From contig JAJZYZ010000005.1 in the NCBI GenBank assembly GCA_021797815.1, positions 10,469 through 74,468 of the forward strand: a DNA stretch of 64,000 nucleotides, written 5' to 3'. The notes beneath the pieces are model-generated. The model saw only the letters and a list, made by a program, of their open reading frames with translations, was not told the DNA's origin and made no database searches. Origin of the DNA: Bacillota bacterium (GTDB lineage: Bacteria; Bacillota; Sulfobacillia; Sulfobacillales; JAIMBI01). This document shows, in pieces, positions 1-64,000 of this stretch. A program made the position numbers and the translations under genes. Position 1 is the first letter of the stretch. Each line of letters opens with the position of its first letter.

Positions 1-30
1 CAGTTCCAGGCCGAGGCGGAACAGTCATGA
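1..30 (+). CDS. C-terminal fragment of upstream ORF, probably ATP synthase subunit b (truncated by window edge)
   Basis: Frame 1 reads QFQAEAEQS then TGA (28-30), overlapping the atpH ATG as ATGA. Assignment rests only on the conserved atpF-atpH order. Confidence 0.3.
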   Translation, partial: QFQAEAEQS

Positions 31-557
31 AGTACGGGGCGGCCGCGCGGCGCTACGCGCTGGCGCTTCTGCAAAGCGTGCCGGAGGCCGAGCAGGCACC
101 GGTCGGCGCCGTGCTGGGAACCGCGACCCGGGTCCTAACCGGAGGTCCGGTCTGGCAAATCATGAAGAATCCGCTCGTGAGTCCGCGCGCCAAGCAGGAG
201 ATTGTGGGCGAGCTCGTCGACCCCGCCCACCCGGTTTACCGGCTTCTGGCCATCGTCTTGCAGAACCGGCGCGAGGCGCTCCTTGCTGACATTGCCGAGG
301 AGTACGATACCGAGCTCATGCGGCGGCAGGGCCGCCTGCGGGCGGTCGTGCGTACGGCACAACCCCTGTCCGAGGCGTGGACGAAGCGGCTCGGGGACAT
401 CCTTTCGCGCCGCCTCGGTCACGAGCTGGTGGCTACCTACGAAGTTGATCCGACCCTTATCGGCGGCGTTGAGGTGAGGCTCCCCGGGCAGGTACTGGAT
501 GGAACCATTCGCGGGCGGCTTAACCGGCTGAAGGCCCAGTTGAAACGTGAGGTGTGA
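27..557 (+). CDS. atpH: F0F1 ATP synthase subunit delta (OSCP)
   Basis: 176-aa ORF directly before atpA. Delta-like N-terminus (RRYALALLQ) and C-terminus (LIGGVEVRLPGQVLDGTIRGRLNRL). Confidence 0.9.
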   Translation: MKYGAAARRYALALLQSVPEAEQAPVGAVLGTATRVLTGGPVWQIMKNPLVSPRAKQEIVGELVDPAHPVYRLLAIVLQNRREALLADIAEEYDTELMRRQGRLRAVVRTAQPLSEAWTKRLGDILSRRLGHELVATYEVDPTLIGGVEVRLPGQVLDGTIRGRLNRLKAQLKREV

Positions 558-2069
558 GTGGTGAAGCTTAAACCCGACGAGATTACGGACATCCTGAAGC
601 GTCAGATCGAGCATTTTGATGAACACCTCGCGCTCGAAGAGGTGGGCACCGTGCTGACGGTCGGCGACGGCATTGCCATGGTCTACGGGCTCGAGCGCGC
701 CATGGCGGGCGAGATGCTGACGTTTGAGAATGGCACGGCCGGCATGGTGCTCTCCCTCACGGAAGACAGCGTCGGCGTGGTGCTGATGGGTGAGGAAACC
801 GGCATCAATGAGGGCGACCGGGTGCAGCGCACGGGGCGGGTCGTGGACGTTCCGGTGGGCGAGGCGCTGGTGGGCCGGGTCGTCAACGCCATCGGGGAGG
901 CTATCGATGGCAAGGGTCCCATCGATACGACCGAGCGCTGGCCGGTTGAGCGCGATGCTCCCGGCATTATCGTGCGGCAGCCGGTCGACACCCCCCTGCA
1001 GACGGGGCTCAAGGCCATCGACTCGATGATTCCCATCGGTCGCGGGCAGCGCGAGCTCATCATCGGGGACCGCTCCACGGGCAAGACGGCGCTCGCCATT
1101 GACACGATCCTGAACCAGAAAGGTCAGGGCGTGACCTGCGTGTACGTGGCCGTCGGTCAGAAACAGTCGACCGTGGCCCGCATCGTGCGGACCCTGGAAG
1201 ATGCGGGGGCGATGGAGTACACGATTGTGGTGTCGGCCGCCGCATCGGAACCGGCGCCGCTGCAGTTTCTGGCTCCGTATGCCGGCTGCACCATGGGGGA
1301 GTTTTTCCGTGACCGCGGTGAGGACGTGCTGGTTGTTTACGATGACCTCTCCAAGCATGCGGTCGCCTATCGCGCCATGAGCCTGCTCCTCCGGCGCCCG
1401 CCGGGGCGCGAGGCGTATCCCGGAGACGTGTTTTACCTGCACTCCCGGCTTCTTGAGCGGGCGGCCCGGCTTGCCGACGAGCATGGGGGCGGGAGCCTCA
1501 CGGCCCTGCCGGTTATCGAGACCCAGGCGGGAGACATCTCCGCCTATATCCCGACCAACGTCATCTCCATCACCGACGGGCAGATCTTCCTGGAGACGGA
1601 CCTGTTTTTCGCCGGGTTCCGGCCGGCGGTCAACGTCGGCAACTCGGTGTCGCGCGTGGGCGGGGCGGCTCAGATCCGGGCCATGCGCCAGGTGGCGGGG
1701 CGGCTCCGCCTCGATCTGGCCCAGTATCGCGAGCTGGCGGCATTCACGCAGTTCGGGTCTGACCTCGACCGCGCCACCCAGGAGCGGTTGAACCGGGGCC
1801 AGCGCCTCATGGAGGTATTGAAGCAGCCCCAGTATCAGCCCATGCCGATTGAGGAGCAGGTGGTGGTGCTGTACTCGGCCACCAACGGACATCTGGACGA
1901 GCTGCCGCTTTCGGCCGTACGCGAATTCGAGCGGGGACTCTTGCGGCTTCTGAGGGAGGAGCAGCCCGCCGTGCTGGAAGCCATCCGGACCGAGAAGGCC
2001 GTGTCTGACGCGACGGCGGAACAGCTGAAGGCGGCCATCCAAGCCTTCAAGGGAACGATGGTGGTCTAA
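558..2069 (+). CDS. atpA: F0F1 ATP synthase subunit alpha
   Basis: 503 aa. Walker A GDRSTGKT. Alpha-specific stretches [25 protein letters not shown] and [13 protein letters not shown]. Confidence 0.97.
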
Positions 2070-2938
2070 TGCCGGCACTCGGGATTCAGGCTCTGAAGCG
2101 CAGGATTCGGAGCGTCGAGAACACGGCGCAGATTACGCGCGCCATGAAGCTGGTGGCCGGCGCGAAGCTCCGCCGCGCCCAGGAACGCGCGGAGCAGTCG
2201 CGCCGGTACTTCGAAACTATCCGCGCGACCATGGCCCGGGCCGCTGAAAGTGCCGGGTCGATGACGCGTAGCCCGCTTTTGGAAGAGCGCGAGGTGCACC
2301 GCGAGGGTTTCGTGGTGGTGTCGTCAGACCGGGGCCTGGCGGGACCCTTCAACGCCAACGTCCTCAGATTGGCGGCCGAACAGATGCGTCGGGCGCCCGG
2401 ATCCGGAGCCGCGTTTGCCGTGGGCCGAAAGGCCCGCGATGCCTACCGGCGCCGGGGGGTGCCCATGCTGGGGGAGTTCATCCACCTGGGCGATGACCCG
2501 CACTACTTTCAGGCCAAGGCGATCGCGGACGCCATCATCGCCCAGTATCTGACGGGTGAAGTGGACCGGGTGACGCTCGTGTACACCGAGTTCATCAACG
2601 CGATGGTCCAGCGCCCAAAGGCGGTCACCATCCTGCCCATGTCCACCGAGGCCCTTCGGGGCGACCGGGAGGAGGGGGCGGTGCTGTACATGTTTGAGCC
2701 GGACCCGGAAACGGTGCTGGCCGACCTCATCCCCCGGTATGTGGAAGTGGTGCTGTATGGGGCCCTGCTGGAATCGAAGGCCAGTGAGCACGGTGCCCGC
2801 ATGACCGCCATGGACGCCGCCACCAAGAACTCGGAAGAGCTTCTGCGAACGATGACGTTGACCCGCAACCGCCTTCGCCAGGCCGCCATCACCCGCGAGA
2901 TTGCGGAACTGGTGGGCGGCGCGGCGGCGCTCGAATAA
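2069..2938 (+). CDS. atpG: F0F1 ATP synthase subunit gamma
   Basis: 289 aa. N-terminal IKRRIRSVENTAQITRAMKLVAGAKLRRAQ and C-terminal NRLRQAAITREIAELVGGAAAL are typical of gamma. ATG overlaps the atpA stop. Confidence 0.95.
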   Translation: MPALGIQALKRRIRSVENTAQITRAMKLVAGAKLRRAQERAEQSRRYFETIRATMARAAESAGSMTRSPLLEEREVHREGFVVVSSDRGLAGPFNANVLRLAAEQMRRAPGSGAAFAVGRKARDAYRRRGVPMLGEFIHLGDDPHYFQAKAIADAIIAQYLTGEVDRVTLVYTEFINAMVQRPKAVTILPMSTEALRGDREEGAVLYMFEPDPETVLADLIPRYVEVVLYGALLESKASEHGARMTAMDAATKNSEELLRTMTLTRNRLRQAAITREIAELVGGAAALE

Positions 2939-4408
<1,470 letters not shown>

Positions 4409-4419
4409 GGAGACCCACG

Positions 4420-4824
4420 ATGGCAGACTACCCGCTTACGGTGGTTACGCCGGAAGGCGTGGTGTACGAGGGGCCGGTCACGGAAATCATCCTGCGGGGC
4501 AGTGAGGGCGATCTGGGCGTCCTCGCCCATCATATGCCGCTCGTGACGGCGGTCCTGCCCTGCGTGCTGCATGTCGTGGACCGTGACGGCAACGGACGCC
4601 GGTTCGCTCTGGGCGGCGGCTTTTTGGAAGTCGGCCGCGAGGAAACGGTGGTGCTGGCCGATACGGCGGAGCCGTCGGAGCAGATCAACCGGGGCCGGGC
4701 CGAGGATGCGAGGCGGCGGGCCCAGGACCGCATCGATCGAGGCGGCGCCGATCTTGACCTCCCGCGGGCGCGGGCGGCGCTGTCACGGGCGGAGGCGAGA
4801 CTCGGCGCGCTCGACGGCGCGTAG
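4420..4824 (+). CDS. atpC: F0F1 ATP synthase subunit epsilon
   Basis: 134 aa, last gene of the atp cluster. Epsilon-like beta-sandwich N-terminus (LTVVTPEGVVYEGPVTEIILRGSEGDLGVLAHHMPLVT) plus a helical tail. Confidence 0.93.
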   Translation: MADYPLTVVTPEGVVYEGPVTEIILRGSEGDLGVLAHHMPLVTAVLPCVLHVVDRDGNGRRFALGGGFLEVGREETVVLADTAEPSEQINRGRAEDARRRAQDRIDRGGADLDLPRARAALSRAEARLGALDGA

Positions 4825-5787
4825 GTGGCCGCCCGATGGCGTAACGGGGCGGGCGTGAAGTCCGGCGGGCCGCTGGGACTGTCCCGCGCGGGCCTGTTCC
4901 ACCTGCTGGTTGTCTATCTGGTCTGGGGCAGCACCTATCTCGGCATCCGTCTGGCCGTTGAAGGGCCTCATGGATTTCCTCCGTTCTACCTGGGCGCCGC
5001 CCGCATGCTGCTCGGCGGTGGCGGGCTTCTGGCCTACGCGCTGATACGAGGCCGCCCGGTGCGGTTCAGCGGGCGCGACTTTGCGGTGGCCGCGCTCTCG
5101 GGCGTCTTTTTGTGGGTAGGCGGCAACGGGCTCGTAATGGTGGCGGAGCGGCACCTGCCGTCCGGCTACTCGGCGCTCGTGATGGGTGGGCTCCCTATCT
5201 GGGTGACGGTCATCGGCCTCTTCTCGGGGCAGCGCCTGCGCCCTATCCTGGCGGCCGGGATGCTGATCGGCCTCGGCGGTCTCTACTTTCTCACACGCAG
5301 CAGTCTTCATCTCACGGGGGGCCACGACAGTCTGATTGTCCTTCTGGTGGCCGCCAGCTGGTGCTGGGCGCTTGGCATGTCGTTTCAACGCTGGTGGCTG
5401 CACACGACCGACGCGCAGGTGAGTTCAGCCTGGCAGCAGATCTTTGCCGGCGCCGTTTTTCTGGTCCTGGCGCTGGTCACCCGGGAGCCGGTGCCCCATC
5501 CCGGCACCACGGCCATTGTGGGCGCCTCATACCTGGTGGTCATGGGCTCCTGGTTCGCGTTCACCTCGTTCATTCTCGCGACCCGGCTCCTGCCGATGAC
5601 GGTGGTGACCACCTATTCTTATGTGAACCCGCTGGTGGCGGTGGTGCTCGGCTCCCTGGTGCTGGGGGAGCGGGTGACGTCCATGATGGCGGTGGGAGGA
5701 TTCCTGCTCCTTGTGGGCGTGGGCGCCGTCATCCAGAGTCAGAGAGCCCCGGCGCCCGTGCAGCTCCCCAAGCCGGCCGCCGGCTGA
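4825..5787 (+). CDS. EamA/DMT-family permease
   Basis: About 10 hydrophobic segments. EamA-like LVWGSTYLGIRLAVEG near the N-terminus. Start codon uncertain (GTG 4825 or GTG 4855). Confidence 0.8.
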   Translation: MAARWRNGAGVKSGGPLGLSRAGLFHLLVVYLVWGSTYLGIRLAVEGPHGFPPFYLGAARMLLGGGGLLAYALIRGRPVRFSGRDFAVAALSGVFLWVGGNGLVMVAERHLPSGYSALVMGGLPIWVTVIGLFSGQRLRPILAAGMLIGLGGLYFLTRSSLHLTGGHDSLIVLLVAASWCWALGMSFQRWWLHTTDAQVSSAWQQIFAGAVFLVLALVTREPVPHPGTTAIVGASYLVVMGSWFAFTSFILATRLLPMTVVTTYSYVNPLVAVVLGSLVLGERVTSMMAVGGFLLLVGVGAVIQSQRAPAPVQLPKPAAG

Positions 5788-5835
5788 GACGGCGGCCGCG
5801 GCCAGAGGGCCGGGGATGACAGGGATCTGGCCCGC

Positions 5836-7239
5836 TCACGCACCCGCGCCGTCAGGGTCGAACAGGGGCAGGCGAAACCAGAAGCGCGCGCCCCCGTCGG
5901 GATTGTTGCCGGCCCCGACCCTTCCCCCGTGCGCCTGCAGCAGGGCCGCCACGATGGCAAGCCCGAGGCCGGCGCCGCCCGTGGCGCGGGTTCGGGAGGA
6001 CTCGGCCCGGAAAAAGCGTTCGAAGACCCGGCCCTGGACCTCTTCGGGCAGGCCGGGACCGTTGTCGATGACGTCCACCTCGACCTCCGTGCCCACGCGG
6101 TCCACGACAACACGTGTGCGGGTTCCGGGCGGCGTGTGGGCGCGCACGTTCGCCAGAAGATTATCAAGCACCTGGCGGAGGCGCGCCGGGTCTCCCCACA
6201 CCTCTACCGGCCGGCGCGCCTCGACCACGACCGGCCACTGCGGGCCCACGAGCCGGGCCGCTTCGGCCGCGTCAAGGGCCACCTTCACCAGTTCCACCGG
6301 TTCTCGTGCCAGCGGACGGCCCTCGTCGAGCCGTGCCAGGAGCAGGAGGTCCTCGACCAGTCCTCCCATGCGGGTGCTCTCGCGCTCGATGCCGCGGATG
6401 ACGCGCGCCAGGTCTTCGGGCCGGTGCTCGGCCCCGCGCGAGAAAAGCTCGGCATAGGCGCGCACGGCCGCCACCGGGGTCCTCAGCTCGTGGGAGGCAT
6501 CGGCCACAAACTGGCGAAGGCGGGCCTCCGTCGCATCACGGCGTGCAAACGCGTCCTCGATCCGATCCAGCATGAGGTTGAAGGCCCGGGCAAGCCGACC
6601 GAGCTCGGTGTGGGGCGGGAGCTCCGGCACGCGTCGGTCAAGCTCGCCGGCGCTGATGGCGGCGGTCGCTGTCTCCATTGCCCGCAGAGGGCGCAGGCCC
6701 GCGTGGACGAGCCACCAGCCAAGCGCCACCGCCGCGGCCAGGGCAAAGGCGGCGACCGCCAGCTCTACGGCAATCAGGCGGTCCAGCACCCCGTTCACGG
6801 AGGTGAGGGGATTGGCCAGAATCAGATACACCCCATGCATGAGGGACGAGACCTGCACGTGGAACTCGGGGCCGCCAGACGCCACGGACGGGCGGTTGAA
6901 GTACTCCCATCCGGTCCCCGGGTTCTTGATGGTGGCGGGCAGGGCCGGCCGGTAGGCCTTTCCGGCCTGGTAGGCGGGAGCCAGCACGAAGGTCTTGCCT
7001 GCGGCATAGATGCCGATGTACATGCCCGGCGCATCCTGGGCGGCCATGGCGGGAGGAAGACCGCGGGCCAGGCTCTGGTCCACCAGCACGGAGACCGGTG
7101 CCGCCGCTCGCTGCATCTCGGCTTCTACCTGGCGATAGAGTTCCGCGTGCAGGGCCGAGTACGTGGCGACCCCAAACACGGCCAGTGCCAGAAGCGCCAC
7201 CATCGTAGCCGCGGTCAGAAGCCGCGCGCGGAGCGACAC
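5836..7239 (-). CDS. Sensor histidine kinase (HAMP-HisKA-HATPase)
   Basis: H-box FVADASHELRTPVAAV. N/G boxes LDNLLANVRAHTPPG, DNGPGLP and GGAGLGLAIV. The ORF-track start at 7536 overlaps the regulator. GTG 7239 lies 1 nt after the regulator stop and gives a TM-anchored N-terminus (VSLRARLLTAATMVALLALAVFG). Confidence 0.88.
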   Translation of the reverse strand: MSLRARLLTAATMVALLALAVFGVATYSALHAELYRQVEAEMQRAAAPVSVLVDQSLARGLPPAMAAQDAPGMYIGIYAAGKTFVLAPAYQAGKAYRPALPATIKNPGTGWEYFNRPSVASGGPEFHVQVSSLMHGVYLILANPLTSVNGVLDRLIAVELAVAAFALAAAVALGWWLVHAGLRPLRAMETATAAISAGELDRRVPELPPHTELGRLARAFNLMLDRIEDAFARRDATEARLRQFVADASHELRTPVAAVRAYAELFSRGAEHRPEDLARVIRGIERESTRMGGLVEDLLLLARLDEGRPLAREPVELVKVALDAAEAARLVGPQWPVVVEARRPVEVWGDPARLRQVLDNLLANVRAHTPPGTRTRVVVDRVGTEVEVDVIDNGPGLPEEVQGRVFERFFRAESSRTRATGGAGLGLAIVAALLQAHGGRVGAGNNPDGGARFWFRLPLFDPDGAGA

Positions 7240-7240
7240 G

Positions 7241-7957
7241 TCAGGCGTCCTGTTCCGGTTCGCGCAGCCGGTAGCCCACGAGGCGCACGGTCTGAATGAG
7301 AGACGGGCCCAGGCGGTCCAGCTTCTTTCGCAGATAGCTGACGTAGGTCTCGACGATGCTCGGATCACCGCCAAAATCGTAGTGCCACACGTGGTCCACA
7401 ATCTGGGCCTTGGACAGCACCCGGCGCGGGTTTTGCAGGAAGAAGCGCAGGAGCTGAAACTCGGTCGCCGACAGATGAATGGGAGTGCCCGCGCGGAATA
7501 CTTCATGCGTGTCTTCGTCCAGCACCACGTCCGCAAATTCGAGCCGGGAGCGATCGCCCTCCGCGTCGCTCCCGGTCCGCCTTAAAATGGCGCGGACGCG
7601 GGCGACCACCTCCGCCAGCGCAAACGGCTTGGTCACATAGTCGTCACCGCCGACGGTGAGTCCCATGACCTTGTCCTCGAGGGCGTCTTTGGCCGTCAGA
7701 AACAGGACCGGGCTCCGGACACCGTCCTGGCGCAGGCGCCGGGTCACTTCGAGCCCATCCAGGTCCGGCAGCATGATATCCAGCACGATAAGGTCCGGCG
7801 GCGCGTCCTGGGCCATCGCGAGGGCCGCGCGGCCGCTTCCTGCCTCCCGAACCTCAAACCCTTCGTATCTGAGCGTCGTCGACACCGCGTCGACGATTGC
7901 CGGCTCATCATCTACCACCAGGACTGCGGGTCGTCCGCCTCCCGTCGCCATGCCCAC
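7241..7957 (-). CDS. OmpR-family response regulator
   Basis: Receiver domain (VLVVDDEP, LIVLDIMLPDLDG, LTAKD) plus a winged-helix output (LSATEFQLLRFFLQNPRRVLSKAQI, VETYVSYLRKKL). Confidence 0.92.
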   Translation of the reverse strand: MGMATGGGRPAVLVVDDEPAIVDAVSTTLRYEGFEVREAGSGRAALAMAQDAPPDLIVLDIMLPDLDGLEVTRRLRQDGVRSPVLFLTAKDALEDKVMGLTVGGDDYVTKPFALAEVVARVRAILRRTGSDAEGDRSRLEFADVVLDEDTHEVFRAGTPIHLSATEFQLLRFFLQNPRRVLSKAQIVDHVWHYDFGGDPSIVETYVSYLRKKLDRLGPSLIQTVRLVGYRLREPEQDA

Positions 7958-8065
7958 GCCTCACTTCGATGCCCGGCCGCCGCCGGGGCTGTTTTTCCGA
8001 GCTTAGCAGACGAGGTGGGAGCCGGCTGGGTCAGGGCTGAGACATCGCTGAGTCGGGCCTGGGAG

Positions 8066-9145
8066 TCACGGCTGGTAGCTCGCGACCGGCGCGAAGACGG
8101 ATGCGGTGCCTGAGCCCACAAACCAGTAAAACACGCCCAGCACACCGGCCTGCCGTGCCGCCTGCAGTTCCTGGGCGATGCTTTTCTGGTTGGTGAAGTA
8201 AACCGTATGACGCGCGCGGCGGGGGCCGTAGTGGAAGTAGGGGACGTGGGCACGGCCGTCCCAGCGAATGCGGACCCGGTGCGACGCCGCCACTTGCCTC
8301 ACCTGAGCGAGGGTGAGTCCGCTGGCGCGCCGCCCCACCCAATCGTATCCGTAAAACGGAAGCCCGAGCCGGATCTTGGCCGCGGGAACCGTCGCGCGCG
8401 CATAGGCGAGCACGTCGCGGACCCACCAGAGGGGCGCGATGGGGCCGGGACGGCTTCCGGGATACGAGTAGTCGTAGGCCATGACCAGGATGGCGTCTAC
8501 CTTTCGCCCGAGCGCCCGGTAAGAAAACGCGCTCGAAGCGGCTTTCTGCCGGGTGAGGGCCGGCACGTCGATGCTGAGAAGTTTGTGCCGTCGATGAAGG
8601 GCGGCCTCGAGCCGCCCCACAAAGGCCGTGAGACGGCCGCGCTCCCTGCGCGGCACTCCTTCAAAGTCGAGATTGATGCCGGCAAAGGGAGTGCTGGCAG
8701 ACACCAGGGCACCTGTCAGGGCCGCCTGCAAGGGTTTATGGTTCAGGAGCTGCACGAGAATTCTCCGGTCACGGGCAGCGTTGGACGAGACGAGATTTGA
8801 TACCGTGAGTTCGATCGGGACGTGATGGCGCGCCAGCATCTGCACGAGCGAGGCGGGGGCGCTGTCATCGAGTCCGCCCCGGCTGGTGATGACGGCCGTG
8901 TCCAGGTAAATCATCGCGAGCCGGCGAGCGTGGGCGACGAACACGGTTACGGAGGCCGGGTCGTAGAGGACCACGAAACCGCCGTCCCGCGGCGGGGCGG
9001 GCGTCCGATTCACCGATGGCCGTACGAACCCCGTGGCCGAGGCACCGAAGACTATTGTCAGCATCACCATCGCAAATCGTCGGAGCCGGCGATTGCGGCC
9101 ATGGCTGGGCCTGTCGTCGCACGTGATGAATCTGCCTCGTTTCAT
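8066..9145 (-). CDS. Glycoside hydrolase family 18-like protein, membrane-anchored or secreted
   Basis: GINLDFEG resembles the GH18 DxDxE catalytic block, and LVMAYDYSYPGS resembles the MxYD block. N-terminal hydrophobic anchor. Start set at ATG 9145 (MKRGRF). Confidence 0.7.
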   Translation of the reverse strand: MKRGRFITCDDRPSHGRNRRLRRFAMVMLTIVFGASATGFVRPSVNRTPAPPRDGGFVVLYDPASVTVFVAHARRLAMIYLDTAVITSRGGLDDSAPASLVQMLARHHVPIELTVSNLVSSNAARDRRILVQLLNHKPLQAALTGALVSASTPFAGINLDFEGVPRRERGRLTAFVGRLEAALHRRHKLLSIDVPALTRQKAASSAFSYRALGRKVDAILVMAYDYSYPGSRPGPIAPLWWVRDVLAYARATVPAAKIRLGLPFYGYDWVGRRASGLTLAQVRQVAASHRVRIRWDGRAHVPYFHYGPRRARHTVYFTNQKSIAQELQAARQAGVLGVFYWFVGSGTASVFAPVASYQP

Positions 9146-9450
9146 GGCAAATACGGCGTAGCCAGTATCCCACCTGGGTTTTAGGGTTCTCGGCCCGGCA
9201 CGGGTCTCCTTCTCGATAAAGGCCAGCGGCGTCAAGACGCCAATGTCTCTCCGAGTGGGTTCTCAGGCTTCTCCAAGTTTGGGGTTTCATTATGGTGTTG
9301 CAGGGCCACGGTTTCCCATGAAGACCGTCGGCCGCCGTGAGTCCCCTAGGAACATGCACAGCCAACCGTCATGCGACCGTACCCAGGCTTGTGACAAGGA
9401 CCGGGAAGGCGCGGGCGGGACTTAAGCGAATCGAGAGGAAGGGATGGGCA

Positions 9451-10674
9451 ATGTCCTTTGATGATCGACCCGAGGGCGGCGCCTCCCCGCCGGAGCAGTC
9501 GGGCGACTCCTACCGCGGACTTACCGCGGGCGCCCCGCGGCGGCGCTGGCACGCCGTGAAGACGGGGGCGTCCGTGGCCGCCATCGCCCTGGTGGCGGGA
9601 GGCGCCGGCGCCTATGCGGCGCGTCACTATCTGAGCCAGCCGTCCAATTCCATTTCGGTGGCGCCCTCATCGACCGCGAGCCAGGCCAGCGCCGTCGGCA
9701 ACACCACCATCAATGCCGGAAGCGTCGCCAAACCGGTTGAGCGCGCCGTGGTCGACATTAACGTGGTCCTCCAGCAGGGTGAGGGCACGGCGGCCGGCAC
9801 GGGCATGATTCTCACCTCCTCGGGCGAGGTTCTGACCAACAACCATGTCGTGGAAGGGTCCATCAGCATCAAGGTGACCGTTCCCGGGCGTGGTACCTAC
9901 CAGGCCCACGTCGTCGGGGTCGACCCCACCGCTGACGTGGCGCTCCTGCAGATAGAAGGGCTGAAGTCCCCGCTCCCGACGGTCACGCTGTCCGGATCCT
10001 CCGCGGCCGTTGGCCAGCCGGTCGTCGCCATCGGCAATGCCCTGGGCATGAACGGCACCCCGACGGTCACCGAGGGCACCATCACGGCGCTTGACCGCAA
10101 TATCACGGCGGGCGACACGCTCGGAAACAGCGAGCGCCTGCACGGGATGCTGCAGACCGACGCGGCCCTGGCGCCGGGCGACTCCGGCGGCCCGCTCGTG
10201 AATGCCAAGGGGCAGGTGGTGGGCATGGATACCGCCGCCTATTCGGGTCAGCAGTCGAAGGCCAACTTCACCAACGTCGGGTTTGCGATTCCCATCTCCA
10301 CTGCGCTCCACATCGTGCGCCAGATGCAGGCGGGGCAGGCCTCCTCGACCGTCATCCTGACCCAGCGCCCGATGATCGGCGTGGTGGCGGTGGCCACCAG
10401 TCAGGCGAGTCCCTTCTTTCAGAGCCAGGCAGGGATGCCAACCTCGGGCGCCTACGTGGAATACGTGGAGCCGAGCAGCCCGGCCTCGCAGGCTGGCATC
10501 ACACCGGGAGACGTCATCGTAGCCTTCAACGGGCAGACGGTCACGAGTCCGTCGCAGCTGCAGTCGCTGGAAAAGTCCTTTCACGTGGGGCAGACGGTGA
10601 GCGTCAACTACGTCAATACGTCGGGCCAGCAGCAAAGCGCGACCGTGACTCTGGTGCCGGCCCCGGTGCCTTAA
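9451..10674 (+). CDS. htrA: HtrA/DegP-type serine protease with PDZ domain
   Basis: Catalytic-triad contexts TNNHVV, DVALLQ and GDSGGPLV. C-terminal PDZ (GAYVEYVEPSSPASQAGITPGDVIVAFNG). Start at ATG 9451 after GAGAGGAAGGGA. Confidence 0.88.
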   Translation: MSFDDRPEGGASPPEQSGDSYRGLTAGAPRRRWHAVKTGASVAAIALVAGGAGAYAARHYLSQPSNSISVAPSSTASQASAVGNTTINAGSVAKPVERAVVDINVVLQQGEGTAAGTGMILTSSGEVLTNNHVVEGSISIKVTVPGRGTYQAHVVGVDPTADVALLQIEGLKSPLPTVTLSGSSAAVGQPVVAIGNALGMNGTPTVTEGTITALDRNITAGDTLGNSERLHGMLQTDAALAPGDSGGPLVNAKGQVVGMDTAAYSGQQSKANFTNVGFAIPISTALHIVRQMQAGQASSTVILTQRPMIGVVAVATSQASPFFQSQAGMPTSGAYVEYVEPSSPASQAGITPGDVIVAFNGQTVTSPSQLQSLEKSFHVGQTVSVNYVNTSGQQQSATVTLVPAPVP

Positions 10675-10786
10675 CCGCGGGCGTCGCGCTCCCGATGCCG
10701 ATCGGCCGTCTTCCGCCTTCGCGACGGGAGACGGCCGGATCGCGAAGGGGCTGTCTGACCCCTCCCGGCGGGCGCGCCCCGGGCGT

Positions 10787-11623
10787 TTACGACTCCTCGG
10801 TTCTCCGCATTTCCCACACAAAGTCCACCAGGGCCTCGTTTACGGCCCGCGGATTGTCCTGGTGCGCGGCGTGGCCCGCGTTGGCGATGAGGACGTGGGT
10901 GGCGTGTTCTTCCTCCTGCGCCCACCGTTCTGCCACCTTCTTCAGATTGCCGGTCGGATCCTGATCGCCCACCAGGATGAGCATGGGCTTTCCGAAGCGG
11001 TACTGCGGGTCCGCATGCAAAAAGCGCGCCGTCTCCAGGAATACCCGGGTAAAGTCCCGGTGGCCAAGAACGCGAAAGCATTCAGCCATGTACCGGCGCA
11101 CGTCCGCCTTGGTGGAACTGGCGTGGCTGGCGGCGGAGACCAGGGCGCCCCACGGATACCAGGCCAGGATTCGCGGCGCCAGCCGGACGGCAATCCCGTC
11201 GCTCCAGCCCAGCGTCCCGGTATTGCGCGTGCAGTCGATAAGGACCAGCGCATCGACGCGGTCCGGCCCGCGTCGGGCCGCTTCCTGGGCGACATTGCCG
11301 CCCATCGAGTGCCCGATGAGGGTGGCGCTTTCCATCTCCTCCCGATCCATGACGGCCAGCAGGTCATCGGTCAGGAGGGGGACAGAAAATCTGTCGCCCA
11401 TCGGCCGGGAGAGACCGTGGCCACGCGCGTCCCAGGCGAGCACACGGTGGTCCGCGAGAAGAGCGGGAAGCTGACGGGCAAAGCTGCGGTGGTCGGTGCC
11501 GGCGCCGTGGAGCAGCACCACCGACGGGTTTTTGGGCTCGCCCGAAATCCAGTAGTGGAGTGCGCACCCGTCCTTGTCCAGGACCCGTTCCGAAAAGTGC
11601 TCGAAGCCCGAAGCCCCCGGCAT
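10787..11623 (-). CDS. Alpha/beta-fold hydrolase
   Basis: HGAGTDHRSF oxyanion region and nucleophile elbow GHSMGG. C-terminal His context (NAGHAAHQDNP). Confidence 0.85.
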   Translation of the reverse strand: MPGASGFEHFSERVLDKDGCALHYWISGEPKNPSVVLLHGAGTDHRSFARQLPALLADHRVLAWDARGHGLSRPMGDRFSVPLLTDDLLAVMDREEMESATLIGHSMGGNVAQEAARRGPDRVDALVLIDCTRNTGTLGWSDGIAVRLAPRILAWYPWGALVSAASHASSTKADVRRYMAECFRVLGHRDFTRVFLETARFLHADPQYRFGKPMLILVGDQDPTGNLKKVAERWAQEEEHATHVLIANAGHAAHQDNPRAVNEALVDFVWEMRRTEES

Positions 11624-11674
11624 GACCGCCCTCCCGCCTCAGGATAACCGGACCGGGACGGTCGGGATCCAGTC

Positions 11675-11688
11675 CTGAAAGCTTTCAG
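11675..11688. promoter_or_regulatory. Perfect 14-nt palindrome CTGAAAGCTTTCAG, candidate operator
   Basis: Read directly from the sequence, about 50 nt upstream of the hydrolase start. No binding factor can be assigned. Confidence 0.2.
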
Positions 11689-12229
11689 ATGGCTCGGGCC
11701 GGCTGACGCCCGGGCAGCACTCGCGCATCAGCTGGCGCGAGTGCCCGCCCCACACGCTTTTCTTGCGACGGCGGTGTGTCCGGTGATGGCCAAAAGCCCG
11801 GTTGCACCGCCAGGCAGCAGCAGGTGATTTGGACCTCACATCTCCTGAAGGGTGACACGACGTCGCGCGGCCGCAGGCACCGGGCTCCGCCCTATTGGCC
11901 GCGCGCGATACGGCTACGAATGATCTCGGGGACAGCATCCACACGCTCGCGGGCCCGGATCCTGCACGACGCGCATGAATAGGCTCCTGCCCGCCCGGAC
12001 AGAACCGCGGCCGCGGTGCCCACGGGCTCGAGAAGTCAGGGTCTGCCGACGCGGGGCCAGCTCGGCTGCGAAGTGCGGCGGCGGGCGCCGCTGGTTCGAC
12101 CTACCGGGTCGGTTCGGCCGCCCTCTTCCGACGCTCAGCCGGCCGGTACACCGATTCCGGACTCCCCTGGTCTGACGACGACGCTCAGGTGTCCAGGCGG
12201 TGAACACGCGTGCACCGTGCCGGCACGCG

Positions 12230-12258
12230 TTGATCTTCGCCCGGGCCGATGCTATAGT
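12230..12258 (+). promoter_or_regulatory. Sigma-A-type promoter for the riboswitch-RLP operon
   Basis: TTGATC, 17 nt, TATAGT with an upstream TG (extended -10). Lies about 25 nt before the riboswitch P1 stem. Confidence 0.5.
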
Positions 12259-12283
12259 GACCGCAACTTCATAGCGCTTCCAC

Positions 12284-12434
12284 CTTTATCAAGACAGGCA
12301 GAGGGATCGGCCCGATGATGCCTGGGCAACCGGCGCACGACGCGTGCGGTGCCAATTCCGACGGCGAGGACGCCGACAGATGAGGGGGGAACCGGAGCCC
12401 TGCGCGCTGCGGCCCTCCTGGGGCCGCTTTTTTC
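12284..12434 (+). promoter_or_regulatory. SAM-I (S-box) riboswitch with intrinsic terminator
   Basis: CTTTATCAAGACAGGCAGAGGGATCGGCCCGATGATGCCTGGGCAACC...GGTGCCAATTCCGAC...AGATGAGG matches the S-box core. It is followed by GCGGCCC-TCCT-GGGCCGC plus TTTTTT (12408-12434). Confidence 0.85.
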
Positions 12435-12457
12435 ATGGACGAAAGGACGTGGGGGTC

Positions 12458-13630
12458 ATGGGGGACGCAAGCCAGCAGACGGGCGAGTTCGAGGCCGTCT
12501 ACCGCGTGCAGGGGAGACGGCCCCTTGACGGGGACGCGGCCAGCAGCACGAAGAGTAAGCCCGCGGGCGCGCTTTCCCCGAAGGATGTCCCGACGCCTCC
12601 CGGCGGTCGGGTGCTGGAAGTTCGCGACGGGGGCGACGGGCTTTACGTGCGGGTGGCCATCCCCTTGCCGGTTCCCGCGGCTCCCGCGGCCATCGCCAAT
12701 CTTCTCCTGGGCTCGTGGACGGCGGGGTCCTGTGTGCGGATCCTGCACGTGGAGCTCCCGACGGGGCCCGCCCGGCATTTGCCCGGGCCGCGGTACGGGG
12801 TGCCGGAGCTCCGCCGGCGCCTTGCAGCCCGGTTCCGCCCCCTCCTCCTCGCTACGATCGCGGAGCCATCCGGAGGGGATCTCGACACGTGGGCCGCCAC
12901 GCTTCGCGCCGAGTGGATGGCTGGCGTCGACATCCTCGTCGAGGCGGGGGACCAGGGCCCTGCCGACTGGTCGCGTACCCAGCGCCGAATCGATCGGGCC
13001 CGACGGGAGGCCGAAGCGTTGGCACGGGATGCGGCTCGGCGGCCGCTCTACGCTGTCCGTCTCGCGGCATCGGGACCCGATTTCGCAGAGCGGGTCCGGC
13101 GTCTTGTCGACGCGGGCGCCGAAGCCCTGACGGTCGGGTGGACCGTAGGAGACCTTGATGCGCTGGCAGCGGTGGCCGCGCGTCCGGGGGGACCGGTGCT
13201 GCTGGCCGGAGCCAGGATCGCCGCACAGTCCTCGGGAGTCCTGGCGCCATCGGTGCTTTTCGGCGAGCTGGCGCGGGCCGCCGGGGCCGACGTTTCGGGA
13301 TACGCGGGTACTGGCCCCGATGGGCAGGCGGCACCGCTGTCGGCGACGGAACAGGCGTCGGTGGGTGCGGCGCTGGCCGCGCCCACAAGCCGGCGTGCCG
13401 CCTGGGCCGCGCCGTCGCTCGGCATTCATCCCGGGGCCCTTCCGACCCTTGTGCGGGAGTTGGGCCCGGACATCGTGGTAGACGCGACGGCCGCGATTCA
13501 GGACCATCCCGGAGGTCCACGGGCGGGCGCAGCCGCGTTTATCCAGGCGTTTGACCGCCTGTCCGGGAGCATCGGCCCGCTTCCGGACGAGCTGGCGCAG
13601 GCGCTCGCGCGCTGGGGGGGCGCGGCGTGA
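12458..13630 (+). CDS. Divergent RuBisCO large-subunit-like protein (type IV RLP-like) lacking canonical active-site residues
   Basis: RuBisCO-like blocks: GPRYGVPELRRRL..RPLLLATI, AGVDILVEAGD (where the family has GG-x-D-x-x-KDDE), PSLGIHPGALP and DHPGGPRAGAAAF. Start at ATG 12458 after AAAGGACGTGGGGG. Confidence 0.75.
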   Translation: MGDASQQTGEFEAVYRVQGRRPLDGDAASSTKSKPAGALSPKDVPTPPGGRVLEVRDGGDGLYVRVAIPLPVPAAPAAIANLLLGSWTAGSCVRILHVELPTGPARHLPGPRYGVPELRRRLAARFRPLLLATIAEPSGGDLDTWAATLRAEWMAGVDILVEAGDQGPADWSRTQRRIDRARREAEALARDAARRPLYAVRLAASGPDFAERVRRLVDAGAEALTVGWTVGDLDALAAVAARPGGPVLLAGARIAAQSSGVLAPSVLFGELARAAGADVSGYAGTGPDGQAAPLSATEQASVGAALAAPTSRRAAWAAPSLGIHPGALPTLVRELGPDIVVDATAAIQDHPGGPRAGAAAFIQAFDRLSGSIGPLPDELAQALARWGGAA

Positions 13631-14856
13631 TGCGAAATGTAGAGCCGGATGGGGAGCCGTCCTCATCCCTCATCGGCGGGTTACGGCTGGCCCGGCGCAT
13701 GGGGGCCCTGCCGGAGCAGTTTTTTTCGACCTTGGTGGCGAAGACCGAGGCCCGCGTCGCGGCGGGGCATGACGTCATCAATCTCGGTCAGGGAAACCCT
13801 ATCGACGAGACCCCGCCGCACATCGTGGACCGCCTCCGATCCATGGCGGGGGAGCTTCGCTACCAGCGCTACGTGCCGTTTTCCGGGCTTTCCGAATTGA
13901 AGGCTTCGGCGGCGCGCTGGTACGCCGCCCGCTACGGCGTCCAGCTTGATCCGGTGCGGGAGATCGCGATCACCATGGGCATGAAGGTTGCACTGCAAGA
14001 GATATCGCTCATGGTGTTGAATCCCGGGGAGGAAGCGCTAGTGGCCGATCCCGGTTATCCCGACTACTGGAGCGGAATCGCGCTGGCCGGTGGGATTCGG
14101 CGTTCGCTTCCGCTTCTGCCCGCCAACGGATTTCAGCCCGCATGGGATGCGGCGCCCGCGTCGCGGCTCGTGTTCTTGAACTATCCGCACAACCCGACCG
14201 GGGCCCTTGCCGGACCGGACACGTTTTCGGGAGCCGTCGCCTACGCCCGCCGCTCCGGAGCGGTCATCGTGCATGACCTCGCCTATGGCGACATCGTATT
14301 TGACGGCCGTCCGGCGACCTCCTTTCTGGCCGAGCCGGGGGCACGGGCCGTGGGCCTCGAGCTTACGTCGTTCTCAAAGTCCTACAACATGGCCGGCTGG
14401 CGGCTCGGTCTCGCGGCCGGCAGCGGCGAGCTCATCGCGGGGCTGGAGACGATCCAGGACCATCTTCATTGCAGCCAGTTCGGCGCCATTCAGCAAGCAG
14501 GCATCGCGGCTTTGGAGAGTCCGTCCGCGGTGGTCGCGGGGCAGGCTCTCCGCTATCAGAGGCGGCGGGACGCCCTTGTCGAGGGACTTCGACAGGCTGG
14601 CTGGGAGGTGGCGCCGCCAGGCGGCGGGATATTCTGCTGGGCGCCGGTACCGGCCGGGGGTGATGCGGTGACGTTCGCGAACTTCCTCCTGGAACGCGCC
14701 GATGTGGTGGTAGCGCCTGGCGTTGGCTTCGGACGGTTCGGCGCGGGATACGTCCGGCTGTCGCTGACGGCCCCGGCCGCGCGGCTTGAAGAGGCGGCCC
14801 GGCGCATCGGCGACGTGCTGCCTGCCTGGCGGGACGGCGGGTCGCCAGACGGATAG
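13627..14856 (+). CDS. Class I/II PLP-dependent aminotransferase (MtnE / LL-DAP-aminotransferase-like)
   Basis: NLGQGNP, YPHNPTG and SFSKSYNMAGWRLG (PLP lysine). The GTG start overlaps the RLP stop (GTGA). An internal start is possible. Confidence 0.88.
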   Translation: MMRNVEPDGEPSSSLIGGLRLARRMGALPEQFFSTLVAKTEARVAAGHDVINLGQGNPIDETPPHIVDRLRSMAGELRYQRYVPFSGLSELKASAARWYAARYGVQLDPVREIAITMGMKVALQEISLMVLNPGEEALVADPGYPDYWSGIALAGGIRRSLPLLPANGFQPAWDAAPASRLVFLNYPHNPTGALAGPDTFSGAVAYARRSGAVIVHDLAYGDIVFDGRPATSFLAEPGARAVGLELTSFSKSYNMAGWRLGLAAGSGELIAGLETIQDHLHCSQFGAIQQAGIAALESPSAVVAGQALRYQRRRDALVEGLRQAGWEVAPPGGGIFCWAPVPAGGDAVTFANFLLERADVVVAPGVGFGRFGAGYVRLSLTAPAARLEEAARRIGDVLPAWRDGGSPDG

Positions 14857-15348
14857 CGGTTCCCGCGGCCGGGCCGTTTCCCGGAGCCCGGCCCGCGCCC
14901 CCAGCGCTCAGAGTCCACCGGGCGGCCTGTGAGTGAGTGCCAGTTCTTGGACTCAGGCATATCGCGGGAGGAAAAGGGGTTGGAACGAGTTGGATCGGGT
15001 TGGAAGGGGAGAGACCCTTCCTCCCAGAGTTCTGGACCTCGACACACCATCCACTGAAGCCGGGACGACGTCCGCGACGGCCCCAAGGTCTTCGGCGCCT
15101 TCATGACCCGCTCGCCCATTACGGTCGCCGACGCTTCTCTAACGTGCATGCCTGGTCGCCCGCGAAGCGAAGAGCGTTCTCGAGATCCATCGGAACGAAC
15201 ACGACCGCCGCGACCGCGGGATCGCCGGAAAGAGAACTCTTCGCGAACCCAGCGACCGGCCGGCTGGGGCCACCGCGCCATCGACGGGCGGACGGCCCGG
15301 GCAGGATTCCCCTTCCCCGACGCGAAGTTCGGCCCGGGAGGAGTCGAT

Positions 15349-15801
15349 TTGGACCTGAACATAGAGGCCGTCATGGCGCGGCTGCCCCATCGCTATCCGT
15401 TCCTGCTTGTAGATCGGGTCATCGAACGCGTCCCGGGGCAGACCGTGCATGCGCTGAAGAATGTCACGGTCAACGAGCCGTTTTTTCAGGGCCACTTTCC
15501 CGGACGTCCCATCATGCCGGGCGTACTCATCCTGGAAGCCATGGCTCAGGCGGCCGGGCTCGCCCTCGATGACCAGGACGGGGCACCGCTTGGCGTTCTC
15601 ACCGGTGTGGACAAGGCCCGCATCCGGCGGATGGTGACGCCCGGCGACCAGCTGCACCTGCACGCCGCTCTCGTGCGTCAGCGGGGGCGCCTTATGCGGG
15701 CAGAGGTGCGGGCCGAGGTGGATGGCCGCCTCGTGGCCGAGGCCGAAATTCTGTTCATGCTGCTCTTGCCCACCGAAATAGCGGGCGACGGTCCGCAATA
15801 G
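15349..15801 (+). CDS. fabZ: 3-hydroxyacyl-ACP dehydratase FabZ
   Basis: LPHRYPFLLVDRV, VTVNEPFFQGHFPGRPIMPGVLILEAMAQ. The ORF-track start at 15103 adds a non-protein-like extension. TTG 15349 lies 7 nt after GGGAGGAG. Confidence 0.9.
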   Translation: MDLNIEAVMARLPHRYPFLLVDRVIERVPGQTVHALKNVTVNEPFFQGHFPGRPIMPGVLILEAMAQAAGLALDDQDGAPLGVLTGVDKARIRRMVTPGDQLHLHAALVRQRGRLMRAEVRAEVDGRLVAEAEILFMLLLPTEIAGDGPQ

Positions 15802-15908
15802 GCGCCGCCGGGTCACATACCGCAGTGCACGGTGCGCGCGCGGTCGCTTCGGTAAAGTAATTGTCCTCACGCTAAAAGTTCGCATGGTCATTCCGTTGAC
15901 GATGACGG

Positions 15909-15914
15909 TATAAT
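15909..15914 (+). promoter_or_regulatory. Candidate -10 element (TATAAT) for marR-MFS
   Basis: Perfect TATAAT in a local AT-rich patch 38 nt upstream of the marR ATG. No good -35 was seen. Confidence 0.3.
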
Positions 15915-15951
15915 TGCCCATGTGTAAACGGTCTTTCGGAAGGGGCTGGCC

Positions 15952-16407
15952 ATGACGGACTCGATCATCGCCGACGACGCGCGTGAGGCGGTCGGCGCAT
16001 TCCTGCGCATCGCCGCGCTGGTGGAGACGATGAGCGGTGAGTTGTGGCGGTCCCATCAGCTGACCCTGACCCAGGCCCGCCTCCTGCGCGTGATCCAGGA
16101 GCGGCCCGTGGCGGCGGGACGCCTGGCGGGAAAGCTTGGCCTGTCGGCCGCTTCGTTGACGCGGGTGCTGGAGCGCCTCGAGGAACGGGGGCTTCTGGAG
16201 CGGCAGGTGGATCGGTCAGACCGCCGCCGGGTGACGGTCTCCATCACGGCCGGCGGCCGCGATACGGTGGGCGGGCTGAAGTTCTGGATGGCCTCGCCCA
16301 TTACCGCGGCCATCCAGAAGATGGGCGACGAAGACCGCAGGCAGTTTACGGAGATTCTGGACCGATTTCTAGCGGACGTGCAGGCCTACCAGGGAGGGAC
16401 CCACTGA
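15952..16407 (+). CDS. MarR-family transcriptional regulator
   Basis: 151 aa. Winged-HTH pattern LTLTQARLLRVIQERPVAAGRLAGKLGLSAASLTRVLERLEERGLLERQVDRSDRRRV. Confidence 0.88.
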   Translation: MTDSIIADDAREAVGAFLRIAALVETMSGELWRSHQLTLTQARLLRVIQERPVAAGRLAGKLGLSAASLTRVLERLEERGLLERQVDRSDRRRVTVSITAGGRDTVGGLKFWMASPITAAIQKMGDEDRRQFTEILDRFLADVQAYQGGTH

Positions 16408-16408
16408 C

Positions 16409-18331
16409 ATGACGGCTTCCAGCCCCACGGCCGGACCACGCCGGTTTGGCCACATTCCTTACAAATGGATCGCCCTGTCCAACACCACGCTCGGGGTGCT
16501 GATGGCCACGATCAACGGATCCATTCTGATCATCTCGCTGCCGGCTATCTTCCGGGGCCTCCAAGTGGATCCCCTGGCGGTAAATCAGACCGGCCTGTTG
16601 CTGTGGGTGCTGCTCGGCTTCAATGTGGCCACGACGATATTCCTGGTCACATTTGGCCGCATTTCTGACCAGTACGGCCGGGTCAAACTGTACAATCTCG
16701 GGTTTGCCGTCTTCACGGTCGGGTCGATCCTGTCGTTCCTCACGTGGGGACATGGACTCGCCGGCGAGTGGCAGCTCATCATCTTCCGGTTCATTCAGGG
16801 CATCGGCGGAGCGTTCTTGTTCGCCAACAGCGCGGCCATCCTGACCGACGCCTTTCCACCCAATGAAAGGGGTCTCGCGCTCGGGTTGAATCAGGTGGCG
16901 GCTATCGGCGGCGCCGTGATTGGCCTCGTGCTGGGCGGGCTTCTGTCGGCGTTGGACTGGCGCATGGTGTTCCTGGTGAGCGTGCCGGTGGGGCTTGTAG
17001 GCACCGTGTGGGCGTATGTTGCCCTGCATGAGCTGCAAACGCCGCCGGTGGAGCATCGCATCGATCTGCTTGGCAATCTCACGTTTGGGATCGGGATTCT
17101 CGCGGTGCTGGTCGGACTCACCTACGGCATCATCCCGTTCCACGCGCACACCATGGGCTGGAGCAGCCCGTTTGTCCTCAGTTCCTTGATAGGCGGCGGC
17201 GTGCTCCTGGTGGCCGCGGTGTTTGTAGAGAGCCGGGTGGCTGACCCCATGTTTCCCCTGAGTCTGTTCCGCAGCCGGCCGTTTGCGGCCGGCAATCTGG
17301 CAGGCCTCCTGGCGTCAATCGCCCGGGGTGGTCTTATGTTTATGGTCATTATCTGGCTGCAGGGCATCTGGCTTCCCCTGCACGGCGTGAGCTATGCCCA
17401 TACGCCGCTGCAGGCAGGCATCGACACGCTGCCGCAAATGGTGGGTTTCTTCATCGCGGGACCGCTGTCGGGCCGGCTGTCGGACCGCTTTGGGGCTCGT
17501 TGGTTTGGGTTTGTGGGCATGGTGGTGAGCGCGCTCGGCTTCTTCTTGCTGCAGACGCTGCCGAGCGACTTCCACTACTGGACGTTCGCGTTCGACCTGT
17601 TCATGGTGGGCCTCGGCATGGGCATCTTCGCGGCGCCTAACTCGACGGCGATTATGAATTCGGTGCCGGCGCGCCACCGCGGGGTGGCCTCGGGCATGCG
17701 CTCCACGCTGCAGAACGCGGGCATGATGATGAGCATGGGCATCTTCTTCACCATGGTCATCACGAGCCTGGCCGGCACCCTGCCGACACGGATGGCACAG
17801 GGTCTCTCGGGATTCGGCCTGCCGCTGCGGCTCGTGTCGGCAATCGCCCATCTGCCGCCGACGGAGACGCTGTTTGCGGCGCTCCTCGGGTACAACCCGA
17901 TGGCGCACCTCATTCCTCCGCAGGTGATGGGACACCTGCCGCCAGGCACGGTCCACCGGCTTTTGGGCGAGAGCTTCTTCCCGCACCTCATCTCGGCGCC
18001 GTTCCAGACGGCTCTGGACACCGTGTTCATTTTCTCGATGGTGCTGTCCCTGATCTCCGCTGTGGCCTCTCTTCTGCGCGGGCGGCGCTTCATCTACGAT
18101 GAGGAGGAGACGTCGCCGGAGCTGAGAGAGACTCCCCAGAATATGCTGGCGCTGGCCGTTATGGGAGCCTGGAACGCCCGCAGCGGCACTCGCCCGGACG
18201 CTCCTCGAGCGGATCGCGAAGCCCTTGAGCGTGCGCTGAGCCTCTTGGCGATCGTGCTGAGAGAAGGCAGGGCCGGTCATGTCGGGGACGGCGAGGCACC
18301 GACGGGAACCGATCCCCTTACCGTAAAATAG
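16409..18331 (+). CDS. MFS transporter, DHA2/EmrB-like (14-TMS type)
   Basis: Many TM segments. MFS motif A-like GRISDQYGRVK. Motif C-like FRFIQGIGGAFLFANSAAIL. Start 1 nt after the marR stop. Confidence 0.9.
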   Translation: MTASSPTAGPRRFGHIPYKWIALSNTTLGVLMATINGSILIISLPAIFRGLQVDPLAVNQTGLLLWVLLGFNVATTIFLVTFGRISDQYGRVKLYNLGFAVFTVGSILSFLTWGHGLAGEWQLIIFRFIQGIGGAFLFANSAAILTDAFPPNERGLALGLNQVAAIGGAVIGLVLGGLLSALDWRMVFLVSVPVGLVGTVWAYVALHELQTPPVEHRIDLLGNLTFGIGILAVLVGLTYGIIPFHAHTMGWSSPFVLSSLIGGGVLLVAAVFVESRVADPMFPLSLFRSRPFAAGNLAGLLASIARGGLMFMVIIWLQGIWLPLHGVSYAHTPLQAGIDTLPQMVGFFIAGPLSGRLSDRFGARWFGFVGMVVSALGFFLLQTLPSDFHYWTFAFDLFMVGLGMGIFAAPNSTAIMNSVPARHRGVASGMRSTLQNAGMMMSMGIFFTMVITSLAGTLPTRMAQGLSGFGLPLRLVSAIAHLPPTETLFAALLGYNPMAHLIPPQVMGHLPPGTVHRLLGESFFPHLISAPFQTALDTVFIFSMVLSLISAVASLLRGRRFIYDEEETSPELRETPQNMLALAVMGAWNARSGTRPDAPRADREALERALSLLAIVLREGRAGHVGDGEAPTGTDPLTVK

Positions 18332-18360
18332 CGTCCCCTCGGGCGCTGGAGGAGGCGGCG

Positions 18361-18756
18361 ATGATGTCGAAGTATCTGTGGCCGATCACCACGATGGGAC
18401 TCGTGCTGCTGATGGGAGTGGCCCTTCTGACCGCGCCGTTCGGTCTGCACTTCTATGTTTCGGGCCACCATTGGAATCACGCGACCTACTGGACCTTCTG
18501 GACCGGCGTGGGCGTGGTCGTGGTGGCAGCCGTCGGCCTCTACGGCTGGATCACCGGGATAGGCGAAGAAGGACGCCGCATCCTGCCGCCCCGGGCCGAG
18601 GCTGAGGCGACTTCCCAGGATGCACGGGCGGACGCCGGCGGCGCCGCGGCCATGAACGGGGACGAGGCCCTGCAGCAGCTGGCGCGGGCTGTCCTGCGCG
18701 ATCTTAATCAACGGCTCGGCGACGGCGGGACCGGCGCCGGCATGGGGGGGGCTTGA
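18361..18756 (+). CDS. Hypothetical small membrane protein (2 TM plus charged tail)
   Basis: Two hydrophobic helices followed by a charged tail ending ALQQLARAVLRDLNQRL. Paralogous in layout to the next ORF. Possibly SPW-repeat-like (weak). Confidence 0.55.
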   Translation: MMSKYLWPITTMGLVLLMGVALLTAPFGLHFYVSGHHWNHATYWTFWTGVGVVVVAAVGLYGWITGIGEEGRRILPPRAEAEATSQDARADAGGAAAMNGDEALQQLARAVLRDLNQRLGDGGTGAGMGGA

Positions 18757-18757
18757 C

Positions 18758-19228
18758 ATGCGGACGGGGGTTCTGGCATCCGTAATCCTTTTTCTGGCCG
18801 GCATCTGGATTGCCATCATGCCGGAGGTGGCCGGATTCCACCCTGCATCCGGCAATCCCTGGACCACACCATCACTGGTGGCGGCGGTCCTGGGCGGCGG
18901 TATCGCGATTGCCGCGCTCATCGGGCTCGTCGGCTTCTTCGGCCAGCTGCTGCGGCAGCATGAAGAGATGCTGCGTCAGGCCGCGAAAGCCCGGGAGGCA
19001 GAGGACGAGGCGCGCAAGCGGGCGCAGTCGACCGAGCCTCCCGCCGGCGGCGGTGACGGCGTCCGTGCCCTGTCGGACAGCCGGGAAGCCAGCCTGCGCC
19101 GGCTGTCGCGTGTGGAACGCGCCCAGGAGCGTACCTCCACGCGCCCCGACGACGATGCGCACGAACTTGCGTTGAAAGAACTGGCGGAGACCATCTTGAA
19201 GGACCTTCAGAAGTCTCAGGCCCATTGA
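18758..19228 (+). CDS. Hypothetical small membrane protein (2 TM plus charged tail), paralogue of preceding ORF
   Basis: Same architecture. Tail ends ALKELAETILKDLQKSQ. Start 1 nt after the previous stop. Confidence 0.55.
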   Translation: MRTGVLASVILFLAGIWIAIMPEVAGFHPASGNPWTTPSLVAAVLGGGIAIAALIGLVGFFGQLLRQHEEMLRQAAKAREAEDEARKRAQSTEPPAGGGDGVRALSDSREASLRRLSRVERAQERTSTRPDDDAHELALKELAETILKDLQKSQAH

Positions 19229-19301
19229 CACCGGCAACGGCCGCGCCGGGCGGCGGGAGCTCCCAGGTGAAGCGCTCCCGCCGCCCTGTCACGGCCGGTG
19301 A

Positions 19302-19331
19302 TTGACACCTATTGGCATCCGATGCTACGCT
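19302..19331 (+). promoter_or_regulatory. Sigma-A-type promoter for the metK leader
   Basis: TTGACA (19302-07), 18 nt, TACGCT preceded by TG. Confidence 0.45.
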
Positions 19332-19362
19332 TTTCGCCGATCGCCGGATAAAGAGTCTGGCG

Positions 19363-19509
19363 CCTCATCAAGAGAGGTGGAGGGTTCGGGCCCGATGAAG
19401 CCCGGCAACCGGAGCGTGGCTCACGGTGCTAAACCCCGCACGGCCTGGCCGTGAGGGATGAGAAGAAATGGAAATTTCGCCTCTCCCTGTGTGTGGGAGA
19501 GGTTTTTTT
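19363..19509 (+). promoter_or_regulatory. SAM-I (S-box) riboswitch with intrinsic terminator
   Basis: CCTCATCAAGAGAGGTGGAGGGTTCGGGCCCGATGAAGCCCGGCAACC...GGTGCTAAACCCCGC...GGGATGAGAAG. Terminator CTCTCCC-TGTGTG-TGGGAGAG plus TTTTTTT (19480-19509). Confidence 0.92.
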
Positions 19510-19526
19510 GTGGAGGTGGACGATTG

Positions 19527-20726
19527 ATGGGCGACGGGAAGAACCGGACCCTCTTCACGTCAGAGTCGGTGACCGAGGGCCATCCTGACAAGCTGGCCGA
19601 CCAGATCTCCGATGCGGTGCTGGACAGTCTTTTGGCGCAAGACACCGAGTCTCGGGTAGCGGTTGAGACCCTGGTCACCACCGGACTGGCCCTGGTGGCC
19701 GGTCAGGTATCGAGCGCGGGCTACACCGACATTCCCGGTGTGGTGCGCGAGGTGGTGCGCCGGGTCGGATACACCGACCCGGCCATGGGTGTGGACTGCG
19801 ACACGATGGCGGTCCTGACCAGCATCGACGAGCAGTCGAGTGACATCCGCATTGGCGTGGAGCAGGCAGTGGAGAGCCGGGCGGGAGAGGCGGACGCGCT
19901 GTCCCGGATCGGCGCGGGCGACCAGGGCATGGTGTTCGGCTACGCCTGCGAGGAGACGCCGGAGCTGATGCCGCTTCCCATCTCCCTGGCTCACCGGCTT
20001 TCGCGGCGTCTCGCCGAGGTGCGGAAGTCGGGACGCCTGCCGTTCATCTGGCCCGACGGCAAGACGCAGGTGACGGTGGCGTACGAGGACAGCCGTCCGG
20101 TGGCGGTCACGGCGGTCGTGGTGTCGACCCAGCACGCTCCGTCCGTGAGCCAGGGGGAACTTAAAGATGCGGTGCAGAGCCTGGTGATCGAGCCGGCGCT
20201 GGGCGACTGGTGGGGGAGCCACGTCCGGGTGCTGGTCAATCCCACCGGCCGCTTCGTGGTGGGGGGGCCACACGGCGACACCGGCCTTACTGGCCGCAAG
20301 ATTATCGTCGACACCTACGGCGGGATGGCCCGGCACGGGGGCGGCGCTTACTCCGGCAAGGATCCGACCAAGGTGGACCGCTCCGCCTCCTATGCTGCGC
20401 GCTGGGTGGCAAAGAACCTGGTGGCGGCCGGACTCGCCAGTCGGGCGGAAGTCCAGGTGGCCTACGCCATCGGAGTGGCCCATCCCGTCTCCGTATCGGT
20501 TGACACTTTCAAAACCGGCGCGGTGCCAGACAGCGTCCTTGCCGCCATCGTGGAACGGGTTTTCGACCTCCGTCCGCTGGCCATCATCCGAACGCTGAAG
20601 CTTGACCGGCCCATCTATCTCCCGACGGCCACCTACGGCCACTTTGGCCGCACAGATCTCGACCTGCCCTGGGAGTCGCTCGACCGGGTCGAGGCTCTGA
20701 CGCGGGAGGCGCGCCTCTCCATCTAG
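19527..20726 (+). CDS. metK: S-adenosylmethionine synthetase
   Basis: [52 protein letters not shown]. Start at ATG 19527 downstream of the riboswitch terminator. Confidence 0.97.
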
Positions 20727-21052
20727 ACGACCGGTCCCGCCTGCCCCACGTTGCAATGGCCGGGCGTGTTCTCGCCGTGCCCCGGCCGTCTGGCCGCCGG
20801 TGAGGCACCGGACCGCTCCGGGGGGATCCCGACCGGCCCGTGACCCACGCCCGGCTTCCAACACCGGTTGCACTGGCGAAGGCGGTGGGAGCCAGGTGAA
20901 CCGCGCTCGGAACGGGACGGGTCAGGTCGGTCGCCACGTCGATTGGGGTCGATTCACGCGGTGTGATGGCTGGCGCGTAAATAGTTAACGAAATCCATCT
21001 GATTCTCGATGAAAACTTCATCGCGATACCGCGAAAGCCTAGTAACGACGCC

Positions 21053-21082
21053 TTATCAACAGAGTTATCCACGTTATCCACA
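21053..21082 (+). promoter_or_regulatory. Cluster of three tandem, same-orientation DnaA boxes
   Basis: TTATCAACA (21053-61), TTATCCACG (21065-73) and TTATCCACA (21074-82), against the consensus TTATCCACA. Embedded in an AT-rich island. Confidence 0.55.
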
Positions 21083-21127
21083 GATGAGAACGGGCGACGC
21101 ACACCCGATCCTGTCGGCAAATTGGCA

Positions 21128-21156
21128 TTGCCTCCCAGCTGCCCGCGTGCTATAGT
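21128..21156 (+). promoter_or_regulatory. Sigma-A-type promoter for csp
   Basis: TTGCCT, 17 nt, TATAGT with an upstream TG. Lies 47 nt before the csp ATG. Confidence 0.5.
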
Positions 21157-21202
21157 CAGCGACGGCCCGCTCCCGCGGGCCGCCAGAAGGGAGATTTCCG
21201 GC

Positions 21203-21400
21203 ATGCAGGGACGGGTCAAATGGTTCAGCGCCGACAAGGGCTACGGGTTTCTGGAGAGTGATGAGGGCAGTGATGTCTTCGTGCATTACAGCGCCGTTGC
21301 CGGCGAAGGTTTCCGGTCGCTGAATGAAGGCGAACGCGTCGAGTTCGAGGTGGTGGACGGCACTCGCGGACCTCAGGCGGCCAACGTTATCCGTGTCTAA
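21203..21400 (+). CDS. Cold-shock protein (CspA family)
   Basis: [32 protein letters not shown] contains the RNP1 and RNP2 motifs. 65 aa. SD AGAAGGGAG. Confidence 0.95.
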
Positions 21401-21411
21401 GACGGCCTTTG

Positions 21412-21438
21412 ATCCCGGGGACTCCCCCGGGATTTTTT
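21412..21438 (+). terminator. Rho-independent terminator after csp
   Basis: ATCCCGGGG-ACTC-CCCCGGGAT followed by TTTTT. Confidence 0.8.
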
Positions 21439-21496
21439 GCGCTTATAATGGGGCACTCGCCCGGTTCAGGATACGGCCCCGAGGAGGTTCAGCCCG

Positions 21497-22003
21497 ATGG
21501 ACGTGATAGTGCGCGGCAAGAATATGGACGTTACCGACGCTCTCCACAATCATGTGGCGAAGAAGATCGGCAAGCTGGCGCGGTTTGTGGACCGTCCCGA
21601 CGTGGTGGCCGAGGCGGTGCTGTCGGTGGAGAAGGAGCGGCAGATCGTCGAGGTCACGGTCCCGCTGGAGGGGCGCCTTCTGCGCGGTGAAGAGGCGACC
21701 GACGACATGTACGCCTCGGCCGACCTCGTGGTCGACAAGCTCGAGCGGCAGCTGGAGAAACTAAAGGGACATCTTCGCGCCCGTCATGCGCGCCAGAACG
21801 GCGAGGAGCGATCGGAAAGCGCCCCTGCCTCGGTCGTCCGCCGCAAGACATTCTCGCCCAAACCGATGAGCCTGGACGAGGCGCGGTTGCAGATGGAGAT
21901 GCTGGGTCATGCCTTCTTCGCCTTCGCCAATGCCGACACGGAACAGATAAACGTGCTCTACCGGCGACGGGATGGGAACCTCGGACTGCTGGAACCGCAA
22001 TAG
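21497..22003 (+). CDS. hpf: Ribosome hibernation-promoting factor, long form (HPF/YvyD)
   Basis: MDVIVRGKNMDVTDALHNHVAKKIGKLARF N-domain. C-terminal dimerisation domain (KPMSLDEARLQMEMLGHAFFAFANADTEQINVLYRRRDGNLGLLEP). Confidence 0.93.
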   Translation: MDVIVRGKNMDVTDALHNHVAKKIGKLARFVDRPDVVAEAVLSVEKERQIVEVTVPLEGRLLRGEEATDDMYASADLVVDKLERQLEKLKGHLRARHARQNGEERSESAPASVVRRKTFSPKPMSLDEARLQMEMLGHAFFAFANADTEQINVLYRRRDGNLGLLEPQ

Positions 22004-22126
22004 TACAAAAAGTCCCGCTCGAGGTCTCATCCACTGGCAGGAATGTGCAAACACCTGTCGAACGGGGATAGCTACCGGAGGTGAGCGGTTCTGTCCACCC
22101 TGCGAGCGGAGGCGCTGATCGAACGA

Positions 22127-22699
22127 TTGGTCGGTGTGTCGGCGGCCCGGGTGGAGTGGACGGCGGATGAGACCGTGTCCCGGGTGCATGTGCTGAGCGA
22201 CGGTGAACGACCGCCGCGAATACTTGTGCGGGATATTCAAAGTCTCCTGCAGCACCAGTGCGGACAGTCGGTGCAGCTTGACGCCATCAATGTGGTGGAG
22301 TTCGGGCGCAGAAGTGATGAGGCACCCGGCCGGCCGCGGCTCTTGGGGTTCGAGTGGAGTTGGGCGCGCGACGTGGTCAGAGTCGCGTGCCGCCTCGGTG
22401 TCGAAGATCGGACCGCGGAGGGAAGCTCGGAGCGAGAGGATCTGCACCTGGCCGCCGGCGAGGCGGTGGTGCAGGCCGTGAACGCTCTCACCGGCGGCGT
22501 CCTCGACCTTCGGCTGGTGGCGGTGCACACCGTGCCAACCAGTCGCGGCCCCGTGATTTTGAGTCTGGTCGAAACCGGCGGGCGTGAGCTTCTGTCAGGG
22601 AGCGCCGCCAAGGCCCAGCGGGAGACGGTGGAGGCGGTGATTCGAGCCACGCTGGATGCGGTGAACCGCCAATTGATGCGGCGTGGCCGGGCGGGATAG
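22127..22699 (+). CDS. Hypothetical protein (two-domain, unknown function)
   Basis: 190-aa ORF with protein-like composition. The frame is open back to 22085 (LSTLRAEALIERL...) with no canonical start there. The C-terminal half ends EAVIRATLDAVNRQL, which vaguely resembles LeuA-type regulatory domains. Confidence 0.5.
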   Translation: MVGVSAARVEWTADETVSRVHVLSDGERPPRILVRDIQSLLQHQCGQSVQLDAINVVEFGRRSDEAPGRPRLLGFEWSWARDVVRVACRLGVEDRTAEGSSEREDLHLAAGEAVVQAVNALTGGVLDLRLVAVHTVPTSRGPVILSLVETGGRELLSGSAAKAQRETVEAVIRATLDAVNRQLMRRGRAG

Positions 22700-22970
22700 C
22701 CCGGCTGCCATGACTGAGTGAATTCACGAGCAACATTGGTTTGGCCGATCGCGGATCGCCCTTCTAGCGGAGCAAATGGTAGGCAGTCAACGAGCGGGAC
22801 TGCTACCGGCATATCGCAGGGGGTTACCTAGCGAAATGCAGCGAGTCTACCAGGTACTACGGGGCTTGTTGGACATTATGGTCGCTGGCGCCGGACTGCA
22901 CCTAGACTAGTGACAAGCGGTCGGTCAAAAATTTAGACGGTCAGGGGTTCGACGACGAAAGGAGTCTGCG

Positions 22971-24332
22971 ATGTACCCGCCGCTCATGAAACGGTATATC
23001 GCGGTCGTGTGCGTGGCGGCAGCTGGGGTTCTTGCTGTCACTGGCTATCACCTTGCCCTTAACCTCTCAGCCATTCCGATCGGACTCCTGTTCGTGCTGG
23101 TGGCCATGACGTTCGTGACATCGGTGTTTCCAGTCAGATTTCTGCGCGGAAATGGCATGGCCTCAGTCCAGCTTCCGGTGCTGGTGGCGGCCTCCGTCAT
23201 CCTGGGCCCAGCCCTGGCGGCGTGGGTAGGGATGGCGGTCCCGTGGACCTATCGGGAACTGAAGCTGCAGGTCCGCTGGCCCTCCATCCTGTTCAATCGC
23301 GCACAGTTTGCCCTTATTGCCTGGATGGCCGCCTGGATTTTCCGCGGCCTCGGCGGATCCATCAGCCACCTCACGCTGGCGTCGATGAGCCTTCCCCTGG
23401 CGAGCGCGGCGATCGCGGCCTTTTTCGCGAATATGCTGCTTATGGTCTGGGCCTTTCACTTCCGGCTGGCCCGTCCGGTGCTGGAAGTGTGGCGGGTGCA
23501 CTTCAAGTGGCTGACGTTTAACTTTTGGGCGATGGTGCCGATTTCTTATCTGATGGCCGCCGTCTATCACCAGGGCGGGGTGTGGCCGGAAATTATCTTC
23601 TTGATTCCGCTCGGACTGTCGCGGTGGATCTTCTCCCTGTTTGTCGTTGTGCGCCAGTTCTATCAGAACACGGTAGACATTCTGATGACGGCTCTCGACG
23701 CGAAGGATCCCTATACACGCGGTCACTCAATCCGGGTGGGGCGATTTGCGGCCCGGCTGGCGCGGGAGATGAACCTGGCCGAAGATCTGGTGGAGGAGGT
23801 GCAGCGGGCCGCCGCGCTCCACGACGTGGGCAAGCTTGGCATACCCGACGCCATCCTGAACAAGCCGGGGCAGCTTAACCCGCAGGAGATGCTCGTGATC
23901 CAGCGTCACCCGCTCCTGGGAGGAGCGATCTTGTCTCAGATCGAGGGGGTGGGGCTAGCGCGCGACTGGGTGCTGCACCACCATGAGCGCTTCGACGGGC
24001 AGGGCTACCCGCACAACCTGGCGGCCGAGCAGATCCCGCTGGCAGCCCGCATTACGGCCGTGGTGGACGCCTACGACGCCATGACCACTGACCGCCCCTA
24101 CCGGCAGGCCCTGTCTCACGAGCAGGCCGTGCAGGAGATCCGGGCGGTTTCCGGAACGCAGCTGGATCCGCAGGTAGTGGCAATCTTCCTGAGCATGGTG
24201 GAGGATCGCGACCTCGCCGACGAGGAGAGTCTCGGCAGCGGGTTTACCACACACCTCGGACGGGATCTGGTGGTGGACGTTGACCAGGACCCGAAGGCGG
24301 CGGTGGGTCGGCTCCGCCTTGGCACCAGCTGA
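22971..24332 (+). CDS. HD-GYP domain c-di-GMP phosphodiesterase with polytopic membrane N-terminal domain
   Basis: HDVGKLGIPDAILNKPG and HHERFDGQGYP motifs. About 7 N-terminal TM helices. SD GAAAGGAG. Confidence 0.88.
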   Translation: MYPPLMKRYIAVVCVAAAGVLAVTGYHLALNLSAIPIGLLFVLVAMTFVTSVFPVRFLRGNGMASVQLPVLVAASVILGPALAAWVGMAVPWTYRELKLQVRWPSILFNRAQFALIAWMAAWIFRGLGGSISHLTLASMSLPLASAAIAAFFANMLLMVWAFHFRLARPVLEVWRVHFKWLTFNFWAMVPISYLMAAVYHQGGVWPEIIFLIPLGLSRWIFSLFVVVRQFYQNTVDILMTALDAKDPYTRGHSIRVGRFAARLAREMNLAEDLVEEVQRAAALHDVGKLGIPDAILNKPGQLNPQEMLVIQRHPLLGGAILSQIEGVGLARDWVLHHHERFDGQGYPHNLAAEQIPLAARITAVVDAYDAMTTDRPYRQALSHEQAVQEIRAVSGTQLDPQVVAIFLSMVEDRDLADEESLGSGFTTHLGRDLVVDVDQDPKAAVGRLRLGTS

Positions 24333-24424
24333 CAGCGTCGTCGGCAGCCGACCGCTTCGGTACGGCAGGCGCATTGAACCGGGGTCGGACCGGTGCTAAA
24401 TTAAAGAGCGACCACGCCCGTCAG

Positions 24425-24447
24425 GGACCGGGAGCGGTCCTTTTGTT
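24425..24447 (+). terminator. Rho-independent terminator after the HD-GYP gene
   Basis: GGACCG-GGAG-CGGTCC followed by TTTTGTT. Confidence 0.7.
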
Positions 24448-24464
24448 ATGAGGAGGTGCAAGAC

Positions 24465-27035
24465 GTGCTGAAGGTGTTGTCCAATTGGTTAAACCGCTTC
24501 TCGGAGCGGGAGATGCGGATCTACCTGCGGGTGGTCGAAGACATCAATGCCCTGGAGCCGGGCATGCACGCCCTCAGCGACGAGGAGCTCCGCCAGAAAA
24601 CCGACGAATTCCGCAGCCGCCTTCAGGAGGGCGAGACCCTGGACGCGCTGTTGCCGGAGGCCTTTGCGGTGGTCCGGGAGGCAGCCCAGCGCACCATCGG
24701 ACAGCGGCATTTCGATGTGCAGCTGGCGGGTGGTATGGTGCTCCACGACGCGCGTGTCGCGGAGATGAAGACCGGCGAGGGCAAGACTCTGGTCGCGACC
24801 CTGCCCGTCTATCTGAACGCTCTCAAGGGTGAAGGCGTCCACGTGGTGACGGTGAACGACTACCTCGTGCGCCGCGATGCCCAGTGGATGGGCCAGATCT
24901 ACGAGTTTTTGGGATTGCGCGTCGGCCTCATCCAGCATGACATGGAGCCCGACGAGCGGCGGGAGGCATATGCCGCCGACGTCACTTTCGGAACCAACAA
25001 CGAGTTTGGCTTTGATTATCTGCGCGACAACATGGTGCTGACCCTGGCTGAGCGCGTCCAGCGCGGCCTCGCGTACGCCATCATCGACGAATGCGACTCC
25101 ATTCTGATTGACGAGGCCCGTACGCCGCTCATCATTTCCGGTCAGGCCGACCGGCCGACCGAACTTTACTACACGTTTGCGCGGCTCGTCACCAACCTGC
25201 AGGCCGAGGTCCACTACACGGTTGACGAGAAGTTGAAGACCGTCGCTCCCACCGAAGCTGGCATCGCCAAAGTTGAGCGGATGCTTGGAGTGCCGAATCT
25301 TTATGACAACCAGAACCTCGATCTTTCGCATTACCTGAACCAGGCTCTCAGGGCACGGGCGCTCATGTTCCGCGACCGCGACTACGTGGTCAAAGACGGC
25401 GAGGTCATCATCGTCGACGAGTTCACCGGCCGGCTCATGTTTGGCCGCCGGTACTCGGACGGTCTCCACCAGGCCATTGAGGCCAAAGAAGGCGTGAAGA
25501 TCGCGGAGGAGACCCAGACGCTTGCCACGATCACCTTCCAGAACTATTTCCGGATGTACGCGAAGCTGGCCGGCATGACCGGCACGGCGGTCACGGAGGA
25601 AGAGGAGTTCCGGAAGATTTACGGACTGGACGTCATTGTGGTCCCGACCCACAAAGCCATGATCCGGATCGATCATCCCGACATGGTCTACAAGACGGAG
25701 GCGGCCAAATACCGCGCCGTGGTGCGCGAGATCGAGGAGTGCTTCCAGCGCGGCCAGCCGGTGCTGGTGGGCACGACGTCCATCGAGAAGTCTGAGCGCC
25801 TGTCTGACATGCTCACGCGGCACGGCGTCCCCCATAACGTGCTGAACGCCAAACAGCACGAACGGGAGGCGCAGGTGGTAGCCCAGGCAGGTCAGAAGGG
25901 CCAGGTCACCATCGCCACCAATATGGCCGGCCGGGGGACCGACATCGTGCTGGGCGAGGAGGTGCCGGCCCTCGGGGGTCTTCACATCCTCGGGACCGAA
26001 CGCCACGAAGCGCGGCGGATCGACAACCAGCTCCGAGGACGCTCCGGTCGTCAGGGCGACCCGGGCTCGAGCCGATTTTACCTGTCGCTGGAAGATGACT
26101 TCCTGCGCCTGTTTGCGGCTCCCGCTCTCTCCGGTCTGATGGACCGGCTGGGAGTGGAAGAGGATGAGCCCATCTCGAGCCCGGTGCTGACCCGCGCCAT
26201 CGAGACGGCCCAGAAGAAGATGGAGAACCGGAACTTCGAGATTCGCAAGCAGCTCCTGCAGTACGACGACGTCATGAACGAGCAGCGCAAGATCATCTAT
26301 AACCAGCGCACCCAGATCCTGTCCCAGGAATCTTTGCGCGACGAGGTCTTGAACATGGTGCGGGGTGTAATCGATGACGCGATGGACCTGCACTGCCCCC
26401 CGTCCCAGCACCCGGAGGAGTGGGATCTGAAAGGGCTGGTGGAGGGGCTGGAGGAGTTCTGCCTCACGCCCCACCAGGTGGACCCGGAGAGTCTCGGGGG
26501 CGATGTCGGGCGCGACACCGTGGCCGGCGAACTCATGACCCTGGCCGAGGCCAACTACGCGGCCAAGGAGGCGGAGGTCAGCGAGGAGGCCATGCGCGAG
26601 CTCGAGCGGGTCATCCTGCTGCGGGTGGTCGACTCGAAATGGATGGAGAATCTGGATGCCTTGGACGCCCTCCGCGACGGCGTGGGACTTCGCGCCTACG
26701 GACAGCTCGATCCGCTGGTGGAGTACAAGCGGGAAGCCTTCGACATGTACCAGGCCATGCTGGGCGCCATCCGCGAAGAGGTGGTGCGCATCCTGTACCA
26801 CATCACCATGGCGACCCCGGAGATGATGGCGGAGGCCGAGGCCCCCGTCGCCACCCCCATGCTGGAGCGTCACGGCGATGACGTGCTGGACGTTCCGGGC
26901 GCTGCCCCGGGTCGCCCGGCGCTGCAGGTGCTGCCGGGCGGCAAGACGCCCCGGCAGGTCGGTCGCAACGACCCCTGCTGGTGCGGCAGCGGCAAGAAGT
27001 ACAAGCGCTGTCACGGCCTTTCGCAGGCCACCTGA
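24465..27035 (+). CDS. secA: Preprotein translocase ATPase SecA
   Basis: [14 protein letters not shown] Walker [23 protein letters not shown]-terminal zinc motif [17 protein letters not shown] 24465 lies 8 nt after AGGAGG. Confidence 0.97.
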
Positions 27036-27081
27036 CCGGCCGCAGCTGCCCTGCCACGCCGAAAACACGGGAGGTTGTCTA

Positions 27082-28216
27082 ATGTTATTGAATGATGCCT
27101 TGATCCTGCGGCGCGACGAGCTCCAGGAGCTCCTCGCGCGAGTCAGGGGGTCTCTTTGACCCGGCCCAGCGCGCCACACAGATTGAACAGTTGGAGAAGG
27201 ACATGTCCCGACCGGGCTTCTGGGACAGCCCGGAGGCTGCCCAGAACCTTCTGAAGACCCTCCGTCGGGTGCGGGTGCCGCTTGACCGCTATCAGCCGCT
27301 GGCAAGACGGGTCGAAGACTTTGATGAGCTTCTGGCCCTGGCGTCGGCCGAGGATGACGCCGAAACCTTGAGGGCGCTGGAAGCCGAGGGGCAGGCTGTT
27401 CTGGAGGAGCTTCAGGACCTGGAACTCTCCCTCATCCTCACCGGACCGTACGACGCGGAGTCGGCCATCGTGACCCTCCACGCCGGCGCCGGGGGCACCG
27501 AAGCTCAGGATTGGGCCGAGATGCTGGTGAGGATGTACCTGCGCTGGGCGGAGCGCCACGACTTTGAGACCACCATTCTAGACACGCTGCCCGGGGAAGA
27601 GGCGGGAGTCAAGAGCGCGACCATAGCCGTCCGCGGCGACAACGCCTACGGCTTTTTACGCGCCGAGCGAGGGGTGCACCGCCTGGTGCGGATCTCGCCC
27701 TTTGACGCGTCCGGCCGCCGTCACACGTCGTTTGCCTCCGTAGATGTGGTGCCGGACCTGAAGGACGATGCGGAGGTGGAGATAGGCCCCGACGATCTCC
27801 GGATCGACACGTTTCGCGCCAGCGGTGCCGGGGGTCAGCACGTGAACAAGACGGAGTCTGCCATCCGCATTACCCATATCCCGTCCGGTATCGTGGTGAC
27901 CTGCCAGAACGAACGCTCCCAGCACGCCAACCGTGACACCGCCATGCGGGTCCTGCGCGGAAAGCTTGCTGAGTTGAAGGAGCTCGAACGGCAGCGAGAG
28001 ATGAACAAGATCCGCGGGGTCCAGCAGGACATAGGCTTCGGCAGTCAGATACGGTCGTATGTGTTCCAGCCCTACACCGTCGTGCGCGACCATCGTACCC
28101 GCACCGAGGTGGGGAACGTCCAGGGGGTAATGGACGGGGACATCGACCCTTTCATCCGCTCCTATCTGCAGACGGAGGCGCGGGGCGCCCTGGTGCTTGA
28201 GACACCAGGTGAGTAA
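27082..28216 (+). CDS. prfB: Peptide chain release factor 2, expressed by programmed +1 frameshift (27082-27156 joined to 27158-28216)
   Basis: Frame 0 gives MLLNDALILRRDELQELLARVRGSL then TGA. The +1 frame continues DPAQRATQIEQLEKDMSRPGFWD... with SPF (RISPFD) and GGQ (GAGGQHVNKTESAIRITH) motifs. Confidence 0.95.
27143..27160 (+). other. RF2 autoregulatory +1 frameshift site
   Basis: AGGGGG (internal SD-like) followed by TCT CTT TGA C, the canonical CTT-TGA-C shift site. Confidence 0.9.
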
Positions 28217-28880
28217 GGTGGTCCTGGGCCTGCTGCTGGTGGTTCTCCTGCTGGCGGCCGGGCAGGTGCTGGTGCCACGGATCGCGGGACAGGCTCTTTC
28301 TCAGGCGCTCACGCGTGTGACCGGCCCCGGAAGCCGGGACACGGTGACGGTGGGAGCGGTGCCGTTCTTCCAGTTGTTTCAGGGCCGCTTTCAGGCGGTC
28401 GACGTGTCGGCGGAGCATGTGGACGCGCACGGTCTCACGATTGGAAGTCTCGTCGTACTGTGGCAGAACGGAACCGTGAACGTACCGGATCTCGTACAGC
28501 ACCATGAGCTCCGGGTCGTGAAGCCGGGGGCGCTCGCGGCCACCGTGCGTGTGAGCGGCTCCTCGTTGGCGCAATTTCTGGACGAAAGCGGCCGCATCCA
28601 TAATGCCCGCGTGACGGTGGCCGCGGCGTACGTGCGCATCAGCGGCACCGTAAGCATCGGCGGCATTAACGGCCCGCTCGACGCGACCGGACGCTTCAGC
28701 ATTGGCCCCGGGGGACGCACCATCTTGTTCCAGCCTCTGTCGGTCAATGGACTCGGGGTGCCGGCCGTGACCCGGCTCCAGCTGTGGAGCATAGCGAGCC
28801 TGCATCTGCCGATTCCGGTCACGGTGACCGGAATCCGCCTGGCCCCGCCCTACGTGGTGGTGACCGCCCACTCTAGCTGA
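28197..28880 (+). CDS. Hypothetical membrane-anchored protein, DUF2993 (LmeA-like) resemblance
   Basis: N-terminal TM segment, then a beta-rich repeat-like body (VTVGAVPFFQLFQGRFQAVDVSAEHVDAHGLTIGSL, ARVTVAAAYVRISGTV). Start uncertain (TTG 28197, GTG 28209 or GTG 28218). Confidence 0.6.
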   Translation: MRHQVSKVVLGLLLVVLLLAAGQVLVPRIAGQALSQALTRVTGPGSRDTVTVGAVPFFQLFQGRFQAVDVSAEHVDAHGLTIGSLVVLWQNGTVNVPDLVQHHELRVVKPGALAATVRVSGSSLAQFLDESGRIHNARVTVAAAYVRISGTVSIGGINGPLDATGRFSIGPGGRTILFQPLSVNGLGVPAVTRLQLWSIASLHLPIPVTVTGIRLAPPYVVVTAHSS

Positions 28881-28883
28881 CGC

Positions 28884-29960
28884 TCACGACACGCCGCTAT
28901 TGTCGATGGCGGAGAGCAGGCGCCGCGCGGTCGCCGCGGTGATGCGGCCGGCGCGAAGCTCTTCCAAGATGAGGCGACGACCACGCTCCCGCTCCTGCGC
29001 CGAGGCTAGGGGTGCCGCGTCCTGCCGCCCTCGAAGCACGGTGATGGAGCCCCGCCGTGTCCTAACCGACAGCACCTGCGGTCCGTCATCGAAGGTCAGC
29101 ACTACTCGCTCGCCGGGTGTCGGCGCGCCGGCGAAAGGGAGCCGGACCCGGGGGAGCTCACTCACGACCCGACCGTGGTGCGCGAATGCCTCGAGCCGGC
29201 CTCCCTGCCGGCCATCAAGCTGCAGATGGGCGTTGCCGGACGCCACTTCCACGTCGCCGCCTTCGATGCGCGACTGGTCCACGCGGAGGTTTCCGCGCGA
29301 AAGAGACGCTTCCAGGTTAAGGAGGCGGCCGCCCGTAATCTGCACCGGTCCCATGCCGCCCGTGAGTTGAAGGCGCAGGTCGCGGGCATTGTGGACGTCA
29401 ATCGACCCGAGCCCGCTCTCCACCGCGACGTGTCCGCCCACATCCATCAGTACGATTCCGCCGGTGCCGGTCTCCACCTCGCCCTCGCCCACGGCATCGG
29501 CGAGGTGCACCGATCCCGCGCCCGCGTCAAGCGCATAGGGTCCCCGATGCCGGATCACCTCGATCGACCCGAGGGCGGTGTCAATCTGAAGCTCGCCGTC
29601 CATGCCGTCCACGACGACATCGGCGTGGCCGGCGTCCACCTGCAGTTCCCCCGCCAGTTTCCGCCCGCTGACACTGCCGTTTGCCACCTCGACGGTCATC
29701 TCGCCGGTCAGATCCCGCATCTCCACCCGCCCCTGGGCCACATCCACCTGAAGCGTCTGAAGCTCTCGTGGCATCCGAACCGTGAGATCGACCTGCCGGG
29801 GGTCGCGGCATTCGAGACCGAGCTCCGCGCCGTCTTGATGGATGGCCACCAGGGAAGGGACGGCGTCGAACTCCAGGTCGCCTCGGTCCTCCCCTCGAAG
29901 GCGGACGATCCCGCGCCGCAAGGCTACCTGAAGCTCTGCCGGGGCGCGAAGCGTGGGCAT
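28884..29960 (-). CDS. DUF4097-like beta-helix protein with helical C-terminal tail
   Basis: Repeating G-x-V/I-x-V/L rungs (VEVANGSVSGRKLAGELQVDAGHADVVVDGMDGELQIDTALGSIEV...). Tail RRLILEELRAGRITAATARRLLSAI. Confidence 0.7.
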   Translation of the reverse strand: MPTLRAPAELQVALRRGIVRLRGEDRGDLEFDAVPSLVAIHQDGAELGLECRDPRQVDLTVRMPRELQTLQVDVAQGRVEMRDLTGEMTVEVANGSVSGRKLAGELQVDAGHADVVVDGMDGELQIDTALGSIEVIRHRGPYALDAGAGSVHLADAVGEGEVETGTGGIVLMDVGGHVAVESGLGSIDVHNARDLRLQLTGGMGPVQITGGRLLNLEASLSRGNLRVDQSRIEGGDVEVASGNAHLQLDGRQGGRLEAFAHHGRVVSELPRVRLPFAGAPTPGERVVLTFDDGPQVLSVRTRRGSITVLRGRQDAAPLASAQERERGRRLILEELRAGRITAATARRLLSAIDNSGVS

Positions 29961-30565
29961 CAGTACGACTCCAACGGTGCGTCGGGATCGCTTCTTCGCG
30001 CGTCGCGGATAGCGTCCAGCTGGCGCATGGCCTCATCGACCGAGAGCTCGCCCCGGGCCACCCGCTCCAGAATGTCGTCTTCGGTGGGGGTGGCGCGCTC
30101 GGTTGTGCCCTCAGGGGTGCCCGCGGTCGGAGGCGGCTCGGGCCGCGGTGGCCTGGGCGGTGTCGGTGGCGGGCCCTCCATGAACCGCGTTGCGAAGAAG
30201 TCACGGGTGAAGCGGCGGGTGGCGTCAGCCAGCTGCCGGGACAGAGTCCCAATCTCTTCGGCGGGAGGACGGGGTGGCGGCGCGGCCGGTTCACTCCCAC
30301 CAGGCTCACCCTCGAACGCCTCCACCAGCTGGTCCAGTTTGGCGCGCACGGTGGGGTAGGAAACACCGAGGGCCCGTTCCATCTCGCGCAGATTGCCACG
30401 GCTCACGACGAAGAGCCGCAGGAACTCGGCCATCTCCGGCGTGAGCCGGTGAAACGGCGGCAGCGTGAAGCGGGAGCGGAGGCTCAATCCACAGTGGGGG
30501 CACTCCAGTTCACGAACGGTGAGTCCATGCTGGCATACGGGGCAGATGCCGAGTAGCTCGGCCAT
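29960..30565 (-). CDS. DUF2089-like zinc-ribbon/HTH protein
   Basis: CPVCQHGLTVRELECPHCG zinc ribbon. FLRLFVVSRGNLREMERALGVSYPTVRAKLDQLV HTH-like segment. Pro-rich linker. Tail GELSVDEAMRQLDAIR. The stop overlaps the next start. Confidence 0.75.
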   Translation of the reverse strand: MAELLGICPVCQHGLTVRELECPHCGLSLRSRFTLPPFHRLTPEMAEFLRLFVVSRGNLREMERALGVSYPTVRAKLDQLVEAFEGEPGGSEPAAPPPRPPAEEIGTLSRQLADATRRFTRDFFATRFMEGPPPTPPRPPRPEPPPTAGTPEGTTERATPTEDDILERVARGELSVDEAMRQLDAIRDARRSDPDAPLESY

Positions 30566-30728
30566 GACATCCCTCCTGCACCAAACTTAATCACGATATC
30601 AACTTTATTGCAATCACACTTACCAAAGTTGCAGTGGCGTGAGCGCCGGTCGATTTCGGCGCGTGTCGTGGCGGCCCCACCCGGGCATGGACTATGCTGA
30701 GCAGGCAGGTTTCCGAAAGAGGGCGGCG

Positions 30729-31631
30729 ATGCCGGTGCTTTACGTGGTAGGAAGCGTCAATTTGGATCTGATTGCGCATCTTGCGCGGATGCCGGCCGCG
30801 GGGGAGACGGTGGTGGCCAAGAGCGGCGCCCTCTCGCCGGGGGGCAAGGGTGCCAATCAGGCCCTGGCGGCGCGCCGTATGGGGGTGCCGGTGGCGCTGG
30901 TGGCCGAGGTGGGGGACGACAGTTTTCAAGAGCCTGCCCTGCGGCTTCTGAAGACCGACGGCGTGGATCTGAGCGCCGTGAGGACAGGAGCGGGGTCAAC
31001 CGGTCTCGCGCTCATCTGGGTGAGTCCCGAGGGCGAAAACACCATCGTCGTCATGCCTGGCGCCAATCAGACCTTCCTACCGACCCGCTTCGACCCGGGG
31101 CCGGCGCTGGCGGCTGGCGACGCCGTGCTCATCTCCATGGAGGTGCCCGAAAACGTGGTGGAAGCGGCCTTCGCGTGGGCCGTGCGCCATCATGCCCCCG
31201 TGTATCTCGACCCCGCCCCCGTCCCCGATCGCTTCTCGGCCTCGCTGTTTCGGGCCGACGTCCTGATGCCCAACCGCGGAGAGGCAGAGCGCCTGCTGGG
31301 CGTGGAGCTGCCGGATGTGCGTGCGGCCAAATGGGCCGCCGAAAAACTGGTGGAGCGCGGGGCCAGGGTTGGCGTCGTGAAGCTCGGGTCGGAGGGACTC
31401 GTCTATGCGAGCCGGAGCGGGGTGTTTGTGCGGCCTGCCCGGAAAGCTGAGGTGGTGGACACCACCGGTGCGGGCGACTGCTTTGCGGGTGTGCTGGCGG
31501 CCGGCCTCATGAGCGGCCTGGGCCTTGCCGAGGCGGTGGATCGGGCCATGGACGCGGCGGCCATCGCGGTGACGCGCCCGGGTGCGCAGCCCTCTTTTCC
31601 ATATCTCCACGAACTGGACTCGAAACTTTAA
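30729..31631 (+). CDS. rbsK: Ribokinase (PfkB family)
   Basis: GSVNLDL, GGKGANQALAA, DTTGAGDCFAG. Start at ATG 30729 after GAAAGAGGG. Confidence 0.85.
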   Translation: MPVLYVVGSVNLDLIAHLARMPAAGETVVAKSGALSPGGKGANQALAARRMGVPVALVAEVGDDSFQEPALRLLKTDGVDLSAVRTGAGSTGLALIWVSPEGENTIVVMPGANQTFLPTRFDPGPALAAGDAVLISMEVPENVVEAAFAWAVRHHAPVYLDPAPVPDRFSASLFRADVLMPNRGEAERLLGVELPDVRAAKWAAEKLVERGARVGVVKLGSEGLVYASRSGVFVRPARKAEVVDTTGAGDCFAGVLAAGLMSGLGLAEAVDRAMDAAAIAVTRPGAQPSFPYLHELDSKL

Positions 31632-31691
31632 GGCGAAACGCTGGACAAGCCTGGTGGCTTGCGACAGGGTGGACAGGGGAGGCATACGAGT

Positions 31692-32789
31692 TTGGCGCAG
31701 GTAGAAATTCAGGGCGTTACGAAGCGCTTTGACAACGTGGTGGCTGTCGACAACGTCACCTTGACCGTCGAAGACCGTGAATTTCTGGTTCTTTTGGGTC
31801 CTTCCGGATGCGGCAAAACCACGACGCTCCGCATGGTGGCCGGTCTTGAGGATCCCACGGCCGGACGCATCGTGATTGCCGACCGCGACGTAACCTACGC
31901 GGAGCCCAAGGACCGGGACATCGCCATGGTGTTCCAGAACTATGCGCTCTACCCCCATATGACGGTTTTCGACAACATGGCCTTCGGTCTCAAGCTGCGC
32001 CGGTTCCCTCGAGATGAAATTCGGACCCGCGTCCAGGAAGCGGCCGGGATTCTTGGCCTGGAGAGTCTCTTGCATCGGCGTCCACGCGAGCTTTCAGGCG
32101 GCCAGCGCCAGCGCGTCGCCCTCGGCCGGGCCATCGTCCGCAACCCGAAGGTATTCTTGATGGACGAGCCGCTCTCCAACCTGGATGCCAAGCTCCGGGC
32201 CCAGACCCGGGTGCAGTTGAAGGCGCTCCACGAGCGTCTGCAGGCCACCGTCATCTATGTGACGCATGATCAGACGGAGGCCATGACCATGGGCACCCGC
32301 ATCGTCGTCATGCGCGACGGGGTGGTGCAGCAGGTGGACACGCCGGAGAACATTTATCATCATCCGGCAAACCAGTTTGTGGCTACCTTCGTGGGTACGC
32401 CGGCCATGAACATCCTGAATGGAACCTTGAAGCGAGCAGGCGACACCGTATCGGTGGACCTTGGCCAGGGCACCGCGGTGGCTCTCACCCCCGCGCTTGG
32501 CCGGGTGGCCGAGCACCTTACGTCTGGCGCCGCGCTCGGCATCAGGCCTGAAGACGTCTACCTCGACCGCTCGCACACGGGTGTGCCCATCGATGCGGTC
32601 GTCAGCGTCTTTGAACCCATGGGGCACGAGAACATGGTCTACCTGACGGTGGGAGACGGGCAGACGCTCATCGTCCGTGTCAACAACACGTGGCATGGGA
32701 GTCCCGGAGACCAGGTGGTGGCGATGCTGGACCCGGAGCGGATTCATGTGTTCGACCCCGAAACCGAACAGGTCCTGGCCGTCGGCTGA
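31692..32789 (+). CDS. Sugar-type ABC transporter ATP-binding protein (MalK/MsmX/UgpC-like)
   Basis: GPSGCGKTT, LSGGQRQRVALGRA, FLMDEPLSNLD, plus a C-terminal regulatory (TOBE-like) domain. TTG 31692 follows GGGGAGG. No permease or binding-protein gene is adjacent. Confidence 0.9.
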   Translation: MAQVEIQGVTKRFDNVVAVDNVTLTVEDREFLVLLGPSGCGKTTTLRMVAGLEDPTAGRIVIADRDVTYAEPKDRDIAMVFQNYALYPHMTVFDNMAFGLKLRRFPRDEIRTRVQEAAGILGLESLLHRRPRELSGGQRQRVALGRAIVRNPKVFLMDEPLSNLDAKLRAQTRVQLKALHERLQATVIYVTHDQTEAMTMGTRIVVMRDGVVQQVDTPENIYHHPANQFVATFVGTPAMNILNGTLKRAGDTVSVDLGQGTAVALTPALGRVAEHLTSGAALGIRPEDVYLDRSHTGVPIDAVVSVFEPMGHENMVYLTVGDGQTLIVRVNNTWHGSPGDQVVAMLDPERIHVFDPETEQVLAVG

Positions 32790-33471
32790 GGCGCCGCTCG
32801 CCGCCCGTATCCGGGCCTGCACGCGTTGCCCGGCCCTGGTTCGCTGCCGCAACGCGCCGGTGCCGGGAGCGGGGCCGGAGGATGCCCGCCTTATGATTGT
32901 GGGCATGGCTCCGGGCCGTCTCGGCGCCGACCGCACCGGTGTGCCTTTCCTGGGCGACCGGAGCGGAAGCCGGCTTCGAGGCGCCCTCGGTTCCGCCCTC
33001 GCCGGCGTCTACATCACGAACGCGGTGAAGTGCTCCCCAAAAACCTGTCGGTGGATGAAAGAGGCGTCCTGCAGGCCATCCCGGCATGAGATAACAGGCG
33101 GGCGCTGTCGTGTCGATGGGGTGGCCTGTCGACCGCGAAACCGCGATCCGGTGCCGGAGGAGGTCAGGAACTGCGCCCCGTACCTGAGCGAAGAAGTGAC
33201 GGTCGTGCGTCCGGTCGGCATTTTGGCCCTCGGACGCCTGGCCGAGGCAGCCGTAGACATGGCCCTCGGTCTGGTGCCGTCTCGTCGACCGCCGGGCCGA
33301 CCGACCGGTTTCCGGCCTTTTGTGGTCTATCTGCCCCATCCGGCATCCCTGCACTACCATCCAGAGTGGGATCGGACGTTTGATAGGTGGCTTTCGGAAA
33401 TCTCGGTGATGGCGGGTGTAACCCCGGCTCCCGGACATCCGTTCTACCAGGTAGAACCGGAAAGAGGGTGA
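32746..33471 (+). CDS. Uracil-DNA glycosylase, family 4/5 (Fe-S type)
   Basis: CTRCPALV, LMIVGMAPGRLGADRTGVPFLGDRSG, VYITNAVKCSP. The only canonical start (ATG 32746) overlaps the ABC gene by 44 nt, so the start is uncertain. Confidence 0.75.
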   Translation: MCSTPKPNRSWPSAEAPLAARIRACTRCPALVRCRNAPVPGAGPEDARLMIVGMAPGRLGADRTGVPFLGDRSGSRLRGALGSALAGVYITNAVKCSPKTCRWMKEASCRPSRHEITGGRCRVDGVACRPRNRDPVPEEVRNCAPYLSEEVTVVRPVGILALGRLAEAAVDMALGLVPSRRPPGRPTGFRPFVVYLPHPASLHYHPEWDRTFDRWLSEISVMAGVTPAPGHPFYQVEPERG

Positions 33472-33475
33472 ACTG

Positions 33476-33667
33476 ATGGCCGGGACCCGCCCGAAAGATC
33501 AGCGCCGTGCGGACTATTTTCTATATACCTGGCAGATTCGCGCCATCAGGCACCTGGCTGACGAACGGAGTCTACCGCCCAGTCAGGTCGTGCGCGAACT
33601 GTTGAGTCAGGCTTTGTCGGGGCCGGCGGACGCGCCGCCCGCAGTCGAGCGGGCGACCGCCCGCTAG
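33476..33667 (+). CDS. Small hypothetical protein, ribbon-helix-helix-like
   Basis: 63 aa. YFLYTWQIRAIRHLADERSLPPSQVVRELLSQAL fits a beta-strand plus two-helix pattern. Starts 4 nt after the UDG stop. Confidence 0.4.
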   Translation: MAGTRPKDQRRADYFLYTWQIRAIRHLADERSLPPSQVVRELLSQALSGPADAPPAVERATAR

Positions 33668-33719
33668 CTTGGCGCTGCCTCGGGGCCATGCGACAATCGC
33701 CGGGAAAGGCGGGTGTTGC

Positions 33720-34082
33720 ATGGCCCATTCTCGTGTCCTCCTGAACCTTACCCGCGGACCGGACGATCCCGACCGCGCGACGGTCGCGTTCGTGATGGCG
33801 AACGCGTCCGCCACCCTGGACAAGACTACGGTCGTGCTTCTGTCCACCGAAGGAGTCCGGGTTGGGGTGCCGGCCGCCATCGATGCCATCCAGGAACCAG
33901 GCTTCCTGCCGCTCCGGGAGCTTGTGGCGGCGTTTCTCGAGGCAGGCGGGGAGATCTGGGCCTGCACGCCGTGCGTGAACAAGCGGGGACTCGGGGAGCG
34001 CATGCACCCGGCCATCAAGAACGTGGGCGCGGTCGCGGCCATCGAGTTCGTGACCGATGGCGGGGTGAGCCTCTCGTTCTAG
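33720..34082 (+). CDS. DsrE/DsrF-like sulfur-relay family protein
   Basis: VLLNLTRGPDDPDRATVAFVMANAS...VVLLSTEGV...EIWACTPC...AVAAIEF. Start at ATG 33720 after GGGAAAGG. Confidence 0.72.
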   Translation: MAHSRVLLNLTRGPDDPDRATVAFVMANASATLDKTTVVLLSTEGVRVGVPAAIDAIQEPGFLPLRELVAAFLEAGGEIWACTPCVNKRGLGERMHPAIKNVGAVAAIEFVTDGGVSLSF

Positions 34083-34149
34083 ATAGGGCGTCTGCCAGGC
34101 TTTATGCCGCCTCTATTGTGGGGGCGGCGTGTCAATCGCGGCGGGAACC

Positions 34150-34473
34150 TTAGCTCCACCAGTCCCCTTCCGGCAGCGAGACGCAGTGGTCTTCCGCACG
34201 GGCGAGCACATCTTCCGCGAGACGCGGCCCGAAAAACGGGGTCCACCCCGCACCGGGAGGGTTCGCCCATGATGCCCGCGCACGCGCGAAGAGGCCCTCC
34301 CGGGCCTCTTCGCGGGCTTCCAGGGTGAGGGTGTCGCCATAGACATGGGCCACGCCCTCGCGGCACGCCGCTACGGCCCAGACCGGCTCACCCTTCGGGC
34401 CCCACTCATCCGCCAGGGGGTAGAGCCGGACCCACCGCAGCCTAGCGTCCGAGAGCTTCGATAACTGCCTCAT
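34150..34473 (-). CDS. Hypothetical protein
   Basis: ORF downstream of the peroxiredoxin. The only ATG overlaps the prx 3' end by 32 nt. No recognisable motifs. Confidence 0.3.
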   Translation of the reverse strand: MRQLSKLSDARLRWVRLYPLADEWGPKGEPVWAVAACREGVAHVYGDTLTLEAREEAREGLFARARASWANPPGAGWTPFFGPRLAEDVLARAEDHCVSLPEGDWWS

Positions 34474-34888
34474 AATGCGCCTCGTCGGTCGCGCTGAAGG
34501 CCCTGTTCTCGTACGCCACCGTTCCGTCGGGGGCGATAACGAAAGTGGACCGGGCCGCAAATCCGCCCTCTTCGTTCAGCACGCCATAGTCCCGGCTCAC
34601 CGCGCGGCGCCAGTCCGACGCGATGGGAAAGGGAAGCCCGCCGAGTTTTTCGCGAAAGGCATTCAAGGACGGCACCATGTCAACAGACATGGCCAGTATT
34701 TCCGCATTCCGATCTTTGACTCGGTCGGCGTATCCTCGCCACGAGGATAGCTCCGTGCTTCACCCGCCGGTAAAGGCCAGCGGGAAGAGGGCCAGGATGA
34801 GATGCTTGCCCGCGTAGTCAGAAAGGCTGCGGCGACCGTCGGTCGTGTCGACCGAGAATGCGGGAGCCGACTTTCCGGTGAGATCCAT
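34442..34888 (-). CDS. AhpE-type 1-Cys peroxiredoxin with in-frame TGA at the peroxidatic position (predicted selenocysteine, residue 43)
   Basis: MDLTGKSAPAFSV...LILALFPLAFTGG-TGA-STELSSWRGYADRVKDRNAEILAMSVDMVPSLNAFREKLGGLPFPIASDW...STFVIAPDGTV is one continuous frame. SD GGAGGTG before ATG 34888. TGA at 34762-34760. Confidence 0.8.
34731..34762 (-). promoter_or_regulatory. Candidate bacterial SECIS element (UGA plus downstream hairpin)
   Basis: UGA, then 10 nt (AGCACGGAGC), then a perfect 8-bp stem UAUCCUCG/CGAGGAUA with a UGG apical loop. Confidence 0.65.
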
Positions 34889-35575
34889 GTCGCACCTCCT
34901 CTCCCTATCATGCCGGATAGAGGGCGAAAATCCCAGGGGACGCATCTTGCCGAGGCTGTGGACCGCGCCGTCGGCAGTGAGGCTGCCGGCCACCGAGCGT
35001 GGGTTTCCCCAGTCACCATGCCTAAGGGACCGGCGCGGGCAGCGAAGACAGGGTGGACGCCGGGGATAGGATCGTTTGACCCCCGTGTTCCCGAGATTCA
35101 CCTTTGCGGGGTCTAAGCCTGCAGTCACGGCTGGAGTGTCCACGATCGTCGTCGGGTCCGCCGCGGCCGGACGACAACCCGCGGTTTTTCATCGTGAACC
35201 GCGTGCCGCGGGGCGCGAGGGACACCGAACAGAGCGGCTGCGTTCAGGCCGCCCCAGCATGTCCTTGGTCTCTTTTGGAAGAAGCGTCGCGCGGACTTGT
35301 CTCACGAGGCCGGACGGACCGGGCGTGCTGGCGCCGTCTCGGGTCTGCCACTCCCCTAGCGCGGGGGCCCCCTACGGCGTCCTCATCGAAAAGGTCTCCG
35401 CTCCAAAGGCACCCCGGCCCGACGGTCCGGCCGCCCGCTGGCTCCGGACCGACCGGCGGTCACGGCACGGGGGCAGTCCGCGCGACCGGAAAGGAGAATC
35501 GGACCAGAGCACGAATTGACACGAAACGACGGATTTCGGGCGCCAAAAGCGACACGCGCGAGCCCGACGTCGCTC

Positions 35576-35611
35576 ATAAAAAACAGGGGCGGACCCGGGC
35601 GCGGTCCGGCC
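35576..35611 (-). terminator. Terminator-like hairpin plus T-run, oriented on the minus strand
   Basis: Minus strand reads GGCCGGACC-GCGCCCG-GGTCCGCCCC then TGTTTTTTAT. No annotated minus-strand gene lies upstream of it. Confidence 0.45.
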
Positions 35612-35757
35612 ACGGCCCCACAAGATTCCACTCCTGGCTTCAGTAAATCAACAGGAGTTGTTCCCTCAATGACGAAGTGTGGCCGAGACAGGTGATCGGA
35701 ATAGCAGATCGGGTGTCGGGCTACGGTGCGGCTGCCTCGAGATGATTGGGGCAGATG

Positions 35758-35815
35758 AATGAGAGACGCGCGAACGTGCTCAGACCGAGCATCTCGTTTG
35801 GAGTCTCGTCTCATT
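35758..35815 (+). promoter_or_regulatory. Long imperfect hairpin in the 5' leader, immediately upstream of the SD of the binding-protein gene
   Basis: AATGAGAGAC..CGAACG..TGCTC-AGACC-GAGCA..CGTTTG..GTCTC.TCTCATT. The SD AGGAGG starts 7 nt after the 3' arm. Confidence 0.4.
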
Positions 35816-35833
35816 AGAGCCAGGAGGTGCCAC

Positions 35834-37609
35834 TTGAAGCACTGGAACATCTTCCGATTCACAAGGGGAGGCGTGCTCCGATCCCCCGGACGCCGCGTAC
35901 GCGCGTTGGTGCTGGGGGTCGTGGGCGTGTCGATGCTGGCGCTGGCCGGGTGCGGAGCCGGTCCGGTATCGAGTGCGTCGGCATCCCACCCGAGCGCGCT
36001 CAACATCGCGATGTACCCGCAGACGGACGTCACATGGTGGCCGCCGCTGATCCCGGCCAACAACTGCGGCACCGTGACCGGCGGCCCCGGTGGCGGTATG
36101 TGGACCTATGTGCCGCTCCTCATGATGAACAGCGCGGCGCAGATTGACTACAGTCAGTCGATCGCCCAAAAGGTCACGTACAACAAGAGCGGCACGGTCT
36201 ACGTCGTGCACCTGAACCCCAAGTGGCACTGGTCAAACGGCCAGCCGGTCACGGCGCAGGACGCCGCCTACTGGTTTACGCTCGCCAAGGCAGCCAGCAA
36301 CACGAACGCGCCGATCTTCTACTGCTACGCGGGAACCGGCGGCGTGCCGACGGCCTACAAGTCGGTGCAGGCCACCAGCACGTACACGCTCACCATCACG
36401 ACCACGGGTCCAGAAAACCCCCAGTGGTTCATCTACAACAGCATCGCGCAGTTCATCCCGCTCCCGAAGGCGCAGTGGGACCACTCCAGCAATCCCACCA
36501 CGGAGCTCAACTGGATCAAGTCGATCTCCAACTCCCCGACCAATTCCGTATACCAGGTCACTGACGGCGCCTATCTGTTCAAAAAGGCCGTCACCGACCA
36601 GTACTACGAGTTCGTGGCCAACCCCAACTTCGACGGCAGCCCGAAGCCCCAAATCAAGAAGGTGTACTACGACTACGAAACGTCGTACTCATCCATCTTC
36701 GCCGCGCTGAAGAAGGGCGCCGTGCAGTACGCGCCCTACGACAGCACGCTGTGGGCCGACCGGGCTCAGCTCACGAACGACACCATCCTGTCTACACCGC
36801 AGTACGGGTTCTACTATGCGCTGACGGACTTCGAGAAGAACGCGCAGACGGTGGGACCGCTGTTCCAGAATCTGGCCGTCCGGCAGGCGATGCAGTACGG
36901 CATCAATCAGCCGGCCATCATCAAGGACTTCTACTACGGCCAGGCGACGCCGACGTACGCGCCGGTGCCCAGGATCGCCTCGTGGTACGACAAGTCCCTG
37001 CAGAACCCGTACCCGTTCAATCTGGCCAAGGGCAAGGCCGTCCTGGAAGCTAACGGATGGCACATGGTCAACGGCGTGATGGAGAAGAACGGCCAGCAGT
37101 TGAAGTTCCAGGCCCTCCTGCCGACGGGAGCGCCGGTGCTGCTCCACATCGCCGAGTATGAACAGGCCGAGTGGGCGAAAGAGGGCATCTCGGTCAGCCT
37201 GAAGACGCTCAGTCTCGACGCGTTCATTTCCATCATCGGGGCCAACCCCGCGACCGCGCCGAAATGGGCGTTCGCGTTCGGGGCGGAGTGGTTCTACATC
37301 CCGGACTACTTCCCGAGCGGTGACGGGCTTGTGAGCACGAACGGCGGCTACAACTTCGACTACTACAACAACTCGACGGCTCCCGACCCGCACATGACGG
37401 CGCTCATCAACAAGCTCACCGGACCCGCCACCCTGGCCCAGACCCGGCAGGCGTTCTACCAGTACGAGCACTACGCGGCCCACCAGCTGCCGATGCTGTA
37501 CTTCCCGACGCCCACCGCCCTGACCGCGGTATCGACGAGTCTTGGTGGGATGAAGTCCTACAACGACCTCTACAGCGAGACCAACGTCCAGAACCTCTAC
37601 TGGAAGTAA
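35834..37609 (+). CDS. ABC transporter substrate-binding lipoprotein, family 5 (peptide/nickel/opine type)
   Basis: Lipobox LALAGCG after a basic N-terminus. About 590-aa mature domain with SBP_bac_5-like composition. TTG 35834 follows AGGAGG. No permease genes are adjacent. Confidence 0.85.
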   Translation: MKHWNIFRFTRGGVLRSPGRRVRALVLGVVGVSMLALAGCGAGPVSSASASHPSALNIAMYPQTDVTWWPPLIPANNCGTVTGGPGGGMWTYVPLLMMNSAAQIDYSQSIAQKVTYNKSGTVYVVHLNPKWHWSNGQPVTAQDAAYWFTLAKAASNTNAPIFYCYAGTGGVPTAYKSVQATSTYTLTITTTGPENPQWFIYNSIAQFIPLPKAQWDHSSNPTTELNWIKSISNSPTNSVYQVTDGAYLFKKAVTDQYYEFVANPNFDGSPKPQIKKVYYDYETSYSSIFAALKKGAVQYAPYDSTLWADRAQLTNDTILSTPQYGFYYALTDFEKNAQTVGPLFQNLAVRQAMQYGINQPAIIKDFYYGQATPTYAPVPRIASWYDKSLQNPYPFNLAKGKAVLEANGWHMVNGVMEKNGQQLKFQALLPTGAPVLLHIAEYEQAEWAKEGISVSLKTLSLDAFISIIGANPATAPKWAFAFGAEWFYIPDYFPSGDGLVSTNGGYNFDYYNNSTAPDPHMTALINKLTGPATLAQTRQAFYQYEHYAAHQLPMLYFPTPTALTAVSTSLGGMKSYNDLYSETNVQNLYWK

Positions 37610-37623
37610 AGGCCGCCGCACGG

Positions 37624-37650
37624 ACCGGGGGGCGAGAGCCCCCCGGTTTG
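37624..37650 (+). terminator. Rho-independent terminator
   Basis: CCGGGGGG-CGAGAG-CCCCCCGG followed by TTTGT. Confidence 0.75.
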
Positions 37651-37749
37651 TCGTGGCCGGGCCATCTGCTTGACGCGGCCGCGCCGCTGGGCTTTTGTGA
37701 GGGTGGACCAAGACTATTTTCATCCGTGGGCTCAAGGGGGATATGACAC

Positions 37750-39147
37750 ATGACTCAAGGCTTTCGCACGGAACGCGATTCGATGGGGGAGATGCAGGTC
37801 CCCGAAGAGGCCTACTACGGCGCTCAGACACAGCGGGCCGCGCTCAATTTTCCGATCAGCGGCATTCGCTTTTCGCGCCCTTTCATAAAGGCCATGGGCC
37901 TCATCAAGCAGGCGGCGGCCGAGGTCAACATGGACCTCGGACAGCTTGATGAGCGTCTCGGAGCCGCCATCGTGAAGGCGGCCGCCGAGGTGGCAGAGGG
38001 TCGTTTTGACGGCGAATTCGTGCTCGACATCTTCCAGACCGGGTCCGGTACGTCCACCAACATGAACGCCAACGAGGTCATCGCCCACCGGGCTTGCGAG
38101 ATTCTGGGCGAGGCGCGGACCTCGAAGACGGTTCATCCCAATGACCACGTCAACATGGGCCAGTCCAGCAATGACGCCGTGCCGACCGCCATTCATGTGG
38201 CGGCCCTCGACCTGATTGAGCATGACCTCCTGCCCGCGTTCCGGCTTCTCGAGCGGGGGCTCTCGGATAAGGCCCGTCAGTTCGACGACGTGATCAAGAT
38301 CGGGCGCACGCACCTGCAGGACGCGACCCCCATCCGGCTCGGCCAGGAGTTTGGCGGCTACGCGAGCCAGATCGCGCACGGGATCCGGCGGGTCGAGCGA
38401 TCGGCCGAAGACCTCCGCGAGCTGGCTATCGGCGGAACGGCGGTGGGAACCGGCATCAACACCCATCCTGAATTCGGGCGGCGGATGGCGGAGCGCCTGT
38501 CCAAGCTTACGGGCATCACGTTCCTCGAAGCCGACAACCACTTTGAAGCTCAGGCGGCCAAGGATGCGGCAGTCGAGATGAGCGGGACCCTGAAGACGCT
38601 CGCGGTCAGTTTCTTCAAGATTGCCCAGGACATCCGCCTCCTCGGTTCGGGCCCGCGCTGCGGCCTCGGCGAGCTCATCATCCCCGCCACCCAGCCGGGC
38701 TCCAGCATCATGCCTGGCAAGGTAAACCCGGTCATCTGCGAGTCGGTCATGATGGTGTGCGCGCAGGTGTTCGGCAATGACGTGGTCGTGACGGCGGCCG
38801 GTCAGCACGGCAACTTCGAGTTGAACGTGATGATGCCGGTTCTGACCCACAATCTTCTCCAATCCCTGGAGTTGATGGCCGCGTCCGCGCGGAACTTTGA
38901 AGACAAGCTCCTGCGGGGACTAGAGGTGGACCGCGAGCGCGCGGCAAGCCTCGTGGAGCAGAGCCTCGCCATGGTGACGGCACTCGCGCCCGTTATCGGC
39001 TACGATCGCGCGGCCGAGATCGCCAAGCACTCGTTTGAGACCCGCCGCACCGTGCGTGAACTGGTGTTGGAAGAGAAGGTGCTGCCCCCAGAGGAAGTCG
39101 AGCGGCTCCTTGACCCCTGGAGCCAGACGGAGCCGGGACGGGGGTAG
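37750..39147 (+). CDS. fumC: Class II fumarate hydratase (fumarase C / aspartase superfamily)
   Basis: ERDSMGEMQVPEEAYYGAQTQRA, TGSGTSTNMNANEV, GSSIMPGKVNP signature. Confidence 0.92.
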   Translation: MTQGFRTERDSMGEMQVPEEAYYGAQTQRAALNFPISGIRFSRPFIKAMGLIKQAAAEVNMDLGQLDERLGAAIVKAAAEVAEGRFDGEFVLDIFQTGSGTSTNMNANEVIAHRACEILGEARTSKTVHPNDHVNMGQSSNDAVPTAIHVAALDLIEHDLLPAFRLLERGLSDKARQFDDVIKIGRTHLQDATPIRLGQEFGGYASQIAHGIRRVERSAEDLRELAIGGTAVGTGINTHPEFGRRMAERLSKLTGITFLEADNHFEAQAAKDAAVEMSGTLKTLAVSFFKIAQDIRLLGSGPRCGLGELIIPATQPGSSIMPGKVNPVICESVMMVCAQVFGNDVVVTAAGQHGNFELNVMMPVLTHNLLQSLELMAASARNFEDKLLRGLEVDRERAASLVEQSLAMVTALAPVIGYDRAAEIAKHSFETRRTVRELVLEEKVLPPEEVERLLDPWSQTEPGRG

Positions 39148-39161
39148 AGAGTCCTCGATCC

Positions 39162-39190
39162 GGGGGCCGCGAGAGCGGCCCCCTTGTCAT
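39162..39190 (+). terminator. Terminator-like hairpin after fumC
   Basis: GGGGGCCGC-GAGA-GCGGCCCCC followed by TTGTCAT (weak T tract). Confidence 0.55.
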
Positions 39191-39540
39191 CTCGCACGCA
39201 AGCCGTGCCGTGACAGGCGGAGGCTCCAGCACCAGATGGGACGCGCTGGCGCGACCGTCGAGACAAGTCGCCGATGGACACAGACCCCGCGCTCCGGCAC
39301 CGGCGGCGTCTTTCGGTCACCGCGACAGCCCCACGGTTTGCTGACGCGGGCCGGGCACGCGTCGTGCGGGCTCGGCCAACCTGGGCGACGGCCTTGTGCG
39401 GACGGTTCCCCATAGCTCCGGGCCCGAGGGGACATCTCGTTGGGCGGCACGACGCGGACGCCGAAAGTGACAGAAGAGAGTCGAGGCCAGGTCATGGGCC
39501 ATTTCGGGTACGGGCGACAGGGCCCGCGGGTGGCCAGGAG

Positions 39541-39897
39541 CTAGCGGACGTCGGTGAGCCGGGAGTCGGTGAGGGCGATGCGATGTCCGGTCGGCAAAAT
39601 CAGAAGTTGAACCTGGGCCGTGTCGACCGGACGGACCTCCAGCACGCGGCCGCCCTGAGACTCGAACGCGTCCAGGATGGCGGGAAGCCTTTCGCTGTAG
39701 TAGAGGGGATAAAGCTCGCGGGCCCGGTGGTAGTCAGGCTCGAGCTGGACAAACACACGGGAACCCTGGACTTCCAGCACGGCCCCGTCGGAACGGAGAC
39801 TCAGCACACGGCACTGAAGACTCCGCCACGAGAGCAGGGAGGCGGCCAGGTCGTCCGTGAACAGGAGGAGTCCTAGAAACTCCGGCCGTTCAGGCAT
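39541..39897 (-). CDS. Hypothetical protein, possibly glyoxalase/VOC-fold
   Basis: About 118 aa from ATG 39897 (MPERPEFLGLLLFTDDL...), overlapping the ispH stop by 8 nt. The fold assignment is weak. Confidence 0.45.
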   Translation of the reverse strand: MPERPEFLGLLLFTDDLAASLLSWRSLQCRVLSLRSDGAVLEVQGSRVFVQLEPDYHRARELYPLYYSERLPAILDAFESQGGRVLEVRPVDTAQVQLLILPTGHRIALTDSRLTDVR

Positions 39898-40783
39898 CCG
39901 GCACCGTGGCGACGTTCCAGGACTCGAGCCGTCCAATCACGGCCCGCGTAATCTGGCTAGGGGTGGAAGAACCGGCGGTTACGGCCACCCGCCTGGCATC
40001 CGTGAACCATTCCGGGCGCAGGTCGTCCGCCGTCTCCACCCGGTATGCGGGCGTGCCGCCGACTTTCTCCACCACTTCCACCAGTCGATTGGAGTTGTTG
40101 CTGCGAGGATCACCCACGACCACCACCACGTCCACACCGGAGGCCGCCTTTACGGCCGCTTCCTGGCGAAGTTGGGTCGCGAGGCAAATTTCGTTGTGGA
40201 CCTCGGCATCCGGGCGGCGAGCCGTGAGCACGGCGATAATGTCGGCCGTGTCCCACTGCGACAGTGTCGTCTGGGTCATGATGGCAAGAGGTCCCTCAGG
40301 GAGATCCACGGTATTGGCCTGGGCCAGCGAACTCACGAGGGTCACGCGGCCCGCGGGGGCCTCACCCATCGCACCCTGCGGCTCCGGATGCCCCGGGGTT
40401 CCGATGTATACGATGTGATAGCCCTGCGCCACGCGCTCCCGCACAAGCACATGCGTCTTGGTGACATCAGGACAGGTGGCGTCTAACACGTGAAAACCTT
40501 TTTCGCGGGCGCGCTCGCGTACGGCGGGAGATACCCCATGGGCCGTGAGGATGACCGTGGCCCCGTCCGGCACCTCGTCCAGGAGCCGCAGACGGTCGGG
40601 GCCGTCGAGCGTCAGAATGCCATGGCGATCAAGCTCCTCCACGGCGTAGCGATTATGCACGATTTGACCCAGCACCACGATTGGCCGGGGAATGCTTTCG
40701 TCGCGAGCCGCCCGCTTCGCGAGCGTAAGCGCATCGACGACACCATAGCAGTATCCCCGTGGTGTAATTTTCAAGACGTCCAT
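39890..40783 (-). CDS. ispH: 4-hydroxy-3-methylbut-2-enyl diphosphate reductase
   Basis: MDVLKITPRGYCYGVVDAL, HGVSP, DATCPDVTKTH, NEICLATQLRQ, VVVGDPRSNNSNRL. Confidence 0.93.
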   Translation of the reverse strand: MDVLKITPRGYCYGVVDALTLAKRAARDESIPRPIVVLGQIVHNRYAVEELDRHGILTLDGPDRLRLLDEVPDGATVILTAHGVSPAVRERAREKGFHVLDATCPDVTKTHVLVRERVAQGYHIVYIGTPGHPEPQGAMGEAPAGRVTLVSSLAQANTVDLPEGPLAIMTQTTLSQWDTADIIAVLTARRPDAEVHNEICLATQLRQEAAVKAASGVDVVVVVGDPRSNNSNRLVEVVEKVGGTPAYRVETADDLRPEWFTDARRVAVTAGSSTPSQITRAVIGRLESWNVATVPDA

Positions 40784-40864
40784 GTTGGGTCGCCTCCTTC
40801 CCCGATCGTCTCCAGCATCCGCCGCGCCTCCGCCGACGTCAAGGTCGCCGGATCGGCAAGGCGC

Positions 40865-41608
40865 CTACAGAAGGCCCGGAATGCGGCTGTACCAGCCGGT
40901 GACCAGGGCCGCGCCCAGGAGTACCAGCAAGAGACCCGCGGCCCGCGTGATGAGAGGCAGATAGCGGCCGAGACCGTGCAGGATGGGCATGAGCCGATCA
41001 AGGACCAGGGCCATGACCAGAAACGGAAGGGACAGCCCGAGGGCATACACCAGCAGCAGGATGCCCCCCGTCGCCACCGAGTGCGCGTTGGAAGCGAGGA
41101 GAAGTATGCTGCCGGCGATGGGGCCGATGCACGGCGTCCAGCCGGCCGCAAACACGAGTCCCATCAAGAAGGCTCCCACAAAGCCACGCCGCGGCCGGGC
41201 CTGAAATCCCACCTGGCGCTCGAAAAGTCCTATATGGATGACGCCGAGGAGATTCAGCCCGAACACCACAATCACGATGCCGCCGAGTTCGGCCAGCAAT
41301 TTCTGGTGAGAGGAGACAAACTGACCAAAGCTCGTGGCCAGGAGTCCGGCTATCACCAGGATCACGACGAGCCCGGCCATGAATGCCAGCGCATTTCGCA
41401 CCACCCGCCCACGAAGCACGGTGGTATCCGAACCGGCGCCCACGACGGTGGTGCCGGCCAGAGCGGATAGGTAAGATGGCACCAACGGCACGACGCATGG
41501 AGACAGGAACGAGGCCAGGCCGGCCACGAAGGCCACCGCGAGACTCAAATTGCCCAACCGGGACGCCTCCGTTACCGTTATAGCAAATGATGGTGCGCGC
41601 CCAGGCAC
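40865..41608 (-). CDS. ccdA: Cytochrome c biogenesis thiol-disulfide transporter CcdA (DsbD family)
   Basis: LASFLSPCVVPLVPSYL and GWTPCIGPI motifs. 6 TM segments. Start uncertain. Confidence 0.85.
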   Translation of the reverse strand: MPGRAPSFAITVTEASRLGNLSLAVAFVAGLASFLSPCVVPLVPSYLSALAGTTVVGAGSDTTVLRGRVVRNALAFMAGLVVILVIAGLLATSFGQFVSSHQKLLAELGGIVIVVFGLNLLGVIHIGLFERQVGFQARPRRGFVGAFLMGLVFAAGWTPCIGPIAGSILLLASNAHSVATGGILLLVYALGLSLPFLVMALVLDRLMPILHGLGRYLPLITRAAGLLLVLLGAALVTGWYSRIPGLL

Positions 41609-41670
41609 GCGTTTTGTGGAGGACTCGAGGTCGCTGCGTCGAAGAGCATCGGATCTGGGGGGATGCCGTC

Positions 41671-42399
41671 ATCATCCGGCTTGAAACCGTTACCAAGCGC
41701 TATCCCAACGGCCATGTCGCGCTCGACGACGTATCTCTCACCATTCCCCGGGGTGAGTTCGTATTCGTCGTGGGCCCGAGCGGGGCCGGAAAGTCCAGTC
41801 TCATCCGACTGTTGTACCACGAAGAAGTGCCAACCAGCGGAGAGGTTTACGTCGACCAGTTCCGGCTGGGACGGCTTCGCCGCGGTCAGGTGCCCCGGCT
41901 CCGCCGGCTCCTGGGCGTGGTGTTTCAGGATGTTCGGCTTCTGCCTGACCGTGATGTATACCACAACGTGGCGTTTGCCATGCAGGTGGTGGAGGCGAGT
42001 CCCCGCGACATCAAGAAGCGCGTGCCCCAGATGCTGGAGCTGGTCGGACTGCAGGCCCGGTCCCACCATTTTCCGCATCAGCTTTCGGGCGGCGAGCAGC
42101 AGCGAGTGGGGCTGGCGCGGGCGCTCGTCAATAATCCCCATTATCTCCTGGCCGACGAGCCGACCGGAAACCTCGACCCCGAAACCGCCGAGGGCATCGT
42201 GAAGCTGCTGTCGGAGATCAATCGCCGGGGAGCCACGGTGGTCATGGCGACGCATGCCCGTGACATCGTAAACCGCATGAACCGGCGCGTGCTGGCCATC
42301 GAGGGAGGGCGGCTCGTGCGCGACGACGCCAGGGGCCGCTACGAGGAGGAAGGCCCCGCACGGACGACGTGGCTGTCCACGGTGAGCCATGAGGCTTAG
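41671..42399 (+). CDS. ftsE: Cell-division ABC ATPase FtsE
   Basis: IIRLETVTKRYPNGHVALDDVSLTIPRGEFVFVVGPSGAGKSSL, LSGGEQQRVGLARA. The ORF track starts at 41587 and overlaps ccdA. The homologous N-terminus begins at ATC 41671, 7 nt after GGGGGGA. The next canonical option is TTG 41614. Confidence 0.9.
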   Translation: MIRLETVTKRYPNGHVALDDVSLTIPRGEFVFVVGPSGAGKSSLIRLLYHEEVPTSGEVYVDQFRLGRLRRGQVPRLRRLLGVVFQDVRLLPDRDVYHNVAFAMQVVEASPRDIKKRVPQMLELVGLQARSHHFPHQLSGGEQQRVGLARALVNNPHYLLADEPTGNLDPETAEGIVKLLSEINRRGATVVMATHARDIVNRMNRRVLAIEGGRLVRDDARGRYEEEGPARTTWLSTVSHEA

Positions 42400-43276
42400 G
42401 ACCTTGGGATATTTCTGGCGTGAGGCGGCGCGCGGCGTGCGCCACACGGGCTGGATGAGCGTGGCCTCGGTGCTGACCGTAAGTGTGGCCCTCTTCGTGC
42501 TGGGAGTTTTCGGCGTGCTCAGCATCAATCTAGAACATGCCGCCAACGCCCTTAACCGGCAGGTGGAGCTGCAGGCGTATTTCAAGCCGTCGATGAAACC
42601 GGCCGCGGAACATGCCTTTCTGGCGGCGCTCAAGCATGAACCGGGCGTGCGCCGGGTCATCTTTGTCTCCAAGACACAGGCCCTCGGCCAGCTCAAAAAA
42701 GAGTTTCCCCACGACACGACGCTGTGGCAGCTCATTTCGCAGGGCAATCCGCTCCTGGACGGGTTTCAGGTTTACACCAAGCAGCCCCGCCAGATTCCTC
42801 CGCTGGCGCGGACGCTCCGCAAGAGTCCGGATGTGGGCCAGGTCGTGTACCAGGCCACGGTCGTCTCGCGGTTGACCGTGGTCACGCGCATCCTGCGTAC
42901 CGGGGGCTACGTGGTCGAGGCTCTGCTGGCGTTTGCGACTCTCTTCATCATTGCCAACACCATTCGCCTGGGTGTGTTTGCGCGTCGTCGGGAAATTGCG
43001 GTCATGAAGCTCGTGGGTGCCACCGACTGGTTCATCCGCTGGCCCTTCCTCCTGGAAGGCATCTATCTGGGACTCATGGGGGCGGTGCTGGCCAGTGCCG
43101 CGGTCATCGTGGGCTACCACTGGGTATTCCACACCGCAGCGCACGTCGTGGCCTTCTTCCCATTGGCCGGGGTCTCGGTCATCGAACGCTCCACGATGGA
43201 GACCACCGGCGTGGGCGGGGTAGCGGTCGGGTTGCTGGGCAGCCTCTGGGCGCTGCGCCGTTTCCTTCGGGTGTGA
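42389..43276 (+). CDS. ftsX: Cell-division permease FtsX
   Basis: 295 aa, 4 TM. FtsX extracellular-domain pattern and C-terminal FtsX motif (MKLVGATDWFIRWPFLLEG). Overlaps the ftsE stop. Confidence 0.9.
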   Translation: MRLRTLGYFWREAARGVRHTGWMSVASVLTVSVALFVLGVFGVLSINLEHAANALNRQVELQAYFKPSMKPAAEHAFLAALKHEPGVRRVIFVSKTQALGQLKKEFPHDTTLWQLISQGNPLLDGFQVYTKQPRQIPPLARTLRKSPDVGQVVYQATVVSRLTVVTRILRTGGYVVEALLAFATLFIIANTIRLGVFARRREIAVMKLVGATDWFIRWPFLLEGIYLGLMGAVLASAAVIVGYHWVFHTAAHVVAFFPLAGVSVIERSTMETTGVGGVAVGLLGSLWALRRFLRV

Positions 43277-43286
43277 GCCGCTATAA

Positions 43287-44507
43287 TTGGCGGGGAGTGA
43301 TGGGGTGAAGTCCATCGGCCTCGCCGTCGCGGCGCTCATCGCGGCGGCTCTTGTCGGATCCGGGGCCACCCTGCTCATCCTCCAGGCACGTGCCGCCCCT
43401 GTGTCCCGCCCCCTTTCAAGTGTGCCGGCCGGCCTCGCCCAGAACCCGGGCTTTCAGCGCCTGATACAGGTGTACAAAGATATCCGCACCCAGACCATCT
43501 GGCCGAACACGTCTGGGGCCCTGTTTACGGGAGCTATCAACGGTATGGTCGGCACGCTTCATGACCCTTTCAGCGACTATCTCACGCCGGCTCAGATGGC
43601 CGGGCTCAACCAGGAGCTCGGTCAAAGTTTTGGGGGCATCGGCGTGGAGATGGACGTCAACGCGACGGGCCAGTTCCAGGTCGTGGCCGTATTTGCGGGA
43701 ACTCCCGCGCGCCGCGCCGGCGTGCATGCCGGGGACATCATCATGGCCGTCAACGGCCGCAGTGTGGCGGGCGAAAACGCCGACCAGGTGGCAGCTTCCG
43801 TCCGCGGGCGGGTAGGGACCACGGTCGTCCTCACCGTAACTCGCGGGGGGCGTCGGCTCACGTTCACCCTCACGCGGGCCCAGATTTCGGCGCCCACCGT
43901 CTTTACGAAGATGCTTCCGGGCCATGTCGGATATATGGACATTACCGAGTTTGGCTACCACACGGGGACCCAGGTACTGACCGCCTACCACAAACTGGTG
44001 CAGGAGGGCGCCCGGGGCATTCTGCTCGATCTGCGCAACAATCCGGGCGGGGATGTGCGTCAGTGTCAGATTGCGGCCGGGGCCCTCATTCCGCCCGGGC
44101 CGCTCGTAACGCTCAAATACAAGAACGCCAGTCAGGACGTGACGCTCGACTCACCGGGGCCCGGGACCCGCCTGCCCGTCGTAGTGATGGTAAACGGGGA
44201 CACGGCGTCGGCCGCCGAAATCCTCTCCGCCGCCATTGCCCAGCGAGGCGTGGGCATCCTGGTCGGCACCAAAACGTTTGGCAAGGGCATCGTACAGGCG
44301 GTGGAGCCGCTGGCCGGCGGGGCTTACCTGAAGCTGACGGTGGCGCGCTACCTCACCCCCAACGGTGACTACATCGAGCACAAGGGACTCCTGCCGAATG
44401 TGGTGGTTCCGGAGTCGAAAGGCGTCACGCCGTCTTCTGACCTGGCTTCCGACCCTCAGCTCCGCCAGGGTTACCAACTGCTCTTGCAGCGGATGGCGAA
44501 GTCCTAG
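43287..44507 (+). CDS. S41 carboxy-terminal processing protease with PDZ domain (CtpA/CtpB-like)
   Basis: GGIGVEM, PARRAGVHAGDIIMAVNG (PDZ), LDLRNNPGG, NGDTASAAEIL, TFGKG. Alternative start at GTG 43305. Confidence 0.9.
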   Translation: MAGSDGVKSIGLAVAALIAAALVGSGATLLILQARAAPVSRPLSSVPAGLAQNPGFQRLIQVYKDIRTQTIWPNTSGALFTGAINGMVGTLHDPFSDYLTPAQMAGLNQELGQSFGGIGVEMDVNATGQFQVVAVFAGTPARRAGVHAGDIIMAVNGRSVAGENADQVAASVRGRVGTTVVLTVTRGGRRLTFTLTRAQISAPTVFTKMLPGHVGYMDITEFGYHTGTQVLTAYHKLVQEGARGILLDLRNNPGGDVRQCQIAAGALIPPGPLVTLKYKNASQDVTLDSPGPGTRLPVVVMVNGDTASAAEILSAAIAQRGVGILVGTKTFGKGIVQAVEPLAGGAYLKLTVARYLTPNGDYIEHKGLLPNVVVPESKGVTPSSDLASDPQLRQGYQLLLQRMAKS

Positions 44508-45709
44508 CCCTTCCCGGCCTTTGCCAGCAGCTGGCCAAAGCGCGCCCAGGACGACGTGATGGGCCACGATTGGGACCGCCACAGGACCCGTCCCCCGCCC
44601 GTCAGCAGCACGCTCTCGGGGATATTCTGCGCACCCAGAGCATCGGCAAGCTGTCCTGTGGCGTCGTACGCGACCGTCATCGGCGGCAGGGACGGGTTTG
44701 CGGCCATGAACCGCTCAAACGCGGTGGACGACGGTTCCACGGTGCCGATGTCGACCACCACCACACGGATGTTGGCGTGAGCGCGCGCCTGTGCCGCAAG
44801 CGTCCGCCAGTTGGCGGCGAGCTCGGGCGCCCAGGAGGCTGCAAACACGACCAGTGTGGGGCCGTGACCGGCGAGGGCCACCGTGCCGTGACGGCCCGAT
44901 GCGGTGATGGCGGGAATCGACGCGGTCTTCGGCGACGGGGGCGGAGGAACCGTGAGCCGGGGCAGCCTCTTCACCGCCGCATGGGGCAGAACGCCCTGCA
45001 CGACGCGTGCCAGGACCAGGGCCTCCGTGTTGACCGCCCGGTACTCCATGGCCGTCTCGGCGACCCACCGCTCGCGACCGTTGGGGGCAATGACGTAGAG
45101 GGCGGGGGTGTGGTCGACGACGCCGTGGATGACAGCCGTGTATATCCCGTATTGCTTCCAGACGCGGGCCAGGGTGGCCGGGGAGCCGGTCAGGAATAAC
45201 CACCGATTCATAAGCCCGTGGGCGGCCGAGTACTGTCGCACGTCGGCGACCGACGTGGCTGTCGGATTGACGTTTACGGCCAGCAGCACCATGTGGCGGG
45301 CCGCCGCGGCCCCTAGAAGGCGCTCCGCCCCCACCATACTCTCCATTGTGAGCGGGCAGATGGTCGTGCACTGATCGTCGATGAAGGCTAGGACGACTGC
45401 GCGGCCCCGGAATTGCGCCAGGGTCACCGTCTGTCCAAACTGGTCGATGAGGCGAAAGGCCGGGGCGGGTCGCGAAAGATAGGCGCCCGCGTCAACAGGT
45501 GTGTTGGCGAGAATGGCGGCGGCCGTGGCGGGTGTCCTCACCGGGCCGGCCCCTCCGCGGCCCAGCCGGAGGTACGCGCCCGCGCCCACGGCCAGCGCCA
45601 GGAGAGCCACCAGCAGAACGCGCCGGCGGGCTCTCACCGGGAACGCCCGCGTCTCAAAGCACCGCGACCCCTTCTCCGAACCTGCAAATTCGTCAAATTG
45701 CCCCCGCAA
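44504..45709 (-). CDS. SCO1/SenC-like copper chaperone fused to a Cys-less thioredoxin-fold domain
   Basis: N-terminal TM. FRGRAVVLAFIDDQCTTICP (CxxxCP) and a later His context (VDHTPALYVI). The second domain has LVVFAASWAPEL where TlpA/ResA proteins carry WCxxC. Confidence 0.72.
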   Translation of the reverse strand: MRGQFDEFAGSEKGSRCFETRAFPVRARRRVLLVALLALAVGAGAYLRLGRGGAGPVRTPATAAAILANTPVDAGAYLSRPAPAFRLIDQFGQTVTLAQFRGRAVVLAFIDDQCTTICPLTMESMVGAERLLGAAAARHMVLLAVNVNPTATSVADVRQYSAAHGLMNRWLFLTGSPATLARVWKQYGIYTAVIHGVVDHTPALYVIAPNGRERWVAETAMEYRAVNTEALVLARVVQGVLPHAAVKRLPRLTVPPPPSPKTASIPAITASGRHGTVALAGHGPTLVVFAASWAPELAANWRTLAAQARAHANIRVVVVDIGTVEPSSTAFERFMAANPSLPPMTVAYDATGQLADALGAQNIPESVLLTGGGRVLWRSQSWPITSSWARFGQLLAKAGKG

Positions 45710-45929
45710 TAACTTGGAAAAGATAGAACGGATGGTCTATGCTTATGCGGACGCCGAAGCGTTCGCGCCACGCCGATAACTTGCCTGGAAGGCCACGATT
45801 CGACGCGTTACAATGTACCGGATCGGCTGGTGAATGGCCAAGGACCCGCCCCAACCTCATGCCCAGCGCCCGGAAGGACCAGGAGGCTCAGAGTCCATCA
45901 GTTTCTCCGTCCGCTTCAAGGAGGCCTAC

Positions 45930-47936
45930 ATGCCGTCGTTTCAAGTGGTCGCCCCGTATGAGCCTGCCGGTGACCAGCCAAACGCCATCCGCGAGCTGTC
46001 TCAGGGGTTTCGTGCGGGTCTGAAGCGCGAGGTGCTGCTGGGCGTTACGGGGTCCGGCAAGACGTTTACGATGGCGCATACGATTGCCGAGGCGGGGCTG
46101 CCCACTCTCGTCATCGCCCCCAACAAGACGCTTGCGGCCCAGCTGGCCGGCGAGTTGAAGGCATTCTTTCCGCATAACGCGGTCGAGTACTTTGTGAGCT
46201 ACTACGACTACTACCAGCCGGAGGCCTATATCGCCCAGAGCGACACCTACATCGAAAAAGACTCGCAGATAAACGACGAGATTGACAAGCTCCGTCACTC
46301 GGCCACGTCGTCCCTCTTCGAGCGGAGCGATGTGGTCATCGTCGCCTCGGTGTCCTGCATCTACGGCCTCGGCTCCCCGGAAGACTACAAGGAGCAGGTC
46401 TTCTCACTCCGGGTCGGCATGGAACGGGAGCGGAACGATCTCCTTCGAGGACTGGTGGCCATACGCTACGAGCGGAACGACGTGAACTTCGTGCGCGGGA
46501 AATTCCGTGCGCGCGGCGACGTCGTCGAGATTTTCCCCGCCAACCAGTCGGAGCAGGCCATCCGGGTGGAGCTGTTTGGCGACACTATCGAGCGGATCCG
46601 GGAGTTTGACCCCCTGACCGGGGAGGTCCTGGGCGAGCGGCAGCACGTGGGCATATACCCGGCATCTCACTATGCGACCCGCAAGGAGCGTCTGAAGCCC
46701 GCCCTGGAAGCTATCCGCGAAGAACTTCGGGAGCGGTTGTCGGAGCTCAGGCAGGCGGGCCGCGAACTTGAGGCGCAGCGCCTGGAGCAGCGCACCCTGT
46801 ACGACCTGGAGATGCTGGAGGAAGTGGGTCACTGCCCGGGCATTGAGAATTATTCCCGCCACCTGACGGGCCGCAAGGCGGGCCAGGCGCCCTATACGCT
46901 GCTGGACTATTTTCCGGGTCCGTTTCTCACCCTGATTGACGAGTCGCACGTGACCGTACCACAGCTGCGGGGGATGTATCATGGCGACCGGTCGCGCAAG
47001 GAGGCCCTGGTGCATTTTGGCTTCCGGCTGCCGTCAGCCTTTGACAACCGGCCGCTCCGGTTTGAGGAGTTTCAGGAGCGCATCGACCGGGTGCTGTTCG
47101 TTTCGGCAACACCGGGTCCCTACGAAATGCAGGTGCGGGAGCGGGTGGTGGAGCAGATTGTCCGTCCCACCGGACTGCTTGACCCCAAGGTGACGGTTCG
47201 TCCCACCCGCGGCCAGATTGACGACCTGCTGGGTGAGATCCGTGCGCAGATCGCACACGGATACCGCGTGCTGGTCACGACGCTCACCAAGCGCATGGCC
47301 GAAGATCTGACCGAGTATTTTCGGGAACAGCAAGTCCGGGTCCGCTACCTGCATTCAGACATCGACACATTGGAGCGGATGGCCATTCTCCGGGATCTGC
47401 GGCTCGGGGAATTTGACGTGCTGGTGGGCATCAATCTCCTGCGTGAGGGACTCGACCTGCCCGAGGTGGGTCTCGTCGCGATTCTGGACGCGGACAAAGA
47501 GGGATACCTGCGTTCGGAGACCTCGCTGGTGCAGACGATTGGCCGCGCCGCCCGGAATGTCGACGGCGAGGTCATCATGTACGCAGATCATATGACCGAC
47601 TCGATGGCGCGCGCGATCGGCGAGACCGATCGTCGGCGTGCGATTCAAGAAGCGTTTAACCAGGCTCACCACATCACCCCCGAGTCGGTGAAGAGTGCGG
47701 TGCGCGAGGTGCTGGCAGCGACCCAGGAGGTCAAGGACGAGGTGTTGACCGAAAAGCCGCTGCGCGACCTCTCGGCACGGGAGCGGATCCAGATGGCGAA
47801 CCGCCTGAAGAAGGAGATGAAGGACGCGGCCCGCAACTGGGAGTTCGAACGGGCGGCCGCGATCCGGGATCTCCTGATGGAACTGGAGTCGCTGCGGCCG
47901 GTCCGATCGGTGTCGGGAGGGGCCGGGCGTGCCTAA
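45930..47936 (+). CDS. uvrB: Excinuclease ABC subunit B
   Basis: [29 protein letters not shown], beta-hairpin [17 protein letters not shown]-terminal UVR motif ([12 protein letters not shown]). Start at ATG 45930 after AAGGAGG. Confidence 0.97.
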
Positions 47937-50790
47937 GAACGCCATCGTCGTCCGCGGCGCGCGTCAGCATAACCTGAAAAACATCGACGTCGAGATTCCC
48001 CGCGACCGGCTGGTCGTGATCACCGGTGTGTCCGGGTCCGGAAAGTCGTCTCTGGCGTTCGATACGATATACGCCGAGGGCCAGCGCCGATATGTGGAGT
48101 CCCTCTCTTCGTACGCCCGGCAGTTTCTCGGTCAGATGGACAAACCGGACGTGGATGCCATCGAGGGCCTGTCACCGGCGATCTCGATCGATCAGAAGAC
48201 GACTTCCCATAACCCCCGTTCCACGGTAGGTACCGTCACCGAGATCTATGACTACCTGCGCCTTCTATACGCGCGTGTGGGTCGTCCCCACTGCCCGCAG
48301 TGCGGTCGTCCGGTGAGTCAGCAGACGGTGGACCAGATGGTGGACCGGGTCCTGGAGCTTCCCGAGGGAAGCCGCCTCGAGGTGCGGGCACCGCTGGTGC
48401 GCGGCCGCAAGGGCACGCACGAAAAAGTGATCGCGGATCTGATCCGACAGGGCTTCACCCGCGCCCGGGTCGATGGGGAGCTGTACGCCGTCGAGGAGAT
48501 TCCGGCGCTGCCCAAGAACAAGAAACACAGTATCTCGGCCGTAGTCGACCGGGTCATAGTGCGGTCTGACGCCCGGTCTCGCCTGGCGGAGTCAATCGAG
48601 CAGGGGCTCGAGCTGTCCGGGGGTACGGTCGAGCTGCAGGAGCCGGACACGGGTGAGCCGATGCTGTTCGGACGGGACCTTTCGTGTCCGGAGTGCGGCA
48701 TATCCCTCGAGGAGCTCACCCCTCGCCTCTTCTCGTTCAATGCCCCCTACGGGGCCTGTCCCGCCTGTACCGGACTCGGGTTCCGGATGGAACTTGACGT
48801 GGATCTTATCGTGCCAGACCAGGAGCGAACCATTACGGGCGGTGCCGTGGCCCCTTTCTTTGTCTCGTCCTCCCGCTTCTATCCGGACCTCCTGGAGGCC
48901 GTATGCCGGCAGTTCGGAATTCCGATTGATCAGCCCTGGCGGTCTCTCACGCCTGACCAGCAGGAGATCGTGCTGCGCGGGGCGCCCGAAGAGACGCCGT
49001 TTGAATTTGAGACGGCATTTGGCCGCCATCGCCGTCAGTTCATCCGTTATAACGGCGTCATCCCGATCCTGGAGCGGCGGTACCGGGAGACAGACAGCGA
49101 GAGCCAGAAGGCGGAGATCCAGGAGTACATGCGCGAGGTGCCGTGCCCGGTCTGCGAAGGACGGCGGTTGAAGCCGGCCGTGCTGGCGGTTCTGGTCGGC
49201 GGCCTGTCCATCTCGGCGCTCACGGATCTGTCGATCGTGGAGGCGCGAGGATTTGTCCACGGACTTCAACTCACAGAGCGGGAGACCACCATAGCCCGTC
49301 CTATCTTAAAAGAGATTGGAGAGCGTCTGGGGTTTCTGGTGGACGTCGGGTTGGGCTACCTTACGCTCTCCAGGGCCGCGGGGTCCCTCTCCGGCGGGGA
49401 GGCGCAGCGCATCCGCCTTGCCACCCAGATCGGCTCCTCACTGGTGGGCGTCCTCTACATTCTTGACGAGCCGTCGATCGGGCTGCATCAGCGCGACAAC
49501 CAGAAGCTCATTGCGACTCTGAAGCGCCTTCGCGACCTCGGCAACACCGTCCTGGTTGTCGAGCACGACGAGGAGACCATGCGATCGGCCGACTGGCTCA
49601 TCGACATGGGGCCGGGTCCGGGGATTTATGGGGGCGAGGTGGTGGCCGCGGGCACGCCCGAATCGGTGGAGGGACACGCCCAGAGCCTCACCGGCCGCTA
49701 TCTGTCGCGACAGCGGACGATTCCGGTGCCGGAGAATCGGCGTACGCCCGATGGACGCTGGCTTACGGTGGCAGGGGCCGAGGCGCACAACTTGAAGAAC
49801 ATCACCGTGAAGATTCCCCTGGGACTGTTCGTGGCCGTGACCGGCGTTTCGGGGTCCGGCAAGAGCACGCTTGTCAACGACATCATTCGACGGCGCCTGG
49901 AGATGGAGTTGAACGGGGCCCGCAATCGGCGTCCGGGCGCCCATCAGCACATGGAAGGCCAGGACGCGCTCGACAAGATCATCCCGATTGATCAGAGCCC
50001 GATTGGCCGCACGCCGCGATCCAACCCCGCCACCTACACGGGCGCATTTGATCTGGTGCGGGAACTCTTCTCTATCACACCGGAGGCCAATCTGCGCGGG
50101 TTCAAGCCGGGCCGATTCTCGTTCAACGTGCGCGGCGGGCGTTGTGAGGCGTGTCGAGGTGACGGGATCCTCAAGATCGAGATGCACTTTCTGCCCGACG
50201 TCTACGTGCCCTGTGAAGTCTGCAAAGGCAAGCGCTACAATCGGGAGACGCTGGAGGTGCATTACCGGGGCAAGAACATCGCCGAGGTCCTCGACATGAC
50301 GGTGGACGAGGGGGTGGACTTTTTCCGGGCCGTGCCCCGCCTGTATCGCAAGCTGAAGACGTTGGAAGAGGTGGGTCTCGGCTATATTCATCTCGGGCAG
50401 CCGGCCACGACCCTGTCGGGCGGGGAGGCTCAACGCGTGAAGCTGGCGACGGAACTGTCACGTCGCTCCGACGGACGGACCCTCTATATCCTCGACGAGC
50501 CCACGACCGGCCTTCACAGCGAGGACATCGCCCATCTGCTGCGCGTCCTGGAACGCCTGGTGGAGCAGGGCGACACGGTGTTGGTCATTGAGCACAACCT
50601 CGACGTCGTGAAGACAGCCGACTTCCTGATAGACCTCGGTCCGGAGGGCGGGGATGAGGGCGGGCGTGTGATTGCCTCCGGGACGCCGGAGGAGGTGGCC
50701 GAAAACGCGTGCTCCTTCACGGGCCAGTTTCTGCGGCCCTATCTGGAGGCGGGACGTCAGGAACCGCAAGCTTATGAGTCACGACGCTGA
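47929..50790 (+). CDS. uvrA: Excinuclease ABC subunit A
   Basis: Two ABC modules ([12 protein letters not shown] and [12 protein letters not shown]; [12 protein letters not shown] and [12 protein letters not shown]) and zinc modules ([18 protein letters not shown]). Confidence 0.97.
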
Positions 50791-52630
50791 GCTTCTGGCC
50801 AGGGTCCGCAATCTGCCGGAGCGGCCGGGCGTGTACCTGATGCGGGATGCCGACGGGACCATTCTCTACATCGGCAAGGCCCTGTCCCTGCGAGCACGTG
50901 TCCGGTCTTATTTCCAGGATCCCGACCGGCTAGCGACCAAGGTCGCGGCCCTCATGCGCCACGTGACCGACCTTGAGGTGATTGTCACCGATACCGAGGT
51001 GGAGGCTCTCATCCTGGAGGCCACGCTGGTGAAGCGCCACCAGCCGAAGTACAACATCCAGCTGAAGGACGACAAGGCCTACCCCTATCTGCGCATTACG
51101 TGGGAGGAATCGTTTCCCCGTCTGCTGGTGGCAAGGCGGCCCGCCGACGACGGCGGGCGCTACTTCGGCCCCTTCCCCCGCGCCGGCGTGGTGCGGGAGA
51201 CCATCCGGCTCCTCCGCCGCGTCTTTCCCATCCGCAACTGCAGCAACCAGAAGTTCAAGACCACGCCCCGGCCATGCCTCGAGCATCATATCGGACGGTG
51301 TCAGGCACCTTGCCACAACCTGGTCAGTCGTGAGGAGTACCGGGCAACCATAAAGCGGGTGGAGCGTCTTCTGGACGGCCATGGGGATGAGGTCATCGAT
51401 GACCTGCGAGAGCGGCTGGAAGCTGCGGCCGCCGCCCTGGAGTTTGAGAAGGCGGCCGAGCTGCGTGATCAGCTGAAGGCGGTGCAGGCCTTCACGGCCC
51501 CCCAGAAGGTGGCGTCGACAGCCGGCCGGGAGCTTGATGCCGTCCACTGGGCGGTCTTCGGCCCGATGGCGCTGGTGCACGTCTTTACCGTCCGCGACGG
51601 GCGGCTCATCGGCCGCCAGCAACTGGAGCTCAAAGGGGTCGAGGATTGGAATGAGGCGGAGGTGGCGCACGCTTTCCTGACCCAGTACTACCAGAACGCG
51701 CGGAGCGTGCCGAAGGAAGTCCTGGTGCCGGTGGCGCCTGAAGACCAGACCGCGATGGCCCGGTGGCTTTCCGAGCGCCGCGGCGGGGTTGTGCGGGTCA
51801 CGGTGCCGCAGCGTGGCGAAAAGGCCCGGCTTCTGGCGATGGTGGGGCAGAATGCGGAGTGGGCCCGCGACGAGGCCCGTCGGCGGCTCGCGATCAAAGA
51901 GGATGATCGCGAGTCCGCCCTGCTTGGCATCCAGCACACCCTGGGTCTCGATGCCCGCCCGCGGCGCATGGAGTGCTACGACATCTCCAACACCCAGGGA
52001 ACCGAGTCGGTGGCCTCGATGGTAGTGTTTACCGACGGGCGCCCCGACAAGTCTCAGTACCGCCGATTCAAGATCCGGACCGTCGAGGGGCCAGACGACT
52101 TCCGGTCCATGGCGGAGGTGATACGCCGGCGGTTCACCCACCGAGAGCTTGCCGAACAGCAGCTCCGCCCGGATCTGAAGCGCTTTGCGGAGTTTCCTGA
52201 CCTGGTCATCGTGGACGGGGGCCGGGGACAGCTATCGGCGGCCTTTGAGGTGCTGCAGGAGATTGGTGTCAACGTCCCCATCTTCGGACTGGCCAAGCAG
52301 CATGAGTGGCTGTTTGAGCCCCGCTCGCCAGAGCCCATCGTGCTGGACTGGGACGGGGCGGCCCTAAAGCTCCTGCGCCACCTTCGGGACGAGGCTCACC
52401 GGTTCGCCATCACATTTCATCGGCAGCTGCGCACCCGGCGAAACCTGCGCTCGCTATTGGACGACATCCCCGGCATCGGGCCCAAGCGCAAGCGGGCGCT
52501 TCTGGCCGCTTACCCGAACCTCGATGCCATCCGCAAGGCCAGCGGCGAGGAGCTGGCGCTGGTGCCCGGAATGACGTCAACGGCGGCCGAGGCGGTCGCC
52601 CACTACTTTCAGACGGAGAAAAGCTCATGA
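50774..52630 (+). CDS. uvrC: Excinuclease ABC subunit C
   Basis: GIY-YIG ([19 protein letters not shown]), UVR domain ([12 protein letters not shown]), endonuclease V region and HhH ([13 protein letters not shown]). ATG 50774 overlaps uvrA by 17 nt. Confidence 0.95.
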
Positions 52631-52965
52631 AGCGCCGATTCTGGGTATTTGTCGCCACGGCCGTGACGCTCCTCCTGCTGACCCGGCTTCATCTAGGCAT
52701 CGGCGCCACCGGCATCTTGCCGGCCGTATGGGCGGCCCTCATCCTGGGGCTCTTCAACCTCCTCGGGCGCCCGGTGGTACGGTGCCTCACGCTGCCCTTC
52801 AACATCCTGACCCTGGGCCTCTTCGGGCTCGTGGTGTCGGCCCTGGTCCTCTGGGCCACGACAGCGTTTGTGCCCGGATTCTACGTCAACGGCTTCGTAC
52901 CGGCGCTCTTGGGTGCCGTCATCTTAGGTTTAGTCTCGGGGGTGGCAGGTTGGGCAGCCAAGTAG
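52627..52965 (+). CDS. DUF360 / phage-holin-4-like small membrane protein (YvlD-like)
   Basis: 112 aa, 3-4 TM. LGLFNLLGRPVVRCLTLPFNILTLGLFGLVVSALVLW. ATG overlaps the uvrC stop (ATGA). Confidence 0.75.
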   Translation: MKRRFWVFVATAVTLLLLTRLHLGIGATGILPAVWAALILGLFNLLGRPVVRCLTLPFNILTLGLFGLVVSALVLWATTAFVPGFYVNGFVPALLGAVILGLVSGVAGWAAK

Positions 52966-52970
52966 GGCCG

Positions 52971-53801
52971 ATGGAGCTTGTGGCTATTGATCTGGATGGG
53001 ACGGCGATGCGGGCGGGCGACCTGATATCGGAACCCGTGCGGGCGGCCATCCGGGCGGTGCAGGATCGGGGCATGCGGGTCATGCTGGCTACCGGCCGCA
53101 TGGTGCAGTCGGCGGCGCTTTACAGCCAGGACCTGAAGCTCGAACCGGGTCCGGCCATCTGTTACAACGGTGCGGCGGTAGCAGAGCTGCCCGCCATGCA
53201 TTTCTGGTTTCGGGAGACCTTGCCGGACGTAGCCGCGCGCGCACTCGTCACGCGCCTGGTGGCGGACGATTACCTGGTGCAGGTGTACGTAGGCCTCGAG
53301 ATATGGGCCAGCCGGGAGGACGCGCGCGTGCGGCGCTACGTGGAGCGCAATCATGTCGCAGCCTGGGTGCGCGGTGCGGCGGAGATTGTCGAGTGGCCGG
53401 AGCCGCCTATCAAGGTCCTGGTTCAGGACACGTCGCCACGTCTGGCCGGACTCCGTCGCGAGTTGGAGGAGGAGGGGGTGCCGGGCATGCGGCTCGTGGA
53501 GTCCCAGTCCGACTACCTGGAGGTGCTGGCCGAACGGACCGGCAAAGGCCGGGCCCTTGCACACGTGGCCGGGCGCCTTCAGATTCCCCGCGAGCGGGTC
53601 ATGGCGGTGGGGGATGGCGAGAATGACGCGGACATGCTGACCTTCGCCGGTCTGGGGGTAGCCATGGGCCAGGGGCATCCGGCCGCGAAGGCGGCCGCGG
53701 ACATCATCGCGCCGCCCGTGGAGGAGGATGGCCTCGCGTGGGCACTTCAGCGGCTCTTGCAACCGTCGGGAAGCTCGGTCCCGGGTGGCGCCCGCGCGTG
53801 A
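52971..53801 (+). CDS. Cof-type HAD-IIB phosphatase
   Basis: VAIDLDGT, MLATGR, GDGENDADML. Confidence 0.85.
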   Translation: MELVAIDLDGTAMRAGDLISEPVRAAIRAVQDRGMRVMLATGRMVQSAALYSQDLKLEPGPAICYNGAAVAELPAMHFWFRETLPDVAARALVTRLVADDYLVQVYVGLEIWASREDARVRRYVERNHVAAWVRGAAEIVEWPEPPIKVLVQDTSPRLAGLRRELEEEGVPGMRLVESQSDYLEVLAERTGKGRALAHVAGRLQIPRERVMAVGDGENDADMLTFAGLGVAMGQGHPAAKAAADIIAPPVEEDGLAWALQRLLQPSGSSVPGGARA

Positions 53802-53883
53802 CGAGGAGACTGCCCCCGGGTTTCCGCCCTCGTTTCAATGGCGTGGACCATGCACGGCGGATAAGTCAGGAGGGAGGACCGAT

Positions 53884-54282
53884 ATGCGGCTCGGCATCGA
53901 GGGAGTGGGCCAGATCGGGATTGGCGTCCGGGATCTGACGCGCGCGGTAGGTTTTTATCGCGACACACTGGGTCTTGCCTTCCTGTTCGAGACAGAGACG
54001 ATGGCGTTTTTCGACTGCGGTGGGGTCCGCCTGATGCTGGCCCTGCCCGAGCGGGAAGGAGTGGACCCCACCTCGCCCACCATCTACTACCGGGTGACCG
54101 ACATCGATGCCGCCTATTCGGGGCTCCGCGCCGCTGGCGTGGAACCGGCCGATGTGGGGGGCACGGGCGCACCCCATCTGGTGTACACGGTGGACGGAAT
54201 GGACGGGTATATGTGCTTTGTCCGGGATACGGAGGGCAATCTGGTCGCCCTTATGAGTGAAGTGCCGGCCGCCTCTTCGTGA
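53884..54282 (+). CDS. VOC/glyoxalase-family protein
   Basis: QIGIGVRDLTRAVGFYRDTLGLAF...FVRDTEGNLVALM. SD AGGAGGGAGG. Confidence 0.8.
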   Translation: MRLGIEGVGQIGIGVRDLTRAVGFYRDTLGLAFLFETETMAFFDCGGVRLMLALPEREGVDPTSPTIYYRVTDIDAAYSGLRAAGVEPADVGGTGAPHLVYTVDGMDGYMCFVRDTEGNLVALMSEVPAASS

Positions 54283-54352
54283 TCGCCCCGGCCGTGCGAC
54301 GATCCCTGGCGCGCTGAGGCTCCCCTGAACGGTCGGGACTGACCGAAAGTGA

Positions 54353-55426
<1,074 letters not shown>

Positions 55427-55669
55427 CCGGTAGCGGGACCGGGCCGAGAGGCTCTCAGTCCGCCAGGTGCTGGTTTATTGACGGCCGTCGACCTCTTCGC
55501 CGCGACGGCGCGCCCGGGGGCGTGCTGGATATCCGGGACGCCGTTTTCCCCGATCCCGGAATTCGATCGGGCGCCGCCCCGCCACCTGCTTAAAATCCGC
55601 CCTGGGACCTATGCCGCGGCGTTCACGCCCCGAGTAGTGTGGAGAGCAAATAGGCCAGGGAGGGATATC

Positions 55670-57415
55670 GTGCAGCCATTGACCAGCCCCAAGATGGTCG
55701 ACACGGGGGTCCACGCCGCCGATCTGAAAGACGGCGGGCACCGAGTGATAACTGTCGGCCGCATGCCGCTTATGCTGATCCGCGCCGGAGATCAGATCGA
55801 GGCCATGGACTCGCGCTGCCCGCACATGGGCTATCCCCTGACCAAGGGCACGGTCGAGGACGGCATTCTCCGCTGCCACTGGCATCACTGGCGCTTTGAC
55901 GTCCAGTCGGGCGGCTGTTTTACGGCCGGGGGAGATGACGTCCCCACGTACGACGTCGAGATCGACGACGAAGGGTGCATCTACGTCTCTGAAACCCCCC
56001 GCGGCTCTTCCGCGGACTCCATAATGCGGCACGCCTGGACCCGCATGGAGGAAGGCATCCGTGAGAATCGATCGTTTCTGCGGGCCCGGTCCCTGGTTAC
56101 CCTCGCCGGCGAAGGCGTGACGCCGGCCGTGACGGCCGACCATGCCGCCCGCATCGCGCTTCTCTACAGTCGGGCCGGCGTGTCCTCGGGGTTGGTCGTG
56201 CTGACGGCCGTCCTGAACGTCCTGGACGCGGTTCCGCTCGAGTCGGAGCAGCGGGTGCTGGGTCTCGTCCACGCCCTGCGCCATATTGCCGGGGATATCT
56301 CGGCCCGCACGCCAAAGCGGCCGGAGCTTCGACTGCCGGATCCGGCTCCCGACCGTGAGCGATTGAAGGGCTGGTTTCTTGACTTTCTGGAGGAGCGGGA
56401 GACGGCCGGCGCGGAGCGATGTCTGCGCACGCTTCTCTACGAGGAGGGAACGGTGGAGGAGGCGCTCCGGTGGCTCCTGGTCGCCGCGAGCCGCCACGTG
56501 TTCTTGTCGACCGGCCATGTCCTGGACTTTCTCAACAAGGCCCGGGAGCTATCCCATCACCTGCGGGCCGAGCCGGCGACCGTGACCGAGGTGCTGGTGG
56601 GCATGCTGATGCCCATCGCCGACGGATTCCGGCATGAAGAGGATCTTGACTGGCAGGAGCTCCTGCCCCTTCTTGATGACGCTGAGGCGGCTCCGGCCGC
56701 GGCGCCTCCGCTCACCATGAACGTCCTCCTGGGTGATGACCCCGGCGCCATCGCCCGCTCCCTCGCGGGAGCGTTCCACAACGGGGTGCCGGTGGCCGAC
56801 CTGGCCAGGCTGCAGGCCGAAGCGGCCGTGCGGCGGCTCGGGCGTTTTCCGGTCGCCAATGCAGACGACTGGGATGCCGTGCATCATCTGGTGACGAACG
56901 CGAACGGCGTGCTGGGACTCGCGGAGGCGCTGGGCGGCCGCGACCCCGAAACGGACCGCGCGCTCTACCGCGCCGTCTTGCATTCCGCCTTCTACGGATA
57001 TCTGAACCGGTTCCTTAACCTGCCCCGGCACTACCTGCCGGGCGAGAACCGGGCCGTCGTCCGCCCCGACGATGCGGCGGCGACCCGGGCGGGCTGGACG
57101 GAGGCGATGGCCAACGGTCAGACCGATGCCGCGGCCGCCCGCGCCGCGGAAATGCTCACGGTGTCCCCGGCGGCGGAGGTGGAAGACACGTGGGTGCGCG
57201 CCGTCTGGCGTGAGGACGCGGGCTTTCATGCCATGCAGGCGCTTGACGCCGCGCTGAGCCTCGAGAGGCGCCTCGGTGGGCGGCTCGACGGCCCCTGGCC
57301 GCTTCTAGCCGGAATCCGCTTCACCACCGCCCAGCGTGACCGCCGGCTCGTGCAATGGGAGACAGAGACGGCATTCAAGCTCGCCCGCGGTGAGCATCTG
57401 GTCGATCCGGAGTAG
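55670..57415 (+). CDS. Rieske [2Fe-2S] domain protein fused to a ~470-aa helical domain of unknown function
   Basis: CPHMGYPL...CHWHHWRF Rieske ligands in the first ~100 aa. I recognise nothing in the remainder. GTG 55670 follows AGGGAGGGA. Confidence 0.72.
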   Translation: MQPLTSPKMVDTGVHAADLKDGGHRVITVGRMPLMLIRAGDQIEAMDSRCPHMGYPLTKGTVEDGILRCHWHHWRFDVQSGGCFTAGGDDVPTYDVEIDDEGCIYVSETPRGSSADSIMRHAWTRMEEGIRENRSFLRARSLVTLAGEGVTPAVTADHAARIALLYSRAGVSSGLVVLTAVLNVLDAVPLESEQRVLGLVHALRHIAGDISARTPKRPELRLPDPAPDRERLKGWFLDFLEERETAGAERCLRTLLYEEGTVEEALRWLLVAASRHVFLSTGHVLDFLNKARELSHHLRAEPATVTEVLVGMLMPIADGFRHEEDLDWQELLPLLDDAEAAPAAAPPLTMNVLLGDDPGAIARSLAGAFHNGVPVADLARLQAEAAVRRLGRFPVANADDWDAVHHLVTNANGVLGLAEALGGRDPETDRALYRAVLHSAFYGYLNRFLNLPRHYLPGENRAVVRPDDAAATRAGWTEAMANGQTDAAAARAAEMLTVSPAAEVEDTWVRAVWREDAGFHAMQALDAALSLERRLGGRLDGPWPLLAGIRFTTAQRDRRLVQWETETAFKLARGEHLVDPE

Positions 57416-57467
57416 ATTGGCGGCGCCGGTAACATCCTGCCGCCTCTATCCGTTCTGGCTAGCGGTG

Positions 57468-58355
57468 ATGCAGATGCGCACGCGGATAAGACGACTCGGA
57501 TGGATGGTCTGGGTAATCCTGGGCGGCGCCCTCCTGCTGGTCGGAGCGGCGCTTCTCGGCGGACTGTCAGCGCCGACCCAGGTTGCCGGATCCGTGGCGG
57601 CGGGAACGACGCCCCAGGGGATGCTGGGCCCGAAAGCGGAGCCGGCCGGCAAAGCCACGGTGCCGCAGGCGGTCTACAGCCCCGCCGCCTCTGGACGGCA
57701 GGTGATTGAACAGGGATCGGTGAGCCTCGAGGTGTCCAGCGTCGGCCGCGCCATGGACCTTTTGACGGCGCGCACGGCGTCGGCCGGGGGCTATGTCGCG
57801 TCATCGTCCATGAATGGCTCCGGAGCCTCGACGATGGGGTACCTGACGCTGCGGGTTCCGGCCAGGGTGTTCCCGGGGTTTCTTGGTGACGTCGCGCGCA
57901 TGGGGCACGTGACGGGCGAGACCCAGTCGGGAACAGACGTCACGGGAGAGGTCAACAATCTCGCCGTCGAGATAGGCGCCACCCGCTCGGAGATTGCCGG
58001 CTATGAGCAGCTCTACCAGAAGGCATCCACTATGTCCGCGCTCCTGCAGATTGAGCAGGCGCTCACGCAGGCGGAGGCGAACCTACTCTATCTCGAACAG
58101 CAAGCGGCCGGCCTCCATCAGCAGGTTCAGCTCGCGACCATCACTGTCACGTTGACGCCGGTGCCGGTCGTGGCCGCAGGGCGAGGCATAAAGGTAGGCG
58201 CGGTCTTTAGGGGCTCGCTCGCGACGATGTTGAGCGCGGGCCGACTCCTCCTCGCCGGCCTGGTGTGGGTGGCGCCGTGGGCGGTCGTGGCCGCCGCGGT
58301 GACGGCGGTGGTGATGTGGTGGAGGCGGAGACGGCCGGCGCGGCTCCTCTCCTAG
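57468..58355 (+). CDS. DUF4349-like membrane/secreted protein
   Basis: N-terminal TM, coiled-coil middle (LAVEIGATRSEIAGYEQLYQKASTMSALLQIEQALTQAEANLLYLEQQ), C-terminal TM pair. Confidence 0.72.
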   Translation: MQMRTRIRRLGWMVWVILGGALLLVGAALLGGLSAPTQVAGSVAAGTTPQGMLGPKAEPAGKATVPQAVYSPAASGRQVIEQGSVSLEVSSVGRAMDLLTARTASAGGYVASSSMNGSGASTMGYLTLRVPARVFPGFLGDVARMGHVTGETQSGTDVTGEVNNLAVEIGATRSEIAGYEQLYQKASTMSALLQIEQALTQAEANLLYLEQQAAGLHQQVQLATITVTLTPVPVVAAGRGIKVGAVFRGSLATMLSAGRLLLAGLVWVAPWAVVAAAVTAVVMWWRRRRPARLLS

Positions 58356-58918
58356 ACCACTCCCTGACGGGCCTGGGAGCGGGTGATGGGCGCATAGGCG
58401 ACCTCGAACGGGAAATAGAGGAGTGGGTCGATCGCCATGGCGATGCCGTGGTCCGATACCTCACGCTTCAGACCGGCGATCGAGAACTCGCCCAGGACCT
58501 GGCGCAGGAAACGTTTGCCCGCCTGTACGAGTTTCGAGCCGCGCATCCCGAACGCACGCTCGCGGTGTCATGGTTGTACACGGTGGCCCGGCGGCTCGCC
58601 ATCGATCACTGGCGCGCTGCCCGGGCCCGCCCGCAGACGGCCCTTTGGGACGCGTCGCTGGGCGCCGATGATCCCGCCGAGGAGGCCGTCGCGATCCGGC
58701 AGCAGGTAGCGTCGATCTTGACCCGGATGCCGAGGGGAGAGAGGCAGTGCCTCGTCCTCTTCTATATTGAGGACTGGCCGCTCGACAGGATAGCGCGAGA
58801 GCTGGGCCTGTCGCCGGTGGGGGTGCGGGTCCGGCTGCACCGGGCGCGGGGACGTTTCCGGGGACTATGGAACGACGAGGAGCGGGAGGAGGGCACGGGC
58901 CGTGGGCCACGATCCTGA
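58316..58918 (+). CDS. ECF-type sigma-70 family factor
   Basis: Region 2 (DLAQETFARLYEF, WLYTVARRLAIDHWR) and region 4 (RQCLVLFYIEDWPLDRIARELGLSPVGVRVRLHRAR). The start must overlap the upstream gene (GTG 58316 or 58319). Confidence 0.8.
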   Translation: MVEAETAGAAPLLDHSLTGLGAGDGRIGDLEREIEEWVDRHGDAVVRYLTLQTGDRELAQDLAQETFARLYEFRAAHPERTLAVSWLYTVARRLAIDHWRAARARPQTALWDASLGADDPAEEAVAIRQQVASILTRMPRGERQCLVLFYIEDWPLDRIARELGLSPVGVRVRLHRARGRFRGLWNDEEREEGTGRGPRS

Positions 58919-59597
58919 GACCGACACCTTAAAAGAATGGTTTCGGCGCCGATTCGACCCGCTGACCGGGCGCTCGCGCCCCTTTGACCGCGAGCGGTTC
59001 TGGTCCCGAACCGTTCCGGCCCTGCCGGGGCGGCGCCGTCCCAGTCGCTTCGGCCTGCGTGCAGCCGCGGCGGCGGCGGTTACGGCCGCCTTGCTCGTTG
59101 GAGGCGGGTTTGTGGCCGCCGGCCTCCTGCACAACGGGGGCATAGGCTCGACGGCGATTGCCGGTCCGGCGGCCGCGGCCAAGCCCGTTCACCACGCGAC
59201 GGCCGCCCTGGAGTCGCTGGCGGGGCTCCTGCCGCAGGGGGCAAGCCGGATCGCGCTCACCGAACGGACCGGGACGGCTCATCGCAGCATTATCATCACG
59301 GGTGCTCACGACATCGCGGTGCTGACGTCGGAACTCGGCCGGGCGGCGGTCATCGGACCGGGCGTGTACCACTGCCCGGCCGCCACGCTGCCGGAAACCG
59401 AAGACACGTTTCGGTTTGTCTACCCCTCAGGTCAGGTGGTCACGGTCAACTGGCTCCAGGCGGGTTGCTCGTGGCTCACGGCGGTCAGGGGGTCAAACCC
59501 CCGCGCGGTCACGCCGGGAGTCGCCGGGCGCAACACGTTCCTCGCCCCTACCGGACTGCAGTCGGAAGTTAAGCTCGCGTTTCAGTTCCAGAAGTAA
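58902..59597 (+). CDS. Putative anti-sigma / single-pass membrane protein
   Basis: Overlaps the sigma stop. Cytoplasmic N-terminus, one TM (AAAAVTAALLVGGGFVAAGLL), extracytoplasmic domain. Assigned by position only. Confidence 0.5.
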   Translation: MGHDPETDTLKEWFRRRFDPLTGRSRPFDRERFWSRTVPALPGRRRPSRFGLRAAAAAAVTAALLVGGGFVAAGLLHNGGIGSTAIAGPAAAAKPVHHATAALESLAGLLPQGASRIALTERTGTAHRSIIITGAHDIAVLTSELGRAAVIGPGVYHCPAATLPETEDTFRFVYPSGQVVTVNWLQAGCSWLTAVRGSNPRAVTPGVAGRNTFLAPTGLQSEVKLAFQFQK

Positions 59598-59657
59598 AGA
59601 CGGCTGCCCGACGGTGGCCTCCTGCATGACCATGAGCGGGGCGGGGACGCGCCTTTA

Positions 59658-60191
59658 TTACGGAGAGTGCCCGGGGTCTTTGATTCCCCGTTGGAGGGCG
59701 GCACTAGGGACGCGCCGGTTGAGCGCCCGTACGATATCGTTCCGGACGATGAGAACCGCCGCCACGAGCGATTCCGTGGTGCTGTCGAGGGCCGAAGCCC
59801 GGAGCGCGTCCGCGGCCTCGTCGAGGCGGTCGACCGCCTGGAGCAGCCGGGCCCAGTCGGGCACGAAGCCCTGTTCTTTGAGGATCTTCTGCACGAGAAA
59901 ATCAGGCCCGGCTTTCAGGTACTCCGGGTCCAGCGGTTTTCCCATTCCCGGTAGATGCTCGAACTCGCCCTCGCGCATGGCCTGGTCAATGGCAGACTCA
60001 ATGCGCCCGTCCGGCGGAGCCGGTACTGACTCCGGCACGGCCTTTGGCTGAGAAGGCTTTTCGCGACGCGGTTTAAAGATGCCCACGGCCATCTCCTCTG
60101 GGTGACTGGGCTGGAGTCCAATGCTTCTGGCGCGAGTGGGATTGGGGCTCCGGCATCCGACCCGGCTCCGGTTAGACGTCTTTGACGTCAA
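59658..60191 (-). CDS. DUF1992 (DnaJ-C28-like) protein
   Basis: IESAIDQAMREGEFEHLPGMGKPLD. Start uncertain (ATG 60191 or ATG 60092). Confidence 0.7.
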   Translation of the reverse strand: MTSKTSNRSRVGCRSPNPTRARSIGLQPSHPEEMAVGIFKPRREKPSQPKAVPESVPAPPDGRIESAIDQAMREGEFEHLPGMGKPLDPEYLKAGPDFLVQKILKEQGFVPDWARLLQAVDRLDEAADALRASALDSTTESLVAAVLIVRNDIVRALNRRVPSAALQRGIKDPGHSP

Positions 60192-60375
60192 ACAGGCGGT
60201 GGTACAGCTGGAGGAGGCCCAGGCCCAAGGCTTGACCGGCGAGAAGGGAGATCGCCATCTGTGCGATGATCAGGCGGCCGTGGAAAGGCTCGAGCGCGTT
60301 CCAGGCAAAGAAGATGATTGCCCCCAGGAGCATAGCCGCGCCGACGCTGTTTCGGAAGCCGCCCATCCCCAACAT
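60172..60375 (-). CDS. Small hypothetical 2-TM membrane protein
   Basis: MLGMGGFRNSVGAAMLLGAIIFFAW...AISLLAGQALGLGLL. ATG 60375 lies 6 nt after GGGGAGGGA. Confidence 0.4.
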   Translation of the reverse strand: MLGMGGFRNSVGAAMLLGAIIFFAWNALEPFHGRLIIAQMAISLLAGQALGLGLLQLYHRLFDVKDV

Positions 60376-60540
60376 CGGCGGTCCCTCCCCGATAGTCTGT
60401 TCCTGCCGGATCTTGCCATTGACTCTACGGGACGGTCGTCTTGGCGTCTTGTCGGCGCGGTTGCCGTTGAGGACGGTGATGCGGGCGGGGAAACCGGCCT
60501 GCCCGTCTCCGGCCACCTTGTGACGCGACGTTCGGGTTCG

Positions 60541-60735
60541 CTAAGGCATGCGGTGAAAAAGTTTCAAGGCAGCGTGCCACAGGGGTCCCCCCGCGACCAG
60601 GTCGCCCATTACCACGAGCGCGGTCAAGACAAAGAGACTGCCATACATCCGCTCAGCCCGGCGCCGCTGACGCTCGCGTCGGCGTCCGCTGCGCGAGGGA
60701 GGAGGGCTATCTTCAACCGGCCCCGGGTTCTGCAC
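60541..60735 (-). CDS. Possible small membrane protein
   Basis: Arg-rich N-terminus, then one TM (MYGSLFVLTALVVMGDLVAGG). Weak; may start at the internal ATG 60648. Confidence 0.25.
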   Translation of the reverse strand: MQNPGPVEDSPPPSRSGRRRERQRRRAERMYGSLFVLTALVVMGDLVAGGPLWHAALKLFHRMP

Positions 60736-61342
60736 GCGACTCCCTCCGATTTGACATCCGCCTCATACTAGCAAACGCTGCCGCGGTGAGGGGGGTGACC
60801 GGGTGGAATATGGCCGCACGGTATCAGATTTTGGCGTCGAGTGGGAAATCGGAGGCCTGAAAAAGGCGAGCGGGTCACCGTCGGCAGGACGGGCGCCATA
60901 CGAGTCACGGCCCTCGCCGTACGAGCGATCTTCTCTTCGGCGTCGGGCGTCCGTTCGAAACTCATCCCGATGCCAACCCGGCGGGGTCGCCCGAGCCCCT
61001 GCCGACGCCGGAAGGATCCCGATGCTCGCCGTCCGGCCGGCACGCGGGCCACTTGAAGCGCACTTTTTTCTTTGGGCGGCTCCTGCGGCCCACCGTCGCA
61101 CAAAGCTCGGTGCCGCATCGACCACCCGGCCCCGTGAGAAGGGCGGCCAGGGAGGGTGATTCGCGCCGTGGGCAAACCGGTCCCGCCGTGGTTTGACGGC
61201 CGTCGTGCGGGCGCGTCCCGGGCCATGCGGGCAGATGCGCGCGCTGGGTTGGTCGAAACGTTCGAGGGCCGGTGAGCTCTCCCGCTCGCCGTAGGTTGAT
61301 CTGATAATGTGAAGAGGGGGAGCATATACGCCACGCCTCGTC

Positions 61343-62200
61343 ATCGTCACGGGCCAATCTGGCGCCGGCCGGACGCTCGCGTTGCGGGCGTTCGAGGATC
61401 TGGGCTACTACTGCGTCGATAATCTGCCCCCGGCGCTTTTGGGTCCGTTTTCGGACCTCGTGCAGAAAGCTCGCGTGAAGGGCGCCGCGATTGCCATCGA
61501 TGTGCGGGGCGGCGCGTTTTTCCACGACCTGGACGCTGCCATCCTGGAGCTCCAGGGATCCGGGGTGGACGTGAGCGTGGTCTTTTTGGAGGCGGACGAG
61601 GATGTCCTCGTGCACCGCTACAAACTCTCTCGCCGCGGTCATCCCCTCGGCCCCGACCGCTCTCTTTTAAATGCCATCAGGGCCGAGAGAGCCGAGCTGA
61701 TGGAACTGCGGGCGCGGGCTGCCGTGGTGCTGGACACCTCCCACCTCGGTCCCGCCCAGCTGCGCGAGCGCATCGGATCACTGTTTGCCCTCAATTCCGA
61801 GGGCCTTCCCTTTCAAGTCCGCCTCATTTCGTTCGGCTTCAAGCATGGGATACCCACCGACACCGACCTGGTGTTGGATGTGCGCTTCCTTCCCAATCCG
61901 CATTATGTCGAAGAGCTGAAGTCCCTCGACGGGACGGTCGCGGCCGTTCGCGAGTGGGTTCTGAAATGGCCCGAGAGTCGTGAAACGATGACGCGGCTGT
62001 CAGATCTTCTGCACTTTTTGCTGCCGCTGTACCGGCGCGAGGGCAAGGCGACCGTGTCGGTCGCGGTGGGATGCACGGGCGGCCAGCACCGCTCGGTCGT
62101 GTTTGTGGATGGGCTCGCGGAGCGGGTTCGCGAGTGGGGCTTCAGCTCCGAGGTGGAGCATCGCGACATCGACCTCGGCAGCGATGGTGAGCACGACTAA
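61343..62200 (+). CDS. rapZ: RNase adapter / nucleotide-binding protein RapZ (YvcJ)
   Basis: The P-loop GQSGAGRT (61352-61375) and LRAFEDLGYYCVDNLPP lie partly upstream of the first canonical start (TTG 61382). The frame is open only from 61313. The start codon is unresolved; ATC 61343 is shown. Confidence 0.88.
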   Translation: MVTGQSGAGRTLALRAFEDLGYYCVDNLPPALLGPFSDLVQKARVKGAAIAIDVRGGAFFHDLDAAILELQGSGVDVSVVFLEADEDVLVHRYKLSRRGHPLGPDRSLLNAIRAERAELMELRARAAVVLDTSHLGPAQLRERIGSLFALNSEGLPFQVRLISFGFKHGIPTDTDLVLDVRFLPNPHYVEELKSLDGTVAAVREWVLKWPESRETMTRLSDLLHFLLPLYRREGKATVSVAVGCTGGQHRSVVFVDGLAERVREWGFSSEVEHRDIDLGSDGEHD

Positions 62201-63495
62201 TGGGTGGCTGGCTCCTGCCCGGACTGCATGTAAAGCGCTGGCTGGTGCTTCTCGGCCTCGGCTTCATCACGATGGGGTTCGGCCTCGGCCTGGTGGCCTT
62301 CCTGCCGCATGGGGTCGGCTGGTGGCGGGCGGGCGTGTTGACCGGAGTCGGGGGACTGGCGGCCATCGCGGTTGGGGCCGGCGGCACCCTCCGGTCGCTG
62401 TCCCGGGCTTTCAACGTCCCTCAAAGTTCGATGGCGGAGTGGCTCATGACACGCCAGCGGGCGGCCCGGGGCCCGAAGGTGGTGGCTCTCGGCGGCGGAA
62501 CCGGACTGCCCACCCTTCTTCGCGGGCTCAAAACCTGCACGAGCAATATCACGGCCATCGTCACGGTGGCCGACGACGGTGGGAGTTCGGGGCGTCTTCG
62601 CGGGAGCCTCGGCGTGCTGCCGCCGGGGGACGTTCGCAATTGCCTTGTGGCCCTGGCGGACGCGGAGCCGCAGATGCGGGACCTCTTTCAGTATCGGTTT
62701 GAGGAGGGCGAACTGTCGGGCCACAGTTTCGGCAATCTCTTCATCGCCGCCATGGAGCGAACGGCCGGGGATTTCGTCTCGGCGCTAGGGGCGCTGTCGC
62801 GCGTTCTCGCCGTGCGCGGGGCCGTCTTTCCGGTGACGCTCGACTCGGTGGCTCTGGTGGCGGAGTTAGAAGACGGCACGCGGGTGGAGGGAGAAAGCCA
62901 GATCGGGCACAGCCAGGCGCCTATCCGGCGGGTATGGCTGGAACCCCAGATGGCGACGCCGCTCGTCGCGGCGTTGCGAGCCATTGAGGACGCCGACCTC
63001 ATCGTCATCGGGCCGGGAAGCCTCTACACCTCGGTGATTCCGAATCTGTTGGTTGCCGAGGTCACCGACGCCATCGTTGGGAGTGCGGCGCCGGTGGTCT
63101 ACGTGGCGAACGTCATGACCCAGCCCGGGGAGACCGCGTCCTATACGGCCTTTGACCATCTGGCCGCGCTTGAGCGCCACAGCCGCAAGGGTCTGGTGGA
63201 TGTGATGGTGGTCAATACCGAGCGTGTGCCGGCCGAGGTTTTGGATCGCTATCGGGCCGACGGTGCGGAGGTGGTGCGGGTGGGACAGGATGAGGACCGG
63301 CGCGCGCGGCCCCGGGTGCGTATCGTGGAGGAGCGGCTCCTGATGCCCGACACGGTGGTGCGGCATGACCCCCAGAAACTCGCCCATGCCGTGCTGTCCG
63401 TATTGTTCAGTGGGAATTCGGAGTGGGTCAAACGCCATCCCTTTGACAGCTGGGCGCTTCATGAACGCATCCGCCTGCAGGGGAGGATGCGCTGA
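62200..63495 (+). CDS. yvcK: YvcK-family (CofD-like) gluconeogenesis/morphology factor
   Basis: N-terminal TM extension, then VVALGGGTGL, VTVADDGGSSGRLR, IGPGSLYTSVIPNLLV. ATG overlaps the rapZ stop. Confidence 0.9.
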   Translation: MGGWLLPGLHVKRWLVLLGLGFITMGFGLGLVAFLPHGVGWWRAGVLTGVGGLAAIAVGAGGTLRSLSRAFNVPQSSMAEWLMTRQRAARGPKVVALGGGTGLPTLLRGLKTCTSNITAIVTVADDGGSSGRLRGSLGVLPPGDVRNCLVALADAEPQMRDLFQYRFEEGELSGHSFGNLFIAAMERTAGDFVSALGALSRVLAVRGAVFPVTLDSVALVAELEDGTRVEGESQIGHSQAPIRRVWLEPQMATPLVAALRAIEDADLIVIGPGSLYTSVIPNLLVAEVTDAIVGSAAPVVYVANVMTQPGETASYTAFDHLAALERHSRKGLVDVMVVNTERVPAEVLDRYRADGAEVVRVGQDEDRRARPRVRIVEERLLMPDTVVRHDPQKLAHAVLSVLFSGNSEWVKRHPFDSWALHERIRLQGRMR

Positions 63496-63499
63496 CAGC

Positions 63500-64000
63500 A
63501 TGTGGTCGTACACGCGCGAGGTAAAAGAGGAGCTGTGCCGCCTCGAAGTCGGGGGGCGCGGCGAGGCGGGGGCGGAACTGTTCGGCATGTGGGACGCGGC
63601 CGGGCACGGCGACCGTCTGGCCGTGGGCTCCGCCCTGGTCCTCAGGCGGGCATACCGGCTGGCACGCGCCGTCCATGTGAATCCTCTCCTTCATCTCATG
63701 CGCAAGAAACGCCGGCTGCAGGTGGCGCTGACACTCGAGCAGCCCGGTCGGCTCGCAGACCTCCTCGGGCGTCGCACGGCGCGCGCGTATCTTCGCGGCG
63801 CCTTTCTGGCCCGCGGATACGTCGCGGAGCCCGAACGGGCCTACAAAATGGAGATCGCGGGCCTGTCGGCGACGGCCTCGCAACGGATACTGGAGGCCTT
63901 GTCCGCGCAAGAGGTGATGGCCCACCTCATCTCCCGGCGCGGACAGGCCCTCGTCTATCTGAACGGTCACGAAGGACTGGGCCGGTTTCTGGCGTCGGTC
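63500..64000 (+). CDS. whiA: Sporulation/cell-division regulator WhiA (5' part, runs off the window)
   Basis: My translation gives MWSYTREVKEELCRLEVGG...YLRGAFLARGYVAEPERAYKMEI. It is open to the window end and therefore absent from the ORF track. Conserved rapZ-yvcK-whiA order. Confidence 0.85.
   Translation, partial: MWSYTREVKEELCRLEVGGRGEAGAELFGMWDAAGHGDRLAVGSALVLRRAYRLARAVHVNPLLHLMRKKRRLQVALTLEQPGRLADLLGRRTARAYLRGAFLARGYVAEPERAYKMEIAGLSATASQRILEALSAQEVMAHLISRRGQALVYLNGHEGLGRFLASV

What the first reader, a model, noticed from the sequence alone, without database searches (positions are those of the whole stretch)
12230..14856. SAM-riboswitch-controlled RuBisCO-like protein lacking Lys201/Asp203/Glu204, coupled to an aminotransferase
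A promoter and a complete S-box riboswitch with terminator (12284-12434) precede a 390-aa protein with clear RuBisCO large-subunit blocks: GPRYGVPELRRRL..RPLLLATI, PSLGIHPGALP and DHPGGPRAGAAAF. The catalytic positions are replaced. Where RuBisCO and MtnW carry TIKPKLGL, this protein has TIAEPSGG, so Lys175 and Lys177 are lost. Where they carry GG-x-D-x-x-KDDE, it has AGVDILVEAGD, so the carbamylated Lys201 and the Mg ligands Asp203 and Glu204 are lost. The His294 region reads LLAGARI. In B. subtilis an S-box controls the methionine-salvage RLP MtnW, so SAM control suggests a sulfur or methionine-salvage role. However, the canonical enolase and isomerase chemistry needs the carbamate-Mg site that is missing here. 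The aminotransferase start overlaps the RLP stop (GTGA), which implies one functional unit. No mtnK/A/B/D/X genes are nearby. This may be an uncharacterised RLP clade with different chemistry or a non-catalytic role.
Basis: partly seen in the sequence, partly recalled or inferred. Interest (0 to 1): 0.72.

Follow-up and report, generated by a model that had tools for sequence, protein, structure and literature searches.

The report
Dead MtnW relic beside MtnE aminotransferase
This is a RuBisCO-like protein that has lost its whole catalytic site. It is the leftover first gene of a SAM-controlled methionine-salvage operon (mtnWXBDE) whose three middle genes were deleted, yet its C-terminal third is still kept by natural selection.

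Summary
A SAM-I riboswitch with terminator (12283-12433) precedes a 390-aa RuBisCO-like protein (RLP, 12458-13630). The RLP stop codon overlaps the start of a class-I aminotransferase (13627/13630-14856).

The RLP has the MtnW fold but lacks every catalytic residue. It has no lysine after residue 42.

The context explains this. A syntenic relative (L014) carries S-box-mtnW-mtnX-mtnB-mtnD-mtnE between the same flanking genes, and its MtnW is intact. In the window lineage mtnXBD were deleted without trace, leaving mtnW and mtnE.

The aminotransferase tree, the flanking genes and the different deletion junctions indicate at least two independent deletions. Each one kept a full-length but catalytically dead mtnW.

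The relic evolves about three times faster than the aminotransferase. Its N-terminal domain is nearly neutral (dN/dS 0.5-0.8). Its last ~130 codons are as constrained as ordinary genes (dN/dS 0.14), and this holds in two separate dead lineages.

It is therefore an orphaned, non-catalytic MtnW descendant, not a new enzyme chemistry. Part of the protein still does something unknown. The group is very rare: four 90% clusters among 5.8 billion proteins. Interest is moderate, and this is a new variant of a known kind.

The parts
12230..12258 (+). Sigma-70-type promoter-like site (TTGATC, 17-nt spacer with TG, TATAGT)
   Evidence: the only hit in 11800-15300, where 0.2 are expected from shuffles. 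This is a consensus match only; function is inferred.
12283..12386 (+). SAM-I (S-box) riboswitch aptamer
   Evidence: RF00162, 84.9 bits (gathering score 44.4), full-length model 1-108; the minimum-energy fold shows the four-way junction. Orthologous aptamers precede the RLP in L001, L003, L004, L013, L014 and L017.
12409..12433 (+). Intrinsic terminator of the riboswitch expression platform (8-bp GC-rich stem, then TTTTTT)
   Evidence: stem 12409-12427 plus T-run; hairpin present in the MFE and centroid structures.
12458..13630 (+). Catalytically dead RuBisCO-like protein, 390 aa: a relic orthologue of MtnW (DK-MTP-1-P enolase)
   Evidence: Similarity: best PDB sequence matches are MtnW-type RLPs 4nas, 3fk4, 2oek and 2zvi, E 3e-31 to 2.5e-27. 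AF2 gives pLDDT 90 and pTM 0.90. Foldseek top hits are MtnW structures with TM about 0.75. Lost residues: FGK to GS86, FK to IA135, VKDDE to V161-E-A-G164, AHPA absent, NAGG to DATA. Orthology: synteny with the intact mtnW of L014. Selection: dN/dS 0.32 overall and 0.14 in codons 263-390.
13627..13632 (+). Gene junction GTGATG. The RLP stop (TGA, 13628-13630) overlaps two candidate aminotransferase starts, GTG 13627 and ATG 13630.
   Evidence: Genuine mtnW-mtnX junctions overlap in the same way: 4 nt as called in L005, L006, L011 and L012, and ATGA in L014 by my reading of its sequence (the gene caller places the L014 mtnX start 19 nt upstream). The run of G encoded by ...WGG... upstream could serve as the Shine-Dalgarno (inferred).
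13627..14856 (+). MtnE-type class-I PLP aminotransferase (409 aa from the GTG, 408 aa from the ATG); the PLP lysine lies in SFSKSYNMAGWR
   Evidence: Pfam Aminotran_1_2 at 183 bits. The best NCBIfam model is PRK08068 'transaminase' at 440 bits, below its cutoff of 494. Homologues at 53-54% identity are named L-glutamine:4-methylsulfanyl-2-oxobutanoate aminotransferase by JGI. It is 66% identical to the last gene of the L014 mtnWXBDE operon. dN/dS is 0.095.
13630..13700 (+). N-terminal extension of the aminotransferase reading frame; probably a deletion scar that keeps the first codons of mtnX (suggestive only)
   Evidence: The window reads MRNVEPDGE and L014 MtnX reads MRTNEPRQG, in both cases directly after the mtnW stop. 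The window and L001 junctions align end to end. Similarity to L014 resumes near mtnE codon 6. The match is short and is not statistically secure.

Best explanation
The locus is a reduced methionine-salvage operon. The ancestor had S-box riboswitch, then mtnW (RLP enolase), mtnX (phosphatase), mtnB (dehydratase), mtnD (dioxygenase) and mtnE (transaminase). In this lineage mtnX, mtnB and mtnD were deleted.

How it works: when SAM is high the riboswitch terminates transcription at 12409-12433. When SAM is low, read-through gives one mRNA for the RLP and the aminotransferase. In this lineage the aminotransferase appears to start at the old mtnW/mtnX overlap. The aminotransferase is the enzyme the operon still exists to express.

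Without its pathway, MtnW lost all catalytic residues and can no longer be a DK-MTP-1-P enolase or any carbamate-Mg enzyme.

The relic has not been discarded. The full-length frame survives in every lineage examined. The N-terminal domain drifts almost neutrally. The last ~130 residues (barrel strands 6-8 and the C-terminal helices) remain under purifying selection as strong as in ordinary genes.

The most likely reading is therefore a non-catalytic protein. Its C-terminal part keeps a structural, partner-binding or ligand-binding role that predates the loss of the pathway.

Shown here: the riboswitch, the fold, the loss of catalytic residues, the ancestral operon in a syntenic relative, the absence of mtnXBD, and the selection pattern.

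Inferred: the order of events, the independence of the deletions, translational coupling, and any residual function.
For: Riboswitch and terminator:
-.

Fold and dead site:
- phmmer to MtnW structures, E 3e-31.
- AF2 pLDDT 90 and Foldseek TM about 0.75 to 2oek, 2zvi and 4nas.
- Motif columns.
- No lysine after residue 42.

Ancestral state:
- L014 carries HtrA, S-box, RLP, HAD, Aldolase_II, ARD, aminotransferase, SpoIIT, M23, SpoIIID, MarR, MFS and two small ORFs, then a second SAM riboswitch beyond them.
- Its RLP keeps FGK, FK, VKDDE, AHPA and NAGG, and has the same C-terminus ...PDELAxALAxWGGAA.
- The window has the same flanks: HtrA, MarR, MFS, two small ORFs, then S-box-metK.
- Other intact relatives are followed by HAD/MtnX or by the full XBD set.

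Loss:
- No MtnX, MtnB or MtnD remnant by tblastn in the window or in the dead loci.

Recurrence:
- In the aminotransferase NJ tree, intact L014 groups with dead L004/L013 at 100% bootstrap. Window, L001 and L002 form a second clade, also at 100%.
- HtrA, SpoIIT, MarR and MFS identities agree with this grouping.
- The junctions differ: overlapping in window/L001, a 96-nt spacer with the native mtnE SD and GTG in L004/L013, and 335-381 nt in L002/L023.

Selection:
- Window vs L001: RLP dN/dS 0.32 (p 2e-20 for fewer nonsynonymous than synonymous changes per site), against 0.095 for the aminotransferase at equal dS.
- By region in that pair: 0.74 and 0.51 in the N-terminal part, falling to 0.14 in codons 263-390 (p 5e-16).
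- L002 vs L023, at unsaturated dS 0.15: 0.82 in the first 100 codons (not significant) and 0.14 in the last 130 (p 2e-6).
- dS is not reduced in the constrained part, so the constraint acts on the protein.
Against: - There is no direct evidence that the RLP is expressed or folds. The high AF2 confidence leans on an alignment made mostly of canonical RLPs.
- Signs of relaxation: between the window and a 99.8%-identical metagenome contig, 9 of 27 differences fall in the RLP (p 2e-4), and about 7 of these are nonsynonymous. GC at second codon positions is unusually high (0.61).
- Even the phosphate-site glycines have changed (NAGG to DATA; PSAG to PSLG).
- The RLP NJ tree weakly groups all dead sequences together (61-78% bootstrap). 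Taken at face value that would mean a single loss. I attribute it to long-branch attraction, but this is not proven.
- The trees are NJ only, and the Nei-Gojobori estimates are near saturation for the deep pairs.
- Whether these genomes carry mtnK/A/B/C/D elsewhere could not be checked.
Confidence: 0.72

Rival explanations
1. Functionless relic in slow decay. The RLP gene is a pseudogene-in-waiting, kept only because it lies between the riboswitch and mtnE. The apparent constraint would reflect selection against toxic misfolded product or against polarity, not a function of the protein itself.
For: - It evolves about three times faster than its neighbours.
- The N-terminal domain is near neutral.
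- Within-population differences are enriched in the RLP and mostly nonsynonymous.
- Catalytic residues erode progressively and differently in each lineage.
- A PSHPSH repeat has expanded in the loop-6 area of L002/L023.
- The group is tiny.
Against: - mtnX, mtnB and mtnD vanished without trace in the same lineages, while the RLP frame stays intact over dS 0.9-1.5 with only in-frame gaps.
- dN/dS is 0.14 in the last ~130 codons in two separate dead lineages, with normal dS. That is hard to obtain without a protein-level role.
- In L004/L013 and L002/L023 mtnE has its own SD and a 96-381 nt spacer, so coupling cannot be the reason there.
Confidence: 0.2
2. Translated spacer. Selection acts mainly on keeping the upstream ORF open, so that ribosomes reach the overlapping stop/start and Rho-dependent polarity is avoided. 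This would ensure SAM-regulated MtnE synthesis.
For: - The window and L001 share a junction in which the aminotransferase frame is open from a GTG/ATG overlapping the RLP stop. The mtnW-mtnX overlap and the G-rich SD appear to be inherited.
- The frame is intact in all lineages.
Against: - This predicts avoidance of stop codons but dN/dS near 1. The observed gradient down to 0.14 is at the amino-acid level.
- The junction is not conserved in the other dead lineages.
Confidence: 0.15
3. A new RLP enzyme with different, metal-independent chemistry acting with the aminotransferase on a sulfur or methionine-related metabolite.
For: - SAM control and conserved pairing with the aminotransferase hold across every dead lineage examined.
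- The C-terminal barrel half is conserved, including PSxG[IV]HPG and HPGGxRAG.
- About one in seven RLP-superfamily representatives also lack the Lys201 equivalent, so Lys-less RLPs exist elsewhere.
Against: - Pocket positions are not conserved among the dead lineages: Lys201 position V/V/T/Q, Asp203 position A/G/D/R, Glu204 position G/R/P/E, Lys175 position A/D/K/A, His294 position absent/absent/H/Q.
- The N-terminal domain, which completes the active site of the partner subunit, is nearly neutral and partly replaced by a low-confidence segment.
- The intact orthologue sits in a complete canonical pathway operon, so the pairing with the aminotransferase is inherited, not newly evolved.
Confidence: 0.06

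Closest known systems
MtnW / YkrW, 2,3-diketo-5-methylthiopentyl-1-phosphate enolase of Bacillus subtilis, Geobacillus kaustophilus and Alicyclobacillus (form IV-YkrW RLP; PDB 2zvi, 2oek, 4nas)
   Same: - Same fold and the closest sequence relatives.
- Same position as first gene behind an S-box leader.
- Orthologous by synteny to an intact mtnW.
- Same C-terminal motif as the nearest intact relatives.
   Different: - All catalytic residues are gone, including the KDDE motif that PMC3698126 calls catalytic for MtnW.
- There is no lysine in the barrel.
- It scores 109-140 bits against NCBIfam MtnW models whose cutoffs are 409-514.
- No mtnX, mtnB or mtnD follows it.
The Bacillus mtnWXBD operon with S-box control, plus mtnE (PMC3698126 and PMC6522883; regulation from general knowledge of the S-box regulon)
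   Same: - A SAM-I riboswitch with terminator lies in front of mtnW.
- The relative L014 has W-X-B-D-E in this order.
   Different: - Here only the first and last genes remain.
- In this high-GC lineage mtnE belongs to the same operon. In B. subtilis it is a separate neighbouring gene (from memory).
Pseudoenzymes derived from metabolic enzymes (general concept)
   Same: - The enzyme fold is retained with the catalytic residues lost.
- Purifying selection persists on part of the protein.
   Different: - No partner, ligand or regulatory role has been identified here.
- A full-text search found no paper that links RuBisCO-like proteins with the term pseudoenzyme.
Other RLP-superfamily proteins without the carbamylated lysine (uncharacterised cluster representatives P0017, P0024, P0053, P0064, P0075, P0088, P0129, P0144 and others)
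   Same: The Lys201 position holds M, Q, F, V, E, T or S.
   Different: - Most of them keep the D-D-E metal ligands and Lys175.
- They belong to other branches (24-31% identity to the window protein).
- Their contexts were not examined.

Membership tests
RuBisCO large-subunit superfamily (form IV, RLP) | N-terminal alpha/beta domain plus C-terminal TIM barrel of the large subunit; significant sequence similarity | tested here: met
   phmmer E 3e-31 to 4nas. AF2 pLDDT 90. Foldseek probability 1.00 and TM 0.69-0.77 to MtnW, type III and RLP structures. The Pfam PF00016 match is only 18.9 bits, below the gathering score of 30.1.
MtnW (DK-MTP-1-P enolase, form IV-YkrW) | Score above the curated equivalog cutoffs (TIGR03332, NF007095) | tested here: not met
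   109.1 bits against a cutoff of 513.6, and 139.6 bits against 409.
MtnW (DK-MTP-1-P enolase, form IV-YkrW) | Catalytic residues: general-base Lys (FGK), Lys175 equivalent (FK), carbamylated Lys and Mg ligands (KDDE), His294 equivalent (AHPA) | tested here: not met
   The window has S86, A135, V161-E162-A163-G164 and no His in residues 108-323.
MtnW (DK-MTP-1-P enolase, form IV-YkrW) | Operon association with mtnX, mtnB and mtnD | tested here: not met
   These genes are absent from the window and from the dead loci. They are present in the syntenic relative L014 and in L009.
MtnW (DK-MTP-1-P enolase, form IV-YkrW) | Descent from mtnW (orthology by synteny and phylogeny) | tested here: met
   Same flanking genes and the same S-box leader as the L014 mtnW. 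It falls in one group with intact L014, L017 and P0006 at 75% bootstrap.
MtnW (DK-MTP-1-P enolase, form IV-YkrW) | Enolase activity on DK-MTP-1-P | not testable with these tools
   This needs an enzyme assay. Activity is predicted to be absent.
SAM-I riboswitch (RF00162, S-box leader) | Covariance-model score above the gathering threshold, with a four-way junction | tested here: met
   84.9 bits against 44.4, full model; fold.
SAM-I riboswitch (RF00162, S-box leader) | Transcription-terminator expression platform before the regulated ORF | tested here: met
   Hairpin at 12409-12427 followed by T6, 25 nt before the ATG. SAM binding itself was not testable.
MtnE (glutamine:KMTB aminotransferase, class-I PLP fold) | Aminotran_1_2 fold with the PLP lysine; closest family model | tested here: inconclusive
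   PF00155 at 183 bits. The SFSK lysine is present. The best NCBIfam model, PRK08068, scores 440 bits, below its cutoff of 494. Homologues at 53-54% identity are named as the KMTB aminotransferase, but others are named BacF or DAP aminotransferase.
MtnE (glutamine:KMTB aminotransferase, class-I PLP fold) | Orthology to the aminotransferase of a complete mtn operon | tested here: met
   66% identical to the last gene of the L014 mtnWXBDE operon, in the same chromosomal slot.

The most novel reading that the evidence does not exclude
The C-terminal half of MtnW has a second, non-catalytic job, for example binding or stabilising MtnE, or binding a phospho-sugar as a sensor. That job would be worth keeping even when methionine salvage is abandoned, which is why at least two independent operon reductions removed mtnXBD cleanly but kept a full-length dead MtnW. 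If so, this would be the first RuBisCO-fold pseudoenzyme, and it would imply a moonlighting function in canonical MtnW as well.
Probability: 0.35. Interest if true: 0.65.

Novelty: new variant of a known kind. Interest (0 to 1): 0.45.

Why it matters
RuBisCO-like proteins are a classic example of one fold being reused for different carbamate-Mg chemistries. This case shows the opposite trajectory: an RLP caught after its pathway was deleted.

A graded series of active-site erosion is visible across sister lineages:
- VKDDE in the intact relatives;
- VTDDP in L002/L023;
- VQDRE in L004/L013;
- LVEAG in the window.

Half of the protein stays under selection throughout. That makes it a natural experiment on how enzymes become pseudoenzymes. 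It also hints that MtnW may have a function beyond catalysis.

In practice, it warns annotators that 'RuBisCO large subunit-like' or 'MtnW' calls in these Bacillota do not indicate methionine salvage. An S-box-controlled aminotransferase can be the only working remnant of the pathway.

Tried and rejected
- **Pfam alone nearly misses the protein.** The PF00016 match is 18.9 bits, below threshold. NCBIfam and PDB searches were needed.
- **Word-indexed protein searches** found only four clusters. The exhaustive HMMER scan added only the intact-sister fragments P0006 and P0034. The GTDB genome scan found two species. The JGI metagenome scan added one intact relative, L017.
- **Remnants of mtnX/B/D in the spacers.** I searched with tblastn and with sensitive blastn. 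Nothing was found beyond the mtnW 3' end and the mtnE 5' end. The possible mtnX start-codon scar in window/L001 is too short to be secure.
- **The RLP tree as a test of single versus multiple loss.** It gave weak dead-clade monophyly (61-78%), conflicting with the aminotransferase tree and the flanking genes. I judged it unreliable because the dead sequences are fast-evolving.
- **A 'new chemistry' site.** I looked for residues conserved in all dead lineages but not in intact ones. Only scattered parallel changes turned up (GG to AG, L to I, M to L), and no candidate catalytic set.
- **Literature.** No paper on catalytically dead RLPs was found. The Tabita 2007 review is not held.
- **A constraint on the opposite strand** (antisense ORF 12269-13666). 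I rejected this as the usual high-GC artefact. Normal dS in the constrained region also argues against a nucleotide-level constraint.
- **Could not be done.** A complex prediction with the aminotransferase was not possible with these tools.


Full report
**1. What is in the sequence**

- A sigma-70-like promoter (TTGATC, 17 nt with TG, TATAGT) lies at 12230-12258.
- It is followed by a full-length SAM-I riboswitch at 12283-12386, scoring 84.9 bits against a gathering score of 44.4.
- An intrinsic terminator follows at 12409-12427 plus T6.
- The minimum-energy fold of 12275-12440 shows the four-way junction and the terminator hairpin.
- The first ORF starts at ATG 12458 and ends at TGA 13630, giving 390 aa.
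- Its stop overlaps GTG 13627 and ATG 13630 of a 408-409-aa class-I aminotransferase that ends at 14856.

**2. The protein is an RLP of the MtnW branch without a catalytic site**

Similarity and fold:

- Sequence search of the PDB gives MtnW-type RLPs as best hits: 4nas at 3e-31, 3fk4, 2oek and 2zvi.
- An AlphaFold2 model built on 72 homologues has pLDDT 90 and pTM 0.90. Only residues about 21-40 are poorly defined.
- Foldseek returns the MtnW structures first, with TM 0.7-0.77.
- NCBIfam MtnW equivalogs match at only 109-140 bits, far below their cutoffs. Pfam RuBisCO_large is below its threshold.

Catalytic positions, from pairwise HMMER alignments that are ungapped across the catalytic motifs and from two MAFFT alignments:

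| Role | Residue in MtnW (RuBisCO numbering where used) | Window protein |
|---|---|---|
| General base | FGK | S86 |
| Lys175 | FK | A135 |
| Carbamylated Lys201 | K of VKDDE | V161 |
| Asp203 | D of VKDDE | A163 |
| Glu204 | E of VKDDE | G164 |
| His294 | AHPA | absent |
| Phosphate-site glycines | NAGG | DATA |

The roles of K201, D203, E204 and H294 are as summarised in PMC8920986. PMC3698126 calls KDDE the catalytic motif of MtnW.

One observation from the sequence is decisive on its own. The protein has only three lysines, at positions 32, 34 and 42. All lie in the low-confidence N-terminal segment, and none is in the barrel. A carbamate-Mg site cannot exist.

**3. How rare it is**

- Two word-indexed searches of 5.8 billion proteins found four 90% clusters of such proteins: P0001 (99% identical to the window), P0002 (60%), P0003 (44%) and P0005 (43%).
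- An exhaustive HMMER scan of 1.84 billion cluster representatives found only three representatives below E 1e-30.
- The scan of 185,579 species genomes found two MAGs, both uncultured Bacillota/Clostridia.
- All members carry the aminotransferase directly downstream. Where the upstream DNA is present, all carry a SAM-I riboswitch.

**4. The context explains the finding**

The closest aminotransferase homologues led to locus L014 (GCA_041825655.1). Its gene order is:

- HtrA
- SAM riboswitch
- RLP
- HAD phosphatase (MtnX)
- class-II aldolase-type dehydratase (MtnB)
- ARD dioxygenase (MtnD)
- aminotransferase (MtnE; 66% identical to the window's)
- SpoIIT, M23 peptidase, SpoIIID, MarR, MFS and two small ORFs, followed by a second SAM riboswitch

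.

The window has the same frame: HtrA, an alpha/beta hydrolase, riboswitch-RLP-aminotransferase, FabZ, MarR, MFS, two small ORFs, then riboswitch-metK.

The L014 RLP keeps FGK, FK, VKDDE, AHPA and NAGG. It shares the group-specific C-terminus PVPDELAxALAxWGGAA.

Other intact relatives are followed by mtnX or by mtnX-mtnB-mtnD: P0006, P0007 and P0008. L017 is also intact, but its contig ends within the RLP, so its downstream genes are unknown.

The window locus is therefore an mtnWXBDE operon from which mtnXBD were removed.

- tblastn with the L014 MtnX, MtnB and MtnD proteins finds no remnant in the 64-kb window or in any dead-RLP locus.
- Pfam and NCBIfam scans of the window's other genes show housekeeping functions only: the atp operon, a two-component system, secA, prfB, uvrABC and others.
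- Several homologues of the aminotransferase are named L-glutamine:4-methylsulfanyl-2-oxobutanoate aminotransferase.
- B. subtilis MtnE is the glutamine transaminase of methionine salvage, and its nearest solved structure is 2O1B (PMC6522883). 2o1b is also among the top PDB matches here.

**5. The reduction probably happened more than once**

- In a bootstrapped NJ tree of the aminotransferases, rooted with more distant homologues, intact L014 (with P0160) is sister to the dead L004/L013 pair at 100%.
- Window, L001/P0155 and L002/P0156 form a second clade, also at 100%.
- Flanking proteins agree. L014-L013 identities are HtrA 72%, SpoIIT 52%, MarR 66% and MFS 86%. Comparisons with the window/L001 lineage give 55-59%, 41-44%, 60-62% and 79%.
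- The deletion junctions differ:
  - In window and L001 the aminotransferase frame is open from a GTG/ATG overlapping the RLP stop. The first ~25 nt resemble the 5' end of L014 mtnX (MRTNEPRQG against MRNVEPDGE).
  - In L004/L013 a 96-nt spacer precedes the native mtnE Shine-Dalgarno and GTG.
  - In L002 and L023 the spacer is 335-381 nt.
- The catalytic positions have decayed to different residues in each lineage: VTDDP with FK and AHPA kept in L002/L023, VQDRE in L004/L013, and LVEAG or LVEGR in window/L001.

Caveat: an NJ tree of the RLPs themselves groups the dead sequences weakly (61-78%). I regard this as long-branch attraction among accelerated sequences, but it leaves a single loss formally possible.

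**6. Selection**

| Comparison | dS | RLP dN/dS | Aminotransferase dN/dS | Other genes |
|---|---|---|---|---|
| Window vs L001 (both dead, sharing DILVE) | 0.93 | 0.32 | 0.095 | HtrA 0.11; alpha/beta hydrolase 0.14 |
| L002 vs L023 | 0.15 (unsaturated) | 0.34 | 0.16 | SpoIIT 0.45 |

Along the gene the ratio falls steeply:

- Window vs L001: 0.74 in residues 1-50, 0.51 in 51-112, about 0.3 in 113-262 and 0.14-0.15 in 263-390.
- L002 vs L023: 0.82 in the first 100 codons and 0.14 in the last 130.
- Fisher tests on the C-terminal parts give p 5e-16 and p 2e-6. The N-terminal part of L002/L023 is indistinguishable from neutral, p 0.79.
- dS is not depressed in the constrained part, so the constraint is on the amino-acid sequence.

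Signs of relaxation are also present:

- 9 of the 27 differences between the window and a 99.8%-identical contig lie in the RLP (p 2e-4), and about 7 of the 9 are nonsynonymous.
- Second-codon-position GC is high.
- A PSHPSH repeat has expanded in the loop-6 area of L002/L023.

**7. Interpretation**

Well supported:

- The operon is SAM-repressed by transcription termination.
- Its surviving enzyme is the MtnE-type aminotransferase.
- The RLP is the orthologue of MtnW.
- The RLP is catalytically dead.

Less certain is why it persists. In the same lineages mtnXBD were removed cleanly, the RLP frame stayed intact, and its C-terminal third remained strongly constrained. This points to a residual non-catalytic function of that part of the protein.

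The alternatives are slow decay, with selection only against a harmful product, and a 'translated spacer' needed for MtnE expression.

New chemistry is unlikely. The pocket is not conserved among the dead lineages. The N-terminal domain, which completes the neighbouring subunit's active site in this superfamily, is drifting.

**8. Comparison with what is known, and novelty**

The closest known system is the S-box-controlled mtnWXBD(+E) methionine-salvage operon of Bacillus and relatives (PMC3698126, PMC6302742).

The protein descends from MtnW but fails the membership tests for the enzyme on score, catalytic residues and pathway context.

Lys201-less proteins occur elsewhere in the superfamily. 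Of 133 cluster representatives, 19 lack the lysine, and KDDH or KDDQ variants are common. Loss of the lysine alone is therefore not unique.

I found no paper describing a catalytically dead RLP or an RLP pseudoenzyme.

I rate this a new variant of a known kind, of moderate interest. It is a clear and possibly recurrent example of an enzyme turning into a partly constrained relic. It is not a new system.

Noticed in passing
window 19362-19464 (riboswitch) and about 19527-20726 (metK): A second SAM-I riboswitch (75.6 bits) lies directly upstream of methionine adenosyltransferase (metK, TIGR01034 at 544 bits). The same pair sits at the same relative position in L003, and a second SAM riboswitch lies there in L014 (its contig ends before any metK).
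   Followed up: partly
window 27154-27160, upstream of ORF 27191-28216: A CTTTGAC motif lies just before a peptide-chain release factor ORF (PCRF and RF-1 domains) whose match starts at profile position 9. This fits the usual programmed +1 frameshift site of prfB. CTTTGAC also occurs 13 times in the window, against 4.8 expected.
   Followed up: partly
L002 about 870-930 and L023 about 860-960 (RLP loop-6 area): A proline/serine/histidine repeat (YPSYPSYPSHPSG in L002; SSPSHPSHPSHPSHPSYPSG in L023) is inserted in the dead RLPs of this lineage, where canonical MtnW has PSPYGS. Its length differs between two 90%-identical proteins.
   Followed up: no
RLP-superfamily representatives P0017, P0024, P0053, P0064, P0075, P0079, P0088, P0109, P0115, P0125, P0126, P0129, P0144, P0146, P0152: About one in seven of 133 RLP cluster representatives lack lysine at the Lys201 position (M, Q, F, V, E, T, S, Y or R). 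Most of them keep the D-D-E ligands. KDDH (30) and KDDQ (15) variants are common. Their contexts were not examined.
   Followed up: no
window 18361-18756 and 18758-19228; L014 12075-12915; L023 7923-8778: Two small adjacent ORFs (about 130 and 155 aa) with no Pfam or NCBIfam match are conserved in position between the MFS transporter and the metK riboswitch in all related loci.
   Followed up: no
window 14857-15370 compared with L013 7192-10294, L014 7198-9575 and L023 2784-4808: Relatives carry the sporulation genes SpoIIT, an M23 peptidase and SpoIIID between the aminotransferase and FabZ/MarR. In the window and in L003, FabZ follows the aminotransferase directly, so this lineage has a second local gene loss or rearrangement.
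   Followed up: no
window 12269-13666, minus strand: A 465-codon antisense ORF spans the whole RLP gene. I treat it as the usual high-GC artefact: GC3 is similar on both strands and no homology was sought.
   Followed up: no

Follow-up and report, generated by a model that had tools for sequence, protein, structure and literature searches.

A minus-strand gene at positions 34442-34888 of the analyzed window (the whole 64-kb stretch of DNA under study) very probably encodes a 148-aa AhpE/BCP-like peroxiredoxin that would carry selenocysteine (Sec) as its peroxidatic residue, with an in-frame UGA recoded through a SECIS hairpin located in the coding region. An earlier sequence-only reading of this DNA had proposed a probable selenoprotein here, and this proposal is strongly supported by the conservation of the UGA, the Sec/Cys pairing, the SECIS geometry of the hairpin and its covariation. 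The gene and its surroundings are organized as follows.

34442..34888, minus strand: coding sequence of the predicted Sec-peroxiredoxin, 148 residues (147 sense codons plus the putative UGA-Sec codon 43), followed by TAG
34760..34762, minus strand: in-frame UGA, codon 43, at the peroxidatic position, predicted to be read as selenocysteine
34731..34749, minus strand: SECIS-like hairpin with an 8-bp stem and a UGG apical loop, separated from the UGA by a 10-nt spacer
34893..34899, minus strand: Shine-Dalgarno sequence GGAGGTG, 4 nt upstream of the ATG at 34888, from direct reading of the sequence
34150..34473, minus strand: ORF107, a co-oriented downstream ORF of 107 aa that overlaps the 3' end of the peroxiredoxin gene by 32 nt
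33720..34082, plus strand: convergent DsrE-like gene, 120 aa (Pfam DsrE, 7e-9)

The two ORFs 34760..35143 and 34442..34690 share one minus-strand frame. From the start codon ATG (34888-34886) to the stop codon TAG (34444-34442), the only in-frame stop is the TGA at 34762-34760, in agreement with the earlier suggestion that a single frame is broken by this TGA only. Translation through the TGA gives the product MDLTGKSAPAFSVDTTDGRRSLSDYAGKHLILALFPLAFTGG-U-STELSSWRGY...EALGR, in which the catalytic residues Pro36, Thr40 and Arg113 and the Sec43 position are all intact, within the motif P36-L-A-F-T40-G-G-U43. The protein contains no cysteine at all, and it would therefore be a "1-Sec" peroxiredoxin that needs an external reductant. 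The Shine-Dalgarno sequence that had been noticed before the ATG was read at 34899-34893; approximately 55 nt around it are kept in a related locus (L003), while the remaining intergenic DNA is not. A scan of the upstream region found no promoter for the gene. As had been anticipated for automated gene callers, every public record inspected presents the gene as two ORFs, one of 41-47 aa and one of 82-105 aa.

In alignments with peroxiredoxins of known structure, the TGA column holds their peroxidatic Cys (FTFVCPTE versus FTGG*STE), and Cys occupies this column in 15 of 15 full-length homologues aligned over the FPLAFTGxCTxEL block, so that the TGA falls on the catalytic position to which the sequence-only reading had assigned it. 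These homologues are 35-45% identical to the protein of the window, about 155 aa long and variously labeled peroxiredoxin, mycoredoxin-dependent or BCP. Pro36, Thr40 and Arg113 are invariant in their alignment. Overall, the nearest Cys homologues share 35-48% identity with the protein of the window. Cys was also observed at the TGA column in 20 distant metagenomic relatives. The comparison of orthologues, which had been suggested as a check for Cys/Sec pairs, showed TGA in five lineages and Cys in the full-length homologues.

The five TGA lineages are the window itself, L003, L009, L047 and L048/L049, with 54-90% protein identity, and even the most divergent orthologues, at 54-62% protein identity, keep the UGA. 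In each lineage the frame contains exactly one TGA, at codon 43, and is free of further stops and of internal indels. Further frame disruptions in close relatives, which had been named as a possible sign of a true pseudogene, were thus looked for and not seen in the five lineages. L047 and L048/L049 were recovered with the downstream orphan ORF as a marker, and their peroxiredoxin genes were again found to be split by TGA at the same codon. The three closest relatives in a search of 5.8 billion proteins are all 82-aa C-terminal fragments with the same split point, and their DNA carries the same TGA. The 82-aa C-terminal ORF of the window is present in 35 assembly blocks and that of a 90%-identical relative in 42, seven NCBI MAGs being included among these blocks, and the TGA together with the hairpin was present in 17 of the 17 loci first fetched (L001-L017). 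Because the same TGA and hairpin recur across many assemblies, a sequencing error is excluded. Substitutions at the first, second and third codon positions numbered 11/10/48 against L003 and 21/21/75 against L009, third-position changes dominating on both sides of the TGA. Both halves of the gene, as judged from these sequences, are under purifying selection, which agrees with the earlier argument that an intact C-terminal half speaks against a pseudogene.

The perfect 8-bp hairpin that had been described 10 nt past the TGA is located at 34749-34731 and has the sequence UAUCCUCG-UGG-CGAGGAUA. Folded alone it reaches -9.1 kcal/mol, with z = -4.1 relative to shuffled sequences, and its UGG loop is the codon of Trp50, at nucleotides 22-24 counted from the U of the UGA. 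In the bSECIS model, the apical loop has 3-9 nt and the stem 4-16 bp (PMC13188914, Fig. 2 legend); one of the first two loop nucleotides is a G, after which G or U usually comes, the distance from the UGA to the loop is 16-37 nt, and the minimum free energy is -7.5 kcal/mol or lower (PMC13188914). The hairpin of the window agrees with this model on all four counts, having a 3-nt loop, an 8-bp stem, G in loop positions 2 and 3, and a distance of 18 nt with a folding energy of -9.1 kcal/mol, so that the impression of a bacterial SECIS in its spacing and loop G proved correct. Perfect 8-bp hairpins occur in the window at 4.7e-4 per nt, and for any one TGA a hairpin starting 8-14 nt past it is expected by chance in about 0.3% of cases. 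The remaining coincidences of TGA and hairpin in the window are out of frame or intergenic, and a scan of the window for further coding regions broken by TGA gave antisense-frame artefacts only. A covariance model detected no second copy of the UGA and hairpin in 241 kb, and no second selenoprotein gene was found in the same 241 kb. A search of the whole window against Rfam at gathering thresholds placed no family, SECIS or otherwise, on the hairpin, and there was no match in 34600-34900 at E<=10; Rfam may contain no suitable bacterial SECIS model.

Several patterns in the related loci bear on the function of the hairpin. In a four-lineage alignment, the hairpin block is the longest invariant run, with 26 nt versus 13 nt for the next one (P ~0.006 under random placement). 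In the comparison with the 78% relative, synonymous change was observed at none of the 7 degenerate hairpin codons versus 54% elsewhere in the gene (P = 0.004). The divergent locus L048 has the stem UGACCUCG-UGG-CGAGGUCA, in which two pairs are altered on both sides (A-U to G-C and U-A to A-U). These changes replace two amino acids of the protein but leave the loop, the spacer of 10 nt and the five apical pairs as they were. Pairing of the helix is therefore 100% with two compensatory pairs, versus 25-72% pairing and no compensatory pair in slid controls; this covariation comes from one divergent lineage and represents one evolutionary event over two pairs, with a modest shuffle control (17/500). 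The same helix was predicted independently by RNAalifold. The metagenomic relatives were useless for covariation, because all of them (28-38% identity) have Cys. Taken together, these comparisons show a hairpin that is evidently under selection as RNA. In addition, the peptide encoded by the hairpin, ELSSWRGY, is absent from the Cys homologues, which have ELCSFxDD, and the hairpin uses codons that are rare in the genome (CTA, 1.4% of Leu codons; CGA, 7% of Arg codons), suggesting that the RNA element constrains the local protein sequence.

The general meaning of UGA in this genome was also considered. TGA is the stop codon of 25 of the 63 predicted genes, secA included, and prfB has, at codon 26 (27154-27160), the canonical +1 frameshift site by which RF2 regulates its own synthesis, AGGGGG-TCT-CTT-TGA-C. 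A global reassignment of UGA, as in the Trp or Gly codes, is ruled out by these TGA stops and the RF2 frameshift site. The window further contains the atp operon, a two-component system, uvrABC, rapZ and yvcK, as well as a RuBisCO-like MtnW and metK behind SAM riboswitches, and rho, prfA and whiA-nuo lie past its ends. SecA is 70-73% identical to that of Sulfobacillus species and of a Thermaerobacter MAG, and the window therefore comes from an uncultured high-GC Bacillota lineage near Sulfobacillus. Neither selA, selB nor selD was found in the window or in the 10 kb past each end (84 kb in total), as covered by Pfam searches of the predicted genes, precomputed Pfam tables for the central ~20 kb and look-ups past the ends. 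ARAGORN found no tRNA, and hence no tRNA-Sec, in the window or in 18 loci, and no Sec machinery gene was present in the loci of other relatives examined. Sec-containing formate dehydrogenases have been reported in all Sulfobacillus genomes (PMC4378227), and Symbiobacterium thermophilum, another high-GC Bacillota, has a Sec-peroxiredoxin among its 12 selenoproteins (PMC1794560). These reports make the Sec trait plausible for the neighborhood of the host, and selABCD are presumably encoded elsewhere in its genome. A scan with the Sec-clade alignment found the peroxiredoxin gene in 1 of 185,579 GTDB species representatives, the MAG Bacillota bacterium YP2.bin78, and a metagenome scan returned relatives at 28-38% identity only, all with Cys. 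The Sec form, as far as sequence searches can tell, is confined to a small uncultured clade.

The lack of Sec machinery genes in the 84 kb examined would also suit a readthrough of the UGA without Sec, in which the hairpin would promote decoding by a near-cognate Trp or Cys tRNA or would slow RF2 in a genome devoid of Sec machinery. Downstream hairpins can stimulate readthrough in general. However, with Trp in place of the peroxidatic residue the enzyme would have no catalytic activity. If Cys were the useful product, TGC or TGT would be far more efficient and is only one mutation away, yet TGA is found in five lineages across approximately 40% protein divergence. The geometry of the hairpin fits the SelB-dependent model exactly, and neighboring taxa use Sec. 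Readthrough of this kind is thus improbable.

It is more improbable still that the hairpin is a palindromic DNA site for a dimeric regulator, or an RNA element with a role other than SECIS, and that the locus yields a 42-aa peptide and a re-initiated C-terminal fragment. The hairpin is indeed a perfect palindrome at the DNA level, symmetric changes in its half-sites would also appear "compensatory", there are no G-U pairs to tell RNA from DNA, and gene callers do assign a start codon to the second ORF. However, L047 and L048 have Cys in place of Met67, the putative restart codon of the window, and there is therefore no conserved re-initiation codon, while codons 44-66, from the TGA to Met67, are open and in frame in all lineages. 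T40 and R113 would lie on opposite fragments, neither of which would have a functional active site. Moreover, only coincidence would account for the constant spacing of 10 nt between the hairpin and an in-frame UGA that falls on the catalytic codon. A pseudogene that arose through a premature stop, or an error in sequencing or assembly, would account for the two ORFs given in all public annotations, but it is effectively refuted by the identical TGA in dozens of independent assemblies and seven MAGs, by the strong third-position bias on both sides with no further disruption in five lineages, and by the placement of the nonsense codon exactly where Sec is known to replace Cys. Neither a pseudogene nor a two-peptide arrangement fits the combination of UGA conservation, third-position bias and the lack of a conserved restart Met.

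According to the preferred reading, that of a recoded selenoprotein, UGA codon 43 would be recoded during translation, with the hairpin 10 nt downstream acting as a bacterial SECIS. The SECIS would recruit SelB-GTP-Sec-tRNA(Sec) in competition with RF2, leading to the full-length enzyme. The selenolate, placed by Pro36, Thr40 and Arg113, would then reduce peroxides and be converted to selenenic acid. Since the peroxiredoxin has no cysteine of its own, recycling of the selenenic acid would require an external thiol, which might be thioredoxin or a low-molecular-weight thiol. Alternatively, and speculatively, this thiol might be supplied by the orphan protein with a His-Cys tail or by the CxxC DsrE-like neighbor.

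These neighbors are conserved together with the peroxiredoxin. The arrangement of the peroxiredoxin gene, an overlapping small ORF and a convergent DsrE-like gene is common to all five lineages. The ORF107 family has an invariant C-terminal motif, H-C-V-[S/A]-x-P-x-x-x-W-W, and no match to it was found in Pfam or NCBIfam. The family is small, with 2 clusters in a word-index search and 5 representatives among 1.84 billion. A first AF2 model of ORF107 had a pLDDT of 52 and a second one a pLDDT of 80 and a pTM of 0.71, with low confidence in the C-terminal tail; no fold match in the PDB was obtained with the pLDDT-80 model (best E 0.8). The DsrE-like protein has an invariant W-A-C-T-P-C-V motif (CxxC) and is 68-87% identical across the lineages. 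In the syntenic regions of relatives with SecA identities of 74-80% (L042-L044), a homologue of the peroxiredoxin is absent, and there is therefore no close Cys orthologue to compare. The corresponding interval lacks the whole block, which is thus a lineage-specific insertion near fumC.

ORF107 is a candidate partner of the peroxiredoxin, and recycling of the selenenic acid by the neighbors is speculative. It is possible, if rather unlikely, that the three genes form a redox module in which the Sec-peroxiredoxin would be the catalytic head, Cys97 of the orphan protein would act as the resolving or recycling thiol, and electrons would pass onward via the CxxC of the DsrE-like protein. The orphan in such a module would be a protein of approximately 100 aa with, from the structure models, an apparently new fold and its His-Cys pair on a seemingly flexible tail. 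If this were true, the module would be a dedicated selenium-based relay for the detoxification of peroxide (or persulfide/polysulfide), restricted to a small group of Bacillota related to Sulfobacillus.

The assignment to the peroxiredoxins is clear. The Pfam AhpC-TSA profile (PF00578) matched residues 5-126 over profile positions 2-123 of 124 at 1.4e-30, Redoxin matched at 3e-21, and the best matches among peroxiredoxins of the PDB were at 3.6e-17 for the single sequence and at 5.9e-46 for a profile. In the profile comparison, archaeal BCP/PrxQ-type proteins scored from 5.9e-46 (3hjp, Bcp4) to 1.7e-41 and AhpE of M. tuberculosis scored about 5e-39, both well above the Prx1/AhpC types. The gene had been called AhpE-type; the similarity to AhpE stands, but the archaeal BCP/PrxQ type, represented by 3hjp, scores slightly higher, and "AhpE/BCP-like" seems a fair label, since sequence scores do not decide the subfamily. 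No curated NCBIfam model reached its cut-off. The PrxU equivalog NF040737 scored 62.8 bits versus a cut-off of 270, with model positions 39-169 of 233 covered, and Prx-SUH (NF045827) scored 49.5 bits versus a cut-off of 298, the motif here being TxxU and not CxxU.

These results provide a correction of annotation for a gene that is currently split into two meaningless ORFs in public records. Because the gene is split and reaches no NCBIfam cut-off, the count of selenoproteins for this uncultured lineage is very probably too low. The finding does not overturn current understanding, and it would extend the Sec-peroxiredoxins by a compact AhpE/BCP-like enzyme of the "1-Sec" type that lacks cysteine. 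This would make a clean natural test case for the role of selenium in peroxiredoxin catalysis and in resistance to over-oxidation. In addition, the very simple and highly conserved SECIS, with its 8-bp stem and UGG triloop, could be a minimal element for studies of SelB recognition in high-GC Bacillota, and an unexplored recycling route is suggested by the two conserved neighbors, the orphan with its His-Cys tail and the DsrE-like protein with its CxxC motif.

The likenesses to known systems concern both the RNA element and the enzyme. The SECIS of E. coli fdhF, whose sequence was confirmed against 5,419 genomes and folded alongside the hairpin of the window, likewise lies in the coding region downstream of the UGA, and its apical loop also starts at nucleotide 22 from the U of the UGA; both loops have a G within their first two nucleotides and G or U after it. 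In contrast, its loop is GGUC instead of UGG, its stem is interrupted whereas that of the window has 8 bp free of mismatches, and the two elements have no sequence similarity. Among the proteins, AhpE Rv2238c (1xxu/4x0x) and archaeal BCP/PrxQ (3hjp, 2ywn, 2cx3) share with the peroxiredoxin of the window the length of approximately 150 aa, the FPLAFTG-x-[C/U]-x-x-EL block and the conserved Arg in R-S-x-F-V-I, but they have Cys where the UGA, and presumably Sec, is found here. AhpE has no resolving Cys, as is the case for the protein of the window. Prx-SUH (NF045827), the Prx-like thiol:disulfide oxidoreductase with UxxC and PRX_like2 with UxxS are also thioredoxin-fold redox selenoproteins that were predicted via Sec/Cys pairs, whereas the motif here is TxxU (T-G-G-U-S-T-E) and not CxxU, UxxC or UxxS.

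The closest likeness is to the Sec-peroxiredoxins with PxxxTxxU, an established family of prokaryotic selenoproteins (PMC13188914). These proteins (PF00578) have the same AhpC/TSA fold with Sec replacing the peroxidatic Cys (P36, T40 and U43 here) and the same order of a UGA followed by an in-frame hairpin in the coding region, and they are found in Bacillota among other phyla. The prototype, as listed in PMC13188914 and PMC1794560, is PrxU of Eubacterium acidaminophilum (Sohling et al., 2001). The PrxU model has 233 positions versus 148 aa for the protein of the window, which differs from it also in being AhpE/BCP-like and a cysteine-free 1-Sec enzyme. On the sequence evidence, the peroxiredoxin described here is an unannotated further member of the established Sec-peroxiredoxins and not a separate kind.

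An orphan ORF is translationally coupled to the peroxiredoxin gene that carries an in-frame TGA (Sec-Prx, named for its proposed selenocysteine), and this coupling of the orphan protein (98-125 aa) to Sec-Prx was found in every lineage. The ORF lies at the following positions in the window and in the four relatives' loci.

Window 34150-34473, minus strand: orphan ORF, coupled to Sec-Prx
L003 10218-10577: orphan ORF
L009 664-1041: orphan ORF
L047 737-1033: orphan ORF
L048 5001-5303: orphan ORF

The protein has an invariant C-terminal motif, H-C-V-[S/A]-x-P-x-x-x-W-W, and a second motif, LYP..DEWGPKG.P. In a set of 1.84 billion proteins, no more than about 5 cluster representatives belong to its family. 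Searches of Pfam and NCBIfam returned zero matches for it, and a fold search of the PDB with its AF2 model (pLDDT 80) gave no match.

The pair is part of a larger block, which is flanked by pfkB and fumC in the window's lineage.

31659-37609 (approximate): genes for a MalK-like ABC ATPase, UDG, a DsrE-like protein, the orphan protein, Sec-Prx and an SBP_bac_5 protein
34889-35758: gene-free interval of about 870 bp, unusually long, between the Sec-Prx start and the divergent SBP_bac_5 gene
35608-35590, minus strand: the one terminator-like hairpin within this interval

A relative whose SecA is 74% identical (L043, 16791-20409) has, in place of the block, a gene for an IU-nucleoside hydrolase together with an ORF of 83 aa; in L048 fumC directly adjoins the peroxiredoxin module. 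Near fumC, the module has the look of an insertion that is mobile or variable. In the gene-free interval, only two parts are conserved between the window and L003: about 55 nt adjoining the start codon of Sec-Prx and, close to the SBP gene, a block that reads TTGATTTACTGAAG...GTGGAATCTTG. About 330 nt of the interval are present in the window and absent from L003, and an Rfam search of the interval gave no match.

In one assembly, that of the 99% relative (L010), an R79C polymorphism at codon 79 of the peroxiredoxin gene supplies the sole cysteine of an otherwise Cys-free protein, and the Met67 position is Cys in L047 and L048 (A-C-S-V-D). Two JGI contigs (L032, 2385-2784; L033, 3001-3400) contain a distant peroxiredoxin homologue of the Cys type, which aligns in two overlapping tblastn segments; because these are in different frames, a frameshift or assembly error is suggested there.

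Elsewhere in the window, two SAM (S-box) riboswitches were located.

12283-12386, plus strand: riboswitch 1, 5' of a divergent RuBisCO-like protein gene
19362-19464, plus strand: riboswitch 2, 5' of metK (19458-20726)

The divergent RuBisCO-like protein is an MtnW-type 2,3-diketo-5-methylthiopentyl-1-phosphate enolase (NCBIfam match, 1.3e-40), which a Pfam search at 1e-5 did not match. A class I/II aminotransferase gene (13627-14856) is coupled to its gene.

Two genes bear on UGA recoding and selenoprotein families.

27082-27160, continuing into 27191-28216, plus strand: prfB (RF2), with a canonical programmed +1 frameshift site
33720-34082, plus strand: DsrE-like gene (120-aa protein), convergent to the Sec-Prx/orphan pair

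In prfB, the ATG at 27082 is followed by an SD-like AGGGGG and then by CTT-TGA-C at 27154-27160, the UGA being codon 26. The gene is cut short in mechanical ORF lists and by some gene callers (337-341 aa called). It adds to the window a second UGA recoding event, one of a well-known type. The position of the DsrE-like gene is kept in all five lineages, with 68-87% protein identity and an invariant WACTPCV (CxxC) motif. Known selenoprotein families include DsrE-like proteins; the one in the window has Cys, not Sec.
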